Source of the DNA: Candidatus Daviesbacteria bacterium | GTDB taxonomy: Bacteria; Patescibacteriota; Microgenomatia; Daviesbacterales; UBA10151 | Assembly (NCBI GenBank): GCA_028687915.1 | Contig: JAQTZF010000001.1 | Location: 167,969 to 214,228 of the forward strand | Reading direction: 5' to 3' | Length of the DNA: 46,260 nucleotides | In this document: in pieces, positions 1 through 46,260 of the stretch | Layout of the letters: every line of letters starts with the position of its first letter | Position numbering within the stretch: the stretch's first letter is position 1 | Made by a program: the position numbers and the translations under genes | Notes under the pieces: generated by a model | Told to the model about the DNA's origin: nothing | The model's database searches: none | What the model saw: only the letters and a program-made list of their open reading frames with translations

Positions 1-1233
1 CCCAGGGGGAACTAAAATACCATTAATACGTGTAGCAGCTAAACCAATATTAAATACTCTGTTGGGAATTGAATCTACAAAACTAGAAGTGCCAGTGCCT
101 AAAAGATCACTAATACCATAATTATTAACCTGGTTAGCAGTTGATACAGGATTGGTTGTTTCCACCGGTAATGTAATAGTTGTTATTGTAGGATCTAATA
201 CAGCCTTGGAAATTAAGGTAGTGGTTTTAGCAATATTTAACTCCTTACCGGTTTGGCCTGGTTCAAACTCTCTTACCCTGTTTGTGGATTCGTCATATAA
301 AAACTTAGCCTCTTTTAAAGGCTGGTCAATTTTTTCAGCAATGTTTTTTAGATACGAATGGAGGAGATCTTGATCCAATAAAAGCTGGCTATCAGTTAAT
401 TTTGTTTGACCAAAGCTGATTGCTTCTATAGAAAAAGTTTGTTCGCCGTTTTCCCAGGAGAGGACTTGAGTTGTTGTTTTATCAAAATCTAACAGGCTAT
501 AAAGGGTGGCTTGATCAATTGTCCAGGAATTATTTTCAAAGGTAAGTTTAATAGGGTTAGTCTTAACTCTGTCTAATGCTTTTTTGTATTTCTCGGCTTT
601 AAATGTTGTGAGGTTTGGTTGTAATGTTTTGGTGGGGATGATTAAAGGGGCATTAGTACCAAGGATTAAATATTTTTGAATATTGTTTAAAAGTTTTTGA
701 GAATCAAGTTCTGATCCGTCTTGAGAAGGAATAACATTAATAGTGTCTGCAAAAACCAATTGAGCAGGAATGGCTTCTTTTTTAATCTGTTGGTTAATAA
801 TATTGATTGATGATAAAAGCTGAGCTTTATTTTTAAATGTTAATTCTGGAGTAAAATTTTCACCAACTATTAACAATTTTAACTGGGTCTGTAAATCTAA
901 TAAGATGTTTCCCGATCTACCTGCCGAAGCAGCTTTAACAATAGTATCATCTAAATTTGAAGCAGGAACAGCAGTGTTTAAATCAATATTAAAGGTCTGG
1001 TTTAAGTAGTTAAGATTTATAGTACTAGTACTTCTTTTTTTAAATTCAGAAGTTAAATTATATTGAGTGATAGAGCTATCTTGTCCTCCCACATCCATAT
1101 TTGCAATTTTTACCCCGGGAAAAAATTTACCCTGATAAAAACTCACAAAAGTAAAATATGACAAAAGCAGGATTGCTATAGCGACAAAGATGAGAGAAAA
1201 GGTTAATCTGAGCTTGTGATAAACTTTTTTCAT
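1..1233 (-). CDS. VanW family protein, N-terminal 411 codons (C-terminus runs off the left edge)
   Basis: Absent from the ORF track because its stop lies outside the window. My own minus-strand translation starts at the ATG (complement of 1231-1233). It begins MKKVYHKLRLTFSLIFVAIAILLL (signal anchor) and stays open to base 1 (1233 = 3 x 411). It ends ...LGTGTSSFVDSIPNRVFNIGLAATRINGILVPPG, which matches the VanW-domain core. Confidence 0.7.
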   Translation of the reverse strand, partial: MKKVYHKLRLTFSLIFVAIAILLLSYFTFVSFYQGKFFPGVKIANMDVGGQDSSITQYNLTSEFKKRSTSTINLNYLNQTFNIDLNTAVPASNLDDTIVKAASAGRSGNILLDLQTQLKLLIVGENFTPELTFKNKAQLLSSINIINQQIKKEAIPAQLVFADTINVIPSQDGSELDSQKLLNNIQKYLILGTNAPLIIPTKTLQPNLTTFKAEKYKKALDRVKTNPIKLTFENNSWTIDQATLYSLLDFDKTTTQVLSWENGEQTFSIEAISFGQTKLTDSQLLLDQDLLHSYLKNIAEKIDQPLKEAKFLYDESTNRVREFEPGQTGKELNIAKTTTLISKAVLDPTITTITLPVETTNPVSTANQVNNYGISDLLGTGTSSFVDSIPNRVFNIGLAATRINGILVPPG

Positions 1234-1263
1234 ATTAAAACAAATTTTAATGGTATTTGATTG

Positions 1264-1269
1264 TATAAT
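1264..1269 (+). promoter_or_regulatory. -10 box TATAAT, 6 nt upstream of ATG 1276 (leaderless-type promoter)
   Basis: The sequence reads ttgTATAATcaatgtATG. There is no room for a Shine-Dalgarno motif. Confidence 0.45.
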
Positions 1270-1275
1270 CAATGT

Positions 1276-2592
1276 ATGAGGAATTTAATTATTGCAGTTG
1301 TTGTTATTTCAGTTATTTTAGGAATAGCTTTTTGGAGTTTTGGAAGTACTTTGATTAACTCTGTAAATAAGCCAAACCCAGAAAATCAGCCAGTTAATTT
1401 AGTTTGGTGGGGGCTAATTGATGAGGAAACTGCATACAGAACAATTATTACCAGCTATGAAGCTATTCATCCAAATGTCAAAATTACCTATTCTAAGCAG
1501 TCGCCTTTAAATTATAGACCCCGTCTTCAAACTCAACTTCGGGCAGGCCAGGGTCCGGATATCTTTATGATTCATTCATCGTGGGTACCAATGTTTACCG
1601 GAGATTTAGCTGCAGCCCCGGAAACAATTTTTCCCACCAATGATTTTAATTCCACTTTTTATTCAATTGCCAAAGATAATTTGGTAGTAGGAAATAGAGT
1701 TTATGGTATTCCAATGGAGGTTGATGGCTTAGCTCTTTATTATAATGAAGATCTTCTAAAATTCGCAGGTGTAACTCCACCTAAGACCTGGCAGCAATTC
1801 TTAGATGCAGGCAGAAAATTAACAGTAAAAAATGAAACTGGACAGATCCAGACTTCTGGAGCAGCTTTGGGAACAGCTACAAATGTTGATAATTGGCCGG
1901 AAATTTTAGGATTACTTTTCTTGCAACAGCCTAGTACCACCCTTACTTCTCCTGGTACAAAAGGAGGGGGAGATGTTTTACGGTTTTATACCAGTTTTGT
2001 AATTGATCCCCAAAATAAAACCTGGGATGTAACACTCCCACAATCAACTCAGATGTTTGTTGATGGAAAGTTGGCTTTTTATTTTGCTGATGCAAAAAAG
2101 GCAACAGAGATACAAAATGCTAACCCAACCTTAAAGTTTAAAGTTATTCCTGTGCCTCAATTGCCAGGAGGAGATATTAACTGGGGGTCTTTTTGGGGTT
2201 ATTCTGTAGCTGTGAAACCAACATTCACAGAAGCCTGGAAGTTTTTACAATATCTATCTACACCACAATCACTACAAGTTTTATATCAACAAAAGACTCA
2301 AAATCAGTCAGTTGGAAGTGCTTTTCCAAGACGGGATATGGCAGCATTATTGGTAAATGATCCTGTTTTGGGAGCATATATAAATGAAGCTCCCACTATG
2401 AAGGGGTGGTATTTAAATTCTAATGCTTCAGATTCAGGAATAAATGATGAAGTAATTACTCTTTATAAAGAAGCGGTAGATAAAGTATTACAGGGAACAG
2501 ATCCGGAACAATCACTGCAGGGGATGAATATTAAAATAAAACAGGTAATTGATAAATATACCAAACCAGTTGCTACTCCAACTAAAAAATAA
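1276..2592 (+). CDS. ABC transporter extracellular solute-binding protein (family 1, sugar-type), orphan
   Basis: ORF 1261..2592. It has an N-terminal TM/signal anchor (MRNLIIAVVVISVILGIAFW). The length and pattern (VNLVWWG, GQGPDIFMIHSSWVP, VYGIPMEVDGLALYYNEDLL, TWQQF) are typical of SBP_bac_1. I prefer ATG 1276 over the TTG at 1261, which overlaps the -10 box. Confidence 0.7.
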   Translation: MRNLIIAVVVISVILGIAFWSFGSTLINSVNKPNPENQPVNLVWWGLIDEETAYRTIITSYEAIHPNVKITYSKQSPLNYRPRLQTQLRAGQGPDIFMIHSSWVPMFTGDLAAAPETIFPTNDFNSTFYSIAKDNLVVGNRVYGIPMEVDGLALYYNEDLLKFAGVTPPKTWQQFLDAGRKLTVKNETGQIQTSGAALGTATNVDNWPEILGLLFLQQPSTTLTSPGTKGGGDVLRFYTSFVIDPQNKTWDVTLPQSTQMFVDGKLAFYFADAKKATEIQNANPTLKFKVIPVPQLPGGDINWGSFWGYSVAVKPTFTEAWKFLQYLSTPQSLQVLYQQKTQNQSVGSAFPRRDMAALLVNDPVLGAYINEAPTMKGWYLNSNASDSGINDEVITLYKEAVDKVLQGTDPEQSLQGMNIKIKQVIDKYTKPVATPTKK

Positions 2593-2612
2593 GTGATAAA
2601 ATATCCGCAATT

Positions 2613-3344
2613 ATGACTGATTCTTTTGAAAGTATTTTTAAAGATAAGAATAAAATATTAGTGGTGATGGCTCATCCTGATGATAATGAGATAGTTTGTG
2701 GTGGTATTGTAGCTCGGTTAATTGATGAAGGTAAAAAAGTAAGGGTTGTGGTGATGACAAATGGTGGCAAGGGCATGAGAGATAGAACAGATGTAAATGA
2801 AGAGCAGTTTGCTAAAATTCGTCTTATTGAACAAAAAAAGGCAGGAGTGGAGTTAGGGCTTAGTGAAGATGATATGTTTAATCTTAATATTGCTGATGGT
2901 GAACTGGAGGATTCCTTAGAAAATATTGGTAAAATTGTCTATCATATTCGAGAGTTTAAGCCAGATATTATTATTACTCATAATCCAGAAGAAAAAATTA
3001 ATACCTTTTCAGAAGATACTAAATGGGTAAATCATAGGGATCATCGTTATACAGCAACCCTAGTTTTAGATGCTGCTTATCCATACTCCAGAGATACAGC
3101 TTTTTTCCCAGAACAATTAAAAAATGGTTTATCCCCTCATTGTGTTGGTCAGTTTTTAATGTCTGATTTTTATACACACCCTGATGCAAAATATTTTGAA
3201 GTAGGTAAATATCTAGATAAAAGAAGGAAGGCTTTGGAGAAACATACAAACGGGTTAGATCAAGAAGAAATTGATAGTTTTATGGAGGAAATTCAAAAAG
3301 AGAATGGACATTTTGAAACCCTCCGATACTTGAATACAGACTAA
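2613..3344 (+). CDS. PIG-L family (LmbE-like) deacetylase
   Basis: Carries the motifs VVMAHPDDNEIVCGG and HRDH, plus a GG..G block typical of PIG-L/LmbE zinc deacetylases. Confidence 0.8.
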   Translation: MTDSFESIFKDKNKILVVMAHPDDNEIVCGGIVARLIDEGKKVRVVVMTNGGKGMRDRTDVNEEQFAKIRLIEQKKAGVELGLSEDDMFNLNIADGELEDSLENIGKIVYHIREFKPDIIITHNPEEKINTFSEDTKWVNHRDHRYTATLVLDAAYPYSRDTAFFPEQLKNGLSPHCVGQFLMSDFYTHPDAKYFEVGKYLDKRRKALEKHTNGLDQEEIDSFMEEIQKENGHFETLRYLNTD

Positions 3345-3384
3345 CTAATAATGAAAAACGTTTTAATTTTACATAACATCTAAC

Positions 3385-4052
3385 ATGGCAAATATTTTAG
3401 TTTTTGGTGATAGCGTCGCTTACGGAGCCTGGGACCCAAAAGGTGGTTGGGTTAGAAGGTTAAGGGAAGTGATTGAAGAGCCAATTTATAAAACAGCCAT
3501 ATATACAAAACATTACAAGCTCACAGGCGATGCCTCTCTTGTCTATAATTTAGGCGTTACTATGAGACTACTACTAGTATGTTAGTAAGATTTGAAGGTG
3601 AGACTAAGGCAAGACTATGGGGAGACGATACAATTATTTTTTCGATTGGCAAAAATGATGTCTTGCTTGATAACCACGCAAAAACTTTGGCAGTTTCACC
3701 ACAAGAGTTTGAAATGAATCTTAGAAAGTTGATACTCTTTGCTAAACGACACGCAACAAGGGTTATTTTAATGGAAACTTTACCAATTGATGAAAAAAGA
3801 GTTAATCCTATTCCTTGGCTAACGACACATTCTTATAAAAGTGAAGACATAAAACATTATAATGAGATTATTAAAAAGGTAAGCGAAAAAGAAAATGTTC
3901 CCTTAATAGAAATTTATTCAAAACTTATTAATACAGATTTTGAGAATTTATTAGAAGATGGAATACATCCTAATACAGAAGGGCATAAATTTATTTGCGA
4001 AGAAGTTAAAGAGTACTTAGTAAAAAATAAAATTATTGATCTTGAAGGGTAA
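3385..4052 (+). pseudogene. SGNH/GDSL hydrolase split by a frameshift (ORFs 3385..3585 and 3579..4052)
   Basis: ORF1 carries block I (ILVFGDSVAYG) and reaches YNLGV. The expected block II continuation (S)GETTTSMLVRFEGE is readable in the frame of ORF2 from 3564 onward. ORF2 carries block III (IGKNDV) and block V (DGIHPNTEGH). Only 5 nt (3559-3563) lie where 6 are expected, so the simplest reading is a 1-nt loss. Confidence 0.7.
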
Positions 4053-4977
4053 GAGGTGGGGTATTGATAAGTTGAACCTCTGGTTCAAGGGTCACTCCAA
4101 ATTTTTCTTTTACCTCTTTGATTAAGCTTGAAGCCAGTTCAATAAAGTCTGCAGTTTTGGCGTTTCCGGTATTTACAATTAAATTGGCATGACCGTTTGA
4201 TACTTTTACATCTCCAACCTTTTTGCCTTTTGCCCCAATGCTATCCAATAAAAATCCGGCTGTTATTTTTCCGTGTACAATTTTATCTTTAGGAATAAGC
4301 TTTAATGATTCAGGGGGCATATTTTCTACGGGAATATTTTTAAAAAACGAACCAGGGTTTTTGCCTTCCCAGAAATTTTTACCAGCCCTTGTTTTTAAAA
4401 TATTTTTTACTTCTTTGGCTACTGTATGTGGTTGTGCTTTTGCAAGCTTAAAATGAGCTTCCAAAATAACATAATTATTCTTTTTAAAGATAGAATCACG
4501 ATAATCAAATTTACATTGTTTTTTAGTTAAGGATACTACTGCTTTTTTTTGCGGGTCAAAGCAAATAACTCTTGTAAGGTTGTCACTAGCAGCAGTTCCA
4601 TAAGCTCCGGCATTACCATATATTGCTCCACCAACTGTACCAGGAATACCAGCCAGTTTTTCTACTCCTGTTAAATCCTGTTTAACTGACAGAGACACTA
4701 ATTGTGAAAGCAGTGTACCTGAACCAACTTTAAGGATTTGCCTAAAGCCGATAATACCTTTGATACTATTTTTTATAACTAATCCGGGAAAACCATCGTC
4801 TGCAATTAAAACATTACTGCCGCTCCCCAGGATTAAATAAGGCAGCTTTTTAGATAACGCCCAATTAATTGCTTCGACCATCTTTTCTGGTGTTTTAGCA
4901 CTATAAAAATACTTGGCAGGACCACCAACTCCTGAGGTATTTAAATTACTTAAAATAATATCCTTTTGTACTTTCAT
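4033..4977 (-). CDS. murB: UDP-N-acetylenolpyruvoylglucosamine reductase
   Basis: FAD-binding N-terminus (GGPAKYF, YLILGSGSNVLIADDGFPGLVI), GIPGTVGGAIYGNAGAYG, and a MurB C-terminal domain (GSFFKN, SIGAKGKKVGDVKVSNGHANLIVN). Confidence 0.9.
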   Translation of the reverse strand: MKVQKDIILSNLNTSGVGGPAKYFYSAKTPEKMVEAINWALSKKLPYLILGSGSNVLIADDGFPGLVIKNSIKGIIGFRQILKVGSGTLLSQLVSLSVKQDLTGVEKLAGIPGTVGGAIYGNAGAYGTAASDNLTRVICFDPQKKAVVSLTKKQCKFDYRDSIFKKNNYVILEAHFKLAKAQPHTVAKEVKNILKTRAGKNFWEGKNPGSFFKNIPVENMPPESLKLIPKDKIVHGKITAGFLLDSIGAKGKKVGDVKVSNGHANLIVNTGNAKTADFIELASSLIKEVKEKFGVTLEPEVQLINTPPLTLQDQ

Positions 4978-4985
4978 ATTTAGGT

Positions 4986-4993
4986 ATTATACA
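4986..4993 (-). promoter_or_regulatory. TGTATAAT -10 element, 8 nt upstream of the murB ATG
   Basis: The minus strand reads TGTATAAT-acctaaat-ATG, and no SD motif is present. Confidence 0.45.
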
Positions 4994-4996
4994 CTC

Positions 4997-5025
4997 TTGA
5001 CAGAAAAAAAAATCATGATTAAAAT
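4997..5025 (+). promoter_or_regulatory. sigma-70-type promoter of the groES operon (TTGACA-17 nt-TAAAAT)
   Basis: TTGACA at 4997-5002, a 17-nt spacer, then TAAAAT at 5020-5025. It lies about 27 nt upstream of the groES ATG. Confidence 0.55.
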
Positions 5026-5051
5026 AGCAAAGCAGCTAGTAGGCTGCCAAT

Positions 5052-5387
5052 ATGGGACGAACATCTAAAACACAAATAGACAAAGCCCCTGCCCCACAAA
5101 AAATCAAACCTTTAATGGGCTATGTATTAGTAGAGCCAACAGCAGCAGAAACCCACACTTTATCCGGTATTATTTTGCCAGAATCAGCCCAAGAAAAACC
5201 AGCTATGGGAACAGTTATTTCAATAGGATCAGATTTAATTATGAATGGTGGTAAAGTTATGGCTGCTCCGGTAAGTGTTGGTGATAAAGTATATTTTAAA
5301 AAATGGGGTGGAGATGAAATAAAAGTTAATGGTAAGGAATTAAAATTAGTAAAATTTGATGATTTAATAGCAATTGTGGAAGGATAA
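5052..5387 (+). CDS. groES: co-chaperonin GroES (with about 18-aa N-terminal extension)
   Basis: KIKPLMGYVLVEP...SGIILPESAQEKPAMGTVISIG...GDKVYFKKWGG.EIKVNGKELKLVKFDDLIAIVE matches the Cpn10 pattern. The conserved IKPL begins at residue 18. Confidence 0.9.
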   Translation: MGRTSKTQIDKAPAPQKIKPLMGYVLVEPTAAETHTLSGIILPESAQEKPAMGTVISIGSDLIMNGGKVMAAPVSVGDKVYFKKWGGDEIKVNGKELKLVKFDDLIAIVEG

Positions 5388-5388
5388 T

Positions 5389-5736
5389 ATGACAGAAGGA
5401 AAAACAGATATTAATATTGAAATTGAAGCATTAAAATGGCAACTTAATTTAGCAGATGTTTCTGTTAAGTTGGAAAAGGCTTCAATGTTAGAAGAAGCAG
5501 GGAGTAAAAATATACTAGAGGTTTCTACTCGCCTTGGATTAGAAACAGAAAAGGTTTCTGAATGTGAAGGTATGATTAGAATGGCTAGACATATACTAGG
5601 CCTTTTGGAAGGACAAAGTGGTGATCCACAAATTGGTTTTTTAATCGATCGAGGGAGACAAAAATTTAATAAAGCACGGGCTTTTATCGAGAGTAATCCA
5701 ATTTTAGGAGAACGAGGTCTTGAAATAAAGGAATAA
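5389..5736 (+). CDS. hypothetical protein (115 aa) inserted between groES and groEL
   Basis: ORF 5374..5736. The ATG at 5389 is preceded by GGAAGGA (5378-5384) and lies 1 nt after the groES stop. It looks helical, has no TM segment, and carries no motif I recognise. Confidence 0.6.
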   Translation: MTEGKTDINIEIEALKWQLNLADVSVKLEKASMLEEAGSKNILEVSTRLGLETEKVSECEGMIRMARHILGLLEGQSGDPQIGFLIDRGRQKFNKARAFIESNPILGERGLEIKE

Positions 5737-5740
5737 AAAT

Positions 5741-6088
5741 ATGGCAGAAACAGAATTTAGTAGAGAAAAAATTAGAATGATGGGAGAAGCAATAGATGAT
5801 AAGATTGCTGATTTGAGAACAAAACAAACAAAGAGCTTTTCTGGGGATAGAAAGTTATATGGAACTTTTCAGGCTGCAAAGGATCAACGGGATAAAGATA
5901 TAGGGATGTTGTTTGCTATGAGAAGTGCGTTAGATATTATATTAGGAGATATCCCTCCTCGAATAGGCTTATATTCAGAACAAGCATTTAATCTATTTCC
6001 CCAAGAAGAAGCTAATCAGACAGAAACAACTAAAAATCCAAGGGGATACTCTGTAGGAACTGGGAATGTTGACGCAGGAGAGAGATAA
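5741..6088 (+). CDS. hypothetical protein (115 aa) inserted between groES and groEL
   Basis: The ATG lies 4 nt after the previous stop, with AAGGA at 5728-5732. It has no recognisable motif. It shares a weak local resemblance to the preceding ORF (GMLFAMRSALDIILGD.PPRIGL versus GMIRMARHILGLLEG...DPQIGF). Confidence 0.6.
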   Translation: MAETEFSREKIRMMGEAIDDKIADLRTKQTKSFSGDRKLYGTFQAAKDQRDKDIGMLFAMRSALDIILGDIPPRIGLYSEQAFNLFPQEEANQTETTKNPRGYSVGTGNVDAGER

Positions 6089-6091
6089 TAT

Positions 6092-7714
6092 ATGGCTAAA
6101 ATATTAAAATTTGATACAGAAGCAAGAGAAAAATTATTAAAAGGTGTTAACATCCTAACCGAAGCTGTGGCTTCAACTTTGGGTCCAAAAGGACGTAATG
6201 TTGCCATAGATAAAAAGTGGGGAGCTCCAAATGTTGTCCATGATGGAGTAACTGTGGCTAAAGAAATAGAGCTGGAAGATCCTTTTGAAAATATGGGTGC
6301 CCAACTTATAAAAGAAGCTGCTTCTAAAACCAATGATGTAGCAGGCGACGGAACAACTACAGCAACAATCTTAACTCAGGCAATTGCAGCAGAAGGCTTA
6401 AAAAATATTCAGGCCGGAGCAAACCCAATGATTTTACGCCGTGGCATTGAAACTGCAACTAATGCGGTGGTGCTAGAGCTTGCTAAAATGAGTAAAAAAT
6501 TAACCACCACTGAAGAAATTACTCAAGTGGCTACTGTTTCTGCTCAAAACGACGAGATTGGTAAATTAATTTCTGAAGCAATTAGTAAGGTTGGTAAAGA
6601 TGGAGTAGTAACTGTTGAAGAAGGTAAAACAATGGCTATGGGTGTTGATTATAAAGAAGGTATGGAATTTGATAAAGGTTATGCTTCTGCGTATTTTGTG
6701 TCTGATAGTGAAAGGATGGAAGCAACTATAGAAGATGCTTATGTATTAATTACTGATAAAAAGATCTCCAGCATGCAGGAGCTTTTACCATTCTTGGAAA
6801 AGTTTGTGGCTGTTTCTAAAAATCTGGTTTTAATTGCTGATGAGATTGATGGTGAAGCATTGGCAACATTGGTTCTGAATAAACTTCGCGGTGTTTTTAA
6901 TATTTTAGCAGTAACAGCTCCTGGATTTGGTGATAGAAGAAAACAAATGTTGGAAGATATTGCTATCTTAACTGGTGGAACAGTAATCTCAGAAGCTACT
7001 GGTAGAAAATTTGAGTCTGTTGAAGTTAGTGATTTAGGAAGAGCTGGAAGGGTAACAGCAACCAAAGATAGTACTTTGATAGTTGATGGAAAAGGATCTA
7101 AAACAGCCATTACTGCCAGAATTGCTCAAATTAGAAAAGAGGTAGAGAATAGTGATTCTGAGTTTGATAAAGAAAAATTGGCTGAAAGATTAGCAAAATT
7201 AACTGGTGGGGTAGCAGTAATTAATGTTGGAGCTGTAACTGAGATTGAAATGAAAGAGAAAAAAGAGCGGGTGATTGATGCCGTGGCTGCTACTAAAGCT
7301 GCAATAGAAGAAGGAATTGTACCAGGCGGAGAAATAGCTTTGATTCGTGCTAGTAGAGCGCTAGATGGTCTTAAGGCTGAAGGCGAAGAGTTATTAGGTA
7401 TTATGATTGTTAAAAAAGCATTGGATAAACCATTTAGAAGATTGGTTGCAAATGCAGGACTGGATGAAGGTGTGTCTTTGGCAAAAGTGTTAGAAGCAAA
7501 AGATAATGAGGGTATAGATGTAATTGATGGTAAGATCAAAGATCTGGTTAAAGCTGGAATTATTGATCCTGTTAAAGTTACCCGTTCAGTTTTACAAAAT
7601 GGAGCTTCTGTCGCTACTATGATTATGACAACTCAGGTTTTGATTACAGATAAGCCTGAACCAACCCCCCCAGCTCCTCCAATGCCAGGAGGTATGGGTG
7701 GAATGGATTATTAA
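6092..7714 (+). CDS. groEL: chaperonin GroEL (60 kDa)
   Basis: [37 protein letters not shown], the ATP site DGTTTATIL, and a C-terminal GGMGGMDY tail. Confidence 0.97.
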
Positions 7715-8076
7715 TGAACGAAGTAATAGTTGCTCCAAGACCTCACACAGAATTTATAAACGCGACAACAGCTATTGTGGCAAAATGTGTATTTGACTGC
7801 ACTGATGCAGAGAGTGCAAGAACGCTGGCAGCTAGATATATCAGAGCAGAACTTGATGTTTATAAAAAAAGATGGGGTAGTGATGGCTATAAGGCTATGT
7901 TTAGACAGAGGCTTTTAGAACGGATTGAAACAAGAGGTGATTTAGCAATTGTTGTGGATTACCTTCATGCAGTTAGAAGAGATTTACTGATGAATAACAC
8001 CTCCAATCATGAACCACCTGTACAAAGAGGAATAGCAATTTCTTTTGATAATTTAGCTAGCTCTCTAATTCAGTAG
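7714..8076 (+). CDS. hypothetical protein (120 aa) coupled to the groEL stop
   Basis: The start overlaps the groEL stop (TAATG). It is a long open frame in stop-rich AT-rich DNA. It has no recognisable motif. Confidence 0.55.
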   Translation: MNEVIVAPRPHTEFINATTAIVAKCVFDCTDAESARTLAARYIRAELDVYKKRWGSDGYKAMFRQRLLERIETRGDLAIVVDYLHAVRRDLLMNNTSNHEPPVQRGIAISFDNLASSLIQ

Positions 8077-8118
8077 TCGATTTCACTTCTTATTGGTAGA
8101 TATAGTATTATTAAAGCA

Positions 8119-8712
8119 ATGGCAAAGCTACATTATCAAGAAGCAATCACGGAAAAAGAGAAAAAGGCTTTTGAAAAATTCTTAGCTGAAGATGAAGAAT
8201 TAATTTTAGCCACTGGTTTTGGTTCGGTTTACTTACGTTCTGTGTTTATGCAGGCAATTCTTTGGCCTGGAATTATCTTTTGGATTATTGGATTAGCTTC
8301 TGCAAATTTTTTGCAGATAAACTTAGGATACGGACTTTTAGTAGGCTTAATCTTTTCTTGTTTAGTAGCCTTTTTAAAGAGTACTCATGCATATCATGCT
8401 AACCGTTATCTTTTAACAACCAGGAGAGTGATTATTAAACGGGGTGTGTTTGCAGTTTCTTTAACCTCTGCTCTTTACGATAAAATTACTCATATTGAAG
8501 TGATTCAATCCTTTATTGATAAACTCTTTTATCATTTAGGTAATATTATTATTAATACTGCTGGAACTAATAAAGATGAAATAGTTTTAAAATATGTTGA
8601 TTACCCTGTGGAATTTAAGAATCTACTGGAAAGAATGATTAACCGGGAACGTGAACAATATGGCGGACGTGGTGGATCAGTCACTACTATTGAAGGTGAA
8701 TTAGTGGACTGA
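8119..8712 (+). CDS. PH-domain (bPH_2/YdbT-like) membrane protein
   Basis: Two TM helices are followed by YLLTTRRVIIKRGVFAVSLTSALYDKITHIEVIQSFIDKLFYHLGNIIINTAG, typical of the bacterial PH domain PF03703. TATTAT at 8106-8111 lies 7 nt before the ATG. Confidence 0.6.
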   Translation: MAKLHYQEAITEKEKKAFEKFLAEDEELILATGFGSVYLRSVFMQAILWPGIIFWIIGLASANFLQINLGYGLLVGLIFSCLVAFLKSTHAYHANRYLLTTRRVIIKRGVFAVSLTSALYDKITHIEVIQSFIDKLFYHLGNIIINTAGTNKDEIVLKYVDYPVEFKNLLERMINREREQYGGRGGSVTTIEGELVD

Positions 8713-9396
8713 TTTAGAATAGGCTATAAAATCAGGAACTGCAGGTAATATATTAGCAGGGTTAATATATTTATTATTCTTCATAATTTCCAAATGAGTG
8801 TGTGGTCCTGTAGTACGCCCAGTTAGCCCCACCTGGCCTAAGATTGAATCCTTGGTAACAGAATCTCCTGCTTTAGCATATATTTTACCCATGTGGCTGT
8901 AGGTTGATTTATAGCCTAATTCATGTTCAACTGTGACCTGATTTCCATAACCAAAAAAACCATATTTAACTTCAGTTACTTTTCCCTTTAAAATTGGATG
9001 AATAGGCATACCTAAACCTATGGCAATATCTATTCCGGGATGCCAGGATGAATAAGTAGTGGTTAAATATCCAATATGAGGAAGACTAAAAGGTTCAGAA
9101 AGAGTGCCTGGTTCAATTTTTTGATCCTGAGAAAAGTCTGCTAAGACAACTGATTTTTGAATAGGTGGAATAGCCAGGACAGGCTGATATCCGGTGAAGT
9201 AAAGAGCCATCAATATCATAAACGCAAATTTAGAAGCGATTGATGGTCTTAAAAATATTGGTAGCTTTCTATAACCCCTTTTATACTTTAAAAGCTGATG
9301 TTGGGAGATTAAGTGATTTAGGGCGACCCCTTCATTTAACCTCTTAGGCAAAAGTTTTCGAATTAATCGAAAATTCATACTTTTCGTGATGAACAC
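8701..9396 (-). CDS. M23 family metallopeptidase (LytM-like)
   Basis: HPGIDIA and GLTGRTTGPHTHLEI motifs, with an N-terminal TM segment. The start is uncertain, either GTG 9396 or ATG 9378. Confidence 0.85.
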   Translation of the reverse strand: MFITKSMNFRLIRKLLPKRLNEGVALNHLISQHQLLKYKRGYRKLPIFLRPSIASKFAFMILMALYFTGYQPVLAIPPIQKSVVLADFSQDQKIEPGTLSEPFSLPHIGYLTTTYSSWHPGIDIAIGLGMPIHPILKGKVTEVKYGFFGYGNQVTVEHELGYKSTYSHMGKIYAKAGDSVTKDSILGQVGLTGRTTGPHTHLEIMKNNKYINPANILPAVPDFIAYSKSVH

Positions 9397-9489
9397 GAAG
9401 TGTAAATTATACTTTAACTGAGCTTAAAAAGCAAATTAAGAAGCTTGAGTTAGCCAAACAACTAAAGTATTTTTTGTATATAATTGATA

Positions 9490-10296
9490 ATGATGAGAAG
9501 AAAACTTTTTTTACTTTTAGTATTTATTTGCCTGATACTTTTAATAATTCAATTTGGTAAACAACAACTGACAGATATTTTGGGGGTCACCTCCAAAGGA
9601 GGATTAAAAATTGTATCTGTGCCAATCGAGGCAGCTGTATATATTAATGGTCAGGAAGTGGGTAAGACTCCTTATAGGGATGATAATTTAGATGTGGGGG
9701 AATACTCAGTAAAGATTAGCAGTAATGATTCTTCTTGGGAGGGAAAAATTAGTTTAAATAAAGGCACTTTGTCTGTAATAAATAGAAGTCTTTCTCCAAA
9801 TACTGCTTCATCTTCTGGAGAAAGCCTGGTTTTGGATAAGGGGCAGGGTATCATAATTACCTCTACTCCAGGAGGTTCGGATATTTCAGTGGATGGAAAG
9901 TTAGTGGGGCAATCTCCATTATCTATATCTGATTTATCTTCCGGATCACATAGTTTTGATGTTTCTCATGATGGGTATTTAAGCCGAAGGGTTGATGTAA
10001 TTGTTCCTGCCAACTTGTCTCTTCATATAAACGTTGATTTGGCTTTAATAGCAGTGAAGGAAAATAATGTTATTACCCCCACAGTTGCTGTTGTAAAAAA
10101 AATAGTTATTAAACAAACCCCACTTGGATATTTAAGATTAAGAGAGGGGCCAAGTATTAATACTAAAGAAGTAGGACAGGTATCAGCTGGAGAAGAGCTA
10201 AATATAGTTTCTGAAAGTGGTAGTTGGATTAAGGTTAAATTAAAAGATAACTTAGAAGGATGGGTTTCTGCTCAGTATATTCAAAGGCTTAATTAA
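9490..10296 (+). CDS. PEGA-domain / SH3b-domain envelope protein
   Basis: Signal anchor, then two PEGA-like repeats (LKIVSVPIEAAVYINGQEVGKTPY; IIITSTPGGSDISVDGKLVGQSPL). The C-terminal SH3_3-like segment is YLRLREGPSINTKEVGQVSAGEELNIVSESGSWIKVKL..GWVSAQYI. The ORF track starts at TTG 9484; ATG 9490 or 9493 follows TATAAT at 9479-9484. Confidence 0.7.
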   Translation: MMRRKLFLLLVFICLILLIIQFGKQQLTDILGVTSKGGLKIVSVPIEAAVYINGQEVGKTPYRDDNLDVGEYSVKISSNDSSWEGKISLNKGTLSVINRSLSPNTASSSGESLVLDKGQGIIITSTPGGSDISVDGKLVGQSPLSISDLSSGSHSFDVSHDGYLSRRVDVIVPANLSLHINVDLALIAVKENNVITPTVAVVKKIVIKQTPLGYLRLREGPSINTKEVGQVSAGEELNIVSESGSWIKVKLKDNLEGWVSAQYIQRLN

Positions 10297-11234
10297 TAAT
10301 TTCCCAGATAATAAATAATTATTACCACTAAAATTAACCATAAAATTACACTTGATAAAAGCGGGGTATCAGTTAATAAAACCTTTTCTGGTGATTCACC
10401 TTCTTTTTTCTCATAAATAACATATAAATATCTCATCACTCCATAAATAACCAAAGGTACAGTTATCATCATGTATTTAGCTTCATTGATGGGCAGTGAT
10501 CCAATATCAAATAATCCCAGGATGTTGTGTCTTAAGGTTACGGGTGATTGCTGAAAAGCAAAAAGAGCATAAGTTAACCAAGCAGAATTGGCAAACATGG
10601 AAGTTAGAATATCCAGTAAAGCCTCTGGATAATGGAGAAGTGTTTCCCTGTGTTTGGCAGCAATATCTTTTTGAGCCATAAGAGTAAGTTCTGACCTTCT
10701 TTTTCCAATTGCTAAAAAGAGAGAGAAGGAAATAATAGATAATAAAAACCACACATTTAAATGAGCATCAATTGCCCAAATACCAGCGTAGACCCGTAGT
10801 ACAAACCCAGCTGCAATAACCATCACATCCAGTAGAATGACTGATTTAAAATAAGCAGAGTATAGAAGTTGTAATAAAAGATATGCCAGTCCTGCATAAA
10901 ACAACGATGGTGAGGTTAGATAAGCAAGTGGCAACAGGATGATAATTAATCCAATTACAATTGAAATGACTAATGGTATTGGAACTTGACCGGATGCAAT
11001 TGGCCGCTGGCTTTTAATGGGGTGTTGTTTATCCCTTTCAATGTCAAATACATCATTTAATAAATATACTGCGGAAGAAAACCCACAAAACAAAAAGAAA
11101 GCTTTGGTGATTAAAACTACAGAGGTTGTATTATCAAGTTGTCCGGCAAAAACTAACCCGGCAAATAAGGCAACATTTTTTATCCATTGTCTTGGCCTTG
11201 CGGCTCGCAATAATCCCCAAAAGAGTTTAACCAT
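10293..11234 (-). CDS. UbiA-family prenyltransferase, decaprenyl-phosphate phosphoribosyltransferase-like
   Basis: N-terminal RPRQWIKNVALFAGLVFAG and the motif YLLNDVFDIERDKQHPIKSQRPIASG. The protein is multi-TM. The pattern resembles the Rv3806c-type DPPR synthase subfamily. Confidence 0.7.
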   Translation of the reverse strand: MVKLFWGLLRAARPRQWIKNVALFAGLVFAGQLDNTTSVVLITKAFFLFCGFSSAVYLLNDVFDIERDKQHPIKSQRPIASGQVPIPLVISIVIGLIIILLPLAYLTSPSLFYAGLAYLLLQLLYSAYFKSVILLDVMVIAAGFVLRVYAGIWAIDAHLNVWFLLSIISFSLFLAIGKRRSELTLMAQKDIAAKHRETLLHYPEALLDILTSMFANSAWLTYALFAFQQSPVTLRHNILGLFDIGSLPINEAKYMMITVPLVIYGVMRYLYVIYEKKEGESPEKVLLTDTPLLSSVILWLILVVIIIYYLGNY

Positions 11235-12298
11235 AAAATAAATCCTGCAAAAAGCAACACAACAATAATAATGGCAAATAATTTTAATTCAGGCCCAACC
11301 AGTAAAGCAACTGCTCCCAACATAACAGATACTAATATATAAAACAAGCTAATTTTTTGATGAGACCAACCTAAATCAAGTAGTTTATGATGAAGGTGAT
11401 TTCGATCCCCCCACACAGGGGATTTACCACTAATAATTCTCTTGAAAAAGATATATATAAAATCAATGGCAGGGACGGCTAAAACTAATAGGGCGGTAGC
11501 AACTTTAGCTCCTGATAGAATTGCTAAAATTGCTAACATAAAAGCTAAAATAGTAGAACCGGAAAAGCCAGGTAAAATTTTACTGGGATACCAATTAAAG
11601 ACTAAAAATCCTGCAGAAACTCCTGCTGTGATAAAGGAGAGTTTGGCGATATTGAGTTGATTTATATCACCCTGAAAAAAGAACTTTAAAGATAATAATC
11701 CTAAAATAATTGCTGTAACTAAAGTAATCCCTGGCATCTGACCATCAACACCCTTAGACCAATTGATTATTTGTGTTAAAGCAACAATCCAAAAAATGGC
11801 AAAAATATCTGCGATTAAGATAATATTATGTGCTCCAAAAAAGTTAAAAGTATAAATTATTTCATCCAAACGAATAATGGGTGCAGTTAAAGAGAGCGGT
11901 AAGAAGGGGAAAAAGGCGAGGGGGTTTGCAATAAATGATATGCCGATACCAGCACCTACTGCAAAACAAGCTGCGATGAAAAGTAAAAAAAGACGTAAAT
12001 AAGGGCTAAATTTAATGGCTTTATCATCGGCAATTCCAATTAAGAGAAGTAACGTAATACCTGCAAATATTCCGATTAAATATTTTTGAATTGGTATAAA
12101 GATTAAACTTGAAATAATTATGCCAAGATATATAGCTAGTCCACCGGCTCGGGGAATTACCCTTGTTTGAACATGAGCGGGATGTGGTCTTTTTTTAGGG
12201 TCATCAACCAACTTATTAATTTTGGCAAACTTAATTACAAAGGGAGTAATTATGAGAGTAAATATAAAAGATGCTATTGTTGGTATTAAAATCTCCAT
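11180..12298 (-). CDS. glycosyltransferase family 4 (MraY/WecA-type polyprenyl-phosphate sugar-1-phosphate transferase)
   Basis: About 10 TM segments, with DDPKKRPHPAHVQTRVIPRAGGLAIYLG, IGIADD and INWSKGVDGQMPG motifs characteristic of PF00953. It overlaps the next gene by 55 nt. Confidence 0.8.
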   Translation of the reverse strand: MEILIPTIASFIFTLIITPFVIKFAKINKLVDDPKKRPHPAHVQTRVIPRAGGLAIYLGIIISSLIFIPIQKYLIGIFAGITLLLLIGIADDKAIKFSPYLRLFLLFIAACFAVGAGIGISFIANPLAFFPFLPLSLTAPIIRLDEIIYTFNFFGAHNIILIADIFAIFWIVALTQIINWSKGVDGQMPGITLVTAIILGLLSLKFFFQGDINQLNIAKLSFITAGVSAGFLVFNWYPSKILPGFSGSTILAFMLAILAILSGAKVATALLVLAVPAIDFIYIFFKRIISGKSPVWGDRNHLHHKLLDLGWSHQKISLFYILVSVMLGAVALLVGPELKLFAIIIVVLLFAGFILWLNSFGDYCEPQGQDNG

Positions 12299-12648
12299 TA
12301 GATAAAGATTGTAATTATCTTTAAGGCTGTTATTAATATGATTAAGTCAATAATAATTAAGGAGAACATCAACATCTTTCTTAACAGGCTTTGAGCTGAG
12401 TGTAGTTGAGAAGTAATTAAAGAATTTACCAGACAAATTAGTGCAAGAATAATAGGTAATAATAAAAATTGTTGTTTTGTAGCTAATTGACTTCCCCCCC
12501 AGGATAGTGAGTAAAAGAGAGGTAATTGATTTGGTAATTGATTATAAAATAAAAAATAGGAAACTAGGATAACTACTATGGAAACAATAGTAATTAGAAC
12601 TGACACAACAAAATATTTATCAGCTGTGGTCCAAAATTTGGAGAACAT
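12298..12648 (-). CDS. hypothetical small membrane protein
   Basis: ORF 12298..12702. I prefer the internal ATG at 12648 (MFSKFWTT...), which removes the overlap with the upstream GT2 gene. It has three predicted TM helices. Its stop overlaps the next start (TAATG). Confidence 0.45.
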   Translation of the reverse strand: MFSKFWTTADKYFVVSVLITIVSIVVILVSYFLFYNQLPNQLPLFYSLSWGGSQLATKQQFLLLPIILALICLVNSLITSQLHSAQSLLRKMLMFSLIIIDLIILITALKIITIFI

Positions 12649-12649
12649 T

Positions 12650-14440
12650 TTATTCTTTAGTCCTTGCTTTAACAGTTGTTCTAAATTCCATATAATTTCC
12701 AAACATTAAGCGTGTTTGGGCATCAATTGCTGGTAGGGCAGAAATAGAAACCATGATAACAGGGATTAATACCCATTGAATATATGACCATAATTTTTCT
12801 AAGGCATTCCAGGATTTTGGTCTTGGTGGCACAGTTTTTTCATGAACAAAGATGGTGGCAAAAAGCCCAAAGAAAGCACCTGTTAAGATGTAAGATGAAA
12901 CCACAGGGAGGTTATATGCTACAGCTGATTCATTGTAATGAGGATTAACTAAAGGTATTAGAAGACCTGCAAAAGTAACAAATAATGCCAGTGTTCCCCA
13001 TTTGAAGTCTCCCCATATTTTAAATAATACTTTATCTGTCTTATTCCAAAAATCAATATCTTTTTGATTAAAATAAGACTTAATAATAAAAGGCATATGT
13101 TCCACTCCATAGGCCCATCTTTTTAATTGTAAATATTGATTTTGGAAAGTTTTTAAAATTGTTGTGTCTAGCACTGCATCAGCAGTAATAGGCATGTAAT
13201 GAGGAATAACTTTATAGTGACCATTGTAGTGAAAGTATGCTTTCCAGTAGAAACCAGAATCATCGTTTACCTTATCTGGAATCCATAAACCAATATCAAG
13301 CAAAGAAGACAGATTCATAGAAAGGGACGAAAAATTCATATACTTATCAGAACCAACCATTTCCGCGAGTTGCCAGAAGGCTGTTCCTGTAGCAATAAGT
13401 CTCATTGGGGCTGGTGCTTGCCAATAATTATTATAGTAAAGGAAAACACCTGTGTAAGATCTGTGTAAACGCTCTTTAACAGGAGTGGCTAAGTATTTAT
13501 GCATCATACCTGCCAGAAATTGAGGATGGACTACAAAATCTGCATCAAGAGTGGTAACGATGACCTTACTGGGATCGATTTTAATTTTAGCAAATTCTTT
13601 GGTGGCATTGATGATAATAAAATTACGGTTTGTTGCGGGCCCGGCAATTTCTCCAGGTAAGCCATAAGGGTGTACCGTGACAAAGCAGCCACCGATTTTA
13701 TCACTATTAACTGCACAATAATGTTGTACTTCAGCAATCTTTTTTGGATCATCTCTTTGTTCTAACCCGATACTTAAAAATATTTTATCTTTTGGATAAT
13801 TGGAATTAATAATGGCATCAAATGCAGGCTTTAATACTTCAAGTGATTCTTTATAGGTGGGAATTACAAATAAATGATAATATTCTTTCCATTCATCAGG
13901 AAAATCCTGGTCAAGCTTTTGTAGCCAATTTTGTTTTTTTGCATAATTCATTTTTTTGTATCCAATATAAATTAAAATAGCAATCTTACAGGCATTAAAA
14001 AGCCAATAGATATCTGCAATTAAGATAATGTAGGCAACAGCAAAGGGTAATGTGTAAGAAAGCCATAAAGGAGAGGTTAAGGCTAACCAGGTCAAGGTTC
14101 CCGGGAAGATTTCAAGAAGCCTATCAATACCTTTTTCATGCCTTTTAGCAAAAGCATGTTCTGCGTTTTCAAATAAAAAATAATTTTTTGATAAAATATG
14201 ATGAACAATTAAGCCAAGTCCGGCACCTATTGCAATAAAGGTAGTCAGTGTTTTAATAGAATCTGATCCTGCAAAGAAACCAATAAATACCCCAGCCATA
14301 GTTAAAATTAGTCCGATTACACTGTGGCTGATTGGAAATATTCTCTTAATTAAAGGGATTTTTCGATTGATTGTGGCAACTAACTCCCCAATATAAAAAA
14401 AGAAAATAAAACTAATGATTAAACTTAATAATATTCGCAT
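12650..14440 (-). CDS. membrane-embedded glycosyltransferase family 2 (processive, cellulose-synthase-like)
   Basis: N- and C-terminal TM bundles flank a GT-A core. The core shows VIPTYKESLEVL, TTLDADFVVHPQF (DxD) and QLKRWAYG (QxxRW). Confidence 0.8.
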   Translation of the reverse strand: MRILLSLIISFIFFFYIGELVATINRKIPLIKRIFPISHSVIGLILTMAGVFIGFFAGSDSIKTLTTFIAIGAGLGLIVHHILSKNYFLFENAEHAFAKRHEKGIDRLLEIFPGTLTWLALTSPLWLSYTLPFAVAYIILIADIYWLFNACKIAILIYIGYKKMNYAKKQNWLQKLDQDFPDEWKEYYHLFVIPTYKESLEVLKPAFDAIINSNYPKDKIFLSIGLEQRDDPKKIAEVQHYCAVNSDKIGGCFVTVHPYGLPGEIAGPATNRNFIIINATKEFAKIKIDPSKVIVTTLDADFVVHPQFLAGMMHKYLATPVKERLHRSYTGVFLYYNNYWQAPAPMRLIATGTAFWQLAEMVGSDKYMNFSSLSMNLSSLLDIGLWIPDKVNDDSGFYWKAYFHYNGHYKVIPHYMPITADAVLDTTILKTFQNQYLQLKRWAYGVEHMPFIIKSYFNQKDIDFWNKTDKVLFKIWGDFKWGTLALFVTFAGLLIPLVNPHYNESAVAYNLPVVSSYILTGAFFGLFATIFVHEKTVPPRPKSWNALEKLWSYIQWVLIPVIMVSISALPAIDAQTRLMFGNYMEFRTTVKARTKE

Positions 14441-14506
14441 AACCTAGGCAGGTTTCCTCATTATAGCTCAAATAGAATTATTAATTAAGTCCTGCGATAA
14501 AACTCT

Positions 14507-14971
14507 TTAAATCTTAATATATTTTTTAAAGAAGCTAAGGAAAACTAATAAACTAATAATGGCAATACAGGTGGCAATTATTTGATCAAACATATAAAGT
14601 TCAAGAGGGCTTAAGTTAAGGTTATTAGCTATTTCCAGCCATTCTTTTTCCCATGGTCTGTTTAGAGAAGAAAATTGAGCATTCAACCCATACAAAGCTT
14701 CTATAAAAGCCCTAATTGTGGCATATATGGAAAAAAATAAGCCAGAATATATTGGATTATCTTTCTTCCATAAAGTTACAGAAGCAATAGCCAAAAATGT
14801 TCCTAATACTATTGCATCTCCCCAAACAAATATACCTAATGGGAAAAAAGCCCAACTGTGAGCAGAAAAGTTGCCACCTAAGTAGTTTATGACTCCTAAT
14901 ATAGCTGCTAAAGAAGAGAAAGCTCCAATACTTATAAGGAATAATTGATGATGGTTAAAATTTGTTTTCAT
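14507..14971 (-). CDS. hypothetical membrane protein (4 TM)
   Basis: Hydrophobic 154-aa ORF sitting tightly between tatD and the GT2 gene. It has no recognised motif. Confidence 0.45.
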   Translation of the reverse strand: MKTNFNHHQLFLISIGAFSSLAAILGVINYLGGNFSAHSWAFFPLGIFVWGDAIVLGTFLAIASVTLWKKDNPIYSGLFFSIYATIRAFIEALYGLNAQFSSLNRPWEKEWLEIANNLNLSPLELYMFDQIIATCIAIISLLVFLSFFKKYIKI

Positions 14972-14986
14972 GAATAAGTTTTAAGT

Positions 14987-15778
14987 TTAAGGTAAATTGA
15001 ATAAGGTTTTAGCATTATTCAAGGTGATTTCAGCAACTTGATCAAAGGTTAAATCTTTAATTTCAGCAATTGTTTTTACAACCTCAGAAACATTTGCTGG
15101 CTCATTTCTTTGACCTCTTTGGGTTTGTGGGGGAAGGAAGGGGCAATCAGTTTCTGTCAGAACTTTTTCCAAGGGTATTGATTTGATAATTTCTCTTAAT
15201 GCTTCATTTTTGGGATAAGTAATAATACAAGAAAATGAAAGGTAGAAACCTAAGTCCAGAGCCTTTTGAGCAATTTCTTTTGATCCTGTAAAACTATGTA
15301 ATATAGCAGTTACCCCAGAGAAATCAAAATCAAAAATATCTTCCCAGGCATCGCGGCAGTGGATAATCAAAGGTAAATTAAGTTTTTTAGCCAGATTAAT
15401 CTGAGCTTGAAATAAAGCTTTTTGGGCGATTATTTCTTCACCAGTAATTTGTCCGTCGCGTTTAAAATAATCTAATCCGCATTCTCCAACCCCAACCACT
15501 TTTTGAGGATTTGCTAAATAGATTTTTTCTAAAGCCTTTATTTTTAAAGGAATAGATTTATCAGGATCAACCAGAGGTACATATTCCGGGTGCAGGCCAA
15601 TGGAAGAATACATTTTTATTTTACTATCAGTAATCTGTAATGCAGCTTTGCTGGAATTAATACTGGGACCAATATTAATAATGATTCCTACCCCAGCCTC
15701 TCTTGCTCTTTTGATAACGGCATCAAAATCTGGCTTAAATTGTTTAACGTCTAAATGTGCGTGTGTATCAGTAATCAT
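14987..15778 (-). CDS. tatD: TatD family metal-dependent hydrolase (DNase)
   Basis: N-terminal MITDTHAHLD, plus GECGLDY, IHCRDA, HSFTGS and ETDCPFL motifs. Confidence 0.9.
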   Translation of the reverse strand: MITDTHAHLDVKQFKPDFDAVIKRAREAGVGIIINIGPSINSSKAALQITDSKIKMYSSIGLHPEYVPLVDPDKSIPLKIKALEKIYLANPQKVVGVGECGLDYFKRDGQITGEEIIAQKALFQAQINLAKKLNLPLIIHCRDAWEDIFDFDFSGVTAILHSFTGSKEIAQKALDLGFYLSFSCIITYPKNEALREIIKSIPLEKVLTETDCPFLPPQTQRGQRNEPANVSEVVKTIAEIKDLTFDQVAEITLNNAKTLFNLP

Positions 15779-15779
15779 T

Positions 15780-16088
15780 TTATTTTATCCATGTCCAAAG
15801 CCAAAAGGCTAAAAAAGCAATGAATAAACTTACAGATGATATTCCCATTAACCCAAATTCGCTAGCACTTAGTGATTTAATTGTTAATAGTAAGACTGTG
15901 GCTTCTATTGGTAGAGCCCAATAGCGATGGAATTTCCCTAGTAAACTAACTTGGCGAACTGGTTTTTTGTGACCCATGTCAATTAAAGGATGGTGTATAT
16001 GCAAAATATCTTGCAGCAGATCTCGAGTTAGATGATAGGTAGCCCAAATAAATAAAAGCCAAATAATGATGTTCTCTATTTGTGTCAT
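15780..16088 (-). CDS. hypothetical small membrane protein
   Basis: 102-aa ORF with 3 hydrophobic helices. It lies 1 nt upstream of tatD and directly downstream of metG. Confidence 0.4.
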   Translation of the reverse strand: MTQIENIIIWLLFIWATYHLTRDLLQDILHIHHPLIDMGHKKPVRQVSLLGKFHRYWALPIEATVLLLTIKSLSASEFGLMGISSVSLFIAFLAFWLWTWIK

Positions 16089-16097
16089 AAAAATATC

Positions 16098-17486
16098 TTA
16101 TCTAATTCTAGGAAAAAGTGATGGCCCGGATTTAACTTCACCGGAGAATTGGGTTAAGATTTTTTCTGCAGTTTCTGGTAAAAATGGTTTTAGGCTTAAA
16201 GCAATAGAGCGAATTTTAATACTGCTTTCTGATAAAAATTCTGTTAGTTCTGCTGTCTCTAATTTCCAGGGCTGTACTTCATTAATCTTTTTATCAAGTG
16301 CAGCAATATCTTGCCAAATAAAGGTTAATGCCTCGCTAAATTTAAGTTCTTTTAACTTTTGCGAAACAAGGGGATCAAATATTTCTGTAGTTTCTGTTAC
16401 TTTGAAATTTACTTTTTCTGCAAGTTTTGCAATTCTTGCGATCAAATTACCTAAACCATTAGCTAAGTCTGCATTAAAACTTCGGTCAAGATACTCCCAT
16501 GAAAAATCCCCGTCTTCTCCAAAAGGAAAAGCTGATAAAAGGACATATCTGGTTCCATCAACACCATATTTAGTTATTAACTCCTCAGGCTTGATTACAT
16601 TACCAATAGTTTTAGACATTTTTTGCCCATTAATAGTAAAAAATCCATGAGCAAAAACTTGCTTGGGAGTTTCTTCATTAATAGAGAGAAGCATGGCGGG
16701 CCAGATGATACTATGAAACCAAAGGATATCCTTGCCGACAAGATGTAAATCAGCCGGCCAAATACCTTTTTCTTTGCCATACGTGTAATAGTTTATAAGA
16801 GCATCAATCCAAACATAAACAGTGTGTTTATTATCAAATGGTAAAGGGATTCCCCATTCTAGGCTAGCCCGCGAGATAGAAATATCTTCCAATCCTTGTT
16901 TTATTTTTCCTAAAACTTCATTTTTTCGGGCAATGGGACGAACATTAATCTCATCAGAAGAGATTAATGTTTCTAATTGATCCTGAAATTTGCTTAACTT
17001 AAAATAATAATTTTCTTCTGCATATTCAATTGGTTTAGTTTTATGTTCAGAGCATACACCATCTGTTAACTCTTCTGGTGACATAAATTTTTCATGACCC
17101 ACACAATATAATCCTTTATATAGTCTGGGATTTTGATCAATTGCATCATTCTCGTACATTTTTTGCAAAAAACCCTGAACGATTTTTATATGATCTTCAT
17201 CAGTGGTTCTAATAAAGCGAGAATAATTTATATTTAATTTATCCCAGATTTGTTTAAACTCTGAAGATATTTGATCTACATATTGTTGGGGTTTAAGGTT
17301 GTGTTTTTTAGCAGCTTCTTCAATTTTTGCTCCATGTTCATCAGCACCAGTTAATAATCTGGCATCATAACCTATTTGTTTATAAAAACGGGTAATTACA
17401 TCTGCGGCAATTGTTGTATAGGTATGCCCGATATGTGGAACATCATTAACATAATATATTGGTGTAGTTGCGTAATATTTATTCAT
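16098..17486 (-). CDS. metG: methionine--tRNA ligase (short form)
   Basis: HIGH motif (PHIGHTYTTIAADV), KMSKS motif (GQKMSKTIGNVI), and a WIDALINY block. Confidence 0.93.
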   Translation of the reverse strand: MNKYYATTPIYYVNDVPHIGHTYTTIAADVITRFYKQIGYDARLLTGADEHGAKIEEAAKKHNLKPQQYVDQISSEFKQIWDKLNINYSRFIRTTDEDHIKIVQGFLQKMYENDAIDQNPRLYKGLYCVGHEKFMSPEELTDGVCSEHKTKPIEYAEENYYFKLSKFQDQLETLISSDEINVRPIARKNEVLGKIKQGLEDISISRASLEWGIPLPFDNKHTVYVWIDALINYYTYGKEKGIWPADLHLVGKDILWFHSIIWPAMLLSINEETPKQVFAHGFFTINGQKMSKTIGNVIKPEELITKYGVDGTRYVLLSAFPFGEDGDFSWEYLDRSFNADLANGLGNLIARIAKLAEKVNFKVTETTEIFDPLVSQKLKELKFSEALTFIWQDIAALDKKINEVQPWKLETAELTEFLSESSIKIRSIALSLKPFLPETAEKILTQFSGEVKSGPSLFPRIR

Positions 17487-17492
17487 GCTAGG

Positions 17493-17498
17493 ATTGTA
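17493..17498 (-). promoter_or_regulatory. -10 box TACAAT, 6 nt upstream of the metG ATG
   Basis: The minus strand reads gtTACAAT-cctagc-ATG, with no SD motif. Confidence 0.45.
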
Positions 17499-17525
17499 AC
17501 TTTTTGGTACTTGCCTGTCAAAGCA

Positions 17526-17891
17526 TTAACGCTGTTTCTTAAGCTTTAAACTTTGAATTTTTGACTGTTGTAAGCTTCGTGTTTTCTTAAAAGAGATAGC
17601 ACTAAAAGTTGTGGCAACTATGATAAGTGCTCCCGATAAAAAATTTAGCATTCCCAATGATTTAAAAATTATCATTAAAATAATCCCAAGACTAAGAATG
17701 AAACTTCTTATATAGAACTTAAAAAAAATATTTAATAAAAATATTAAAAATAAAAAGAGGGGAATAAAAAACAATAATAATTGAATAAAATTTGCTGATG
17801 TTAAAGACTGAGGAGGCTTAGTAAAGTAAACAATAATAACAAACACGCCTCCAAATATAAGAATAGGCAGGATTTTTTTAAGGTATTGCAC
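17526..17891 (-). CDS. hypothetical membrane protein
   Basis: 121-aa hydrophobic ORF with a GTG start. TACAAT (complement of 17898-17903) lies 6 nt upstream. Confidence 0.4.
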   Translation of the reverse strand: MQYLKKILPILIFGGVFVIIVYFTKPPQSLTSANFIQLLLFFIPLFLFLIFLLNIFFKFYIRSFILSLGIILMIIFKSLGMLNFLSGALIIVATTFSAISFKKTRSLQQSKIQSLKLKKQR

Positions 17892-17939
17892 TTAGTTATT
17901 GTATCGTGGGCGAGATTACAAGACAAGTTAAAAAAAATT

Positions 17940-17948
17940 TGGTAAAAT
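17940..17948 (+). promoter_or_regulatory. extended -10 TGgTAAAAT, 6 nt upstream of ATG 17955
   Basis: The sequence reads tttTGGTAAAATagggatATG. Confidence 0.45.
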
Positions 17949-17954
17949 AGGGAT

Positions 17955-18659
17955 ATGAGGGATAAGTCAAAGGTGGTAATTACTAAAAATGGGCCTTATG
18001 TAGTCTTCGGTTCTTTACCCTTAGATAAACAAACAATAATCCCTGATGAAGATGGTGTTCCATATAAATACAAACAAGGTGAAAAATTTCCAAAACAAGA
18101 AACTTATTTGCTCTGCCGTTGTGGCAAATCTAAAAATAAACCATATTGTGATCAAACACATCTAAAAATTGGATTTAAGGCAAAAGAGACAGCCAGTAAG
18201 GAAAAATATCTTAATCAAGCTGAAATGCTTGAAGGGCCTGATCTGGATTTATCTGATGCAGCATCTCTTTGTGCTTCTGCCAGTTTTTGTGATCGGGCAG
18301 GTGGTACGTGGCAATTAACAAAAAATTCCAATAATGCAAAATCTAAAAAACTTGCAGTAGAACAGTGTGCTAATTGTCCTTCTGGTAGATTGGTAGCCTG
18401 GGATAAAAAAACAGGAAAAGCAATTGAACCAAAGTTTGAAAAAAGTATAAGTATAATTGAAGATGCTGCTTCAAACACCAGTGGACCAGTGTGGGTTAAA
18501 GGTGGTGTACAAATTGAAGAAGATGATGGAGAGAAGTTAGAAATTAGAAATAGAGTAACTTTATGCCGTTGCGGAAAATCAAAAAATAAACCCTATTGTG
18601 ATGGTTCTCACATTGAAGTTGACTTTAATGATGGGGATGAGAGTTTAAAAACTGCTTGA
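17955..18659 (+). CDS. CDGSH iron-sulfur domain protein (two CDGSH motifs flanking a Cys-rich mono-cluster-like module)
   Basis: CRCGKSKNKPYCDQTH and CRCGKSKNKPYCDGSH motifs. The central segment is CASASFCDRAGG...CANCPSGRL. Confidence 0.85.
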   Translation: MRDKSKVVITKNGPYVVFGSLPLDKQTIIPDEDGVPYKYKQGEKFPKQETYLLCRCGKSKNKPYCDQTHLKIGFKAKETASKEKYLNQAEMLEGPDLDLSDAASLCASASFCDRAGGTWQLTKNSNNAKSKKLAVEQCANCPSGRLVAWDKKTGKAIEPKFEKSISIIEDAASNTSGPVWVKGGVQIEEDDGEKLEIRNRVTLCRCGKSKNKPYCDGSHIEVDFNDGDESLKTA

Positions 18660-18703
18660 TTGCTGGAAAGTAAGTAATATAATTAACTTCTAAATATAAA
18701 TTT

Positions 18704-19111
18704 ATGGCTAACGCAGAAACTCTAAAATTAACAAATGGTGATTTAGCTGTTTATGTAAACAGTTATGTGGAAAAGATGGAAGTTGCACCATGTTTACCTG
18801 GTGTTAAAGTAGAGGTTTATTTTGGAACCTTTGGTGAAATAATTAGACGTCCTTTTGCAGGAATACCTCATGTCACGCCTGTAAGGGGTCCAATAGTTGA
18901 TCTTAGAGTTGTTAGTGCGAATATTATTGATCAGGGTAATATTGGTATCAGGCCTTTATACTACTCCAATGGTTTTTTAAGAGTTGAGGAAGATAATGGG
19001 ATTTTTCAGTGTTATGGAGATGAAAAATTAGAACAACAATTAGTTGCTGCTGGTTTAGGAATAAGATTTCGAAATAGGGGAAGTATAATGAAATTTTTGC
19101 CATCTAAATAA
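18704..19111 (+). CDS. hypothetical protein (135 aa)
   Basis: Clean ORF downstream of the CDGSH gene, with no motif I recognise. Confidence 0.45.
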   Translation: MANAETLKLTNGDLAVYVNSYVEKMEVAPCLPGVKVEVYFGTFGEIIRRPFAGIPHVTPVRGPIVDLRVVSANIIDQGNIGIRPLYYSNGFLRVEEDNGIFQCYGDEKLEQQLVAAGLGIRFRNRGSIMKFLPSK

Positions 19112-19161
19112 TTTAAACTCATAGAAAAAAGAGAGAAAATGGTTGGCAGTAAAGATAATTA

Positions 19162-21321
19162 TTAAGCTCCAATAACTTTAAAAGTAGAACCTGAGGTACC
19201 TTTTGAAACCTCAATTCTGGTAGGAAATTCTTCTTTTAATTCTTCCAAATGAGTAATAACTAAAATCTTTTCAAAATCATTTTTTATAGCATCCAGTGCC
19301 TCAACTATTCTGGTTCTTCCTTGGGCGTCTTGTGTTCCAAACCCTTCATCAATTACTAAAAATTGAAGTTTAGCCCCAGCTCTGTGAGTTAATAATTTTG
19401 ACAGAGCAAGACGGACGGCAAAATTAACCCTAAATTGTTCACCACCAGAGTAAGCTTCATAAGGTCTTTCTCCCATTTCATCAGAAATAATTATATCCAA
19501 AGTTTCTACAATTCCTTTTTCTCCACCGGATACTTTAGTTTTTGTTTCTCTTTGAGTTTGTAAACTTATTTTCATTCTTCCGTCTGATAATTTATCCAGT
19601 AATCTGTTTGCCTCATCCTCAATTTCGGGGATGGCAGTTTCGATAATCATAGCTTGGATACCTTTTTTACCAAATGCCAGAGCTAATTCTTCAAAGGACT
19701 CTTTTTCTGCTTTTAATAATGATTTTTCATCTGTTTTTATTTTTTGAGTTTTTTCCAGTTGGGCAGTTCTTGAGATAAGCTCATTAATCTGACCTAAAAC
19801 TCCGTTTGCTTCTTTTTCTTCCTGTCTTTTACTATTTAATAAGTTTTCTGTTTCTAAAATATCCTTATTTGCTTCCATTATCTGATTTGATAAATCAGGA
19901 TATTTGGCTATCTCTGCTTGCTGATCAGTTACTTGTTTATTTTTATTTTGATAAAGTGTTCGCATTTCTACAACAACTTTTTGTTCTGATTCAAGGGTGG
20001 CCTGAAGACTAACCTTCATTTCTTTTTGTTGCTGCAGTTTTTCTAGATTTAAAAGTTTAGTGATTATATCCCGATACTTTTGATCATCATAGCTCACGCT
20101 TTTTATAGAAGATTCTAAAACTTCCTTTTCTTTTTCTTCTGTAACAGTTGTTATTTTAGCTAGCTCTTTTTGTAAGTTTTCAATTTGGTTAGAAAGTTCC
20201 TGGTGAACGTGGTCTTTTTCAGTTTTACCTATTTCCTGTCCACAAGTAGGGCATTTAGCACCTTCTTTGTTCGCTTCTATTAGTTGTGATGAGAATTTTT
20301 CTATCTCTTTTTTAAATTGTTTGCTTTGCTGTTGTTTTAAATTAATAGCTCCCTGAATCTCTGATAATTTTTTTTCCAGTTCCAGTTTTTCTTGTTTTGC
20401 TTTTTCTTGTTTTGCTTTTTCTGCTTCCAAATCTTTTAAGGCTCCTAGTTCAGTATCAATATCTTTTAAGGATTCAAGCTGTTTAGTAATTTGTTCAATT
20501 TTTTCTTTTCTGGTTTTGCCCTGAGAAGCAATTTCATCTAGTTCTTTTTTATTTTGTAAATAATTTTGTTCTAATTTGATTCTTTGTTCAGAAGCTAGGG
20601 TTAAGGTTTCTTTTTGTGTCCTTAACATTTTTAATTTTTCATCAAATTCTTTTATCTCAGATTCTAATTTTAAGAGGGTTTCTTCAGCTACTTTTTTCTT
20701 TTCTGATCTTTCTTCTTTTTGGGTTAATTCTGCTTCAATCTCTAACACCTGGTACTCCAGAAGTTGTAATTTAGTTTGGATTTCCTTAACTTTTAATTTA
20801 GTTTTTTCTTCCAAAAGATCATAATGTGAAAGTCCCAAAATATCTGCCAATATTCTTTTACGTTCAGAAGCACCTTTGGTAGTAAATTCATCAGCATGCC
20901 CTTGTCTAAGAAATGCAGAGTTGGTAAATGTTTCATATGTTAAGTGAAGTGTGTTAATTATTTTTTGTTGAGTTGCTTTAATAGTGCCTTCTGTTAAATT
21001 GTGATTGCCGGATAAAAATTCAAGAGTTGTGGAGCCACCGCTTTTAATACTGCGTGATCTTTTTATAGTAAAAATATTTTCATCAAGTGCAAACGATAAC
21101 TCAACACTCATTAATTGTTGACCTGAATGAACCAAAGCATCATTGTTATCACCCAAGCGGGAAGAACCCCATATACACCAGGTCAGGGAGTCCAGTATTG
21201 ATGATTTACCTGCTCCATTAGAACCAGAAATAGCAGCCAGGTGAAATTTGGTAAATTCCAATTCTGGTACATCAGAGCCATAAGATGTGAAGTTGGTTAA
21301 TTTTAATTTAGTAGGGATCAT
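19162..21321 (-). CDS. sbcC: SbcC/Rad50-type SMC-like ATPase
   Basis: Walker A (GSNGAGKSS), a long coiled coil with a CPTCGQ zinc hook, the signature SGGEQFRVNFAVRLAL, and Walker B (FLVIDEGFG). Confidence 0.85.
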   Translation of the reverse strand: MIPTKLKLTNFTSYGSDVPELEFTKFHLAAISGSNGAGKSSILDSLTWCIWGSSRLGDNNDALVHSGQQLMSVELSFALDENIFTIKRSRSIKSGGSTTLEFLSGNHNLTEGTIKATQQKIINTLHLTYETFTNSAFLRQGHADEFTTKGASERKRILADILGLSHYDLLEEKTKLKVKEIQTKLQLLEYQVLEIEAELTQKEERSEKKKVAEETLLKLESEIKEFDEKLKMLRTQKETLTLASEQRIKLEQNYLQNKKELDEIASQGKTRKEKIEQITKQLESLKDIDTELGALKDLEAEKAKQEKAKQEKLELEKKLSEIQGAINLKQQQSKQFKKEIEKFSSQLIEANKEGAKCPTCGQEIGKTEKDHVHQELSNQIENLQKELAKITTVTEEKEKEVLESSIKSVSYDDQKYRDIITKLLNLEKLQQQKEMKVSLQATLESEQKVVVEMRTLYQNKNKQVTDQQAEIAKYPDLSNQIMEANKDILETENLLNSKRQEEKEANGVLGQINELISRTAQLEKTQKIKTDEKSLLKAEKESFEELALAFGKKGIQAMIIETAIPEIEDEANRLLDKLSDGRMKISLQTQRETKTKVSGGEKGIVETLDIIISDEMGERPYEAYSGGEQFRVNFAVRLALSKLLTHRAGAKLQFLVIDEGFGTQDAQGRTRIVEALDAIKNDFEKILVITHLEELKEEFPTRIEVSKGTSGSTFKVIGA

Positions 21322-22476
21322 TTAACTTTCTAATACCTTTACTGCTAAGTTTTCTAATAATTTAATTTTTTCAGGAGAATATTGTTTGCTTTTAAAATAT
21401 GTTTGTAAGGCCTCAAGTGGGGAAAGCCTTTCTACTTCAATTTGATTATCTAATTTTAATCTTTCTTTTCTTTCTACATTTCTGGAAATTCCTGCAATAT
21501 TAAAAGCACTTGTAAGTGCTTTTTTAATTTTATCCATTTCTATTTGTTTTTCTAAATCAGCCGGGATATTGATAACTACTTTTACAATTGCATCATCAAT
21601 TATATTTTTACTAATTTCTTTTAAAACTGTTTCAGTAGGATCTATATCTGTTGCCAAAAGATCAACGTTTATTGATAAAAACTTTCGGCAATTACTGGGA
21701 ACTAATTTAAATGTAGCTTTTTTAGGAACAGGAATATCTATCATAATAAATCCCTTTTCTTCTTTGGCTTCTCCAAAATCTATTCTCTCTGGGGAGCCAG
21801 AATAAACTACTGGTGGATTACTGCTTAATATTTGATGTTTGTGAATATGCCCCAAGGCTACATAAGACAGCCTTCTGTCTGTTAAAAGTGATAAGGGGAC
21901 AGTTACATCAGATCCTATTGCCAAACCCTTTTCAGAACCCATAGAGGATCCCTCTACCTCTAAGTGTCCAACTACAATAGCAGGGCAAGTCTCATCAATT
22001 CTTTCATAAAAAGATAATAATTTTTCTCCTAAATCTTTAAATTCAGTTTTGTGTAACCAGGGGGCAGTAATAACTTGCAACAAACCTGATTTAGTAGGGA
22101 TTTTTAAAAATTCTGGCTTTCTTGAAACCCAAACATTATCAATTTCTAAGGCTGAATAGATATCTAAAGTATTAGCCTTGCCTTCTGCATTAGGGGTATC
22201 GTGATTTCCCACAACTAAAATAACTGGAATTCCTGCTTTGGATAATTTCTTAATCCTTTCCCCAAAACCTTTTTGTTGGGTGGGAGAAGGATCTCTGGTT
22301 TTATAAGCATCTCCTGCTAATAAAAAAGCATCAACTCCTTCAGAGATAGCAGTATCTACCATCAAATCAAATGTGTTAAAGAAATCTATTAGTCTTGAAT
22401 CTAAGCCAGTTTCCGGGTCAAGTTTACTGTAGTTGCTCATACCAATATGTAAGTCACCAGTATGTAAAAGCTTCAT
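21322..22476 (-). CDS. sbcD: SbcD/Mre11-type nuclease
   Basis: Calcineurin-like phosphoesterase motifs: MKLLHTGDLHIG, LLAGDAY, GNHD, GHLEV, GHIH. Its stop abuts the sbcC start (TAAATG). Confidence 0.88.
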   Translation of the reverse strand: MKLLHTGDLHIGMSNYSKLDPETGLDSRLIDFFNTFDLMVDTAISEGVDAFLLAGDAYKTRDPSPTQQKGFGERIKKLSKAGIPVILVVGNHDTPNAEGKANTLDIYSALEIDNVWVSRKPEFLKIPTKSGLLQVITAPWLHKTEFKDLGEKLLSFYERIDETCPAIVVGHLEVEGSSMGSEKGLAIGSDVTVPLSLLTDRRLSYVALGHIHKHQILSSNPPVVYSGSPERIDFGEAKEEKGFIMIDIPVPKKATFKLVPSNCRKFLSINVDLLATDIDPTETVLKEISKNIIDDAIVKVVINIPADLEKQIEMDKIKKALTSAFNIAGISRNVERKERLKLDNQIEVERLSPLEALQTYFKSKQYSPEKIKLLENLAVKVLES

Positions 22477-22483
22477 GGTTTGG

Positions 22484-22492
22484 ATTGTAACA
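22484..22492 (-). promoter_or_regulatory. extended -10 TGtTACAAT, 7 nt upstream of the sbcD ATG
   Basis: The minus strand reads TGTTACAAT-ccaaacc-ATG. Confidence 0.5.
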
Positions 22493-22520
22493 TCAGCAAG
22501 TTAAGTTAGAAAGAGAGAAG

Positions 22521-22549
22521 TTGACAGTTTAAGGTAAAGAGCAGACAAT
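22521..22549 (+). promoter_or_regulatory. TTGACA-17 nt-GACAAT promoter, 7 nt upstream of ATG 22557
   Basis: TTGACA at 22521-22526 and GACAAT at 22544-22549, followed by ttaaaag and then ATG. Confidence 0.5.
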
Positions 22550-22556
22550 TTAAAAG

Positions 22557-23258
22557 ATGTCAAAACAAAATGGTTTTACCCCAATTGCTGTAATAATTGC
22601 ATTGGTAATTTTATTGGTTGCAGCGGTAGCAGGGATTATATTCTTTTCAAATAAAACACCACAGCCTGCACCTATCCAAGGTATCTTAACTGTTACACCA
22701 ACTGTATCTGTAGTTTTATCCCCAACAGTTTCTGTTACATCTACTCCCACACCAACTAAATCTTATCCTGGAACTACCCAATATATTTCTCCAAAATTAA
22801 AAGTAGCTTTTAACTATTTAGTTAATCAAGATGGACAAAAGGCTTTGGTTAAGGAATCTGGTAGTAAAATATATGTGTATATAGAAGGAACGAGCTTTGA
22901 TAAAGGGCAGTATGTAGAAGTTTTTAATAAAAATAAAAGTGATACTTTGGCAGAAGCTATTGAAAAACAATTTCTAGGTGGTATTTCTAAAACTGATTGT
23001 TTTGTAGCTCCTTATACTGTTAAATCCAGTCTTGCAAATTATTCTGCAGATACTATTTCTTATCCAAAAAATGCTGATTTAGGTCCTGGAGAGATTCCAG
23101 CTAAATGTCCACAAAAATATAGTGAGTCAAATGGAATTAGTTATTTTCTGGCAGATAGCAATCATCCAGATAAATTCCTCTTTTTTAGTATTGGTCAGTA
23201 TGGTATAAGTGCAGGTAATAATATCCTGTGGCAGGATACTATTATTTTTACAGACTAA
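22557..23258 (+). CDS. hypothetical membrane-anchored secreted protein
   Basis: N-terminal MSKQNGFTPIAVIIALVILLV anchor, a T/S/P/V-rich linker, then a globular domain of about 160 aa with no recognised motif. Confidence 0.5.
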   Translation: MSKQNGFTPIAVIIALVILLVAAVAGIIFFSNKTPQPAPIQGILTVTPTVSVVLSPTVSVTSTPTPTKSYPGTTQYISPKLKVAFNYLVNQDGQKALVKESGSKIYVYIEGTSFDKGQYVEVFNKNKSDTLAEAIEKQFLGGISKTDCFVAPYTVKSSLANYSADTISYPKNADLGPGEIPAKCPQKYSESNGISYFLADSNHPDKFLFFSIGQYGISAGNNILWQDTIIFTD

Positions 23259-23265
23259 CTTCTTA

Positions 23266-23733
23266 ATGGATTTAAAACCTGGTATTGATTTTACTGCTGT
23301 TTCAGTTTCTTTCTATTGCCATAATGATGATGGGCTATTTGTGTTACATAAAAGAAGTGAAAATTGCAGGGATGAAATTGGAACTTGGGATTTTGGGGGA
23401 GGAAGATTAGAATTTGGGGAAGATCCTGAGGTAGGGGTTTTAAGAGAAGTTTTAGAAGAGTATGGAGTTGAGGGGGAAATTATAGAACAGCTTCCAGCGC
23501 TATCATTAATCCGGGAAAATAAGGGAATTACAACTCATTGGTTAAGTATTCCGTTTTTGATTAAAGTAGATATAACAAAGATTAAAAATGGTGATCCGGA
23601 AAAAATATCCGAGATAGAATTTTTTACTTTGGATAATTTGCCCCAACCATTACACAAAGGAGCAACACATACCCTTAAAAAGTTTGAAAAACATTTCGAT
23701 AAGTATAAAAAATCTAAATCCGGTAAAAGTTAA
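23266..23733 (+). CDS. NUDIX hydrolase
   Basis: Nudix box GGGRLEFGEDPEVGVLREVLEEYGV. I prefer ATG 23266 (MDLKPGIDF...), which removes the overlap with the upstream gene. Confidence 0.85.
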   Translation: MDLKPGIDFTAVSVSFYCHNDDGLFVLHKRSENCRDEIGTWDFGGGRLEFGEDPEVGVLREVLEEYGVEGEIIEQLPALSLIRENKGITTHWLSIPFLIKVDITKIKNGDPEKISEIEFFTLDNLPQPLHKGATHTLKKFEKHFDKYKKSKSGKS

Positions 23734-24220
23734 AATCTCCAATTTTTTTATAAGGTTTTAGTTTTTGAAAATGATAAGTTTGAGTAATTATGATAGTTTT
23801 TTTCTTTAATTCTTTTGTTAGTTTTTCTTCTAGCTTTTTTACACCTTTTGTCAAAAGATAAATATAGATAATATTGGCGTCAGAATAATTTTTATTAAAA
23901 ACATTACCGTGAATAAACTTTGTATTTGGTAAATTTAAATTTCTTGCTTTTAGTGCAGAATACCAAACACGTAAAATAGACTGTTCAATTCCCACCGCAT
24001 CTGCACCCATTGATGCTGCTTCATAAACCACACGTCCGTCACCTGAGCCCAGTTCATAAAACTTTTTACCCTTTCTTACCCTGGCAAATTTAAGAACTTT
24101 ATTTATATTTTTCATTTTAGTAGGAACATAAGGAGCGTCTGTTCCAGCTAACCATGATAAGGCTAGCGCGCAAAAAGGAAAGAAAAATAAACTAAAAATA
24201 ATAAGATCTAGTGATGACAT
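23714..24220 (-). CDS. membrane-anchored class I SAM-dependent methyltransferase
   Basis: Motif I is YELGSGDGRVVYEAASMGADAVGIE, with an N-terminal TM helix. I prefer ATG 24220 (MSSLDL...), which overlaps the FemAB stop as TAATG. Confidence 0.65.
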   Translation of the reverse strand: MSSLDLIIFSLFFFPFCALALSWLAGTDAPYVPTKMKNINKVLKFARVRKGKKFYELGSGDGRVVYEAASMGADAVGIEQSILRVWYSALKARNLNLPNTKFIHGNVFNKNYSDANIIYIYLLTKGVKKLEEKLTKELKKKTIIITQTYHFQKLKPYKKIGDFNFYRI

Positions 24221-25248
24221 TAATTTGGTCTGATTAGCTTTAATAAAAAGACTTTTAAGGGTAACATAATATCCACAAAAGTAAAAGTCCAAAAAACGAG
24301 AGGATTAAAGACTAAATCATAGGTATCTATATATTCTACAAGTCTGGCTCCAGTGCCTGATTTAAACCTGGTAAAGCCTTTGTAGGAGTCGTTTTCAGGG
24401 GCATTTGGATCAGCAGCACCCCAAAGATCAAAATATTTAAGATTTAATTTCTTGCCAAATTTAATTGCTTCCCAGGCAGTTTTATTGGTTGCCATCACAT
24501 TTTTATATTCTGCGGAAGATCCTCCATAAGGGTAATAAAGAGTGTCATGAAAGTTTACTAGCATCCAAGCATTTAAGGGGAGTGGTTTTTTTAGACCAGA
24601 GGGGGTGTAGAAAGCAATTGCTACTCGTGCCAGTCCTGCTTTTTTTAATATTTCCCAAATTTCTTTATGATATTGGGGAGTGTGTCCAAAATAATTTTGT
24701 CTGCTACAAGTTTCAAAAAATAGTTTTAAATAAATTTCAAAAGCTTCATCGTCAGTTCTTTCTTCAACAAAAACCCCGTGTTTTTCAGCAATTTTAATGT
24801 TATACCTAAACTTTTGATGCATTTTGCTTAGTATTTGTTGCTCATCCTGTGTTAAATCAATGACATAGTTATACTTTGTAAAATGAGGTTTAGGAGATTT
24901 TTTAAATCTTTTATCAACTGATATTTTATTCATTCCGCTTTCGATATTAGGCTCAATTTTAATAAATGCACAGTTTTCTTCTTTTCCAATTTTTATTAAG
25001 GCTTCGCCTAAGTTTTTATCAGGTACAGGCCCTTTGGCTAAATAACCTACCAAATAATTAGTAAATGGAATCTTATGAAAAGAAAGATGAAAGGCAACTT
25101 TTAGTTGACCATTTTCATATAAACCAAAACGTTTTAATTTAGTGCCGAGGTTTTGACGGAACTCCCCCCATTCCCATGATTGCACGATGTGAGTGACGCA
25201 TTTATTATACTCGTCTTTTTGCTCGTTACTGATTTCTTTTAAATCCAT
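24220..25248 (-). CDS. FemAB-family peptidoglycan bridge-formation aminoacyltransferase
   Basis: The N-terminal block HIVQSWEWGEFRQNLG, the size (342 aa) and the internal YYPYGGSS / FK.G.G blocks are typical of FemX/FemAB (PF02388). Confidence 0.75.
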   Translation of the reverse strand: MDLKEISNEQKDEYNKCVTHIVQSWEWGEFRQNLGTKLKRFGLYENGQLKVAFHLSFHKIPFTNYLVGYLAKGPVPDKNLGEALIKIGKEENCAFIKIEPNIESGMNKISVDKRFKKSPKPHFTKYNYVIDLTQDEQQILSKMHQKFRYNIKIAEKHGVFVEERTDDEAFEIYLKLFFETCSRQNYFGHTPQYHKEIWEILKKAGLARVAIAFYTPSGLKKPLPLNAWMLVNFHDTLYYPYGGSSAEYKNVMATNKTAWEAIKFGKKLNLKYFDLWGAADPNAPENDSYKGFTRFKSGTGARLVEYIDTYDLVFNPLVFWTFTFVDIMLPLKVFLLKLIRPN

Positions 25249-25325
25249 AATTGTATTATATATGTATAGCTGAATTATTTGTCAGATAGATAAGAAGATG
25301 ATATTATACAGACGATAAATTTGAA

Positions 25326-25952
25326 ATGGAAATAACAAAGAAAACAATTATTATAGCAGTGGTCTCAGTAATTATAGTTGCAGTGATTCTTAGTGGAGTT
25401 TTCTATTTATTAAAGAATTCAAAACAAATAGTAAGTGGTAGTAAGAATACTAATCCCTTAGCAAGACTAGGGGTTATTACCAGTAACACTAGCCCTACAC
25501 CAACTTCTACAGCACAAAATAATTCATTACCTGTAACTAATAATCAAACTAATCAAGGATCAACCAATACAAAAACATATCAAGGTATAAACTTTACTTT
25601 TCAATACCCTCAAAAATGGGGGATTTTAACTTGTAGTGATTCTCAAAACTTAGAGCTGGATCCTTATAATAGTAATGATTTAAGAAATTATTCGTGTGAT
25701 CGGGCTATTAAACCAATTACTATTATTGTGTCTAATTCAGCTTTAAGTTGTGCAGGTGAGACAGTAAAGATTGGTAATAATACTGTAATTAGATCCAAAA
25801 CAGAAACAGCTAACTGGCTTAAAAATCGCTGGTGTATTAATAAAAATGGCTTAAGCTTTGATGTTACAAATCGGGTTAATGGACAAGGAATAACTGGCAC
25901 AGGTAAAGATGATTTTTCTTCTGATATTGAGACAATAATTAAATCTCTTTAA
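25326..25952 (+). CDS. hypothetical membrane-anchored secreted protein
   Basis: TM anchor, an S/T/N/P-rich linker, then a Cys-containing globular domain. No motif recognised. Confidence 0.45.
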   Translation: MEITKKTIIIAVVSVIIVAVILSGVFYLLKNSKQIVSGSKNTNPLARLGVITSNTSPTPTSTAQNNSLPVTNNQTNQGSTNTKTYQGINFTFQYPQKWGILTCSDSQNLELDPYNSNDLRNYSCDRAIKPITIIVSNSALSCAGETVKIGNNTVIRSKTETANWLKNRWCINKNGLSFDVTNRVNGQGITGTGKDDFSSDIETIIKSL

Positions 25953-25967
25953 AACTCACTCTAAGAC

Positions 25968-26666
25968 TTAGAAGATTTGGATGTTTGCTGCTTTTTTAAT
26001 TTCCTGAAACTTCTGGCTGAAAACCTGATTTAGTTTTTGTGATCTAAGGTAGTCAGTTGCTTCTTTGGTCATTTCTGCTGGAGTTGATGATTGTAATTGC
26101 TCTTTATTTTCTTCAATGAACTTTGTTATTTCTTCTGCTGAAACAGAAGCTTCATTTTGATACATTTTTTCTAAGGATAGGGAAATTTTAATTTGTGTTC
26201 TTATACCAGTTCTTGTTTGGCCTTGTTGAGTTAAAAGAGAATCTAAAGCAGCAGCTCCACCAACTTGTTTTTCAATATCTGCAATTTTAGCATCTATTTC
26301 TGCTTCAGTAACTTTAACTCCTTTTTTCTGCGCTTCACCAAGGATAAGCTTTTCTTCGATAAGTTTTTCAACAGTTGTTTGATGGAATTGTTCGTCTTCT
26401 CTTTTTAATACTTCAAGATTTGTAATTGGGGCACCATTAACTGTAGCAGCAATAAAAAGGCCTTTTTTATATGATGCAATTAGGGCAATAATAATGATGA
26501 CAATTGCCAAATAGATGAGTTTATTTTTTCTTAGTTGCTCTGGCTTTAGAAGAGAGTTAAGAGAGAAGCCTTTAGCGGAGGAGGCATAGATTTCAGAGTC
26601 ATTGATCTCACTTTTAACCGGAGTCTTTTTGACTACTTTTTTCTTTGATACTTTTGCAGCTGGCAT
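25968..26666 (-). CDS. SurA N-terminal-domain (PrsA-like chaperone) protein without a recognisable PPIase domain
   Basis: TM anchor followed by ATVNGAPITNLEV...KLIEEKLILGEAQKKGVKVTEAEIDAKIADIEKQVGG...LDSLLTQQG, the SurA_N pattern. Confidence 0.6.
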   Translation of the reverse strand: MPAAKVSKKKVVKKTPVKSEINDSEIYASSAKGFSLNSLLKPEQLRKNKLIYLAIVIIIIALIASYKKGLFIAATVNGAPITNLEVLKREDEQFHQTTVEKLIEEKLILGEAQKKGVKVTEAEIDAKIADIEKQVGGAAALDSLLTQQGQTRTGIRTQIKISLSLEKMYQNEASVSAEEITKFIEENKEQLQSSTPAEMTKEATDYLRSQKLNQVFSQKFQEIKKAANIQIF

Positions 26667-26673
26667 AATTGGG

Positions 26674-26682
26674 ATAGTAACA
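26674..26682 (-). promoter_or_regulatory. extended -10 TGtTACTAT, 7 nt upstream of ATG 26666
   Basis: The minus strand reads TGTTACTAT-cccaatt-ATG. Confidence 0.45.
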
Positions 26683-26712
26683 AACTATAGTACTTTTTGA
26701 CAAGGGGGCAAA

Positions 26713-27414
26713 TTAGTCTATAAGGTAAATATCTGCAAACCTTGCACTCCATCCAGCTGTTCTGGCATCTTCAAATCCCAAATCAATAATATTTCCCTTT
26801 ATTGCTCCGCCTGTATCACCTGCAACAGCCATACCATAACCAGGTACATAAAGTTTAGTTCTATATTTAATAACTTTTGGATCAACTGCAATCACTCCTT
26901 TGCCTTGTTTCATTCCAATTGAAGTCCATTCATTACAACCAGGACAGTGAGAATCATAATGAGTTGCCCAAACCCTCATTTTTTTCCAGTATCTAATTTC
27001 ACCATCAGTTGTTTGTACAGTTCTCCATACTATTTTTGTTCCCCGGGAAATTATTTTATCTGTGGGTTCGGTAGTTTCTGTAGCAATGACTTCTCGGTCA
27101 TATTCTGTACCTTGGTGATAGGTAATTTTAGTAATAGAAGTTTTTTTACCATCAACACCTTCTTCTAGAACTGTCTCTTCACCTGCCTCAGTTTCAGGGT
27201 CATCCTTGTAAGTAGTTTTATAGGGAATAATTTTGGATGTTTCTACTATTTTGTCCTGAAATTGAGAATCAGTCTTAATGGGCTGAGAAGCTTCATCATT
27301 GATTGCTAAAGGTGCTGTGTTATCGGCACGGGTTACAGGTATGTGATTATTAATAGCAATTGCTGCTATGACTAAAAAAGCCCCAAAAATAGTATAAATT
27401 ATTCGTTCAGCCAT
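26713..27414 (-). CDS. G5-domain + 3D-domain cell-wall protein (YabE/Rpf-like)
   Basis: The G5 segment is IPYKTTYKDDPETEAGEETVLEEGVDGKKTSITKITYHQG...ISRGTK. The C-terminal 3D domain is VIAVDPKVIKYRTKLYVPGYGMAVAGDTGGAIKGNIIDL. Confidence 0.8.
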   Translation of the reverse strand: MAERIIYTIFGAFLVIAAIAINNHIPVTRADNTAPLAINDEASQPIKTDSQFQDKIVETSKIIPYKTTYKDDPETEAGEETVLEEGVDGKKTSITKITYHQGTEYDREVIATETTEPTDKIISRGTKIVWRTVQTTDGEIRYWKKMRVWATHYDSHCPGCNEWTSIGMKQGKGVIAVDPKVIKYRTKLYVPGYGMAVAGDTGGAIKGNIIDLGFEDARTAGWSARFADIYLID

Positions 27415-29366
27415 TTATCATCATCTGCAAGAGTTGAAATATCTTCATCAGCTGCATTTAAAAATTGATCCCGATCCTGGTAATTGGTATTTGAAAGAAC
27501 TAAGTCTTCCGGCAGATCAAGGATAAATCTTGATACCAGATTAGAACTTCTGGTTCCAAAAAACAATCGCTGTCTGGTATAGGTCATATAAAGGTGATTT
27601 TTGGCGCGAGTGATACCTACATAGCAGAGTCTTCTTTCTTCCTCCATTTCAGCTGGATCAAGGAGGCAGCGAGAATGGGGGAATAACCCTTCTTCCATTC
27701 CAACCATAAACACAACTGGCCATTCCAGGCCTTTGGCCTGATGAAGGGTGGTTAATGTAACAGCGTCCTGGGCATCTTTTTTTAACCGTTTAGATTTTTT
27801 ATTTTTTTCATCTGTGGAAAATTCACTTTGGACTAAGGTCACAGTTTCTAAAAATTGCATAAGGTTAGGAAATTCTTCTGCTACTGATCCTAATTCTTTT
27901 ACATTTTCTATTCTTGCGGAACCAACATCTGTACCATCATCTATATAATCGATATATCCTGTAACCTCAATGATTTGATTCATTAATTCTAGGGTGGTGA
28001 GTTTTTCTAAGTCTGGTTTTATTTTATCTATTAGCCCCCAAAATTTATTTGCCCTATTTTTACCAATTTTTTCAATTCTATTAATTGATAAAGAATCTTC
28101 AGGTGTAATTACTAAACGTAAATATGCCAATATATCTTTAATTTCTTTTCTTTCATAAAACCTCGTACCTCCGACTAAAACATAAGGAATACCGCTTTTT
28201 AAAAATATTTCTTCCAAAGCTCTTGATTGGGCATTGGTACGATAAAGCACAGCGAAAGAGTTCATGGTTAATGGTTCACGGTTCACAGCAGGAGTGCTTA
28301 AAAGTTGCTTAATAGTTGAAACAACAAACAATCCTTCTTCTGTTTCATTTCTAGTTTCTGCTAATTGAATTCTTTCACCACCACTTTTATCAGTCCATAA
28401 CTTTAAGATAGGATGAGTTTGGTTTTTGGAAATTACAGAATATGCTGCATCTAAAATATTTTGAGTAGAGCGGTAGTTTTGTTCTAAGTTAAACACTTTA
28501 ACATTGGGATAATCTTTTTGAAAATTAACAATGTTTCGAAAATCTGCCCCACGGAATGCATAAATTGATTGTGAAGCATCTCCCACAACGCAGAGATTTT
28601 TATAACGGTTGGCTAAAAGTTTTGTTAAAAGATATTGGACTGCATTAGTGTCTTGATACTCATCAACTAAAATATAACGGAATTGGATTTGATATTTAGT
28701 CAACACCTCAGGGAAATTTTGAAAAAGGTTAACTGTTAAGAGTAGTAAGTCGTCAAAATCAACTGCCTTATTTTTGGATAGAATTTTTTGATACTCCAAA
28801 TAAATTTTAGCTACAGTTTCCTGAAAATATCCTCTGGCATATTGAGGGTATTCTAAAGCAGAAATCATCTCATTTTTGGCTCCAGAGATGGTGTTACGGA
28901 TAGAAGAGGGAGAGCTTTTTTGAGTAGATAGATTAAGAGTTGCCATGGCTTCTTTGACTGCGTCTACAGCATCATTTTCATCATAGATAGTAAAAGTTGG
29001 AGATAAGCCTAAATAACTACCTTCCTTTCGCAAAATTCTGGCACAAAGAGAGTGGAAAGTTCCCATAATGGGTTGAGAGCTTTTGGAATAATCGCCCAAA
29101 AGACTTAATATTCTTTTTTTCATTTCCTCACTGGCTTTATTGGTGAAAGTGACCATAAGAATATTTTCTGGAGGAACTTTTTTTACCTGGATTAAATAAG
29201 CTACACGGTGGGTTAAGGCTTTAGTTTTACCGGAACCAGCCCCTGCTAAAATTAAAGTAGGTCCTTCGGTATTTTCAACAGCCTGACGCTGAATTGGATT
29301 TAGATCATCTAAAAGGGAATTGGGCATAAGTTTTTGTATCTTAACATCAACCATAAATATTGACAA
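27399..29366 (-). CDS. pcrA: ATP-dependent DNA helicase UvrD/PcrA
   Basis: LNPIQRQAVENTEGPTLILAGAGSGKTKALTHRVAYLI (motifs Q and I), DEYQDTN (motif II), plus YRS and TLHQAKGLEW motifs. The track start is TTG 29366; ATG 29354 or 29327 are alternative starts. Confidence 0.9.
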   Translation of the reverse strand: MSIFMVDVKIQKLMPNSLLDDLNPIQRQAVENTEGPTLILAGAGSGKTKALTHRVAYLIQVKKVPPENILMVTFTNKASEEMKKRILSLLGDYSKSSQPIMGTFHSLCARILRKEGSYLGLSPTFTIYDENDAVDAVKEAMATLNLSTQKSSPSSIRNTISGAKNEMISALEYPQYARGYFQETVAKIYLEYQKILSKNKAVDFDDLLLLTVNLFQNFPEVLTKYQIQFRYILVDEYQDTNAVQYLLTKLLANRYKNLCVVGDASQSIYAFRGADFRNIVNFQKDYPNVKVFNLEQNYRSTQNILDAAYSVISKNQTHPILKLWTDKSGGERIQLAETRNETEEGLFVVSTIKQLLSTPAVNREPLTMNSFAVLYRTNAQSRALEEIFLKSGIPYVLVGGTRFYERKEIKDILAYLRLVITPEDSLSINRIEKIGKNRANKFWGLIDKIKPDLEKLTTLELMNQIIEVTGYIDYIDDGTDVGSARIENVKELGSVAEEFPNLMQFLETVTLVQSEFSTDEKNKKSKRLKKDAQDAVTLTTLHQAKGLEWPVVFMVGMEEGLFPHSRCLLDPAEMEEERRLCYVGITRAKNHLYMTYTRQRLFFGTRSSNLVSRFILDLPEDLVLSNTNYQDRDQFLNAADEDISTLADDDKWLNE

Positions 29367-29413
29367 AGCCCTATAGTAACATCTAAGATTGGAGTCAAAT
29401 GGTAGGCAGTAAT

Positions 29414-29743
29414 TTATTTCGAATTCCTACTTTGGGAAAAAGTAGCGATGGCTTCTTCCAGTGTTGGTATTGTAAAATTTGCAAACTTCGACCAGTCAAT
29501 ACTTTTACCGCTGTCCTGACCCAAAACACAGCCAAATTTTTCACTGGTTTCAAGCCAGGCGTTTGAAGAGCTGATACTGCTGTTTGAGGTAGCTAGAGTT
29601 TGGTTAGTTGGCGATCCATTTTTGGTGTATAATTTTTTACAATATCCCCATGGTTCACCATCGTGTTTTTTGGTGATTGGAAAAGCAAATTCCCAATTTA
29701 TACATTTTCCACACAAAGTATACTCTTTTTGATTCTCCGTCAT
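29414..29743 (-). CDS. hypothetical protein (109 aa)
   Basis: Clean ORF with no motif recognised. Confidence 0.4.
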   Translation of the reverse strand: MTENQKEYTLCGKCINWEFAFPITKKHDGEPWGYCKKLYTKNGSPTNQTLATSNSSISSSNAWLETSEKFGCVLGQDSGKSIDWSKFANFTIPTLEEAIATFSQSRNSK

Positions 29744-29802
29744 ACTTTATATATTTACTTTATACTTATAGTAATATCAAGTCTTTACAAATCTGTTTTG
29801 AG

Positions 29803-29811
29803 TGATATTAT
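29803..29811 (+). promoter_or_regulatory. extended -10 TGaTATTAT with TTTACA -35 (29784-29789), 8 nt upstream of ATG 29820
   Basis: The sequence reads TTTACA-16 nt-TGATATTAT-tttagtct-ATG. Confidence 0.5.
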
Positions 29812-29819
29812 TTTAGTCT

Positions 29820-30080
29820 ATGAAAACTAAGTTACTGGATTTTTGGGCTCCATGGTGTGGTCCCTGTAATATGATGAAGCCAGTTATAGAAGAACTGGAA
29901 AAAGAATTAGGGGGTAAAGTAGAAGTTGTGAAGATTAATGTGGATGAAGATCAGCAGACTGCTTCTAAATATGGAGTAATGGGTATCCCAACATTCGTAA
30001 TAGAAAAAGATGGCAAAGAAGTTGGAAGAAAAACCGGTTTTTGTGCTAAAGAAGAACTATTAAAGTTAATTAATGGTTAG
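29820..30080 (+). CDS. thioredoxin (short, 86 aa)
   Basis: FWAPWCGPC active site and GIPTF cis-Pro loop. Only 13 residues precede the CGPC motif. Confidence 0.85.
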   Translation: MKTKLLDFWAPWCGPCNMMKPVIEELEKELGGKVEVVKINVDEDQQTASKYGVMGIPTFVIEKDGKEVGRKTGFCAKEELLKLING

Positions 30081-30405
30081 TTTGGATAAACCGGAATTAA
30101 CAAATTTTAAACAAAAAGTTATTCAGATTGTCAAAAAAATTCCCAGAGGAAAAGTTACAACTTATGGTACTGTTTCTACTTTAGCAGGTAACTTAAGAGG
30201 GGCTAGAATGGTGGGTGGAATATTACATTTTAATTCTGATAAATATGATTTGCCTTGGCACAGAGTAATTAATCGCGAAGGGTACATTTCAATTAAAAGA
30301 CTTGAATATCCAAAAGAATTACAAAAGGCATTATTACAGCAAGAGGGTATAGAAGTTTCTGAGGGTTTCATTGTAAACTTAAAAAAGTACGGATGGTGGG
30401 GTTAA
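30073..30405 (+). CDS. MGMT-family DNA-binding protein, alkyltransferase-like (ATL; active-site Cys replaced by Trp)
   Basis: IPRGKVTTYG and LPWHRVINREGYIS. The motif is PWHRV rather than the catalytic PCHRV. Confidence 0.8.
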   Translation: MVSLDKPELTNFKQKVIQIVKKIPRGKVTTYGTVSTLAGNLRGARMVGGILHFNSDKYDLPWHRVINREGYISIKRLEYPKELQKALLQQEGIEVSEGFIVNLKKYGWWG

Positions 30406-30408
30406 AAT

Positions 30409-31074
30409 ATGTGGATTATTGCAAATTGGAAATCAAATAAAAATATTACTGAAGCCCTGTCCTGGGTTGATGAAGTTGGTCCTCAAATACCTCGTAATGA
30501 GGCTTTAAAAGTGGTAGTTTGTCCAACAGTTATGTGTATAGAAGATGTAAAGAAGGCAGTGATTGTTAATGGATATCATTTAACGGTAGGAGCTCAGGAT
30601 TTATCTTCATTTGATGAGGGTGCTTATACCGGAGAAGAAGCAGCCAGGATTTTAAAAGATGTAGTTGATATATCAATTTTAGGACACTCTGAAAGAAGAC
30701 AGCATTTTAATGAAACAGACGAGACAGTTGCAGAGAAAGTCGCCCAAGCTAAACAATACAATATTGAATCACTTGTTTGTTGCCAGGATGAAAATACTCC
30801 TGTTCCCTTAGGAGTTAAACTTGTAGCTTATGAACCAGTTTTTGCTATTGGTACTGGTACACCTGATACTCCACAAAATGCCAATAACGTGGCTAAACTA
30901 TTAAAAGATAAACATGGAAGTGAATTAGAAGTTTTATATGGTGGTTCAGTGACGTCTGAAAATGCAAAAGCATATCTTTCTCAGGAGAATATTTCAGGAT
31001 TATTAATTGGTAAATCTTCTTTGGACACTACTGAGTTTATTAAAATAGTTGAAATTGCAGACAATCTTTTGTAA
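30409..31074 (+). CDS. tpiA: triose-phosphate isomerase
   Basis: IANWKSNK, LGHSERR, VAYEPVFAIGTG and YGGSV motifs. Confidence 0.88.
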   Translation: MWIIANWKSNKNITEALSWVDEVGPQIPRNEALKVVVCPTVMCIEDVKKAVIVNGYHLTVGAQDLSSFDEGAYTGEEAARILKDVVDISILGHSERRQHFNETDETVAEKVAQAKQYNIESLVCCQDENTPVPLGVKLVAYEPVFAIGTGTPDTPQNANNVAKLLKDKHGSELEVLYGGSVTSENAKAYLSQENISGLLIGKSSLDTTEFIKIVEIADNLL

Positions 31075-31079
31075 TTTTC

Positions 31080-32336
31080 ATGGCTGATATAAAATCATTA
31101 CAATTAAATACTCATCATGATGATCAAGTTGGTGCTGAAAAACTTTCTAAAAAGAAAAACAACAGGAAAAAAATAAACAGGTTACTATTTTTGGCTGTTG
31201 TAGCTTTATTTGTAGGGGCTTTTTTTTGGAAAAATCCCACTACTACTTCTGTACTTCGTTATGTAACAGGCCAGAGAAGTTCTTTGCAAATAGAAAATGG
31301 GAAAGTAAATGTTTTACTTTTAGGTATGGCAGGGGGTACACATGATGGTGCAAATCTTACTGATACTATAATAATAGCTTCTTTTGATATTAAAACTAAC
31401 ACAGTAAGCCTTATTTCTTTGCCTCGGGATTTATGGTTAGAAAATGCAAAGTCTAAAGTAAATGCATTATATGAAAAAAAATCAGATGGAAATAGCGGAT
31501 TAAAATATGCAGAAGAAAATTTTGGTTATATTGTAGGTTTTAATATTCCTTATGCTGTTAGGATGGATTTTTCAGGGTTTATCAAAGCAATTGATCTCCT
31601 GGATGGAATAGATGTGATGGTAGCAAATAGTTTTGATGATTATATTTATCCAGTAGAAGGAAAGGAAAATGATTATTGTGGATTATCAGAAAAAATGATG
31701 GATTTATCTGAATCGCAGGCAAAAGAACTGGGAGTTCAATCAGGTAGCCATCAGGTTTTAATTGCTGAAGATTCTAAAATTGTGGCTGCTTCAATAGAAG
31801 TTGGAGGTAAAATTAGTTATTCTGAAGATAATGTAGCAACATATTTTCCCTGTCGGTATGAACATATTTCCTTTAAAAAAGGCTTAATGCATTTAGATGG
31901 AACAACAGCTTTAAAATTTGTGCGATCAAGGCATGGAACAGACAATGAGGGTTCGGATTTTGCCCGGTCACGCAGACAACAATTGGTTTTACAGGCTTTT
32001 AAACAAAAAGTACTATCACTTGGAACATTGACAAATATTAATAAAATCACAGGACTGATTAAAACGTTTGGTGATAGTGTAGAAACTGATATTCCAGAGT
32101 CACAATACTTAGAATTAGCAAGTTTAATTAAAGGAACACAGGAAGTAAGGTCAACAGTTTTAAGCAGTGAAGGAAAAAACCCTTTATTAGTTAATCCTCC
32201 TGTTAGTGATTATGGAGCCTGGGTTTTAATTCCACCTAGTAATGATTTTACTGCCATCCATAATCATTTAAATGATTTTATAAATCAGATAGATACAAGT
32301 ACAAAGTCCGCACAAATAAAAACTACAGCACCATGA
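31080..32336 (+). CDS. LCP family (LytR-CpsA-Psr) cell-wall glycopolymer transferase
   Basis: TM anchor followed by NVLLLGMAGGTHDGANLTDTIIIASFD...VSLISLPRDLW, ALKFVRSRH and RSRRQQ motifs. Confidence 0.85.
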   Translation: MADIKSLQLNTHHDDQVGAEKLSKKKNNRKKINRLLFLAVVALFVGAFFWKNPTTTSVLRYVTGQRSSLQIENGKVNVLLLGMAGGTHDGANLTDTIIIASFDIKTNTVSLISLPRDLWLENAKSKVNALYEKKSDGNSGLKYAEENFGYIVGFNIPYAVRMDFSGFIKAIDLLDGIDVMVANSFDDYIYPVEGKENDYCGLSEKMMDLSESQAKELGVQSGSHQVLIAEDSKIVAASIEVGGKISYSEDNVATYFPCRYEHISFKKGLMHLDGTTALKFVRSRHGTDNEGSDFARSRRQQLVLQAFKQKVLSLGTLTNINKITGLIKTFGDSVETDIPESQYLELASLIKGTQEVRSTVLSSEGKNPLLVNPPVSDYGAWVLIPPSNDFTAIHNHLNDFINQIDTSTKSAQIKTTAP

Positions 32337-33001
32337 AGATTGTTGTTTTAGCAGGTCCGGGTGAGGTAAATAAGCGCTCAGAGATGTTAAGCCTAAAACA
32401 AAAATTTCAAAGTGATGCAATCTATTCTTTTGATCTATCATCAGGAAATTTGAAAGATATAGAACAATGTTTAACCTCTCAGTCTTTATTTAATAACCTG
32501 GAGAAGCTTCTAATTGTTGAAAATACTCCAGATGATTTAGATTTAAAAAAGCTGGTAAAGAAAGATAATACAGCAACTATGCTTTTTTTAGCCTCGAATC
32601 CAAAAGCTGTTTCTAAATTATTAACAAGTGCTAAAGAGATAAATGCTAAAATTATGAATTTTGAGGCAGAAAAAGAAATTTCTGCTTTTTCCTACTTAGA
32701 TGCTTTAATAGAGGGAAGACAGGAAGCTTTTGAGGAGATGCAAAAGCTGTTAAACATTTATGGGGGGATGTATGTTTTGGCAATGATTTATTATTTATTA
32801 CGCCGAAATATGTTACCCATGCCTGCTTCAACCTTTATGCAAAAGAAAATTAAAGCTCAAAAGCAGAAGCTTACAAAGATTGATTTTGAAAACTTATATC
32901 AAATGATCATTAAAACTGATTTTTCTATCAAGTCAGGTAATTTGCCGGAGAATATTGCTATTGTAACTCTTACACAAAAGTTTGTGAATTATTTAAGGTA
33001 A
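32333..33001 (+). CDS. possible DNA polymerase III delta subunit (HolA-like), short
   Basis: The layout resembles HolA. It has an N-terminal Rossmann-like segment (KIVVLAGPGE..., LLIVEN) and a helical segment (AFSYLDALIEGRQEAFEEMQKLLNIYGGMYVLAMIYYLLRRNM). The call is weak and rests on motifs only. Confidence 0.4.
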   Translation: MKIVVLAGPGEVNKRSEMLSLKQKFQSDAIYSFDLSSGNLKDIEQCLTSQSLFNNLEKLLIVENTPDDLDLKKLVKKDNTATMLFLASNPKAVSKLLTSAKEINAKIMNFEAEKEISAFSYLDALIEGRQEAFEEMQKLLNIYGGMYVLAMIYYLLRRNMLPMPASTFMQKKIKAQKQKLTKIDFENLYQMIIKTDFSIKSGNLPENIAIVTLTQKFVNYLR

Positions 33002-33954
33002 GGTAAAAGTAAGTTTGCATCTTTTTGATCAATAACTTTATCATTATTTAGATCTGCTTTTGGGTTTTTTGTTTTATCAGAAAGTGATCCAAAGTTTTGT
33101 AGAATAAGACTTAAGTCAGTGAAATTAATAACACCATCACTGTTTGTATCAAATTTAACCATTTCAGCTGATAAAGAAGATGTTTTTGGAGTTATTTGTG
33201 GAGTTGTTTTATTGATTTGTGTTAAATCAACACTGGTTCCAAGTTTAATAGGGGGTAGGGATGTTTCTTGTGGTGGAATCAGAACAGTGGCTTCTGCTGT
33301 TGAAGCTATCCCTAGAATGTCCAGTTTAGCTTGAGTGGAAGATTGTGTTGTTGAGTTTTGTAATCTAATTCCTGATAATGGCAAAATAAAATTACCTCCT
33401 GTTTTGGTAATTGTTGCTAGTTTTTGTGCTTCAGGTAAATTTAAGATAATTATTGCTTCATCTAAAACAGAATTATTTTCATTGATAATCGTTCCTACTA
33501 AAGGTGGCCAATTAACACTTTGTGCTTCAGCAATAGTTTTAAAATTTAATGCTTCTTTTGGATATGTAATAGCTCCCGAATAAATTTGATAATAATAAGT
33601 TGTTTCAGGTTGTAAGTTAGTTAGAGTTACAAAATGGAGCTTATGAGGTGCTGGTGAAGCGAGATCCCTATCATCTAAAAAAAGTTTTCTTTCTTGTTGA
33701 GCAATTCCGGCTTTGATAAATCCGGTAGTTTGTTCATCAGTTTGCCAATAAATAGAGACTGAAGTGCTGTTTATGTTAACAACATTGACATTCTTAGGTT
33801 CAGAAGAGACTGCAGCTTTAGATTTTAGAGTTTGATTTTGGGTTACCAAAAATACTCCACCTACCAAACCAATAAGTAAAACTCCCATCCCTAAAAGAGT
33901 AGGAATCTTAATAATACCGTTATTTACTTTTGTGAAATAGAGTTTAAAGGTCAT
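32989..33954 (-). CDS. membrane-anchored surface protein with FN3-like domain and C-terminal dockerin-type repeats
   Basis: TM anchor, then an FN3/PAP-N-like segment (PKNVNVVNINSTSVSIYWQTDEQTTG...LTNLQPETTYYYQIYSG). The C-terminus has two Ca-binding repeats (DTNSDGVINFTDLSLIL; DLNNDKVIDQKDANLLL). Confidence 0.6.
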   Translation of the reverse strand: MTFKLYFTKVNNGIIKIPTLLGMGVLLIGLVGGVFLVTQNQTLKSKAAVSSEPKNVNVVNINSTSVSIYWQTDEQTTGFIKAGIAQQERKLFLDDRDLASPAPHKLHFVTLTNLQPETTYYYQIYSGAITYPKEALNFKTIAEAQSVNWPPLVGTIINENNSVLDEAIIILNLPEAQKLATITKTGGNFILPLSGIRLQNSTTQSSTQAKLDILGIASTAEATVLIPPQETSLPPIKLGTSVDLTQINKTTPQITPKTSSLSAEMVKFDTNSDGVINFTDLSLILQNFGSLSDKTKNPKADLNNDKVIDQKDANLLLPYLK

Positions 33955-34117
33955 TGATTACTTTTATATCAAAATTAGGATTTATTGGCTCTGTTAAGCT
34001 TTGAACTTCAGGTGAAATTTGGTTTTTTCTTTGGGAATGAATAACTTCTGTTGTAAGCCAAATTAGGGCAGTTATAAATGTAGCAATTACGATATATAAA
34101 AAATATTTTCCTGACAT
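33944..34117 (-). CDS. small single-TM ORF (57 aa), below the ORF-track threshold
   Basis: My translation is MSGKYFLYIVIATFITALIWLTTEVIHSQRKNQISPEVQSLTEPINPNFDIKVINDL*. It starts 2 nt after the pilO-like stop. Its 3' end overlaps the start of the FN3/dockerin gene by 11 nt. Confidence 0.35.
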   Translation of the reverse strand: MSGKYFLYIVIATFITALIWLTTEVIHSQRKNQISPEVQSLTEPINPNFDIKVINDL

Positions 34118-34119
34118 AT

Positions 34120-34722
34120 TTATTGTTTTAAATAATAACCTTTTCCAGTAATTGAAAGTGAAGTTCCGCCTTCGGCTGATTTATTAATTACTGCGTTTGT
34201 TAAATTAATAAATCTGGATGTCTTATTAAGGTTTTCTAAGATCGACAGCAGTTGGGTGTATGATCCTTGTGTATTAAGGGAAAAGGCAATTTCATCGATA
34301 CTTTGTTTTGAATTTGGGTCTGTAGCATTTGTATAGATTGTAACAGGTTGAACTTGCAATGCAGATACTGATGCTATATTTGCAGCTGATGTTTGTAAAT
34401 TGTTAATCAGATTTGTGATACCCGGGTCTTTTGGAAGTCTGTTATTAATCTTAACTAATAAATCTGGATCTAAATTTTCAATGTTTCTTTTACCTGTAGT
34501 TAGATCTTCTGACTTTTTTTGTAAGCTGACTAAAACTGCTTGGTTATCTTGAATACTTTTTTGTAATTCAATAATTGTCACTATTGTTGGTCTGATGGCA
34601 AAAATAATAAATATTATTAAAGATGCTAAGCTAAAAATATAAGGAGCAAAAGATCTGACATACTTATTGGTAATTACAGGCTTAATATAAACGTAATATC
34701 TGGAATATTTAGATGTTGCCAT
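34120..34722 (-). CDS. PilO-like type IV pilus assembly protein
   Basis: Short cytoplasmic N-terminus, one TM segment, a coiled coil (ELQKSIQDNQAVLVSLQKKSEDL), and a C-terminal ferredoxin-like segment (GSYTQLLSILENLNKTSRFINLTNAVI...LSITGKGYY). Confidence 0.55.
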   Translation of the reverse strand: MATSKYSRYYVYIKPVITNKYVRSFAPYIFSLASLIIFIIFAIRPTIVTIIELQKSIQDNQAVLVSLQKKSEDLTTGKRNIENLDPDLLVKINNRLPKDPGITNLINNLQTSAANIASVSALQVQPVTIYTNATDPNSKQSIDEIAFSLNTQGSYTQLLSILENLNKTSRFINLTNAVINKSAEGGTSLSITGKGYYLKQ

Positions 34723-34724
34723 TG

Positions 34725-35309
34725 TTAGTTTGTCCTGCCTTTTGTACTAGCCAGAGTGCCTGTAATAGTGAACGTTGTTTGGTTTTCAAAAGAGATATTA
34801 GTTAAATTAATATCAGAAAAATTCGGATTTTTTTGGAGCTCTTTAATAAAGATAGAAAGTTCCATATTTGAGGGGGATTGTCCTGTTAAGGAAATGGTTG
34901 TTTTGGGATATGTTTGACTGCGGTCAAAAGATATATTAGTTAACTTAATGCTTTGAGGAATAATTTTGGAAAGATTATTTAGCGGTGAAATAAAATCAGC
35001 TTTTTCACTTTTTAATTTTGAAATACTATTAATTTGAAACTGAGTATTTTTAATAAGCAATTCATCTGCTTTAAGACTTTTGATATAAGGTATTTTTTGA
35101 TTGTTTATTTGATCCTGTAAGTCAGATAAGTCACCATCTAATTTATAGCGGTATACAAAAGCACTGATTGTGATTATCTCCACAAAAATGACAATAAATT
35201 TTCCTGATGAAAGGGCCCATTTAATTAATTTAGAATAAAGTTTTTCTTTCTCACCATGATGAACTAAAAGATTTATATTAAACAGGCTTGGTATCTTTGA
35301 GGCAGACAT
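34725..35309 (-). CDS. PilN-like type IV pilus assembly protein
   Basis: N-terminal INLL motif (SLFNINLLVH), one TM segment, a coiled coil, and a C-terminal ISLTGQSPSNMELSIFIKELQKNPNFSDINLTNISF segment. Confidence 0.55.
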   Translation of the reverse strand: MSASKIPSLFNINLLVHHGEKEKLYSKLIKWALSSGKFIVIFVEIITISAFVYRYKLDGDLSDLQDQINNQKIPYIKSLKADELLIKNTQFQINSISKLKSEKADFISPLNNLSKIIPQSIKLTNISFDRSQTYPKTTISLTGQSPSNMELSIFIKELQKNPNFSDINLTNISFENQTTFTITGTLASTKGRTN

Positions 35310-35355
35310 ATTACTAGTTTAGTATAAACTTCTGCGTAGGTCTAGGAGCCGACTT

Positions 35356-35595
35356 TTATTTGGAAGCGAGTAGTTTAGATAATCTTGATTTTAATCTTGA
35401 AGCTTTGTTTTTGTGAATTAATTTTACTTTGGCTGCTTTATCTAACGCTGAGAAAGCAGCAGTTAAGTTTTTTGCCACCGGGCTTCTTCTGGTAGTTTTA
35501 ACGGCTGTCTTCACGCTTTGTGCCCGCTTTTTATTGCGAGCTGTTCTGACTTTATCTTTTCTAACCTTTTTAATAGCTGATTTAATAATTGGCAT
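35356..35595 (-). CDS. rpsT: 30S ribosomal protein S20
   Basis: MPIIKSAIKKVRKDKVRTARNKKRAQSVKTAVK..., a basic protein of 79 aa. The SD motif AAGGA sits upstream of the ATG. Confidence 0.92.
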   Translation of the reverse strand: MPIIKSAIKKVRKDKVRTARNKKRAQSVKTAVKTTRRSPVAKNLTAAFSALDKAAKVKLIHKNKASRLKSRLSKLLASK

Positions 35596-35716
35596 TTTAT
35601 TTTTTCCTTTGAAATGCTAATTTCAAGCTTTGCTTAAGACGAAGTCGCAAGCAATGCTTATAATTGGCATTGTGCTTGGTATGGTATCACAGGTATAGCG
35701 CTTTCGCAAGCTACTC

Positions 35717-35725
35717 TGCTACAAT
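35717..35725 (+). promoter_or_regulatory. extended -10 TGcTACAAT, 7 nt upstream of the murJ ATG 35733
   Basis: The sequence reads TGCTACAAT-ttcaact-ATG. Confidence 0.5.
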
Positions 35726-35732
35726 TTCAACT

Positions 35733-37385
35733 ATGGTTAAGAATTTATTCTCACTTCTTAATACCAGACAGAACTCTATTTTGTCTGGCGCTTTTGTTTT
35801 AATGGTTACAATTGGTGCTTCCAAGGTGTTGGGTTTAATCAGGGATAGGTTGTTGGCGCATACATTTTCTCCTGATCAAACAGCTGTATATTTTGCTGCT
35901 TTTAGATTGCCGGATCTTTTATTTCAATTATTTATTTTTGGAGCTGTTTCTGTGGCTTTTATTCCTGTCTTTACTGATTATTTACATAAAAAATCGGAAA
36001 AAGAAGCTTTTGAATTTGCTTCAGATATTTTAAATGTTGTACTAATTCTTTTCGCAATTGTGACAGCAGTCTTTTTTATATTTGCTGGTCCTGTGACAAG
36101 CCTAATAGTTCCGGGTTTTTCTGAAAGTCAGAAAGAATTAGCCACAGGATTAACTAGAGTTATTATAATTGGTCAACTCTTACTAGTAATCGGGGCTTTT
36201 TTTGTAGGTATTTGTCAGGCTTACCAACGATTTATTATTCCGGCTTTGGCTGCTGTGTCCTATACGATTGGAATTATTATTGGAATAGTTTTTCTATCAC
36301 CTTTTTTTGGTATTTTTGGACCAGCTTTTGGTGTAATCATTGGAGCTATTTTACATATCTTTACTCAAATGTCCTTAGTTTCAAGTTTAGGTTTTAGATA
36401 CCGTTTTAAGTTAGACGTTTTTAATGAAGGAATTAAAGAGGTGTTAAGGATGATGAGTATCAGGACACTTGGTATTGCAGCAGAACAGCTGAATGAAACT
36501 GTGGGAGTTATTTTGGCCTCCCTTATTTCTACTTCTTCAGTAACCTATTTAACTTTTGCCCAGCACTTACAAGCAGTCCCAATTGGACTTTTTGGGGCAA
36601 CTTTAGCTCAGGCAGCTTTGCCTGTTTTATCCAGAGAAAAAACTACAGGGGAAGATGATTCATTTAAGACAACACTGCTCACCACCCTGCATCAGATTAT
36701 GTTTTTATCTTTACCTGCAGCTGCTATGTTGATAGTCTTGCGAATTCCTGCAGTAAGGTTGGTTTTTGGAGCTTCGCAATTTGACTGGAGTTCAACAGTC
36801 TTAACTGGAACAACTTTAGCCTGGTTGGCAGTTGGATTAACTGCTCAATCAATGAATCTTTTGTTGATTAGAGGTTTTTATGCTTTAAAGGATACCAGAA
36901 CTCCGGTAGTGGTATCTGTTGTGGCAGTGGTTATCAATGTTGTTTTAAGCTATGTTTTTGTAAAAAATCTAAACCTGGATGTTTGGAGTTTGGGTTTATC
37001 TTATGCAATTTCTGCCAATGTTTCTTTAATCTTTTTGGTATATGCTCTAGGTTATCGTACTGGGGGATTTAACCAAAAAGATTTATTTATACCTGCTGTT
37101 AAGATGTTATTTGCAGCAACAATTTCTGCCCTGGTTATTTATATTCCTCTAAAAGGTCTTGATTCTCTAATTTTTGATACTACTAAGACTATAAATTTAA
37201 TTGTTTTAACTTCTATTGCATCTTTCTTTGGTTTGTCTACTTATGTGTTTTTGGTTTGGATTTTGAAAGTTAAGGAGCTGGAAACTTTTGGAGCTTTACT
37301 TAAAAAGGTTTATCAGATGAAATGGATGGGAAGTGCAAAGAATGATACTTTACCAAATCCTCCGGACACCACCACTTCTCTTTGA
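35733..37385 (+). CDS. murJ: lipid II flippase MurJ (MviN)
   Basis: SKVLGLIRDRLLAHTFSPDQTAVYFAAFRLPDLLFQLF and 14 TM-type hydrophobic segments. I prefer ATG 35733 over the track start 35664. Confidence 0.88.
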   Translation: MVKNLFSLLNTRQNSILSGAFVLMVTIGASKVLGLIRDRLLAHTFSPDQTAVYFAAFRLPDLLFQLFIFGAVSVAFIPVFTDYLHKKSEKEAFEFASDILNVVLILFAIVTAVFFIFAGPVTSLIVPGFSESQKELATGLTRVIIIGQLLLVIGAFFVGICQAYQRFIIPALAAVSYTIGIIIGIVFLSPFFGIFGPAFGVIIGAILHIFTQMSLVSSLGFRYRFKLDVFNEGIKEVLRMMSIRTLGIAAEQLNETVGVILASLISTSSVTYLTFAQHLQAVPIGLFGATLAQAALPVLSREKTTGEDDSFKTTLLTTLHQIMFLSLPAAAMLIVLRIPAVRLVFGASQFDWSSTVLTGTTLAWLAVGLTAQSMNLLLIRGFYALKDTRTPVVVSVVAVVINVVLSYVFVKNLNLDVWSLGLSYAISANVSLIFLVYALGYRTGGFNQKDLFIPAVKMLFAATISALVIYIPLKGLDSLIFDTTKTINLIVLTSIASFFGLSTYVFLVWILKVKELETFGALLKKVYQMKWMGSAKNDTLPNPPDTTTSL

Positions 37386-37411
37386 GGCTCAACTCAAGTA
37401 CAATTCACCTT

Positions 37412-37495
37412 ATGAACATTAGGAATTTTTCGATTATAAGTCTACTCCTCGCTTCGTTCGGAGATCTTGTGATGGAAAAAAGGAATATAAAATGA
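37412..37495 (+). promoter_or_regulatory. 27-codon upstream ORF (candidate leader peptide) mimicking the LepA N-terminus
   Basis: The ORF encodes MNIRNFSIISLLLASFGDLVMEKRNIK*. TACAAT at 37399-37404 lies 7 nt upstream of its ATG. Its TGA stop overlaps the lepA ATG (ATGA at 37492-37495). Its first 9 codons encode the same peptide as lepA codons 1-9. Confidence 0.35.
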
Positions 37496-39255
37496 ACATC
37501 AGAAATTTTTCCATCATTGCTCATGTTGATCATGGTAAATCAACTCTTGCAGACAGGCTGTTAGAAATAACAGGGACTGTTACTGGCGGAAAAATGCAGC
37601 CGCAGCTTTTAGATTCACTGGCTTTGGAGCGTGAACGGGGAATAACAATAAAGTTAGCTCCTGTAAGAATGAACTATACCTTAAATGCTAAGCTATATAC
37701 CCTTAACCTTATTGATACCCCAGGTCATGTGGATTTTTCCTATGAAGTTTCACGAGCTTTAGCAGCTGTGGAAGGAGCGATACTTTTAGTTGATGCAACT
37801 CAGGGGATTCAAGCTCAAACTTTATCTCACGGTTTGGCTGCAATGGAACAGAATTTAATTTTAATACCAGTGGTAAATAAAGTTGATTTACCACAAGCAG
37901 ATGTTGAAGGTGTAGAAAAACAACTAATAGATACTTTTGGTTTTGATAAGGAAGATATCTTACATGTATCAGGAAAAACAGGGGAGGGTGTGGCAGAACT
38001 CTTGGAGGTAATAGTAGGAAAAATTCCTGCTCCAAAAGTAGAAGTAGATAAGCCCTTAAAAGCTTTAATTTTTGATTCCTTTTTTGATTCTTTTAAAGGA
38101 GTTATTGCTCAAGTTAAAGTGGTGGAGGGAAAAGTACCTGAAACTAATAAAAAAATAAGGTTTGTGGCAACAGAAGCAGAGGGAGAAATTTTAGAAAAAG
38201 GTTTTTTTGGTCCTGCTTTAACTCCCGTAGAAAATTTAGAGTCAGGAGAAATTGGTTATATTGCCACAGGTATTAAGCAACCAGATTTAGTTAAGGTGGG
38301 AGATACAATTGCTGAAATTGGAACCGATGTTTCATTGCTTCCAGGTTATAAGCAAGTTAAACCAATGGTTTATGTGGGGCTTTATCCAATTGAACAAGCA
38401 GAATTTCATGATTTAAAAACTGTTTTAAGCAAATTTAAGTTAACTGATCCGGCTTTTTCTTATGAAATAGAGCATTCCCAAGCTTTGGGTGCAGGTTTTA
38501 GGTGTGGATTTTTAGGATTACTTCATGCAGAAGTTGTTCAGCAAAGATTGTCTGAAGAATTTAATATGGATCTTTTGGCAACTACCCCTTCTGTTGAGTA
38601 TTTGCTTGATGGAAGTCCTATTACCAATCCAGCTGATTTACCACAAGGGATAAACCTGGTTAATCTACAGGAACCATGGGTAAAGGTAAGGATTTTTACA
38701 CCACAAACATACCTGGGGAAAATAATGGAATTAATGTCTGAAAAACGTGGGTTATACCAAAACCAGACTTATTTTGGTACTCAGGTAGAATTAATATATG
38801 AGATGCCTTTATCAGAAATGATTACAGATTTTTATGATAAGTTAAAGTCTGTGTCAAGCGGTTTTGCTTCTCTTGATTGGGATTTTATAGAATTTCGGGA
38901 TTGCGATGGAGTGAGGGTAGATATTTTAGTGGGAGGGGAAAAAGTGGATGCATTATCAATGATTGTGGTGAGATCAAAAGCAGAATATATAGGGAGACGT
39001 TTGGCAGAAAAGTTAAAAGAAGTCTTGCCAAAACAAAATTTTGCCATTGCCATTCAGGCAGTGATTGGAGGAAATATAATTGCTAGAGAGACAGTGTCAC
39101 CTTTTAGGAAAGATGTGATAGAAAAACTTTATGGAGGAGACAGAACCAGAAAAGATAAGTTACTTGATAAGCAGAAAAAAGGTAAAAAGAAAATGAAGAT
39201 GATTGGTAGAGTTGAGATTCCCCAAGAGGCATTTTTAAGTATTCTTAAAAGCTAA
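37492..39255 (+). CDS. lepA: translation elongation factor 4 (LepA)
   Basis: IRNFSIIAHVDHGKSTLADRLL (G1), DTPGHVDF (G3), NKVD (G4), and the LepA C-terminal domain (...YGGDRTRKDKLLDKQKKGKKKMK). Confidence 0.95.
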   Translation: MNIRNFSIIAHVDHGKSTLADRLLEITGTVTGGKMQPQLLDSLALERERGITIKLAPVRMNYTLNAKLYTLNLIDTPGHVDFSYEVSRALAAVEGAILLVDATQGIQAQTLSHGLAAMEQNLILIPVVNKVDLPQADVEGVEKQLIDTFGFDKEDILHVSGKTGEGVAELLEVIVGKIPAPKVEVDKPLKALIFDSFFDSFKGVIAQVKVVEGKVPETNKKIRFVATEAEGEILEKGFFGPALTPVENLESGEIGYIATGIKQPDLVKVGDTIAEIGTDVSLLPGYKQVKPMVYVGLYPIEQAEFHDLKTVLSKFKLTDPAFSYEIEHSQALGAGFRCGFLGLLHAEVVQQRLSEEFNMDLLATTPSVEYLLDGSPITNPADLPQGINLVNLQEPWVKVRIFTPQTYLGKIMELMSEKRGLYQNQTYFGTQVELIYEMPLSEMITDFYDKLKSVSSGFASLDWDFIEFRDCDGVRVDILVGGEKVDALSMIVVRSKAEYIGRRLAEKLKEVLPKQNFAIAIQAVIGGNIIARETVSPFRKDVIEKLYGGDRTRKDKLLDKQKKGKKKMKMIGRVEIPQEAFLSILKS

Positions 39256-39277
39256 TGTTGAATACCCAAAGATAAGT

Positions 39278-39283
39278 TAAAAT
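39278..39283 (+). promoter_or_regulatory. -10 box TAAAAT, 7 nt upstream of ATG 39291
   Basis: The sequence reads gtTAAAAT-atacttg-ATG. Confidence 0.45.
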
Positions 39284-39290
39284 ATACTTG

Positions 39291-39998
39291 ATGAAAGGGA
39301 AGATTATTTTAGTAGTAGCGGGACATCCAGATGATGCAGACTTTGGCAGCGCAGCTACTGTTGCTAAGTATGTTTCTGAAGGAGCTACTGCTTATTATTT
39401 AATTTGTACTAATGGGGCTAGGGGTAGTAGAGGTCATAAAATTGATTCTCAAAGATTGGCAAGAATAAGGAAAAAAGAACAGCTGGCAGCAGCAAAAGTT
39501 GTTGGAGTAAAGGAAACCTTTTTTCTTGATCATGCTGATGGAGAGCTGGAAGCAGACTTACATTTAAAAGAAGAAATTGTTAAGTTTATTAGAAAGCTAA
39601 AACCAGATATAGTTTTTACTCATGATCCTACCTGGGTATACGATATTAGAGAAGGTATCGCTTTCATTAATCATAATGATCACAGAAAAGCTGGAATTGC
39701 CACGATTGATGCAGTTTATCCTCTTGCCCGTGATTTAGCATCTTTTCCAGAACATATTGAAGAAGGATTGGAGCCTCATAAAGTAATAGAACTATATTTA
39801 GTTAGCTTCAATAACCCTAACTTTTTTGTTGATGTGACAAATTTTTTTAATATAAAATCTAAGGCAGTTTTAAAACATAAAAGCCAAATTGATGATCCAA
39901 AACAAACCAAAGACTGGTTGAAAAGTAGGCTGGGCGAGTTGGGTAAACAAGCAGGCTATAAATATGCAGAAGGCTTTATAAGACTTGTACTTCGCTAA
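39291..39998 (+). CDS. PIG-L family (LmbE-like) deacetylase, second paralogue
   Basis: VVAGHPDDADFGSAA and HNDH motifs. The architecture matches the 2613..3344 gene. Confidence 0.8.
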   Translation: MKGKIILVVAGHPDDADFGSAATVAKYVSEGATAYYLICTNGARGSRGHKIDSQRLARIRKKEQLAAAKVVGVKETFFLDHADGELEADLHLKEEIVKFIRKLKPDIVFTHDPTWVYDIREGIAFINHNDHRKAGIATIDAVYPLARDLASFPEHIEEGLEPHKVIELYLVSFNNPNFFVDVTNFFNIKSKAVLKHKSQIDDPKQTKDWLKSRLGELGKQAGYKYAEGFIRLVLR

Positions 39999-40000
39999 CT

Positions 40001-40444
40001 ATGAAAGTCATAAATAAAGAAAAATATTTAAATAATGTAGAAGAGAAACTTGTTGAGGCTGGGAAGCGTTTGGATGCTTTAAGGCATGATCGTTCTCCAA
40101 ACAGTTCTGAGTCGGGACATGAAGCAATTCGGGAGAATGTTGAAAGAGAGATAATTATTCAGGAAAATGTTGTTAAGGGTCTTGAACAATTTAAAGAGTT
40201 TTTGAAATTAAGTACAGAAAAAACTCGAGTTGAAGAAGGGGCGCAATTTACTGTTAAATTTGATTCAGGAGAGGTAATTGATGATGCTATTTTTGCGCCA
40301 TTAACTGTGGCTTTGGAAAAAGTGCAAATTATTACACGTAAATCTCCGTTGGGGGAAGCAGTCTACGGCAAAAAAGAAGAAGATGTCTTTAGCTATCAGG
40401 TAGGAGAGCAGGTAGTTTCGGGAAGAATCACAGCTGTTAAATGA
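40001..40444 (+). CDS. GreA/GreB-family transcription factor-like protein
   Basis: An N-terminal coiled coil is followed by a C-terminal segment (VEEGAQFTVKF...IITRKSPLGEAVYGKKEEDVFSY...GRITAVK). That segment resembles the GreA_GreB C-terminal domain (IS..SPLG.AL.GK..GD). The acidic tip is not canonical. Confidence 0.55.
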   Translation: MKVINKEKYLNNVEEKLVEAGKRLDALRHDRSPNSSESGHEAIRENVEREIIIQENVVKGLEQFKEFLKLSTEKTRVEEGAQFTVKFDSGEVIDDAIFAPLTVALEKVQIITRKSPLGEAVYGKKEEDVFSYQVGEQVVSGRITAVK

Positions 40445-40461
40445 TGGATTCATCAAAACTA

Positions 40462-40490
40462 TTGACAAAATTTAGCAGTCTTGATATATT
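40462..40490 (+). promoter_or_regulatory. hrcA operon promoter (TTGACA-17 nt-TATATT with TGn extension)
   Basis: TTGACA at 40462-40467 and TGaTATATT at 40482-40490. Confidence 0.6.
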
Positions 40491-40498
40491 AGTGCTAA
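40472..40498 (+). promoter_or_regulatory. CIRCE operator (HrcA binding site)
   Basis: The site reads TTAGCAGTC-N9-TAGTGCTAA against the consensus TTAGCACTC-N9-GAGTGCTAA, a 16/18 match. It overlaps the promoter directly upstream of hrcA. Confidence 0.75.
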
Positions 40499-40540
40499 TA
40501 GATCGATGGGTAAACACCTTCGGCCTATAAAAATGAATTT

Positions 40541-41269
40541 ATGTCAGAATTATCTGATCGTCAGCAACAACTATTAAAAGCAATCATAGAAGCTTATGTT
40601 AAGAACGGCGAACCAGTTTCTTCTGATTTAATTGAAAAGGGATCATCGCTTGGAGTATCCCCTGCTACCATCAGAAATGAGATGGTAAATTTAACTGAAA
40701 AAGGGTTCTTAAAACAACCACATGTCAGTGCAGGGAGGGTCCCAACAGCCATGGGTTTTCGTCTCTACATTAATGAAATAATGAAAGAGAAACAATTATC
40801 TGTGGTAGATGAGGTAAGCATCAGGCAACAAATGATGGATGCCCGGGCACAATTCAACCGAATGGTGCATGTTGCCACTAAGGCTTTGGCTAAAAAATGT
40901 GACACTTTAGCAATTGCCATTAATGGTGATGATATTTATTACACCGGTGCAGCTAGTATTTTAGATTTGCCGGAGTTTTTTGATATTGATGTAACAAGAT
41001 TTGTTTTATCAATGTTGGATGAGCAGGCAATTTTAGAAAAAGTTTTTAGTATGGCACAAGGTGAACAACCTTTGCATATTATTTTTGGAGAAGAGACTGA
41101 GTATGAACATTTGATTCCTACCAGCTTTGCTTTTCTAAATTTTGAAACAGGAAGAAAGGATTTAGGAATTATAGGAGTAATTGGACCAAACAGGCTCAAT
41201 TTTCCGGTAGTTATGCCTTATCTGCGCTATATTGGAGAAGTTTTAACAGAAGCAGGTCAGATTAGGTAA
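40541..41269 (+). CDS. hrcA: heat-inducible transcription repressor HrcA (short, 242 aa)
   Basis: The N-terminal wHTH is LSDRQQQLLKAIIEAYVKNGEPVSSDLI...VSPATIRNEMVNLTEKGFLKQPHVSAGRVPT..GFRLY. It is shorter than the usual HrcA of about 340 aa. Confidence 0.85.
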   Translation: MSELSDRQQQLLKAIIEAYVKNGEPVSSDLIEKGSSLGVSPATIRNEMVNLTEKGFLKQPHVSAGRVPTAMGFRLYINEIMKEKQLSVVDEVSIRQQMMDARAQFNRMVHVATKALAKKCDTLAIAINGDDIYYTGAASILDLPEFFDIDVTRFVLSMLDEQAILEKVFSMAQGEQPLHIIFGEETEYEHLIPTSFAFLNFETGRKDLGIIGVIGPNRLNFPVVMPYLRYIGEVLTEAGQIR

Positions 41270-41281
41270 TTTATAAATAAA

Positions 41282-41746
41282 ATGGCTAAAAAACAAACAC
41301 AATTAGAAGAGTTAGGATTAAAAGTACAAAGCCTGGAAGATCAGCTAAAGCGTGCTGTGGCTGATTATCAAAATTTGGAAAAGAGAATTCAGGATGGAAG
41401 ATCAGAATTAACCAAATGGGCAAGTGGTGATTTGGTAATGAGAATTTTACCAACGCTAGATCATTTGGATACTGCTTTAGGTGGGGCCAGTGAGGGTGAT
41501 AAAGCATCAGGTTGGTATAAAGGAGTGGAGCTGGCAGTTAAAGAATTTAAAAAAGTATTGGAAGAAGAAGGATTGCAAACAATTAATATTCAGATCATGG
41601 ATGAATATGATCCAAGGTTAGCTGAAGCAGTCGAAACAAAAGAAGGAGAAGAGAATAAAGTTTTAGAAATTGTACAAAACGGTTATAATATGAATGGAAA
41701 AGTTATCAGACCAGCCAAAGTGGTGGTCGGAAAGAAAGAAAACTAA
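41282..41746 (+). CDS. grpE: nucleotide exchange factor GrpE
   Basis: ADYQNLEKR (compare ADFENYRKR), [11 protein letters not shown], and a C-terminal beta domain ([23 protein letters not shown]). Confidence 0.9.
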
Positions 41747-41747
41747 T

Positions 41748-43664
41748 ATGGCAAAAATAATAGGTATAGATCTTGGAACAACAAACAGCTGCGTTGCGGT
41801 GATGGAAGGTGGTAAACCTAAAGTCATCCACTCTGCCGAGGGAGAAAATACTATTCCTTCAGTGGTCAATCCTATTAAAAATAACGTAGGGAGAGTAGCA
41901 AAACGACAATCAATCGTAAATCCTAAAGAAACTATCTTTTCCGTCAAACGTTTGATGGGAAGAAAATTTGATGATGCTGAGGTTCAACGGGATATTAAAT
42001 GGCTTCCATACAATATTAAATCCGGTAAAAACGGCATGGCTGTTGTTGATGTTGAAGGTCATGAATATACTCCTCAAGAAATTTCTGCTCAGATCTTACA
42101 AAAAATTAAAGCAGATGCTGAAAGTTATTTAGGGGAAAAAGTTACTGAGGCAGTAATTACAGTACCAGCATATTTTGATGATGCTCAAAGACAGGCTACT
42201 AAACAGGCAGGAGAAATTGCTGGTTTAAATGTTCAAAGAATTATTAACGAACCAACTGCTGCAGCGCTGGCATATGGTTTGGATAAACAAAACGCTCACA
42301 CTATTGCAGTTTATGATCTTGGTGGAGGAACTTTTGATGTTTCTATTTTAGAACTTGGTGATGGGGTTTTTGAAGTTAAATCAACTAATGGCGATACTCA
42401 TTTAGGAGGAGACGATTTTGATCAAAAAATTATTGATCATATGGCAGATGAGTTCAAAAAAGAGCAGGGAATTGATCTAAAATCAGACAGACAGGCATTA
42501 CAAAGACTCCGAGATGCAGCTGAAAAAGCCAAAATTGAACTTTCTTCTTCAACTGAAGCAGAAATTTCTATTCCTTTTGTAACAGCAGATGCTTCTGGTC
42601 CAAAACATTTGGAAATGAAATTATCCAGAGCAAAACTGGAAGATTTAGTAAAAGAGTTGGTTGATAAGAGCTTTGATGCTGTTAAAAATGCTCTGAAAGA
42701 TGCCAAAGTGGATGCAAAATCTGTGGATGAAGTAATCTTGGTCGGAGGAATGACTAGGATGCCGTTGGTCCAAAAGGCAGTGCAGGACTTTTTCGGAAAA
42801 GAACCTCACAAAGGTATTAATCCGGATGAAGTAGTCGCTGTGGGAGCTGCTATTCAGGGAGGGGTTTTGGGTGGAGAAGTTAAAGATGTGTTGCTTTTGG
42901 ATGTGACCCCACTAACTTTAGGAATTGAAACTTTGGGTGGAGTTAGAACTCCGTTAATAAATAGAAATTCAACCATTCCAACTTCAAAAACAGAAGTATT
43001 TTCAACTGCAGCTGATAATCAAACTCAGGTGGAAATCAATGTATTACAGGGGGAGCGAGAAATGGCAGCAGATAATAAAACATTGGGTAGGTTTGTGCTT
43101 GATGGTATTCCACCAGCACCTAGGGGTGTACCACAAGTAGAAGTTACTTTTGATATTGATGCCAATGGTATCTTGAATGTTTCTGCCAAAGATAAAGCCA
43201 CCGGAAAAGAGCAAAAAATAACCATTACTGGTTCAACAGGACTTTCTAAAGAAGATGCAGAGCGTATGGCTAAAGAAGCTGAAGCTCATGCAGAAGAAGA
43301 TAAAAAGAAAAAAGAAGAAATTGAGGTTAAAAATCAGGCTGATACTTTAATTTATACAACTCAAAGATCTATTAAAGATGCCGGGGATAAAATGCCTGTT
43401 GAAACTAAAGAAGATTTAGAAGGAAAAATTAAAGAATTGGAAGAAGCAGTAGCAAAAGGTGATAAAGATGAAATCAAGGCTAAATCAGAATCTTTATCAG
43501 AGGCCTTATCTAAATTTGGTCAGTCTCAATATCAACAGCCAGGCGCTGAAGGTCAACCAGAACCGGAGATTAAGCCTGAAGAAGAAATTGGACCAAAAGA
43601 AGAAGATGGTAAAGCTGAGGCTGTTGAAGGAGAAGTGGTAGATGATGGCAGTACAAAAAGTTAA
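41748..43664 (+). CDS. dnaK: molecular chaperone DnaK (Hsp70)
   Basis: [30 protein letters not shown] and [11 protein letters not shown] motifs. The ATG at 41748 lies just after the grpE stop. The track start 41694 is an upstream in-frame artefact inside grpE. Confidence 0.97.
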
Positions 43665-43691
43665 CCAAATTTCTCAGTGAAAGGTTGGTTT

Positions 43692-43715
43692 AGCCTCGGG
43701 AAACCGGGGCTTTTT
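43692..43715 (+). terminator. rho-independent terminator after dnaK
   Basis: The hairpin is AGCCTCGG-GAAA-CCGGGGCT, with 7-8 bp including one G-U pair and a GAAA loop. It is followed by TTTTT. It ends 5 nt before the next ATG. Confidence 0.75.
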
Positions 43716-43719
43716 AATT

Positions 43720-44271
43720 ATGAATAAACTAAATACTATAAATTTAAAAGGCTTTGACATTCAGTTTCAGACTCAGCCTGGAGTTTTTTCAAAAGCAGGT
43801 TTAGACGATGGAACAAGATTACTAATTGATAATTTAGAGATTGAGGATGGAAGTTTATTGGCAGATTTAGGAAGTGGTACCGGTATTTTAGGTATTACTT
43901 GTGCTTTACTTAATCCACATGGGCATGTTCATTTACTTGATGATCATGTAAGGTCAGCAAAATTAACAAAACAAAATATTGAGATTAATAAACTAAGAAA
44001 TGCAGAAGGCTATTTAAGCGATCTTTTTAGTGAAGTAGATAATCGAACCTATCATCAAATTTTTTCTAATCCTCCAGCTCAGATGGGCAATGATTTTCTG
44101 GAAGAAGTTACCACTCAGTCCTTTAAACATTTGAAAGAGAATGGAATATTATGGTTTGTGGTGCCTCATCATCTTAAAAATGTGATAGAAAAGTTGTTTC
44201 AAAATGTTTTTGGAAACTGTACAATTGTGGCGCACGGCAAAGAACATATTGTTCTGAAAGCAAAAAAATAA
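43720..44271 (+). CDS. class I SAM-dependent methyltransferase (MTS domain, RsmC/RlmG-like)
   Basis: QPGVFSKAGLDDGTRLLI, motif I DLGSGTGILG, and the catalytic IFSNPPAQMG (NPPx). Confidence 0.75.
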   Translation: MNKLNTINLKGFDIQFQTQPGVFSKAGLDDGTRLLIDNLEIEDGSLLADLGSGTGILGITCALLNPHGHVHLLDDHVRSAKLTKQNIEINKLRNAEGYLSDLFSEVDNRTYHQIFSNPPAQMGNDFLEEVTTQSFKHLKENGILWFVVPHHLKNVIEKLFQNVFGNCTIVAHGKEHIVLKAKK

Positions 44272-44272
44272 C

Positions 44273-45187
44273 ATGGCTACCAAAAGAGATTTTTATGAAG
44301 TATTAGGCTTAAAAAAGAATGCGAGTGAGGCAGAGATTAAATCTGCTTATCGAAAGTTGGCCAGAGCCCATCACCCTGATGTGGATAAAACTGCAGGAGC
44401 AGAAGCCAGATTTAAAGAAATTTCAGAAGCCTATCAGGTATTATCTGATCCACAGAAAAAAAGTACATATGATCAGTTTGGCTCGGCTGCTTTTGAACCT
44501 GGTGCAGGTGGAGGTCCTGGGGGATTTGGGGGTGGTGCTCAGGGTAATCCTTTTGGTGGGTTTTATTATGATTTTTCATCAGGAAATAGATCATCACAAG
44601 GTCAGGATTTTGGTGGATTTGAAGATCCCTTTTCTCTTTTTGAACAAATCTTTGGTATGGGAAATATGGGAGGATTTAGTGGAAGAGCACAAAGACAAAA
44701 TCCTACATATCAATTGGAAATTGATTTTGAAGATGCTGTCAATGGAGGTACTAAACATGTTCAAATTCCGGCTGAGAATGGTCATAAAAGAGAGCTAACC
44801 ATTAAGATTCCACCTGGAGTAGATAATGGAACTAGAATGAGGTTTGAGGATGTGGATATTATTTTTAGATTACGTCGTCATCCGGACTTTTTAAGAGAAG
44901 GCTCAGACATTTTTTCTGACATTTTATTAAACATTCCACAACTAGTTTTGGGGGATGTAGTGGAGGTAAAAACTGTTTGGGGTAAGGTTAAATTAAAGGT
45001 TCCAGCTGGCACAGAACCCGGAGCTTTAATTAGAATTAAAGGCCAGGGAATGCCTAATTTAAGGGGAAGTGGTCGAGGAGATCATTTTGTCAGGGTAAAG
45101 TTAGAAGTTCCAAAAAAGCTAACAACAGAAGAAAAAGATTTATATGAGAAGCTTCTTAAACTAAAACCCAAAAAGAATTGGTTTTAA
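44273..45187 (+). CDS. dnaJ: J-domain co-chaperone DnaJ lacking the Cys-rich zinc-finger domain (type II / CbpA-like)
   Basis: J domain (DFYEVLGL...AYRKLARAHHPDV with HPD), a G/F-rich linker, and C-terminal CTD I/II. No CxxCxGxG repeat is present anywhere in the 304 aa. Confidence 0.85.
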   Translation: MATKRDFYEVLGLKKNASEAEIKSAYRKLARAHHPDVDKTAGAEARFKEISEAYQVLSDPQKKSTYDQFGSAAFEPGAGGGPGGFGGGAQGNPFGGFYYDFSSGNRSSQGQDFGGFEDPFSLFEQIFGMGNMGGFSGRAQRQNPTYQLEIDFEDAVNGGTKHVQIPAENGHKRELTIKIPPGVDNGTRMRFEDVDIIFRLRRHPDFLREGSDIFSDILLNIPQLVLGDVVEVKTVWGKVKLKVPAGTEPGALIRIKGQGMPNLRGSGRGDHFVRVKLEVPKKLTTEEKDLYEKLLKLKPKKNWF

Positions 45188-46260
45188 CTAAATATTTAAT
45201 CTTTTTAATAATATTTTCTTTCCTGCTTCAGTAATTACAATATAAGCCAAAGAGAGGCAAAACAGGAAAAGGAAGAAGATAGGGTGTAGGGGAGCAAAAC
45301 CTAAGGATGAGGCAAGGGGTGAATAAGGTAGGTATATACTAAAAACCGTAATCAAAAAGCATGTTCCAAGTAGCCAGCCACCTGGTTTACTTTTATAAAA
45401 AGGTACTCTATTAGTTCTAATAACAAACACCACAATCATTTCTGAAATCATAAATTCCAGAAAAATACCAGTTTGAAAGTGTTGAGGGGTAGCATGAAGA
45501 ACAGTTCCTAAAAATAAGAAAGTAATTCCCACAAATAAAGCACTTAATACCCCAAAAAAGATCATGTAGTTTTTAATAAAACCTAAATCCCAATGTTTTG
45601 GTTTAATAACTGATTCAGGATCAACATTATCTGAAGTAATCGTCATCTGAGAGATATCATATAAAGTATCCTGCAGTAATAGCTGGGAAGGAGTAATTGG
45701 TAAAAAGGGCATAAAAAATGAAGCCCCCGCTAGTGAGATCATTTCTCCAAAATTAGAACCTGTATAAGTAAGAATATATTTCATAGTATTACTAAAGACT
45801 TTTCTGCCTTCAGCAATTCCATTAAGGACAGTTTTTAAGTCTTTGCAGAGCAAGACTACCTGGGCAGTATCTTTGGCTACGTCAATTGCAGAATTTACAC
45901 AAATCCCCACATCAGCACTATGAAGTGCTAAAACATCATTTATTCCATCTCCCATAAAACCCACAGAATGTCCCATTTTTTGTAATGTTTGAATAATTTT
46001 TAGTTTTTGCTCAGGAGTAACCCGACAAAAAACAGTTGTTTTACTGGTAAGATTTTTGAATTCTGCCTCGCTTAGAGTGTCAATTGCTTCACCCTGGATT
46101 ATTTTACCCACATCCAGACCAATGTCTTTACAGATTTTGGCAGATACTAATTCATTGTCCCCAGTCAGAATTATAATTTGAACATTTAAGTTCTGAAGTT
46201 GATCCAGTGCTTCTTTAGCGCTAGTTTTAGCAGGGTCAGAAAAAGTAATAAATCCCTCAA
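45188..46260 (-). CDS. mgtA: Mg2+-transporting (MgtA-like) P-type ATPase, C-terminal part (N-terminus beyond the right edge)
   Basis: Hinge motif GFMGDGINDVLALHSADVGICV, then EGRKVFSNTMKYILTYTGSNFGEMISL...FLPITPSQLLLQDTLYDISQMTITSDNVD, which closely matches the MgtA C-terminal pattern. The frame stays open upstream of 46111 to the window edge (...ILTGDNELVSAKICKDIGLDV). Confidence 0.85.
   Translation of the reverse strand, partial: EGFITFSDPAKTSAKEALDQLQNLNVQIIILTGDNELVSAKICKDIGLDVGKIIQGEAIDTLSEAEFKNLTSKTTVFCRVTPEQKLKIIQTLQKMGHSVGFMGDGINDVLALHSADVGICVNSAIDVAKDTAQVVLLCKDLKTVLNGIAEGRKVFSNTMKYILTYTGSNFGEMISLAGASFFMPFLPITPSQLLLQDTLYDISQMTITSDNVDPESVIKPKHWDLGFIKNYMIFFGVLSALFVGITFLFLGTVLHATPQHFQTGIFLEFMISEMIVVFVIRTNRVPFYKSKPGGWLLGTCFLITVFSIYLPYSPLASSLGFAPLHPIFFLFLFCLSLAYIVITEAGKKILLKRLNI

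Follow-up and report, generated by a model that had tools for sequence, protein, structure and literature searches.

Probable Accessory Genes of the groESL Operon in Daviesbacteria-like CPR Bacteria

In the chaperonin operon of a Candidatus Daviesbacteria bacterium, two small ORFs (orfA and orfB) lie between groES and groEL and a third (orfC) follows groEL directly; the three probably represent a clade-wide class of accessory genes that occupy a slot in the groESL operon of Daviesbacteria-like CPR bacteria. Because slot ORFs evolve fast and turn over, we are inclined to see them as dispensable passengers, translationally coupled to a heat-shock operon of the CIRCE/HrcA type, and not as fixed components of the chaperonin machine. 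Few bacterial gene pairs are as well conserved as groES and groEL, and CPR genomes are streamlined (about 1 Mb). A clade with minimal genomes appears to split this pair routinely by 0–7 small, fast-turnover genes that have a common start signature, which is a caution for annotation pipelines presuming groES-groEL adjacency. Full-text literature searches found no report of groES and groEL being split by variable ORFs.

Organization and Regulation of the Operon

The window (the whole stretch of DNA analyzed, 46,260 nt) contains the five genes of the block at the positions of Table 1, with gaps of 1, 4, 3, and −1 nt and with the SD-like motifs GGAAGGA (5378–5384) and AAGGA (5728–5732), all as in the original prediction. 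The groES product has a full Cpn10 domain (PF00166, E = 3.7e-26; residues 17–109 against profile positions 1–93 of 93) and is 61–64% identical to the GroES of Daviesbacteria. The NCBIfam GroES subfamily models give it 82–88 bits, under their strict cut-offs, in keeping with its being a divergent CPR sequence. GroEL reaches the equivalog level of TIGR02348 (738.8 bits for a cut-off of 582.1) and is 93% identical to the protein of locus L084, 92% to that of L164, and 75–77% to those of named Daviesbacteria.

Table 1. Features of the groESL block and of the hrcA region in the window
Feature	Coordinates	Strand	Description
Sigma-70-type promoter of the operon	4997..5025	+	TTGACA-17-TAAAAT, 11/12 match
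Degenerate CIRCE-like inverted repeat	5024..5050	+	ATAGCAAAG-N9-GGCTGCCAA; between −10 box and groES start
groES	5052..5387	+	Co-chaperonin, 111 aa; N-terminal extension typical of the lineage
orfA start context	5382..5398	+	GGATAAT-ATG-ACA-GAA-G; slot-type; includes groES stop codon
orfA	5389..5736	+	115 aa, soluble, predicted all-helical; member of a small slot-ORF subfamily
orfB start context	5735..5750	+	AAAAAT-ATG-GCA-GAA-A; slot-type; complete match to clade consensus
ATATGGC direct repeat, left copy	5739..5745	+	Bounds the 351-nt orfB indel
orfB	5741..6088	+	115 aa, strain-specific accessory ORF; in frame with groEL
ATATGGC direct repeat, right copy	6090..6096	+	At groEL start
groEL	6092..7714	+	Chaperonin, 540 aa
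orfC	7714..8076	+	120 aa, predicted five-helix; start overlaps groEL stop (TAATG)
bPH_2-domain membrane protein	8119..8712	+	Pfam bPH_2, E = 1e-10
Canonical CIRCE	40472..40498	+	TTAGCAGTC-N9-TAGTGCTAA; upstream of hrcA; 16/18 to consensus
hrcA	40541..41269	+	Short, 242 aa; first gene of hrcA-grpE-dnaK-methyltransferase-dnaJ

The three small ORFs have the properties of genes. Out-of-frame stops occur in the block genes at about 9.5 per 100 codons, so that an open frame of 115 codons is expected by chance with a probability of about 1e-5. The codon log-likelihood per codon is +0.36 for orfA, +0.33 for orfB, and +0.20 for orfC in their own frames (+0.29 to +0.52 for groES, hrcA, grpE, and the bPH gene), the other two frames scoring −0.7 to −1.4. 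All three were likewise predicted by an independent gene caller. In the slot-gene reading, they are likely to be real, natively coded small helical proteins.

As in the canonical groES-groEL operon, the two chaperonin genes have the usual order and stand behind a sigma-70-type promoter with a CIRCE-like repeat, with hrcA and its CIRCE elsewhere in the window; in contrast with that operon, two extra cistrons stand between the pair and a third follows it, and among the matches listed the junction of the clade holds 0–7 unrelated ORFs. The promoter is the best promoter-like site within 4000–9500, and in the closest relatives, L164 and L084, CTCTTGACA-17-TAAAAT is conserved at the corresponding position. 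The block also contains weaker sites, in numbers not above chance (22 vs 18.7 ± 5.2 in shuffles), and nothing terminator-like is found on its + strand, in agreement with the single promoter and the lack of internal terminators originally proposed. The five genes therefore keep the appearance of one translationally coupled unit, although both transcript and coupling are deduced from sequence. There is no terminator-like site between orfC and the bPH_2 gene, which lies downstream of groEL in most loci of the clade, often 18–30 nt after it, and is possibly the last gene of the groESL transcript.

The repeat upstream of groES (TAGCA-N15-TGCCA) has CIRCE spacing but matches only 11 of the 18 positions of the consensus scored (TTAGCACTC-N9-GAGTGCTAA). 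Relatives carry TAGCG-N15-TGCTA at this position, the place being conserved in L164, L084, and L085, and a 5′-UTR hairpin of −9.0 kcal/mol is predicted there. The canonical CIRCE upstream of hrcA, directly after a TTGACA at 40463–40468, indicates an HrcA/CIRCE system in this genome. The hrcA product matches PF01628 (HrcA, E = 5.3e-18) and PF03444 (HrcA_DNA-bdg, E = 2e-4), and genes for GrpE, Hsp70, and DnaJ follow downstream. The groES repeat is a probable HrcA operator and HrcA the presumed repressor of the groESL promoter. One heat-shock promoter of the CIRCE/HrcA type would then give a single transcript, groES-A-B-groEL-C(-bPH), and the slot genes would exploit the chaperonin operon, strongly expressed and induced by stress, as a platform for their own expression.

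Slot Occupancy, Start Signal, and Turnover

The slot was compared in 66 distinct loci of Daviesbacteria-like CPR bacteria, taken from the best 80 among the matches listed, so that the percentages below are no census. Gene order in these listed loci is MurB-groES-(slot)-groEL-(slot)-bPH. Between groES and groEL there are one to seven small ORFs in 39 of the 66 (59%), which supports the original prediction in that ORFs recur at this place in relatives; the two genes are adjacent in 23 (35%) and separated by a short gap without ORFs in 4. Spacers in the slots of the listed loci have a median of 5 nt and do not exceed 15 nt in 77 of 95 cases, and orfA, orfB, and orfC all lie on the + strand within 15 nt of their neighbors. 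A set of 55 slot ORFs has gene-like periodicity (GC1/2/3 = 0.53/0.40/0.27), with the other frames closed. Jackhmmer connects almost none of the slot ORFs with each other, and high-scoring pairs are only slightly commoner than in shuffles. The class is defined by position and by a start motif of 9–15 nt, and membership implies no common descent. The original prediction had made its case depend on syntenic homologues in relatives and on purifying selection, and on these points it is undercut in part: homologues are mostly absent at the level of sequence, but class and position are conserved.

Almost all mutually unrelated, the slot ORFs have a common start signal, AAAAATATG-RCA-GAA (Met-Ala/Thr-Glu), and position weights give the clade consensus GGAG-AAAAAT-ATG-RCA-GAA-A. 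An MAE or MTE start is found in 34 of 73 raw slot ORFs, for about 1% expected. ATGRCAGAR stands at the start of 39 ORFs in the slot DNA (23 kb) versus 4 in 1.0 Mb elsewhere, the signal being about 400-fold rarer in flanking DNA than in the slot; the only two sites of this kind in the 46-kb window are the starts of orfA and orfB. These two ORFs have the start context AAAAAT-ATG-RCA-GAR (ATGACAGAA in orfA, ATGGCAGAA in orfB). The start of orfC, ATGAACGAA (Met-Asn-Glu), is off the motif, and its homologue P0008 in L164 has ATGGCAGAA. The second codon of slot ORFs is GCA in 26 of 27 cases of Ala and ACA in 14 of 15 cases of Thr; in the ORF bodies, GCA makes up 40% of Ala codons and ACA 45% of Thr codons. 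Slot start regions are also unstructured (−2.6 vs −7.3 kcal/mol, p = 5e-9), as is the RNA around the orfA start (−1.0 kcal/mol). Each slot ORF is probably translated by coupling to the preceding gene, presumably by reinitiation at a start 0–15 nt past the upstream stop, with GGAG-AAAAAU-AUG-RCA-GAA-A as an unstructured, A-rich coupling context conserved at the nucleotide level.

Slot content changes between close relatives. It is unrelated even where GroEL is 91–93% identical: the window has orfA and orfB, L084 carries a single unrelated ORF of 88 aa, and the slot of L164 is empty. Of 40 comparisons between nearest GroEL neighbors, 19 show a difference in slot state. The sister-strain contig L082, about 98% identical to the window, lacks orfB, its orfA stop leading straight into the groEL sequence AAAAATATGGC-TAAAATATTAAAATTT. 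Divergence between the two strains is mosaic (0/315 nt in the orfA body vs 8/235 nt in groEL, p = 0.001). A deletion between L100 and L003 fuses the start context of an ORF to groEL, and in L160 the homology between orf1 and orf5 reaches only to the following start motif. The L160 slot is also a case of tandem duplication, but the suggestion that orfA and orfB arose in this way found no statistical support: their similarity is not above chance (BLASTP E = 17; Smith-Waterman score 29 vs a shuffle mean of 26.3 ± 4.6, z = 0.6, p = 0.24) and they are not detectable as paralogues. Homology and deletion boundaries would tend to fall at repeated start contexts, as seen in three cases. The position of these breakpoints could reflect survivorship, deletions being viable only where the groEL start is preserved, and would then call for no recombination mechanism.

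Sequence Families, Selection, and Alternative Explanations

The only close homologue of orfA is P0002 of the sister strain (97% identical); distant relatives lie in the same slot of L085 (5714–5989, z = 7.8) and L160 (5338–5715, z = 4.9). Its AlphaFold2 model has four helices and low confidence (pLDDT 54). No homologue of orfB was found among 5.8 billion protein clusters, and its similarity with the L084 slot ORF is marginal (z = 2.2); its C-terminal tail is probably disordered. The orfC family has three members, every one directly after groEL: orfC, P0008 (L164 2183–2524; 42% identical, E = 3.5e-10), and an ORF of L084 (7277–7630; 31% identical). They share the blocks TAIVAKCVF and V(E/Q)RGIAxSFxNLA, and their dN/dS is about 0.25–0.3 where GroEL is 91–93% identical. 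For orfC, whose predicted structure has a pLDDT of 71 and a pTM of 0.63, neither PDB nor BFVD gave a match by fold or by sequence.

Selection estimates need homologues, of which orfB has none. For pairs of slot ORFs, dN/dS is about 0.37–0.78, versus 0.03–0.09 for groES and groEL of the same genomes, these being rough NG86 values from short and partly saturated pairwise comparisons. It is below 1 in every diverged pair, and the only value above 1 (1.35, from six substitutions) is that of the near-identical orfA strain pair. ORF bodies would thus change fast under weak purifying selection and be duplicated, lost, or replaced on short time scales.

Such values also bear on the idea that slot ORFs are near-neutral spacers without a functional amino-acid sequence, whose frames stay open solely to avoid premature stops that would uncouple or polarize the translation of the essential groEL. 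This is consistent with the pairs whose dN/dS comes nearest to 1 (0.63–0.78), with slot sequences that are essentially unalignable across the clade, with a start signal that is the most conserved element and is so at the nucleotide level, and with tight spacing and ready loss of the ORFs. However, the ORFs are kept in 59% of the loci among the matches listed, with seven in one of them, despite streamlined genomes, and since clean deletion to groES-groEL adjacency is evidently viable, one would expect junk to be purged. Codon periodicity, codon usage, and a helix-rich and Arg-rich composition are those of real proteins, dN/dS stays below 1 in each diverged pair, and the orfC and orfA subfamilies keep conserved blocks at 31–45% identity. 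We consider the spacer explanation unlikely.

The original prediction saw in the three ORFs dedicated cofactors, regulators, or obligate clients of the chaperonin, binding GroEL, GroES, or HrcA. They are indeed embedded in the chaperonin operon and tightly coupled to it, their class is restricted to the groESL operon throughout the clade, the orfC family follows groEL directly in three species with conserved blocks, and small helical proteins are plausible binders. An obligatory partnership is nevertheless disfavored by the empty slot in 35% of the loci (23/66) among the matches listed, including L164 with its 92% identical GroEL, by the nonhomologous slot content of close relatives and the lack of orfB in the sister strain, and by the contrast between the dN/dS of slot ORFs (0.37–0.78) and the high conservation of the GroEL and GroES surfaces they would bind (0.03–0.09 for the genes). 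Nor was any motif or fold found that ties orfA, orfB, or orfC to known co-chaperones, and this reading now seems quite improbable.

The absence of recognized families, also noted originally, was confirmed by searches of Pfam, NCBIfam, PHROG, and PADLOC with the three ORFs, and no known family, fold, phage, or defense profile matched them. Among 59 ORFs (56 slot ORFs and the three members of the orfC family) none had a Pfam, a PADLOC, or a credible PHROG match, the PHROG scans giving only noise-level matches. IMG/VR viral contigs contain no relatives (scans with the A+B+C concatenate and with the orfC-family profile), and tblastn of orfC against 50,697 phage records gave no match. No toxin or antitoxin domain was found in the three ORFs (Pfam, NCBIfam, PADLOC), the only trace being DUF6290 for orfC at E = 0.03, far below the cut-off; with gaps of 1–4 nt to the chaperonin genes and no internal promoter above chance, an autonomous toxin-antitoxin unit was rejected, and the insertion of such a pair, which the original prediction had named as one outcome that would undo it, is not what is found. 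More generally, an origin by recent insertion of mobile DNA (a toxin-antitoxin pair or phage moron, for example) is largely refuted and most improbable: the presence/absence polymorphism of orfB, apparent PIN-type toxin-antitoxin pairs in the groEL-bPH gap of relatives (read by eye), and MITE-like repeats in some slots would fit it, but there are no toxin-antitoxin, defense, or phage profile matches and no viral-contig relatives, GC and codon usage are like those of the neighbors, the 1–4-nt gaps leave no space for a promoter, recombination site, or terminator of their own, and no integrase or transposase was seen among the genes examined.

Possible Roles and Comparison with Known Systems

If orfA, orfB, and orfC are accessory slot genes, their products may have a lineage-specific function unrelated to GroEL mechanics; perhaps they are instead optional chaperonin modulators or clients; that they have little or no protein function is rather unlikely. 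If functional, slot proteins would be candidate lineage-specific chaperonin modulators or clients in organisms that cannot yet be cultured by themselves. Near-neutrality would make the locus a clean natural experiment on the birth, upkeep, and loss of new coding sequences under translational coupling to an essential gene.

Three known situations resemble the slot in part. T4-type phages have hyperplastic regions in which short conserved regulatory cassettes mediate the shuffling of small novel ORFs between conserved genes. The slot similarly has small, unrelated, fast-turnover ORFs between conserved genes and a short conserved boundary sequence, at which stretches of homology or deletions end. 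The conserved unit, which is a promoter plus stem-loop in the phages, is a translation start in the slot (SD-AAAAAT-ATG-RCA-GAA), and the slot lies in an essential operon of a minimal cellular genome, with recombination at the motif as a candidate process. Like integron cassette arrays, the slot has one promoter, variable small promoterless ORFs of mostly unknown function, and presence/absence variation between strains. Unlike integrons, the slot has no space for attC in spacers of 1–15 nt (1, 4, 3, and −1 nt in the window, a median of 5 nt among the listed loci), its ORFs are inside an essential operon and translationally coupled, and no integrase or other recombinase turned up in those window genes that have Pfam data. 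Finally, slot ORFs share with the ORFans of CPR/Patescibacteria their small size, helical nature, and lack of homologues beyond a narrow lineage, but ordinary ORFans are not bound to one operon junction and have no common nucleotide-level start signature.

A more tentative extension, which we think doubtful, is that the groES-groEL junction is an integrase-free cassette array embedded in an operon. The start context of about 16 nt would double as coupling signal and as short homology for the duplication, deletion, and between-strain exchange of cassettes, providing the population with a pool of small proteins that are induced by stress, diversify rapidly, and might serve in changing interactions, whether with chaperonin-dependent phages, the episymbiont's host cell, or GroEL itself. 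Whichever role applies, the slot is a sensitive strain marker, as seen from orfB, which distinguishes two samples of the same study.

A five-gene groESL block and a clade-wide slot

The genes groES and groEL are clearly identified (Cpn10, E 3.7e-26, and TIGR02348, 738.8 bits, respectively) and are separated by two small genes, orfA and orfB, with a third, orfC, following groEL. The ORF listing and the sequence bear out the five-gene arrangement of the original prediction, with gaps of 1, 4, 3, and −1 nt, and the SD-like purine runs lie where it had placed them. Its promoter is the top-scoring promoter-like site within 4000–9500, weaker internal sites occurring in the block at the chance rate, and its claim that no terminator lies inside the block agrees with the lack of terminator-like sites on the + strand.

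Features of the window and of related loci (L-numbers) discussed in the text
Feature	Locus	Position	Remark
GDSL/SGNH hydrolase, first ORF	window	3385–3585	66 aa, N-terminal FGDS motif
GDSL/SGNH hydrolase, second ORF	window	3579–4052	157 aa, Lipase_GDSL (Pfam, Logan contig)
murB	window		upstream of groES, opposite strand
Promoter-like site	window	4997–5025	TTGACA-17-TAAAAT
Inverted repeat, CIRCE spacing	window	5024–5050	TAGCA-N15-TGCCA, 11/18 to consensus
groES	window	5052–5387
orfA	window	5389–5736	115 aa
Direct repeat ATATGGC, first copy	window	5739–5745	start context of orfB
orfB	window	5741–6088	115 aa
Direct repeat ATATGGC, second copy	window	6090–6096	start context of groEL
groEL	window	6092–7714
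orfC	window	7714–8076	120 aa
bPH (bPH_2-domain membrane protein)	window	8119–8712	downstream of block
Second heat-shock operon	window	40463–45187	complete, opens with TTGACA and CIRCE
CIRCE, near-canonical	window	40472–40498	16/18, upstream of hrcA
hrcA	window	40541–41269	short, 242 aa
MTS-family methyltransferase	window	43720–44271	between dnaK and dnaJ
orfA distant relative	L085	5714–5989	z = 7.8
orfA distant relative	L160	5338–5715	z = 4.9
MITE-like repeat	L003 (= L134)	5881–6000	palindromic
22-nt element	L084	5340–5361	right after groES stop
22-nt element	L096	5286–5307	right after groES stop
PIN/VapC-like pair, gap 2	L004	7620–8431	− strand, by eye
PIN/VapC-like pair, gap 2	L155	9257–9918	− strand, by eye
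PIN/VapC-like pair, gap 2	L130 / L135	2183–2885 / 3207–3909	+ strand, by eye

As far as sequence can tell, orfA, orfB, and orfC are genes. Out of frame, stops occur in these genes at about 9.5 per 100 codons, so that a 115-codon open frame would arise by chance with a probability of about 1e-5. Own-frame codon scores are +0.36, +0.33, and +0.20 log2 units per codon, respectively (+0.29 to +0.52 in groES, bPH, hrcA, and grpE), the other frames score strongly negative, with GC1 > GC2 > GC3, and no difference in GC content sets them apart from their neighbours; an independent gene caller (Logan contigs) also predicts all three. The start of orfA is best placed at ATG 5389 and not at the in-frame TTG 5374, because that ATG sits within a start motif found clade-wide. 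The reading frame of orfB is that of groEL.

None of the three proteins matches Pfam, NCBIfam, PHROG, or PADLOC, in line with the earlier remark that they carry no recognised motif, and scans of the window found no Rfam family or tRNA. They had also been described as mostly helical, and the AlphaFold2 models are all-helical, with four helices for orfA (pLDDT 54, too poor for a fold search) and five for orfC (pLDDT 71, pTM 0.63). The orfC model is unmatched in PDB and BFVD (best E about 0.45, TM ≤0.44 relative to the query), and PDB sequence and profile searches with the orfA family, orfB, and the orfC family were empty. Among 5.8 billion clusters, orfB matched itself alone and orfA a single 97%-identical protein, which comes from a sister sample (contig of 1,080 bp). 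Distant relatives of orfA occupy the same position in two loci where GroEL identity is only about 78% (L085 and L160), and none is found in the closest relatives of the window, L084 and L164. A full HMMER search of 1.84 billion representatives gave one homologue of orfC, P0008 of L164 (42% identical, E 3.5e-10). Among the loci listed, genes of the orfC type are found only in the window, L084, and L164, at −1, 0, or 1 nt from the groEL stop; they are 33–45% identical where GroEL is 91–93% identical and have dN/dS of about 0.25–0.29, and two of their helices are conserved, TAIVAKCVF... and V(E/Q)RGIAxSFxNLA.

The window belongs to a contig of 1,096,538 bp. The closest named relatives by GroEL (75–76% identity) are Candidatus Daviesbacteria, of the Microgenomates group of Patescibacteria/CPR. 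Related loci were drawn from species-representative genomes via GroEL, from metagenomes via a Daviesbacteria GroES alignment, and from exact protein look-ups. The order murB–groES–gap 1–groEL–gap 2–bPH is kept clade-wide, and both gaps are highly variable. All relatives are metagenome-derived. Of the 66 distinct loci listed, a sample as regards occupancy, 39 have gap 1 (the slot) filled by small + strand ORFs, one to seven in number and about 60–190 aa long; in 23, groES lies next to groEL (≤15 nt), and a short ORF-less gap, in some with a palindromic MITE-like repeat, is found in 4. The median intercistronic spacer among these loci is 5 nt, and 77 of 95 are ≤15 nt. More distant CPR lineages (GroEL 63–67% identical) have short gaps only. 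The idea that homologues of the inserted ORFs recur between groES and groEL in relatives is thus upheld for ORFs as such (39/66), and not for their sequences, homologues being mostly absent.

The MITE-like repeat (GTCATCCTGAGG...CTTCGTTCAGAATGAC), present also in L111, L155, and L095, lies in or beside the groES–groEL gap, which indicates that this junction also attracts small non-coding insertions. An identical 22-nt element with small internal palindromes, GCAAAGCTTGCGAGCTGCGCTC, is shared by L084 and L096, whose slot ORFs differ, and is absent from the other 162 loci listed. Gap 2 is heterogeneous and a general insertion hot spot; most of its content is genes of ordinary appearance, or else opposite-strand pairs that have a spacing of their own. 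Pairs read by eye as PIN/VapC-like toxin and antitoxin occur there (table), as do a conserved 132-aa protein (L103, L115, L140) and a roughly 395-aa enzyme (L152, L162). The bPH gene follows groEL throughout the clade, often just 18–30 nt downstream, and may be the conserved third gene of an ancestral groES–groEL–bPH operon.

A start signal specific to the slot

Gap-1 ORFs are almost all mutually unrelated. A single homologous family was considered and rejected, as jackhmmer against 3,100 decoy ORFs joins only a handful and Smith-Waterman scores equal those of shuffles, bar a small tail excess (18 pairs scoring ≥45 vs 6 in shuffles). All 59 ORFs scanned (56 from gap 1 and three of the orfC family) lack Pfam, PADLOC, and credible PHROG matches. 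Met-Ala-Glu or Met-Thr-Glu opens 34 of 73 raw ORFs and 35 of the 59 unique ones after clean-up, six starts having been chosen with the motif in mind, when composition predicts about 1%. The DNA consensus of the 56 unique starts is GGAG-AAAAAT-ATG-RCA-GAA-A. When codon 2 encodes Ala it is almost always GCA (26/27), and when it encodes Thr, ACA (14/15), the shares in ORF bodies being 40% and 45%; at the groEL start (ATGGCWAAR...), synonymous sites vary freely. As the opening of an ORF of ≥50 codons, ATGRCAGAR is found 39 times over 23 kb of gap-1 DNA, as against 4 over the remaining 1.0 Mb of locus sequence on both strands, a count unaffected by the choice of starts, and its only two sites in the 46-kb window are the starts of orfA and orfB. 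This motif, the codon-2 bias, and their specificity imply that constraint acts at the nucleotide level. Start regions are almost devoid of predicted RNA structure compared with internal 50-mers (mean −2.6 vs −7.3 kcal/mol, p = 5e-9), with −1.0 for orfA, −0.9 for orfB, and −0.1 kcal/mol for groEL. The signal would fit an efficient, coupled initiation site. The start of orfC is ATGAACGAA and that of its L164 homologue ATGGCAGAA.

Two further ideas were rejected. The idea that slot ORFs derive from a partly duplicated groEL 5′ end was prompted by ATGGCAGAAAGATT vs ATGGCAAAGATT, the frame shared by orfB and groEL, and the helical GroEL N-terminus; 55 slot ORFs lack similarity to GroEL residues 4–140 (mean z 0.06, as for control segments). 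A WXG100/Esx-like nature was prompted by the MAE/MTE starts, the size of roughly 100 aa, and the gene pairing; PF06013 is unmatched at E ≤1 and the central WxG is absent.

Weak constraint, patchy presence, and junctions

Slot ORFs resemble genuine coding sequence, with GC1/2/3 of 0.53/0.40/0.27, closed alternative frames, and a helix-favouring, Arg-rich, Lys-poor composition. The 55 slot ORFs (L002–L163) have 8.3% Arg and 5.1% Lys, third-position C being unusually rare (7.7%), and in the same AT-rich genomes GroEL and MurB plus bPH have about 3% Arg and about 9–10% Lys. Purifying selection on the slot ORFs exists as a weak constraint: dN/dS is 0.37–0.78 in recognisable pairs, pairwise values that are rough for such short and partly saturated sequences, and this is far weaker than the constraint on groES and groEL when those genomes are paired (0.03–0.09, with similar dS).

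The presence of slot ORFs is patchy even among close relatives. L084 (GroEL 93% identical) has one unrelated 88-aa ORF, and in L164 (92%) the slot is empty. On a neighbour-joining tree of GroEL, occupied and empty states are intermixed, and nearest neighbours disagree in 19 of 40 cases. The original prediction saw a hint of tandem duplication in orfA and orfB, which is rejected by a similarity test of the two; tandem duplication does happen in the slot of L160, where two of seven ORFs are paralogues.

orfB is dispensable. In the sister-strain contig L082 the order is groES–orfA′–groEL, and after the orfA stop AAAAATATGGC is directly joined to TAAAATATTAAAATTTGAT..., which is groEL. The 351-nt difference is flanked by the direct repeat ATATGGC, whose two copies are the start contexts of orfB and groEL. 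Between the two strains, groES is 0.9% divergent, orfA codons 1–14 are 14% divergent (5/6 changes non-synonymous), the rest of orfA and the junction differ at 0/315 nt, and the groEL 5′ end differs at 8/235, all synonymous (Fisher p = 0.001). This mosaic divergence points to probable recombination near the slot junctions. The six orfA substitutions lie in codons 3–14 (window 5397–5428, L082 502–533) and make 4 amino-acid changes, the other 101 codons being identical. Two other boundaries are also located at start contexts. In the ORF-less L003, compared with L100, which has the ORF (GroEL 95% identical), AAGGAGAAAATATG is fused directly to groEL. In L160, the homology of orf1 and orf5 reaches 100% across the last 50 nt and the spacer, and ends immediately past the next ATGG(C/G)AGAAA. 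Such boundaries may reflect either a preference of recombination or the mere survivorship of events that leave the groEL start intact.

Probable accessory genes in a likely heat-shock operon

Among the loci listed, a third of the relatives have nothing in the slot, and its content is swapped between genomes with GroEL >90% identical; hence, we conclude that orfA, orfB, and orfC are not conserved co-chaperones. The proposal that they are dedicated GroES/GroEL cofactors, regulators, or obligate clients fails in that form and keeps some weak credit for optional, lineage-specific modulators or clients. We lean towards regarding them as accessory passenger genes, of a class for which the groESL operon serves as a platform for expression. 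A purely neutral origin, in which the ORFs only keep the frame open, is unlikely, though still in contention, and ranks below the passenger reading, because junk open to clean deletion should not last in streamlined 1-Mb genomes, the slot ORFs resemble proteins, and conserved blocks are retained in sub-families. An origin as a mobile element or toxin-antitoxin module is all but excluded: profile searches with the three genes, a phage-record search with orfC, and viral-contig searches with the three concatenated and with the orfC family gave no matches for a toxin-antitoxin, defence, or phage origin, and the slot locus lacks the defining features of toxin-antitoxin modules.

The frame appears to be that of an ordinary HrcA/CIRCE groESL operon, and the window differs in that a variable array interrupts it, which is the new element. 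Full-text literature searches turned up no account of CPR bacteria with ORFs separating groES from groEL, an absence from the library covered that does not prove novelty. T4-type phages have hyperplastic regions of small ORFs, whose boundaries bear short conserved regulatory cassettes. The slot may be a near analogue of these regions, and likewise of CPR ORFans in general and of integron cassette arrays, although a defining feature of integrons is attC, which the slot locus cannot hold.

The promoter (CTCTTGACA-17-TAAAAT) is kept in L164 and L084. The inverted repeat with CIRCE spacing lies between its −10 box and the groES start, and relatives carry TAGCG-N15-TGCTA at the equivalent position. 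The window also contains hrcA, heading hrcA-grpE-dnaK-methyltransferase-dnaJ, with its own CIRCE. Given these elements, heat-shock co-regulation of orfA, orfB, and orfC with groESL is likely. We infer a probable single transcript, termination-reinitiation coupling, and HrcA control, as well as protein function. In the second heat-shock operon, the longest dnaK ORF opens at 41694, within grpE, and its true start is likely at about 41748. Upstream of the block, a GDSL/SGNH hydrolase is apparently split into two overlapping ORFs; a frameshift, a pseudogene, or a sequencing error might explain this.
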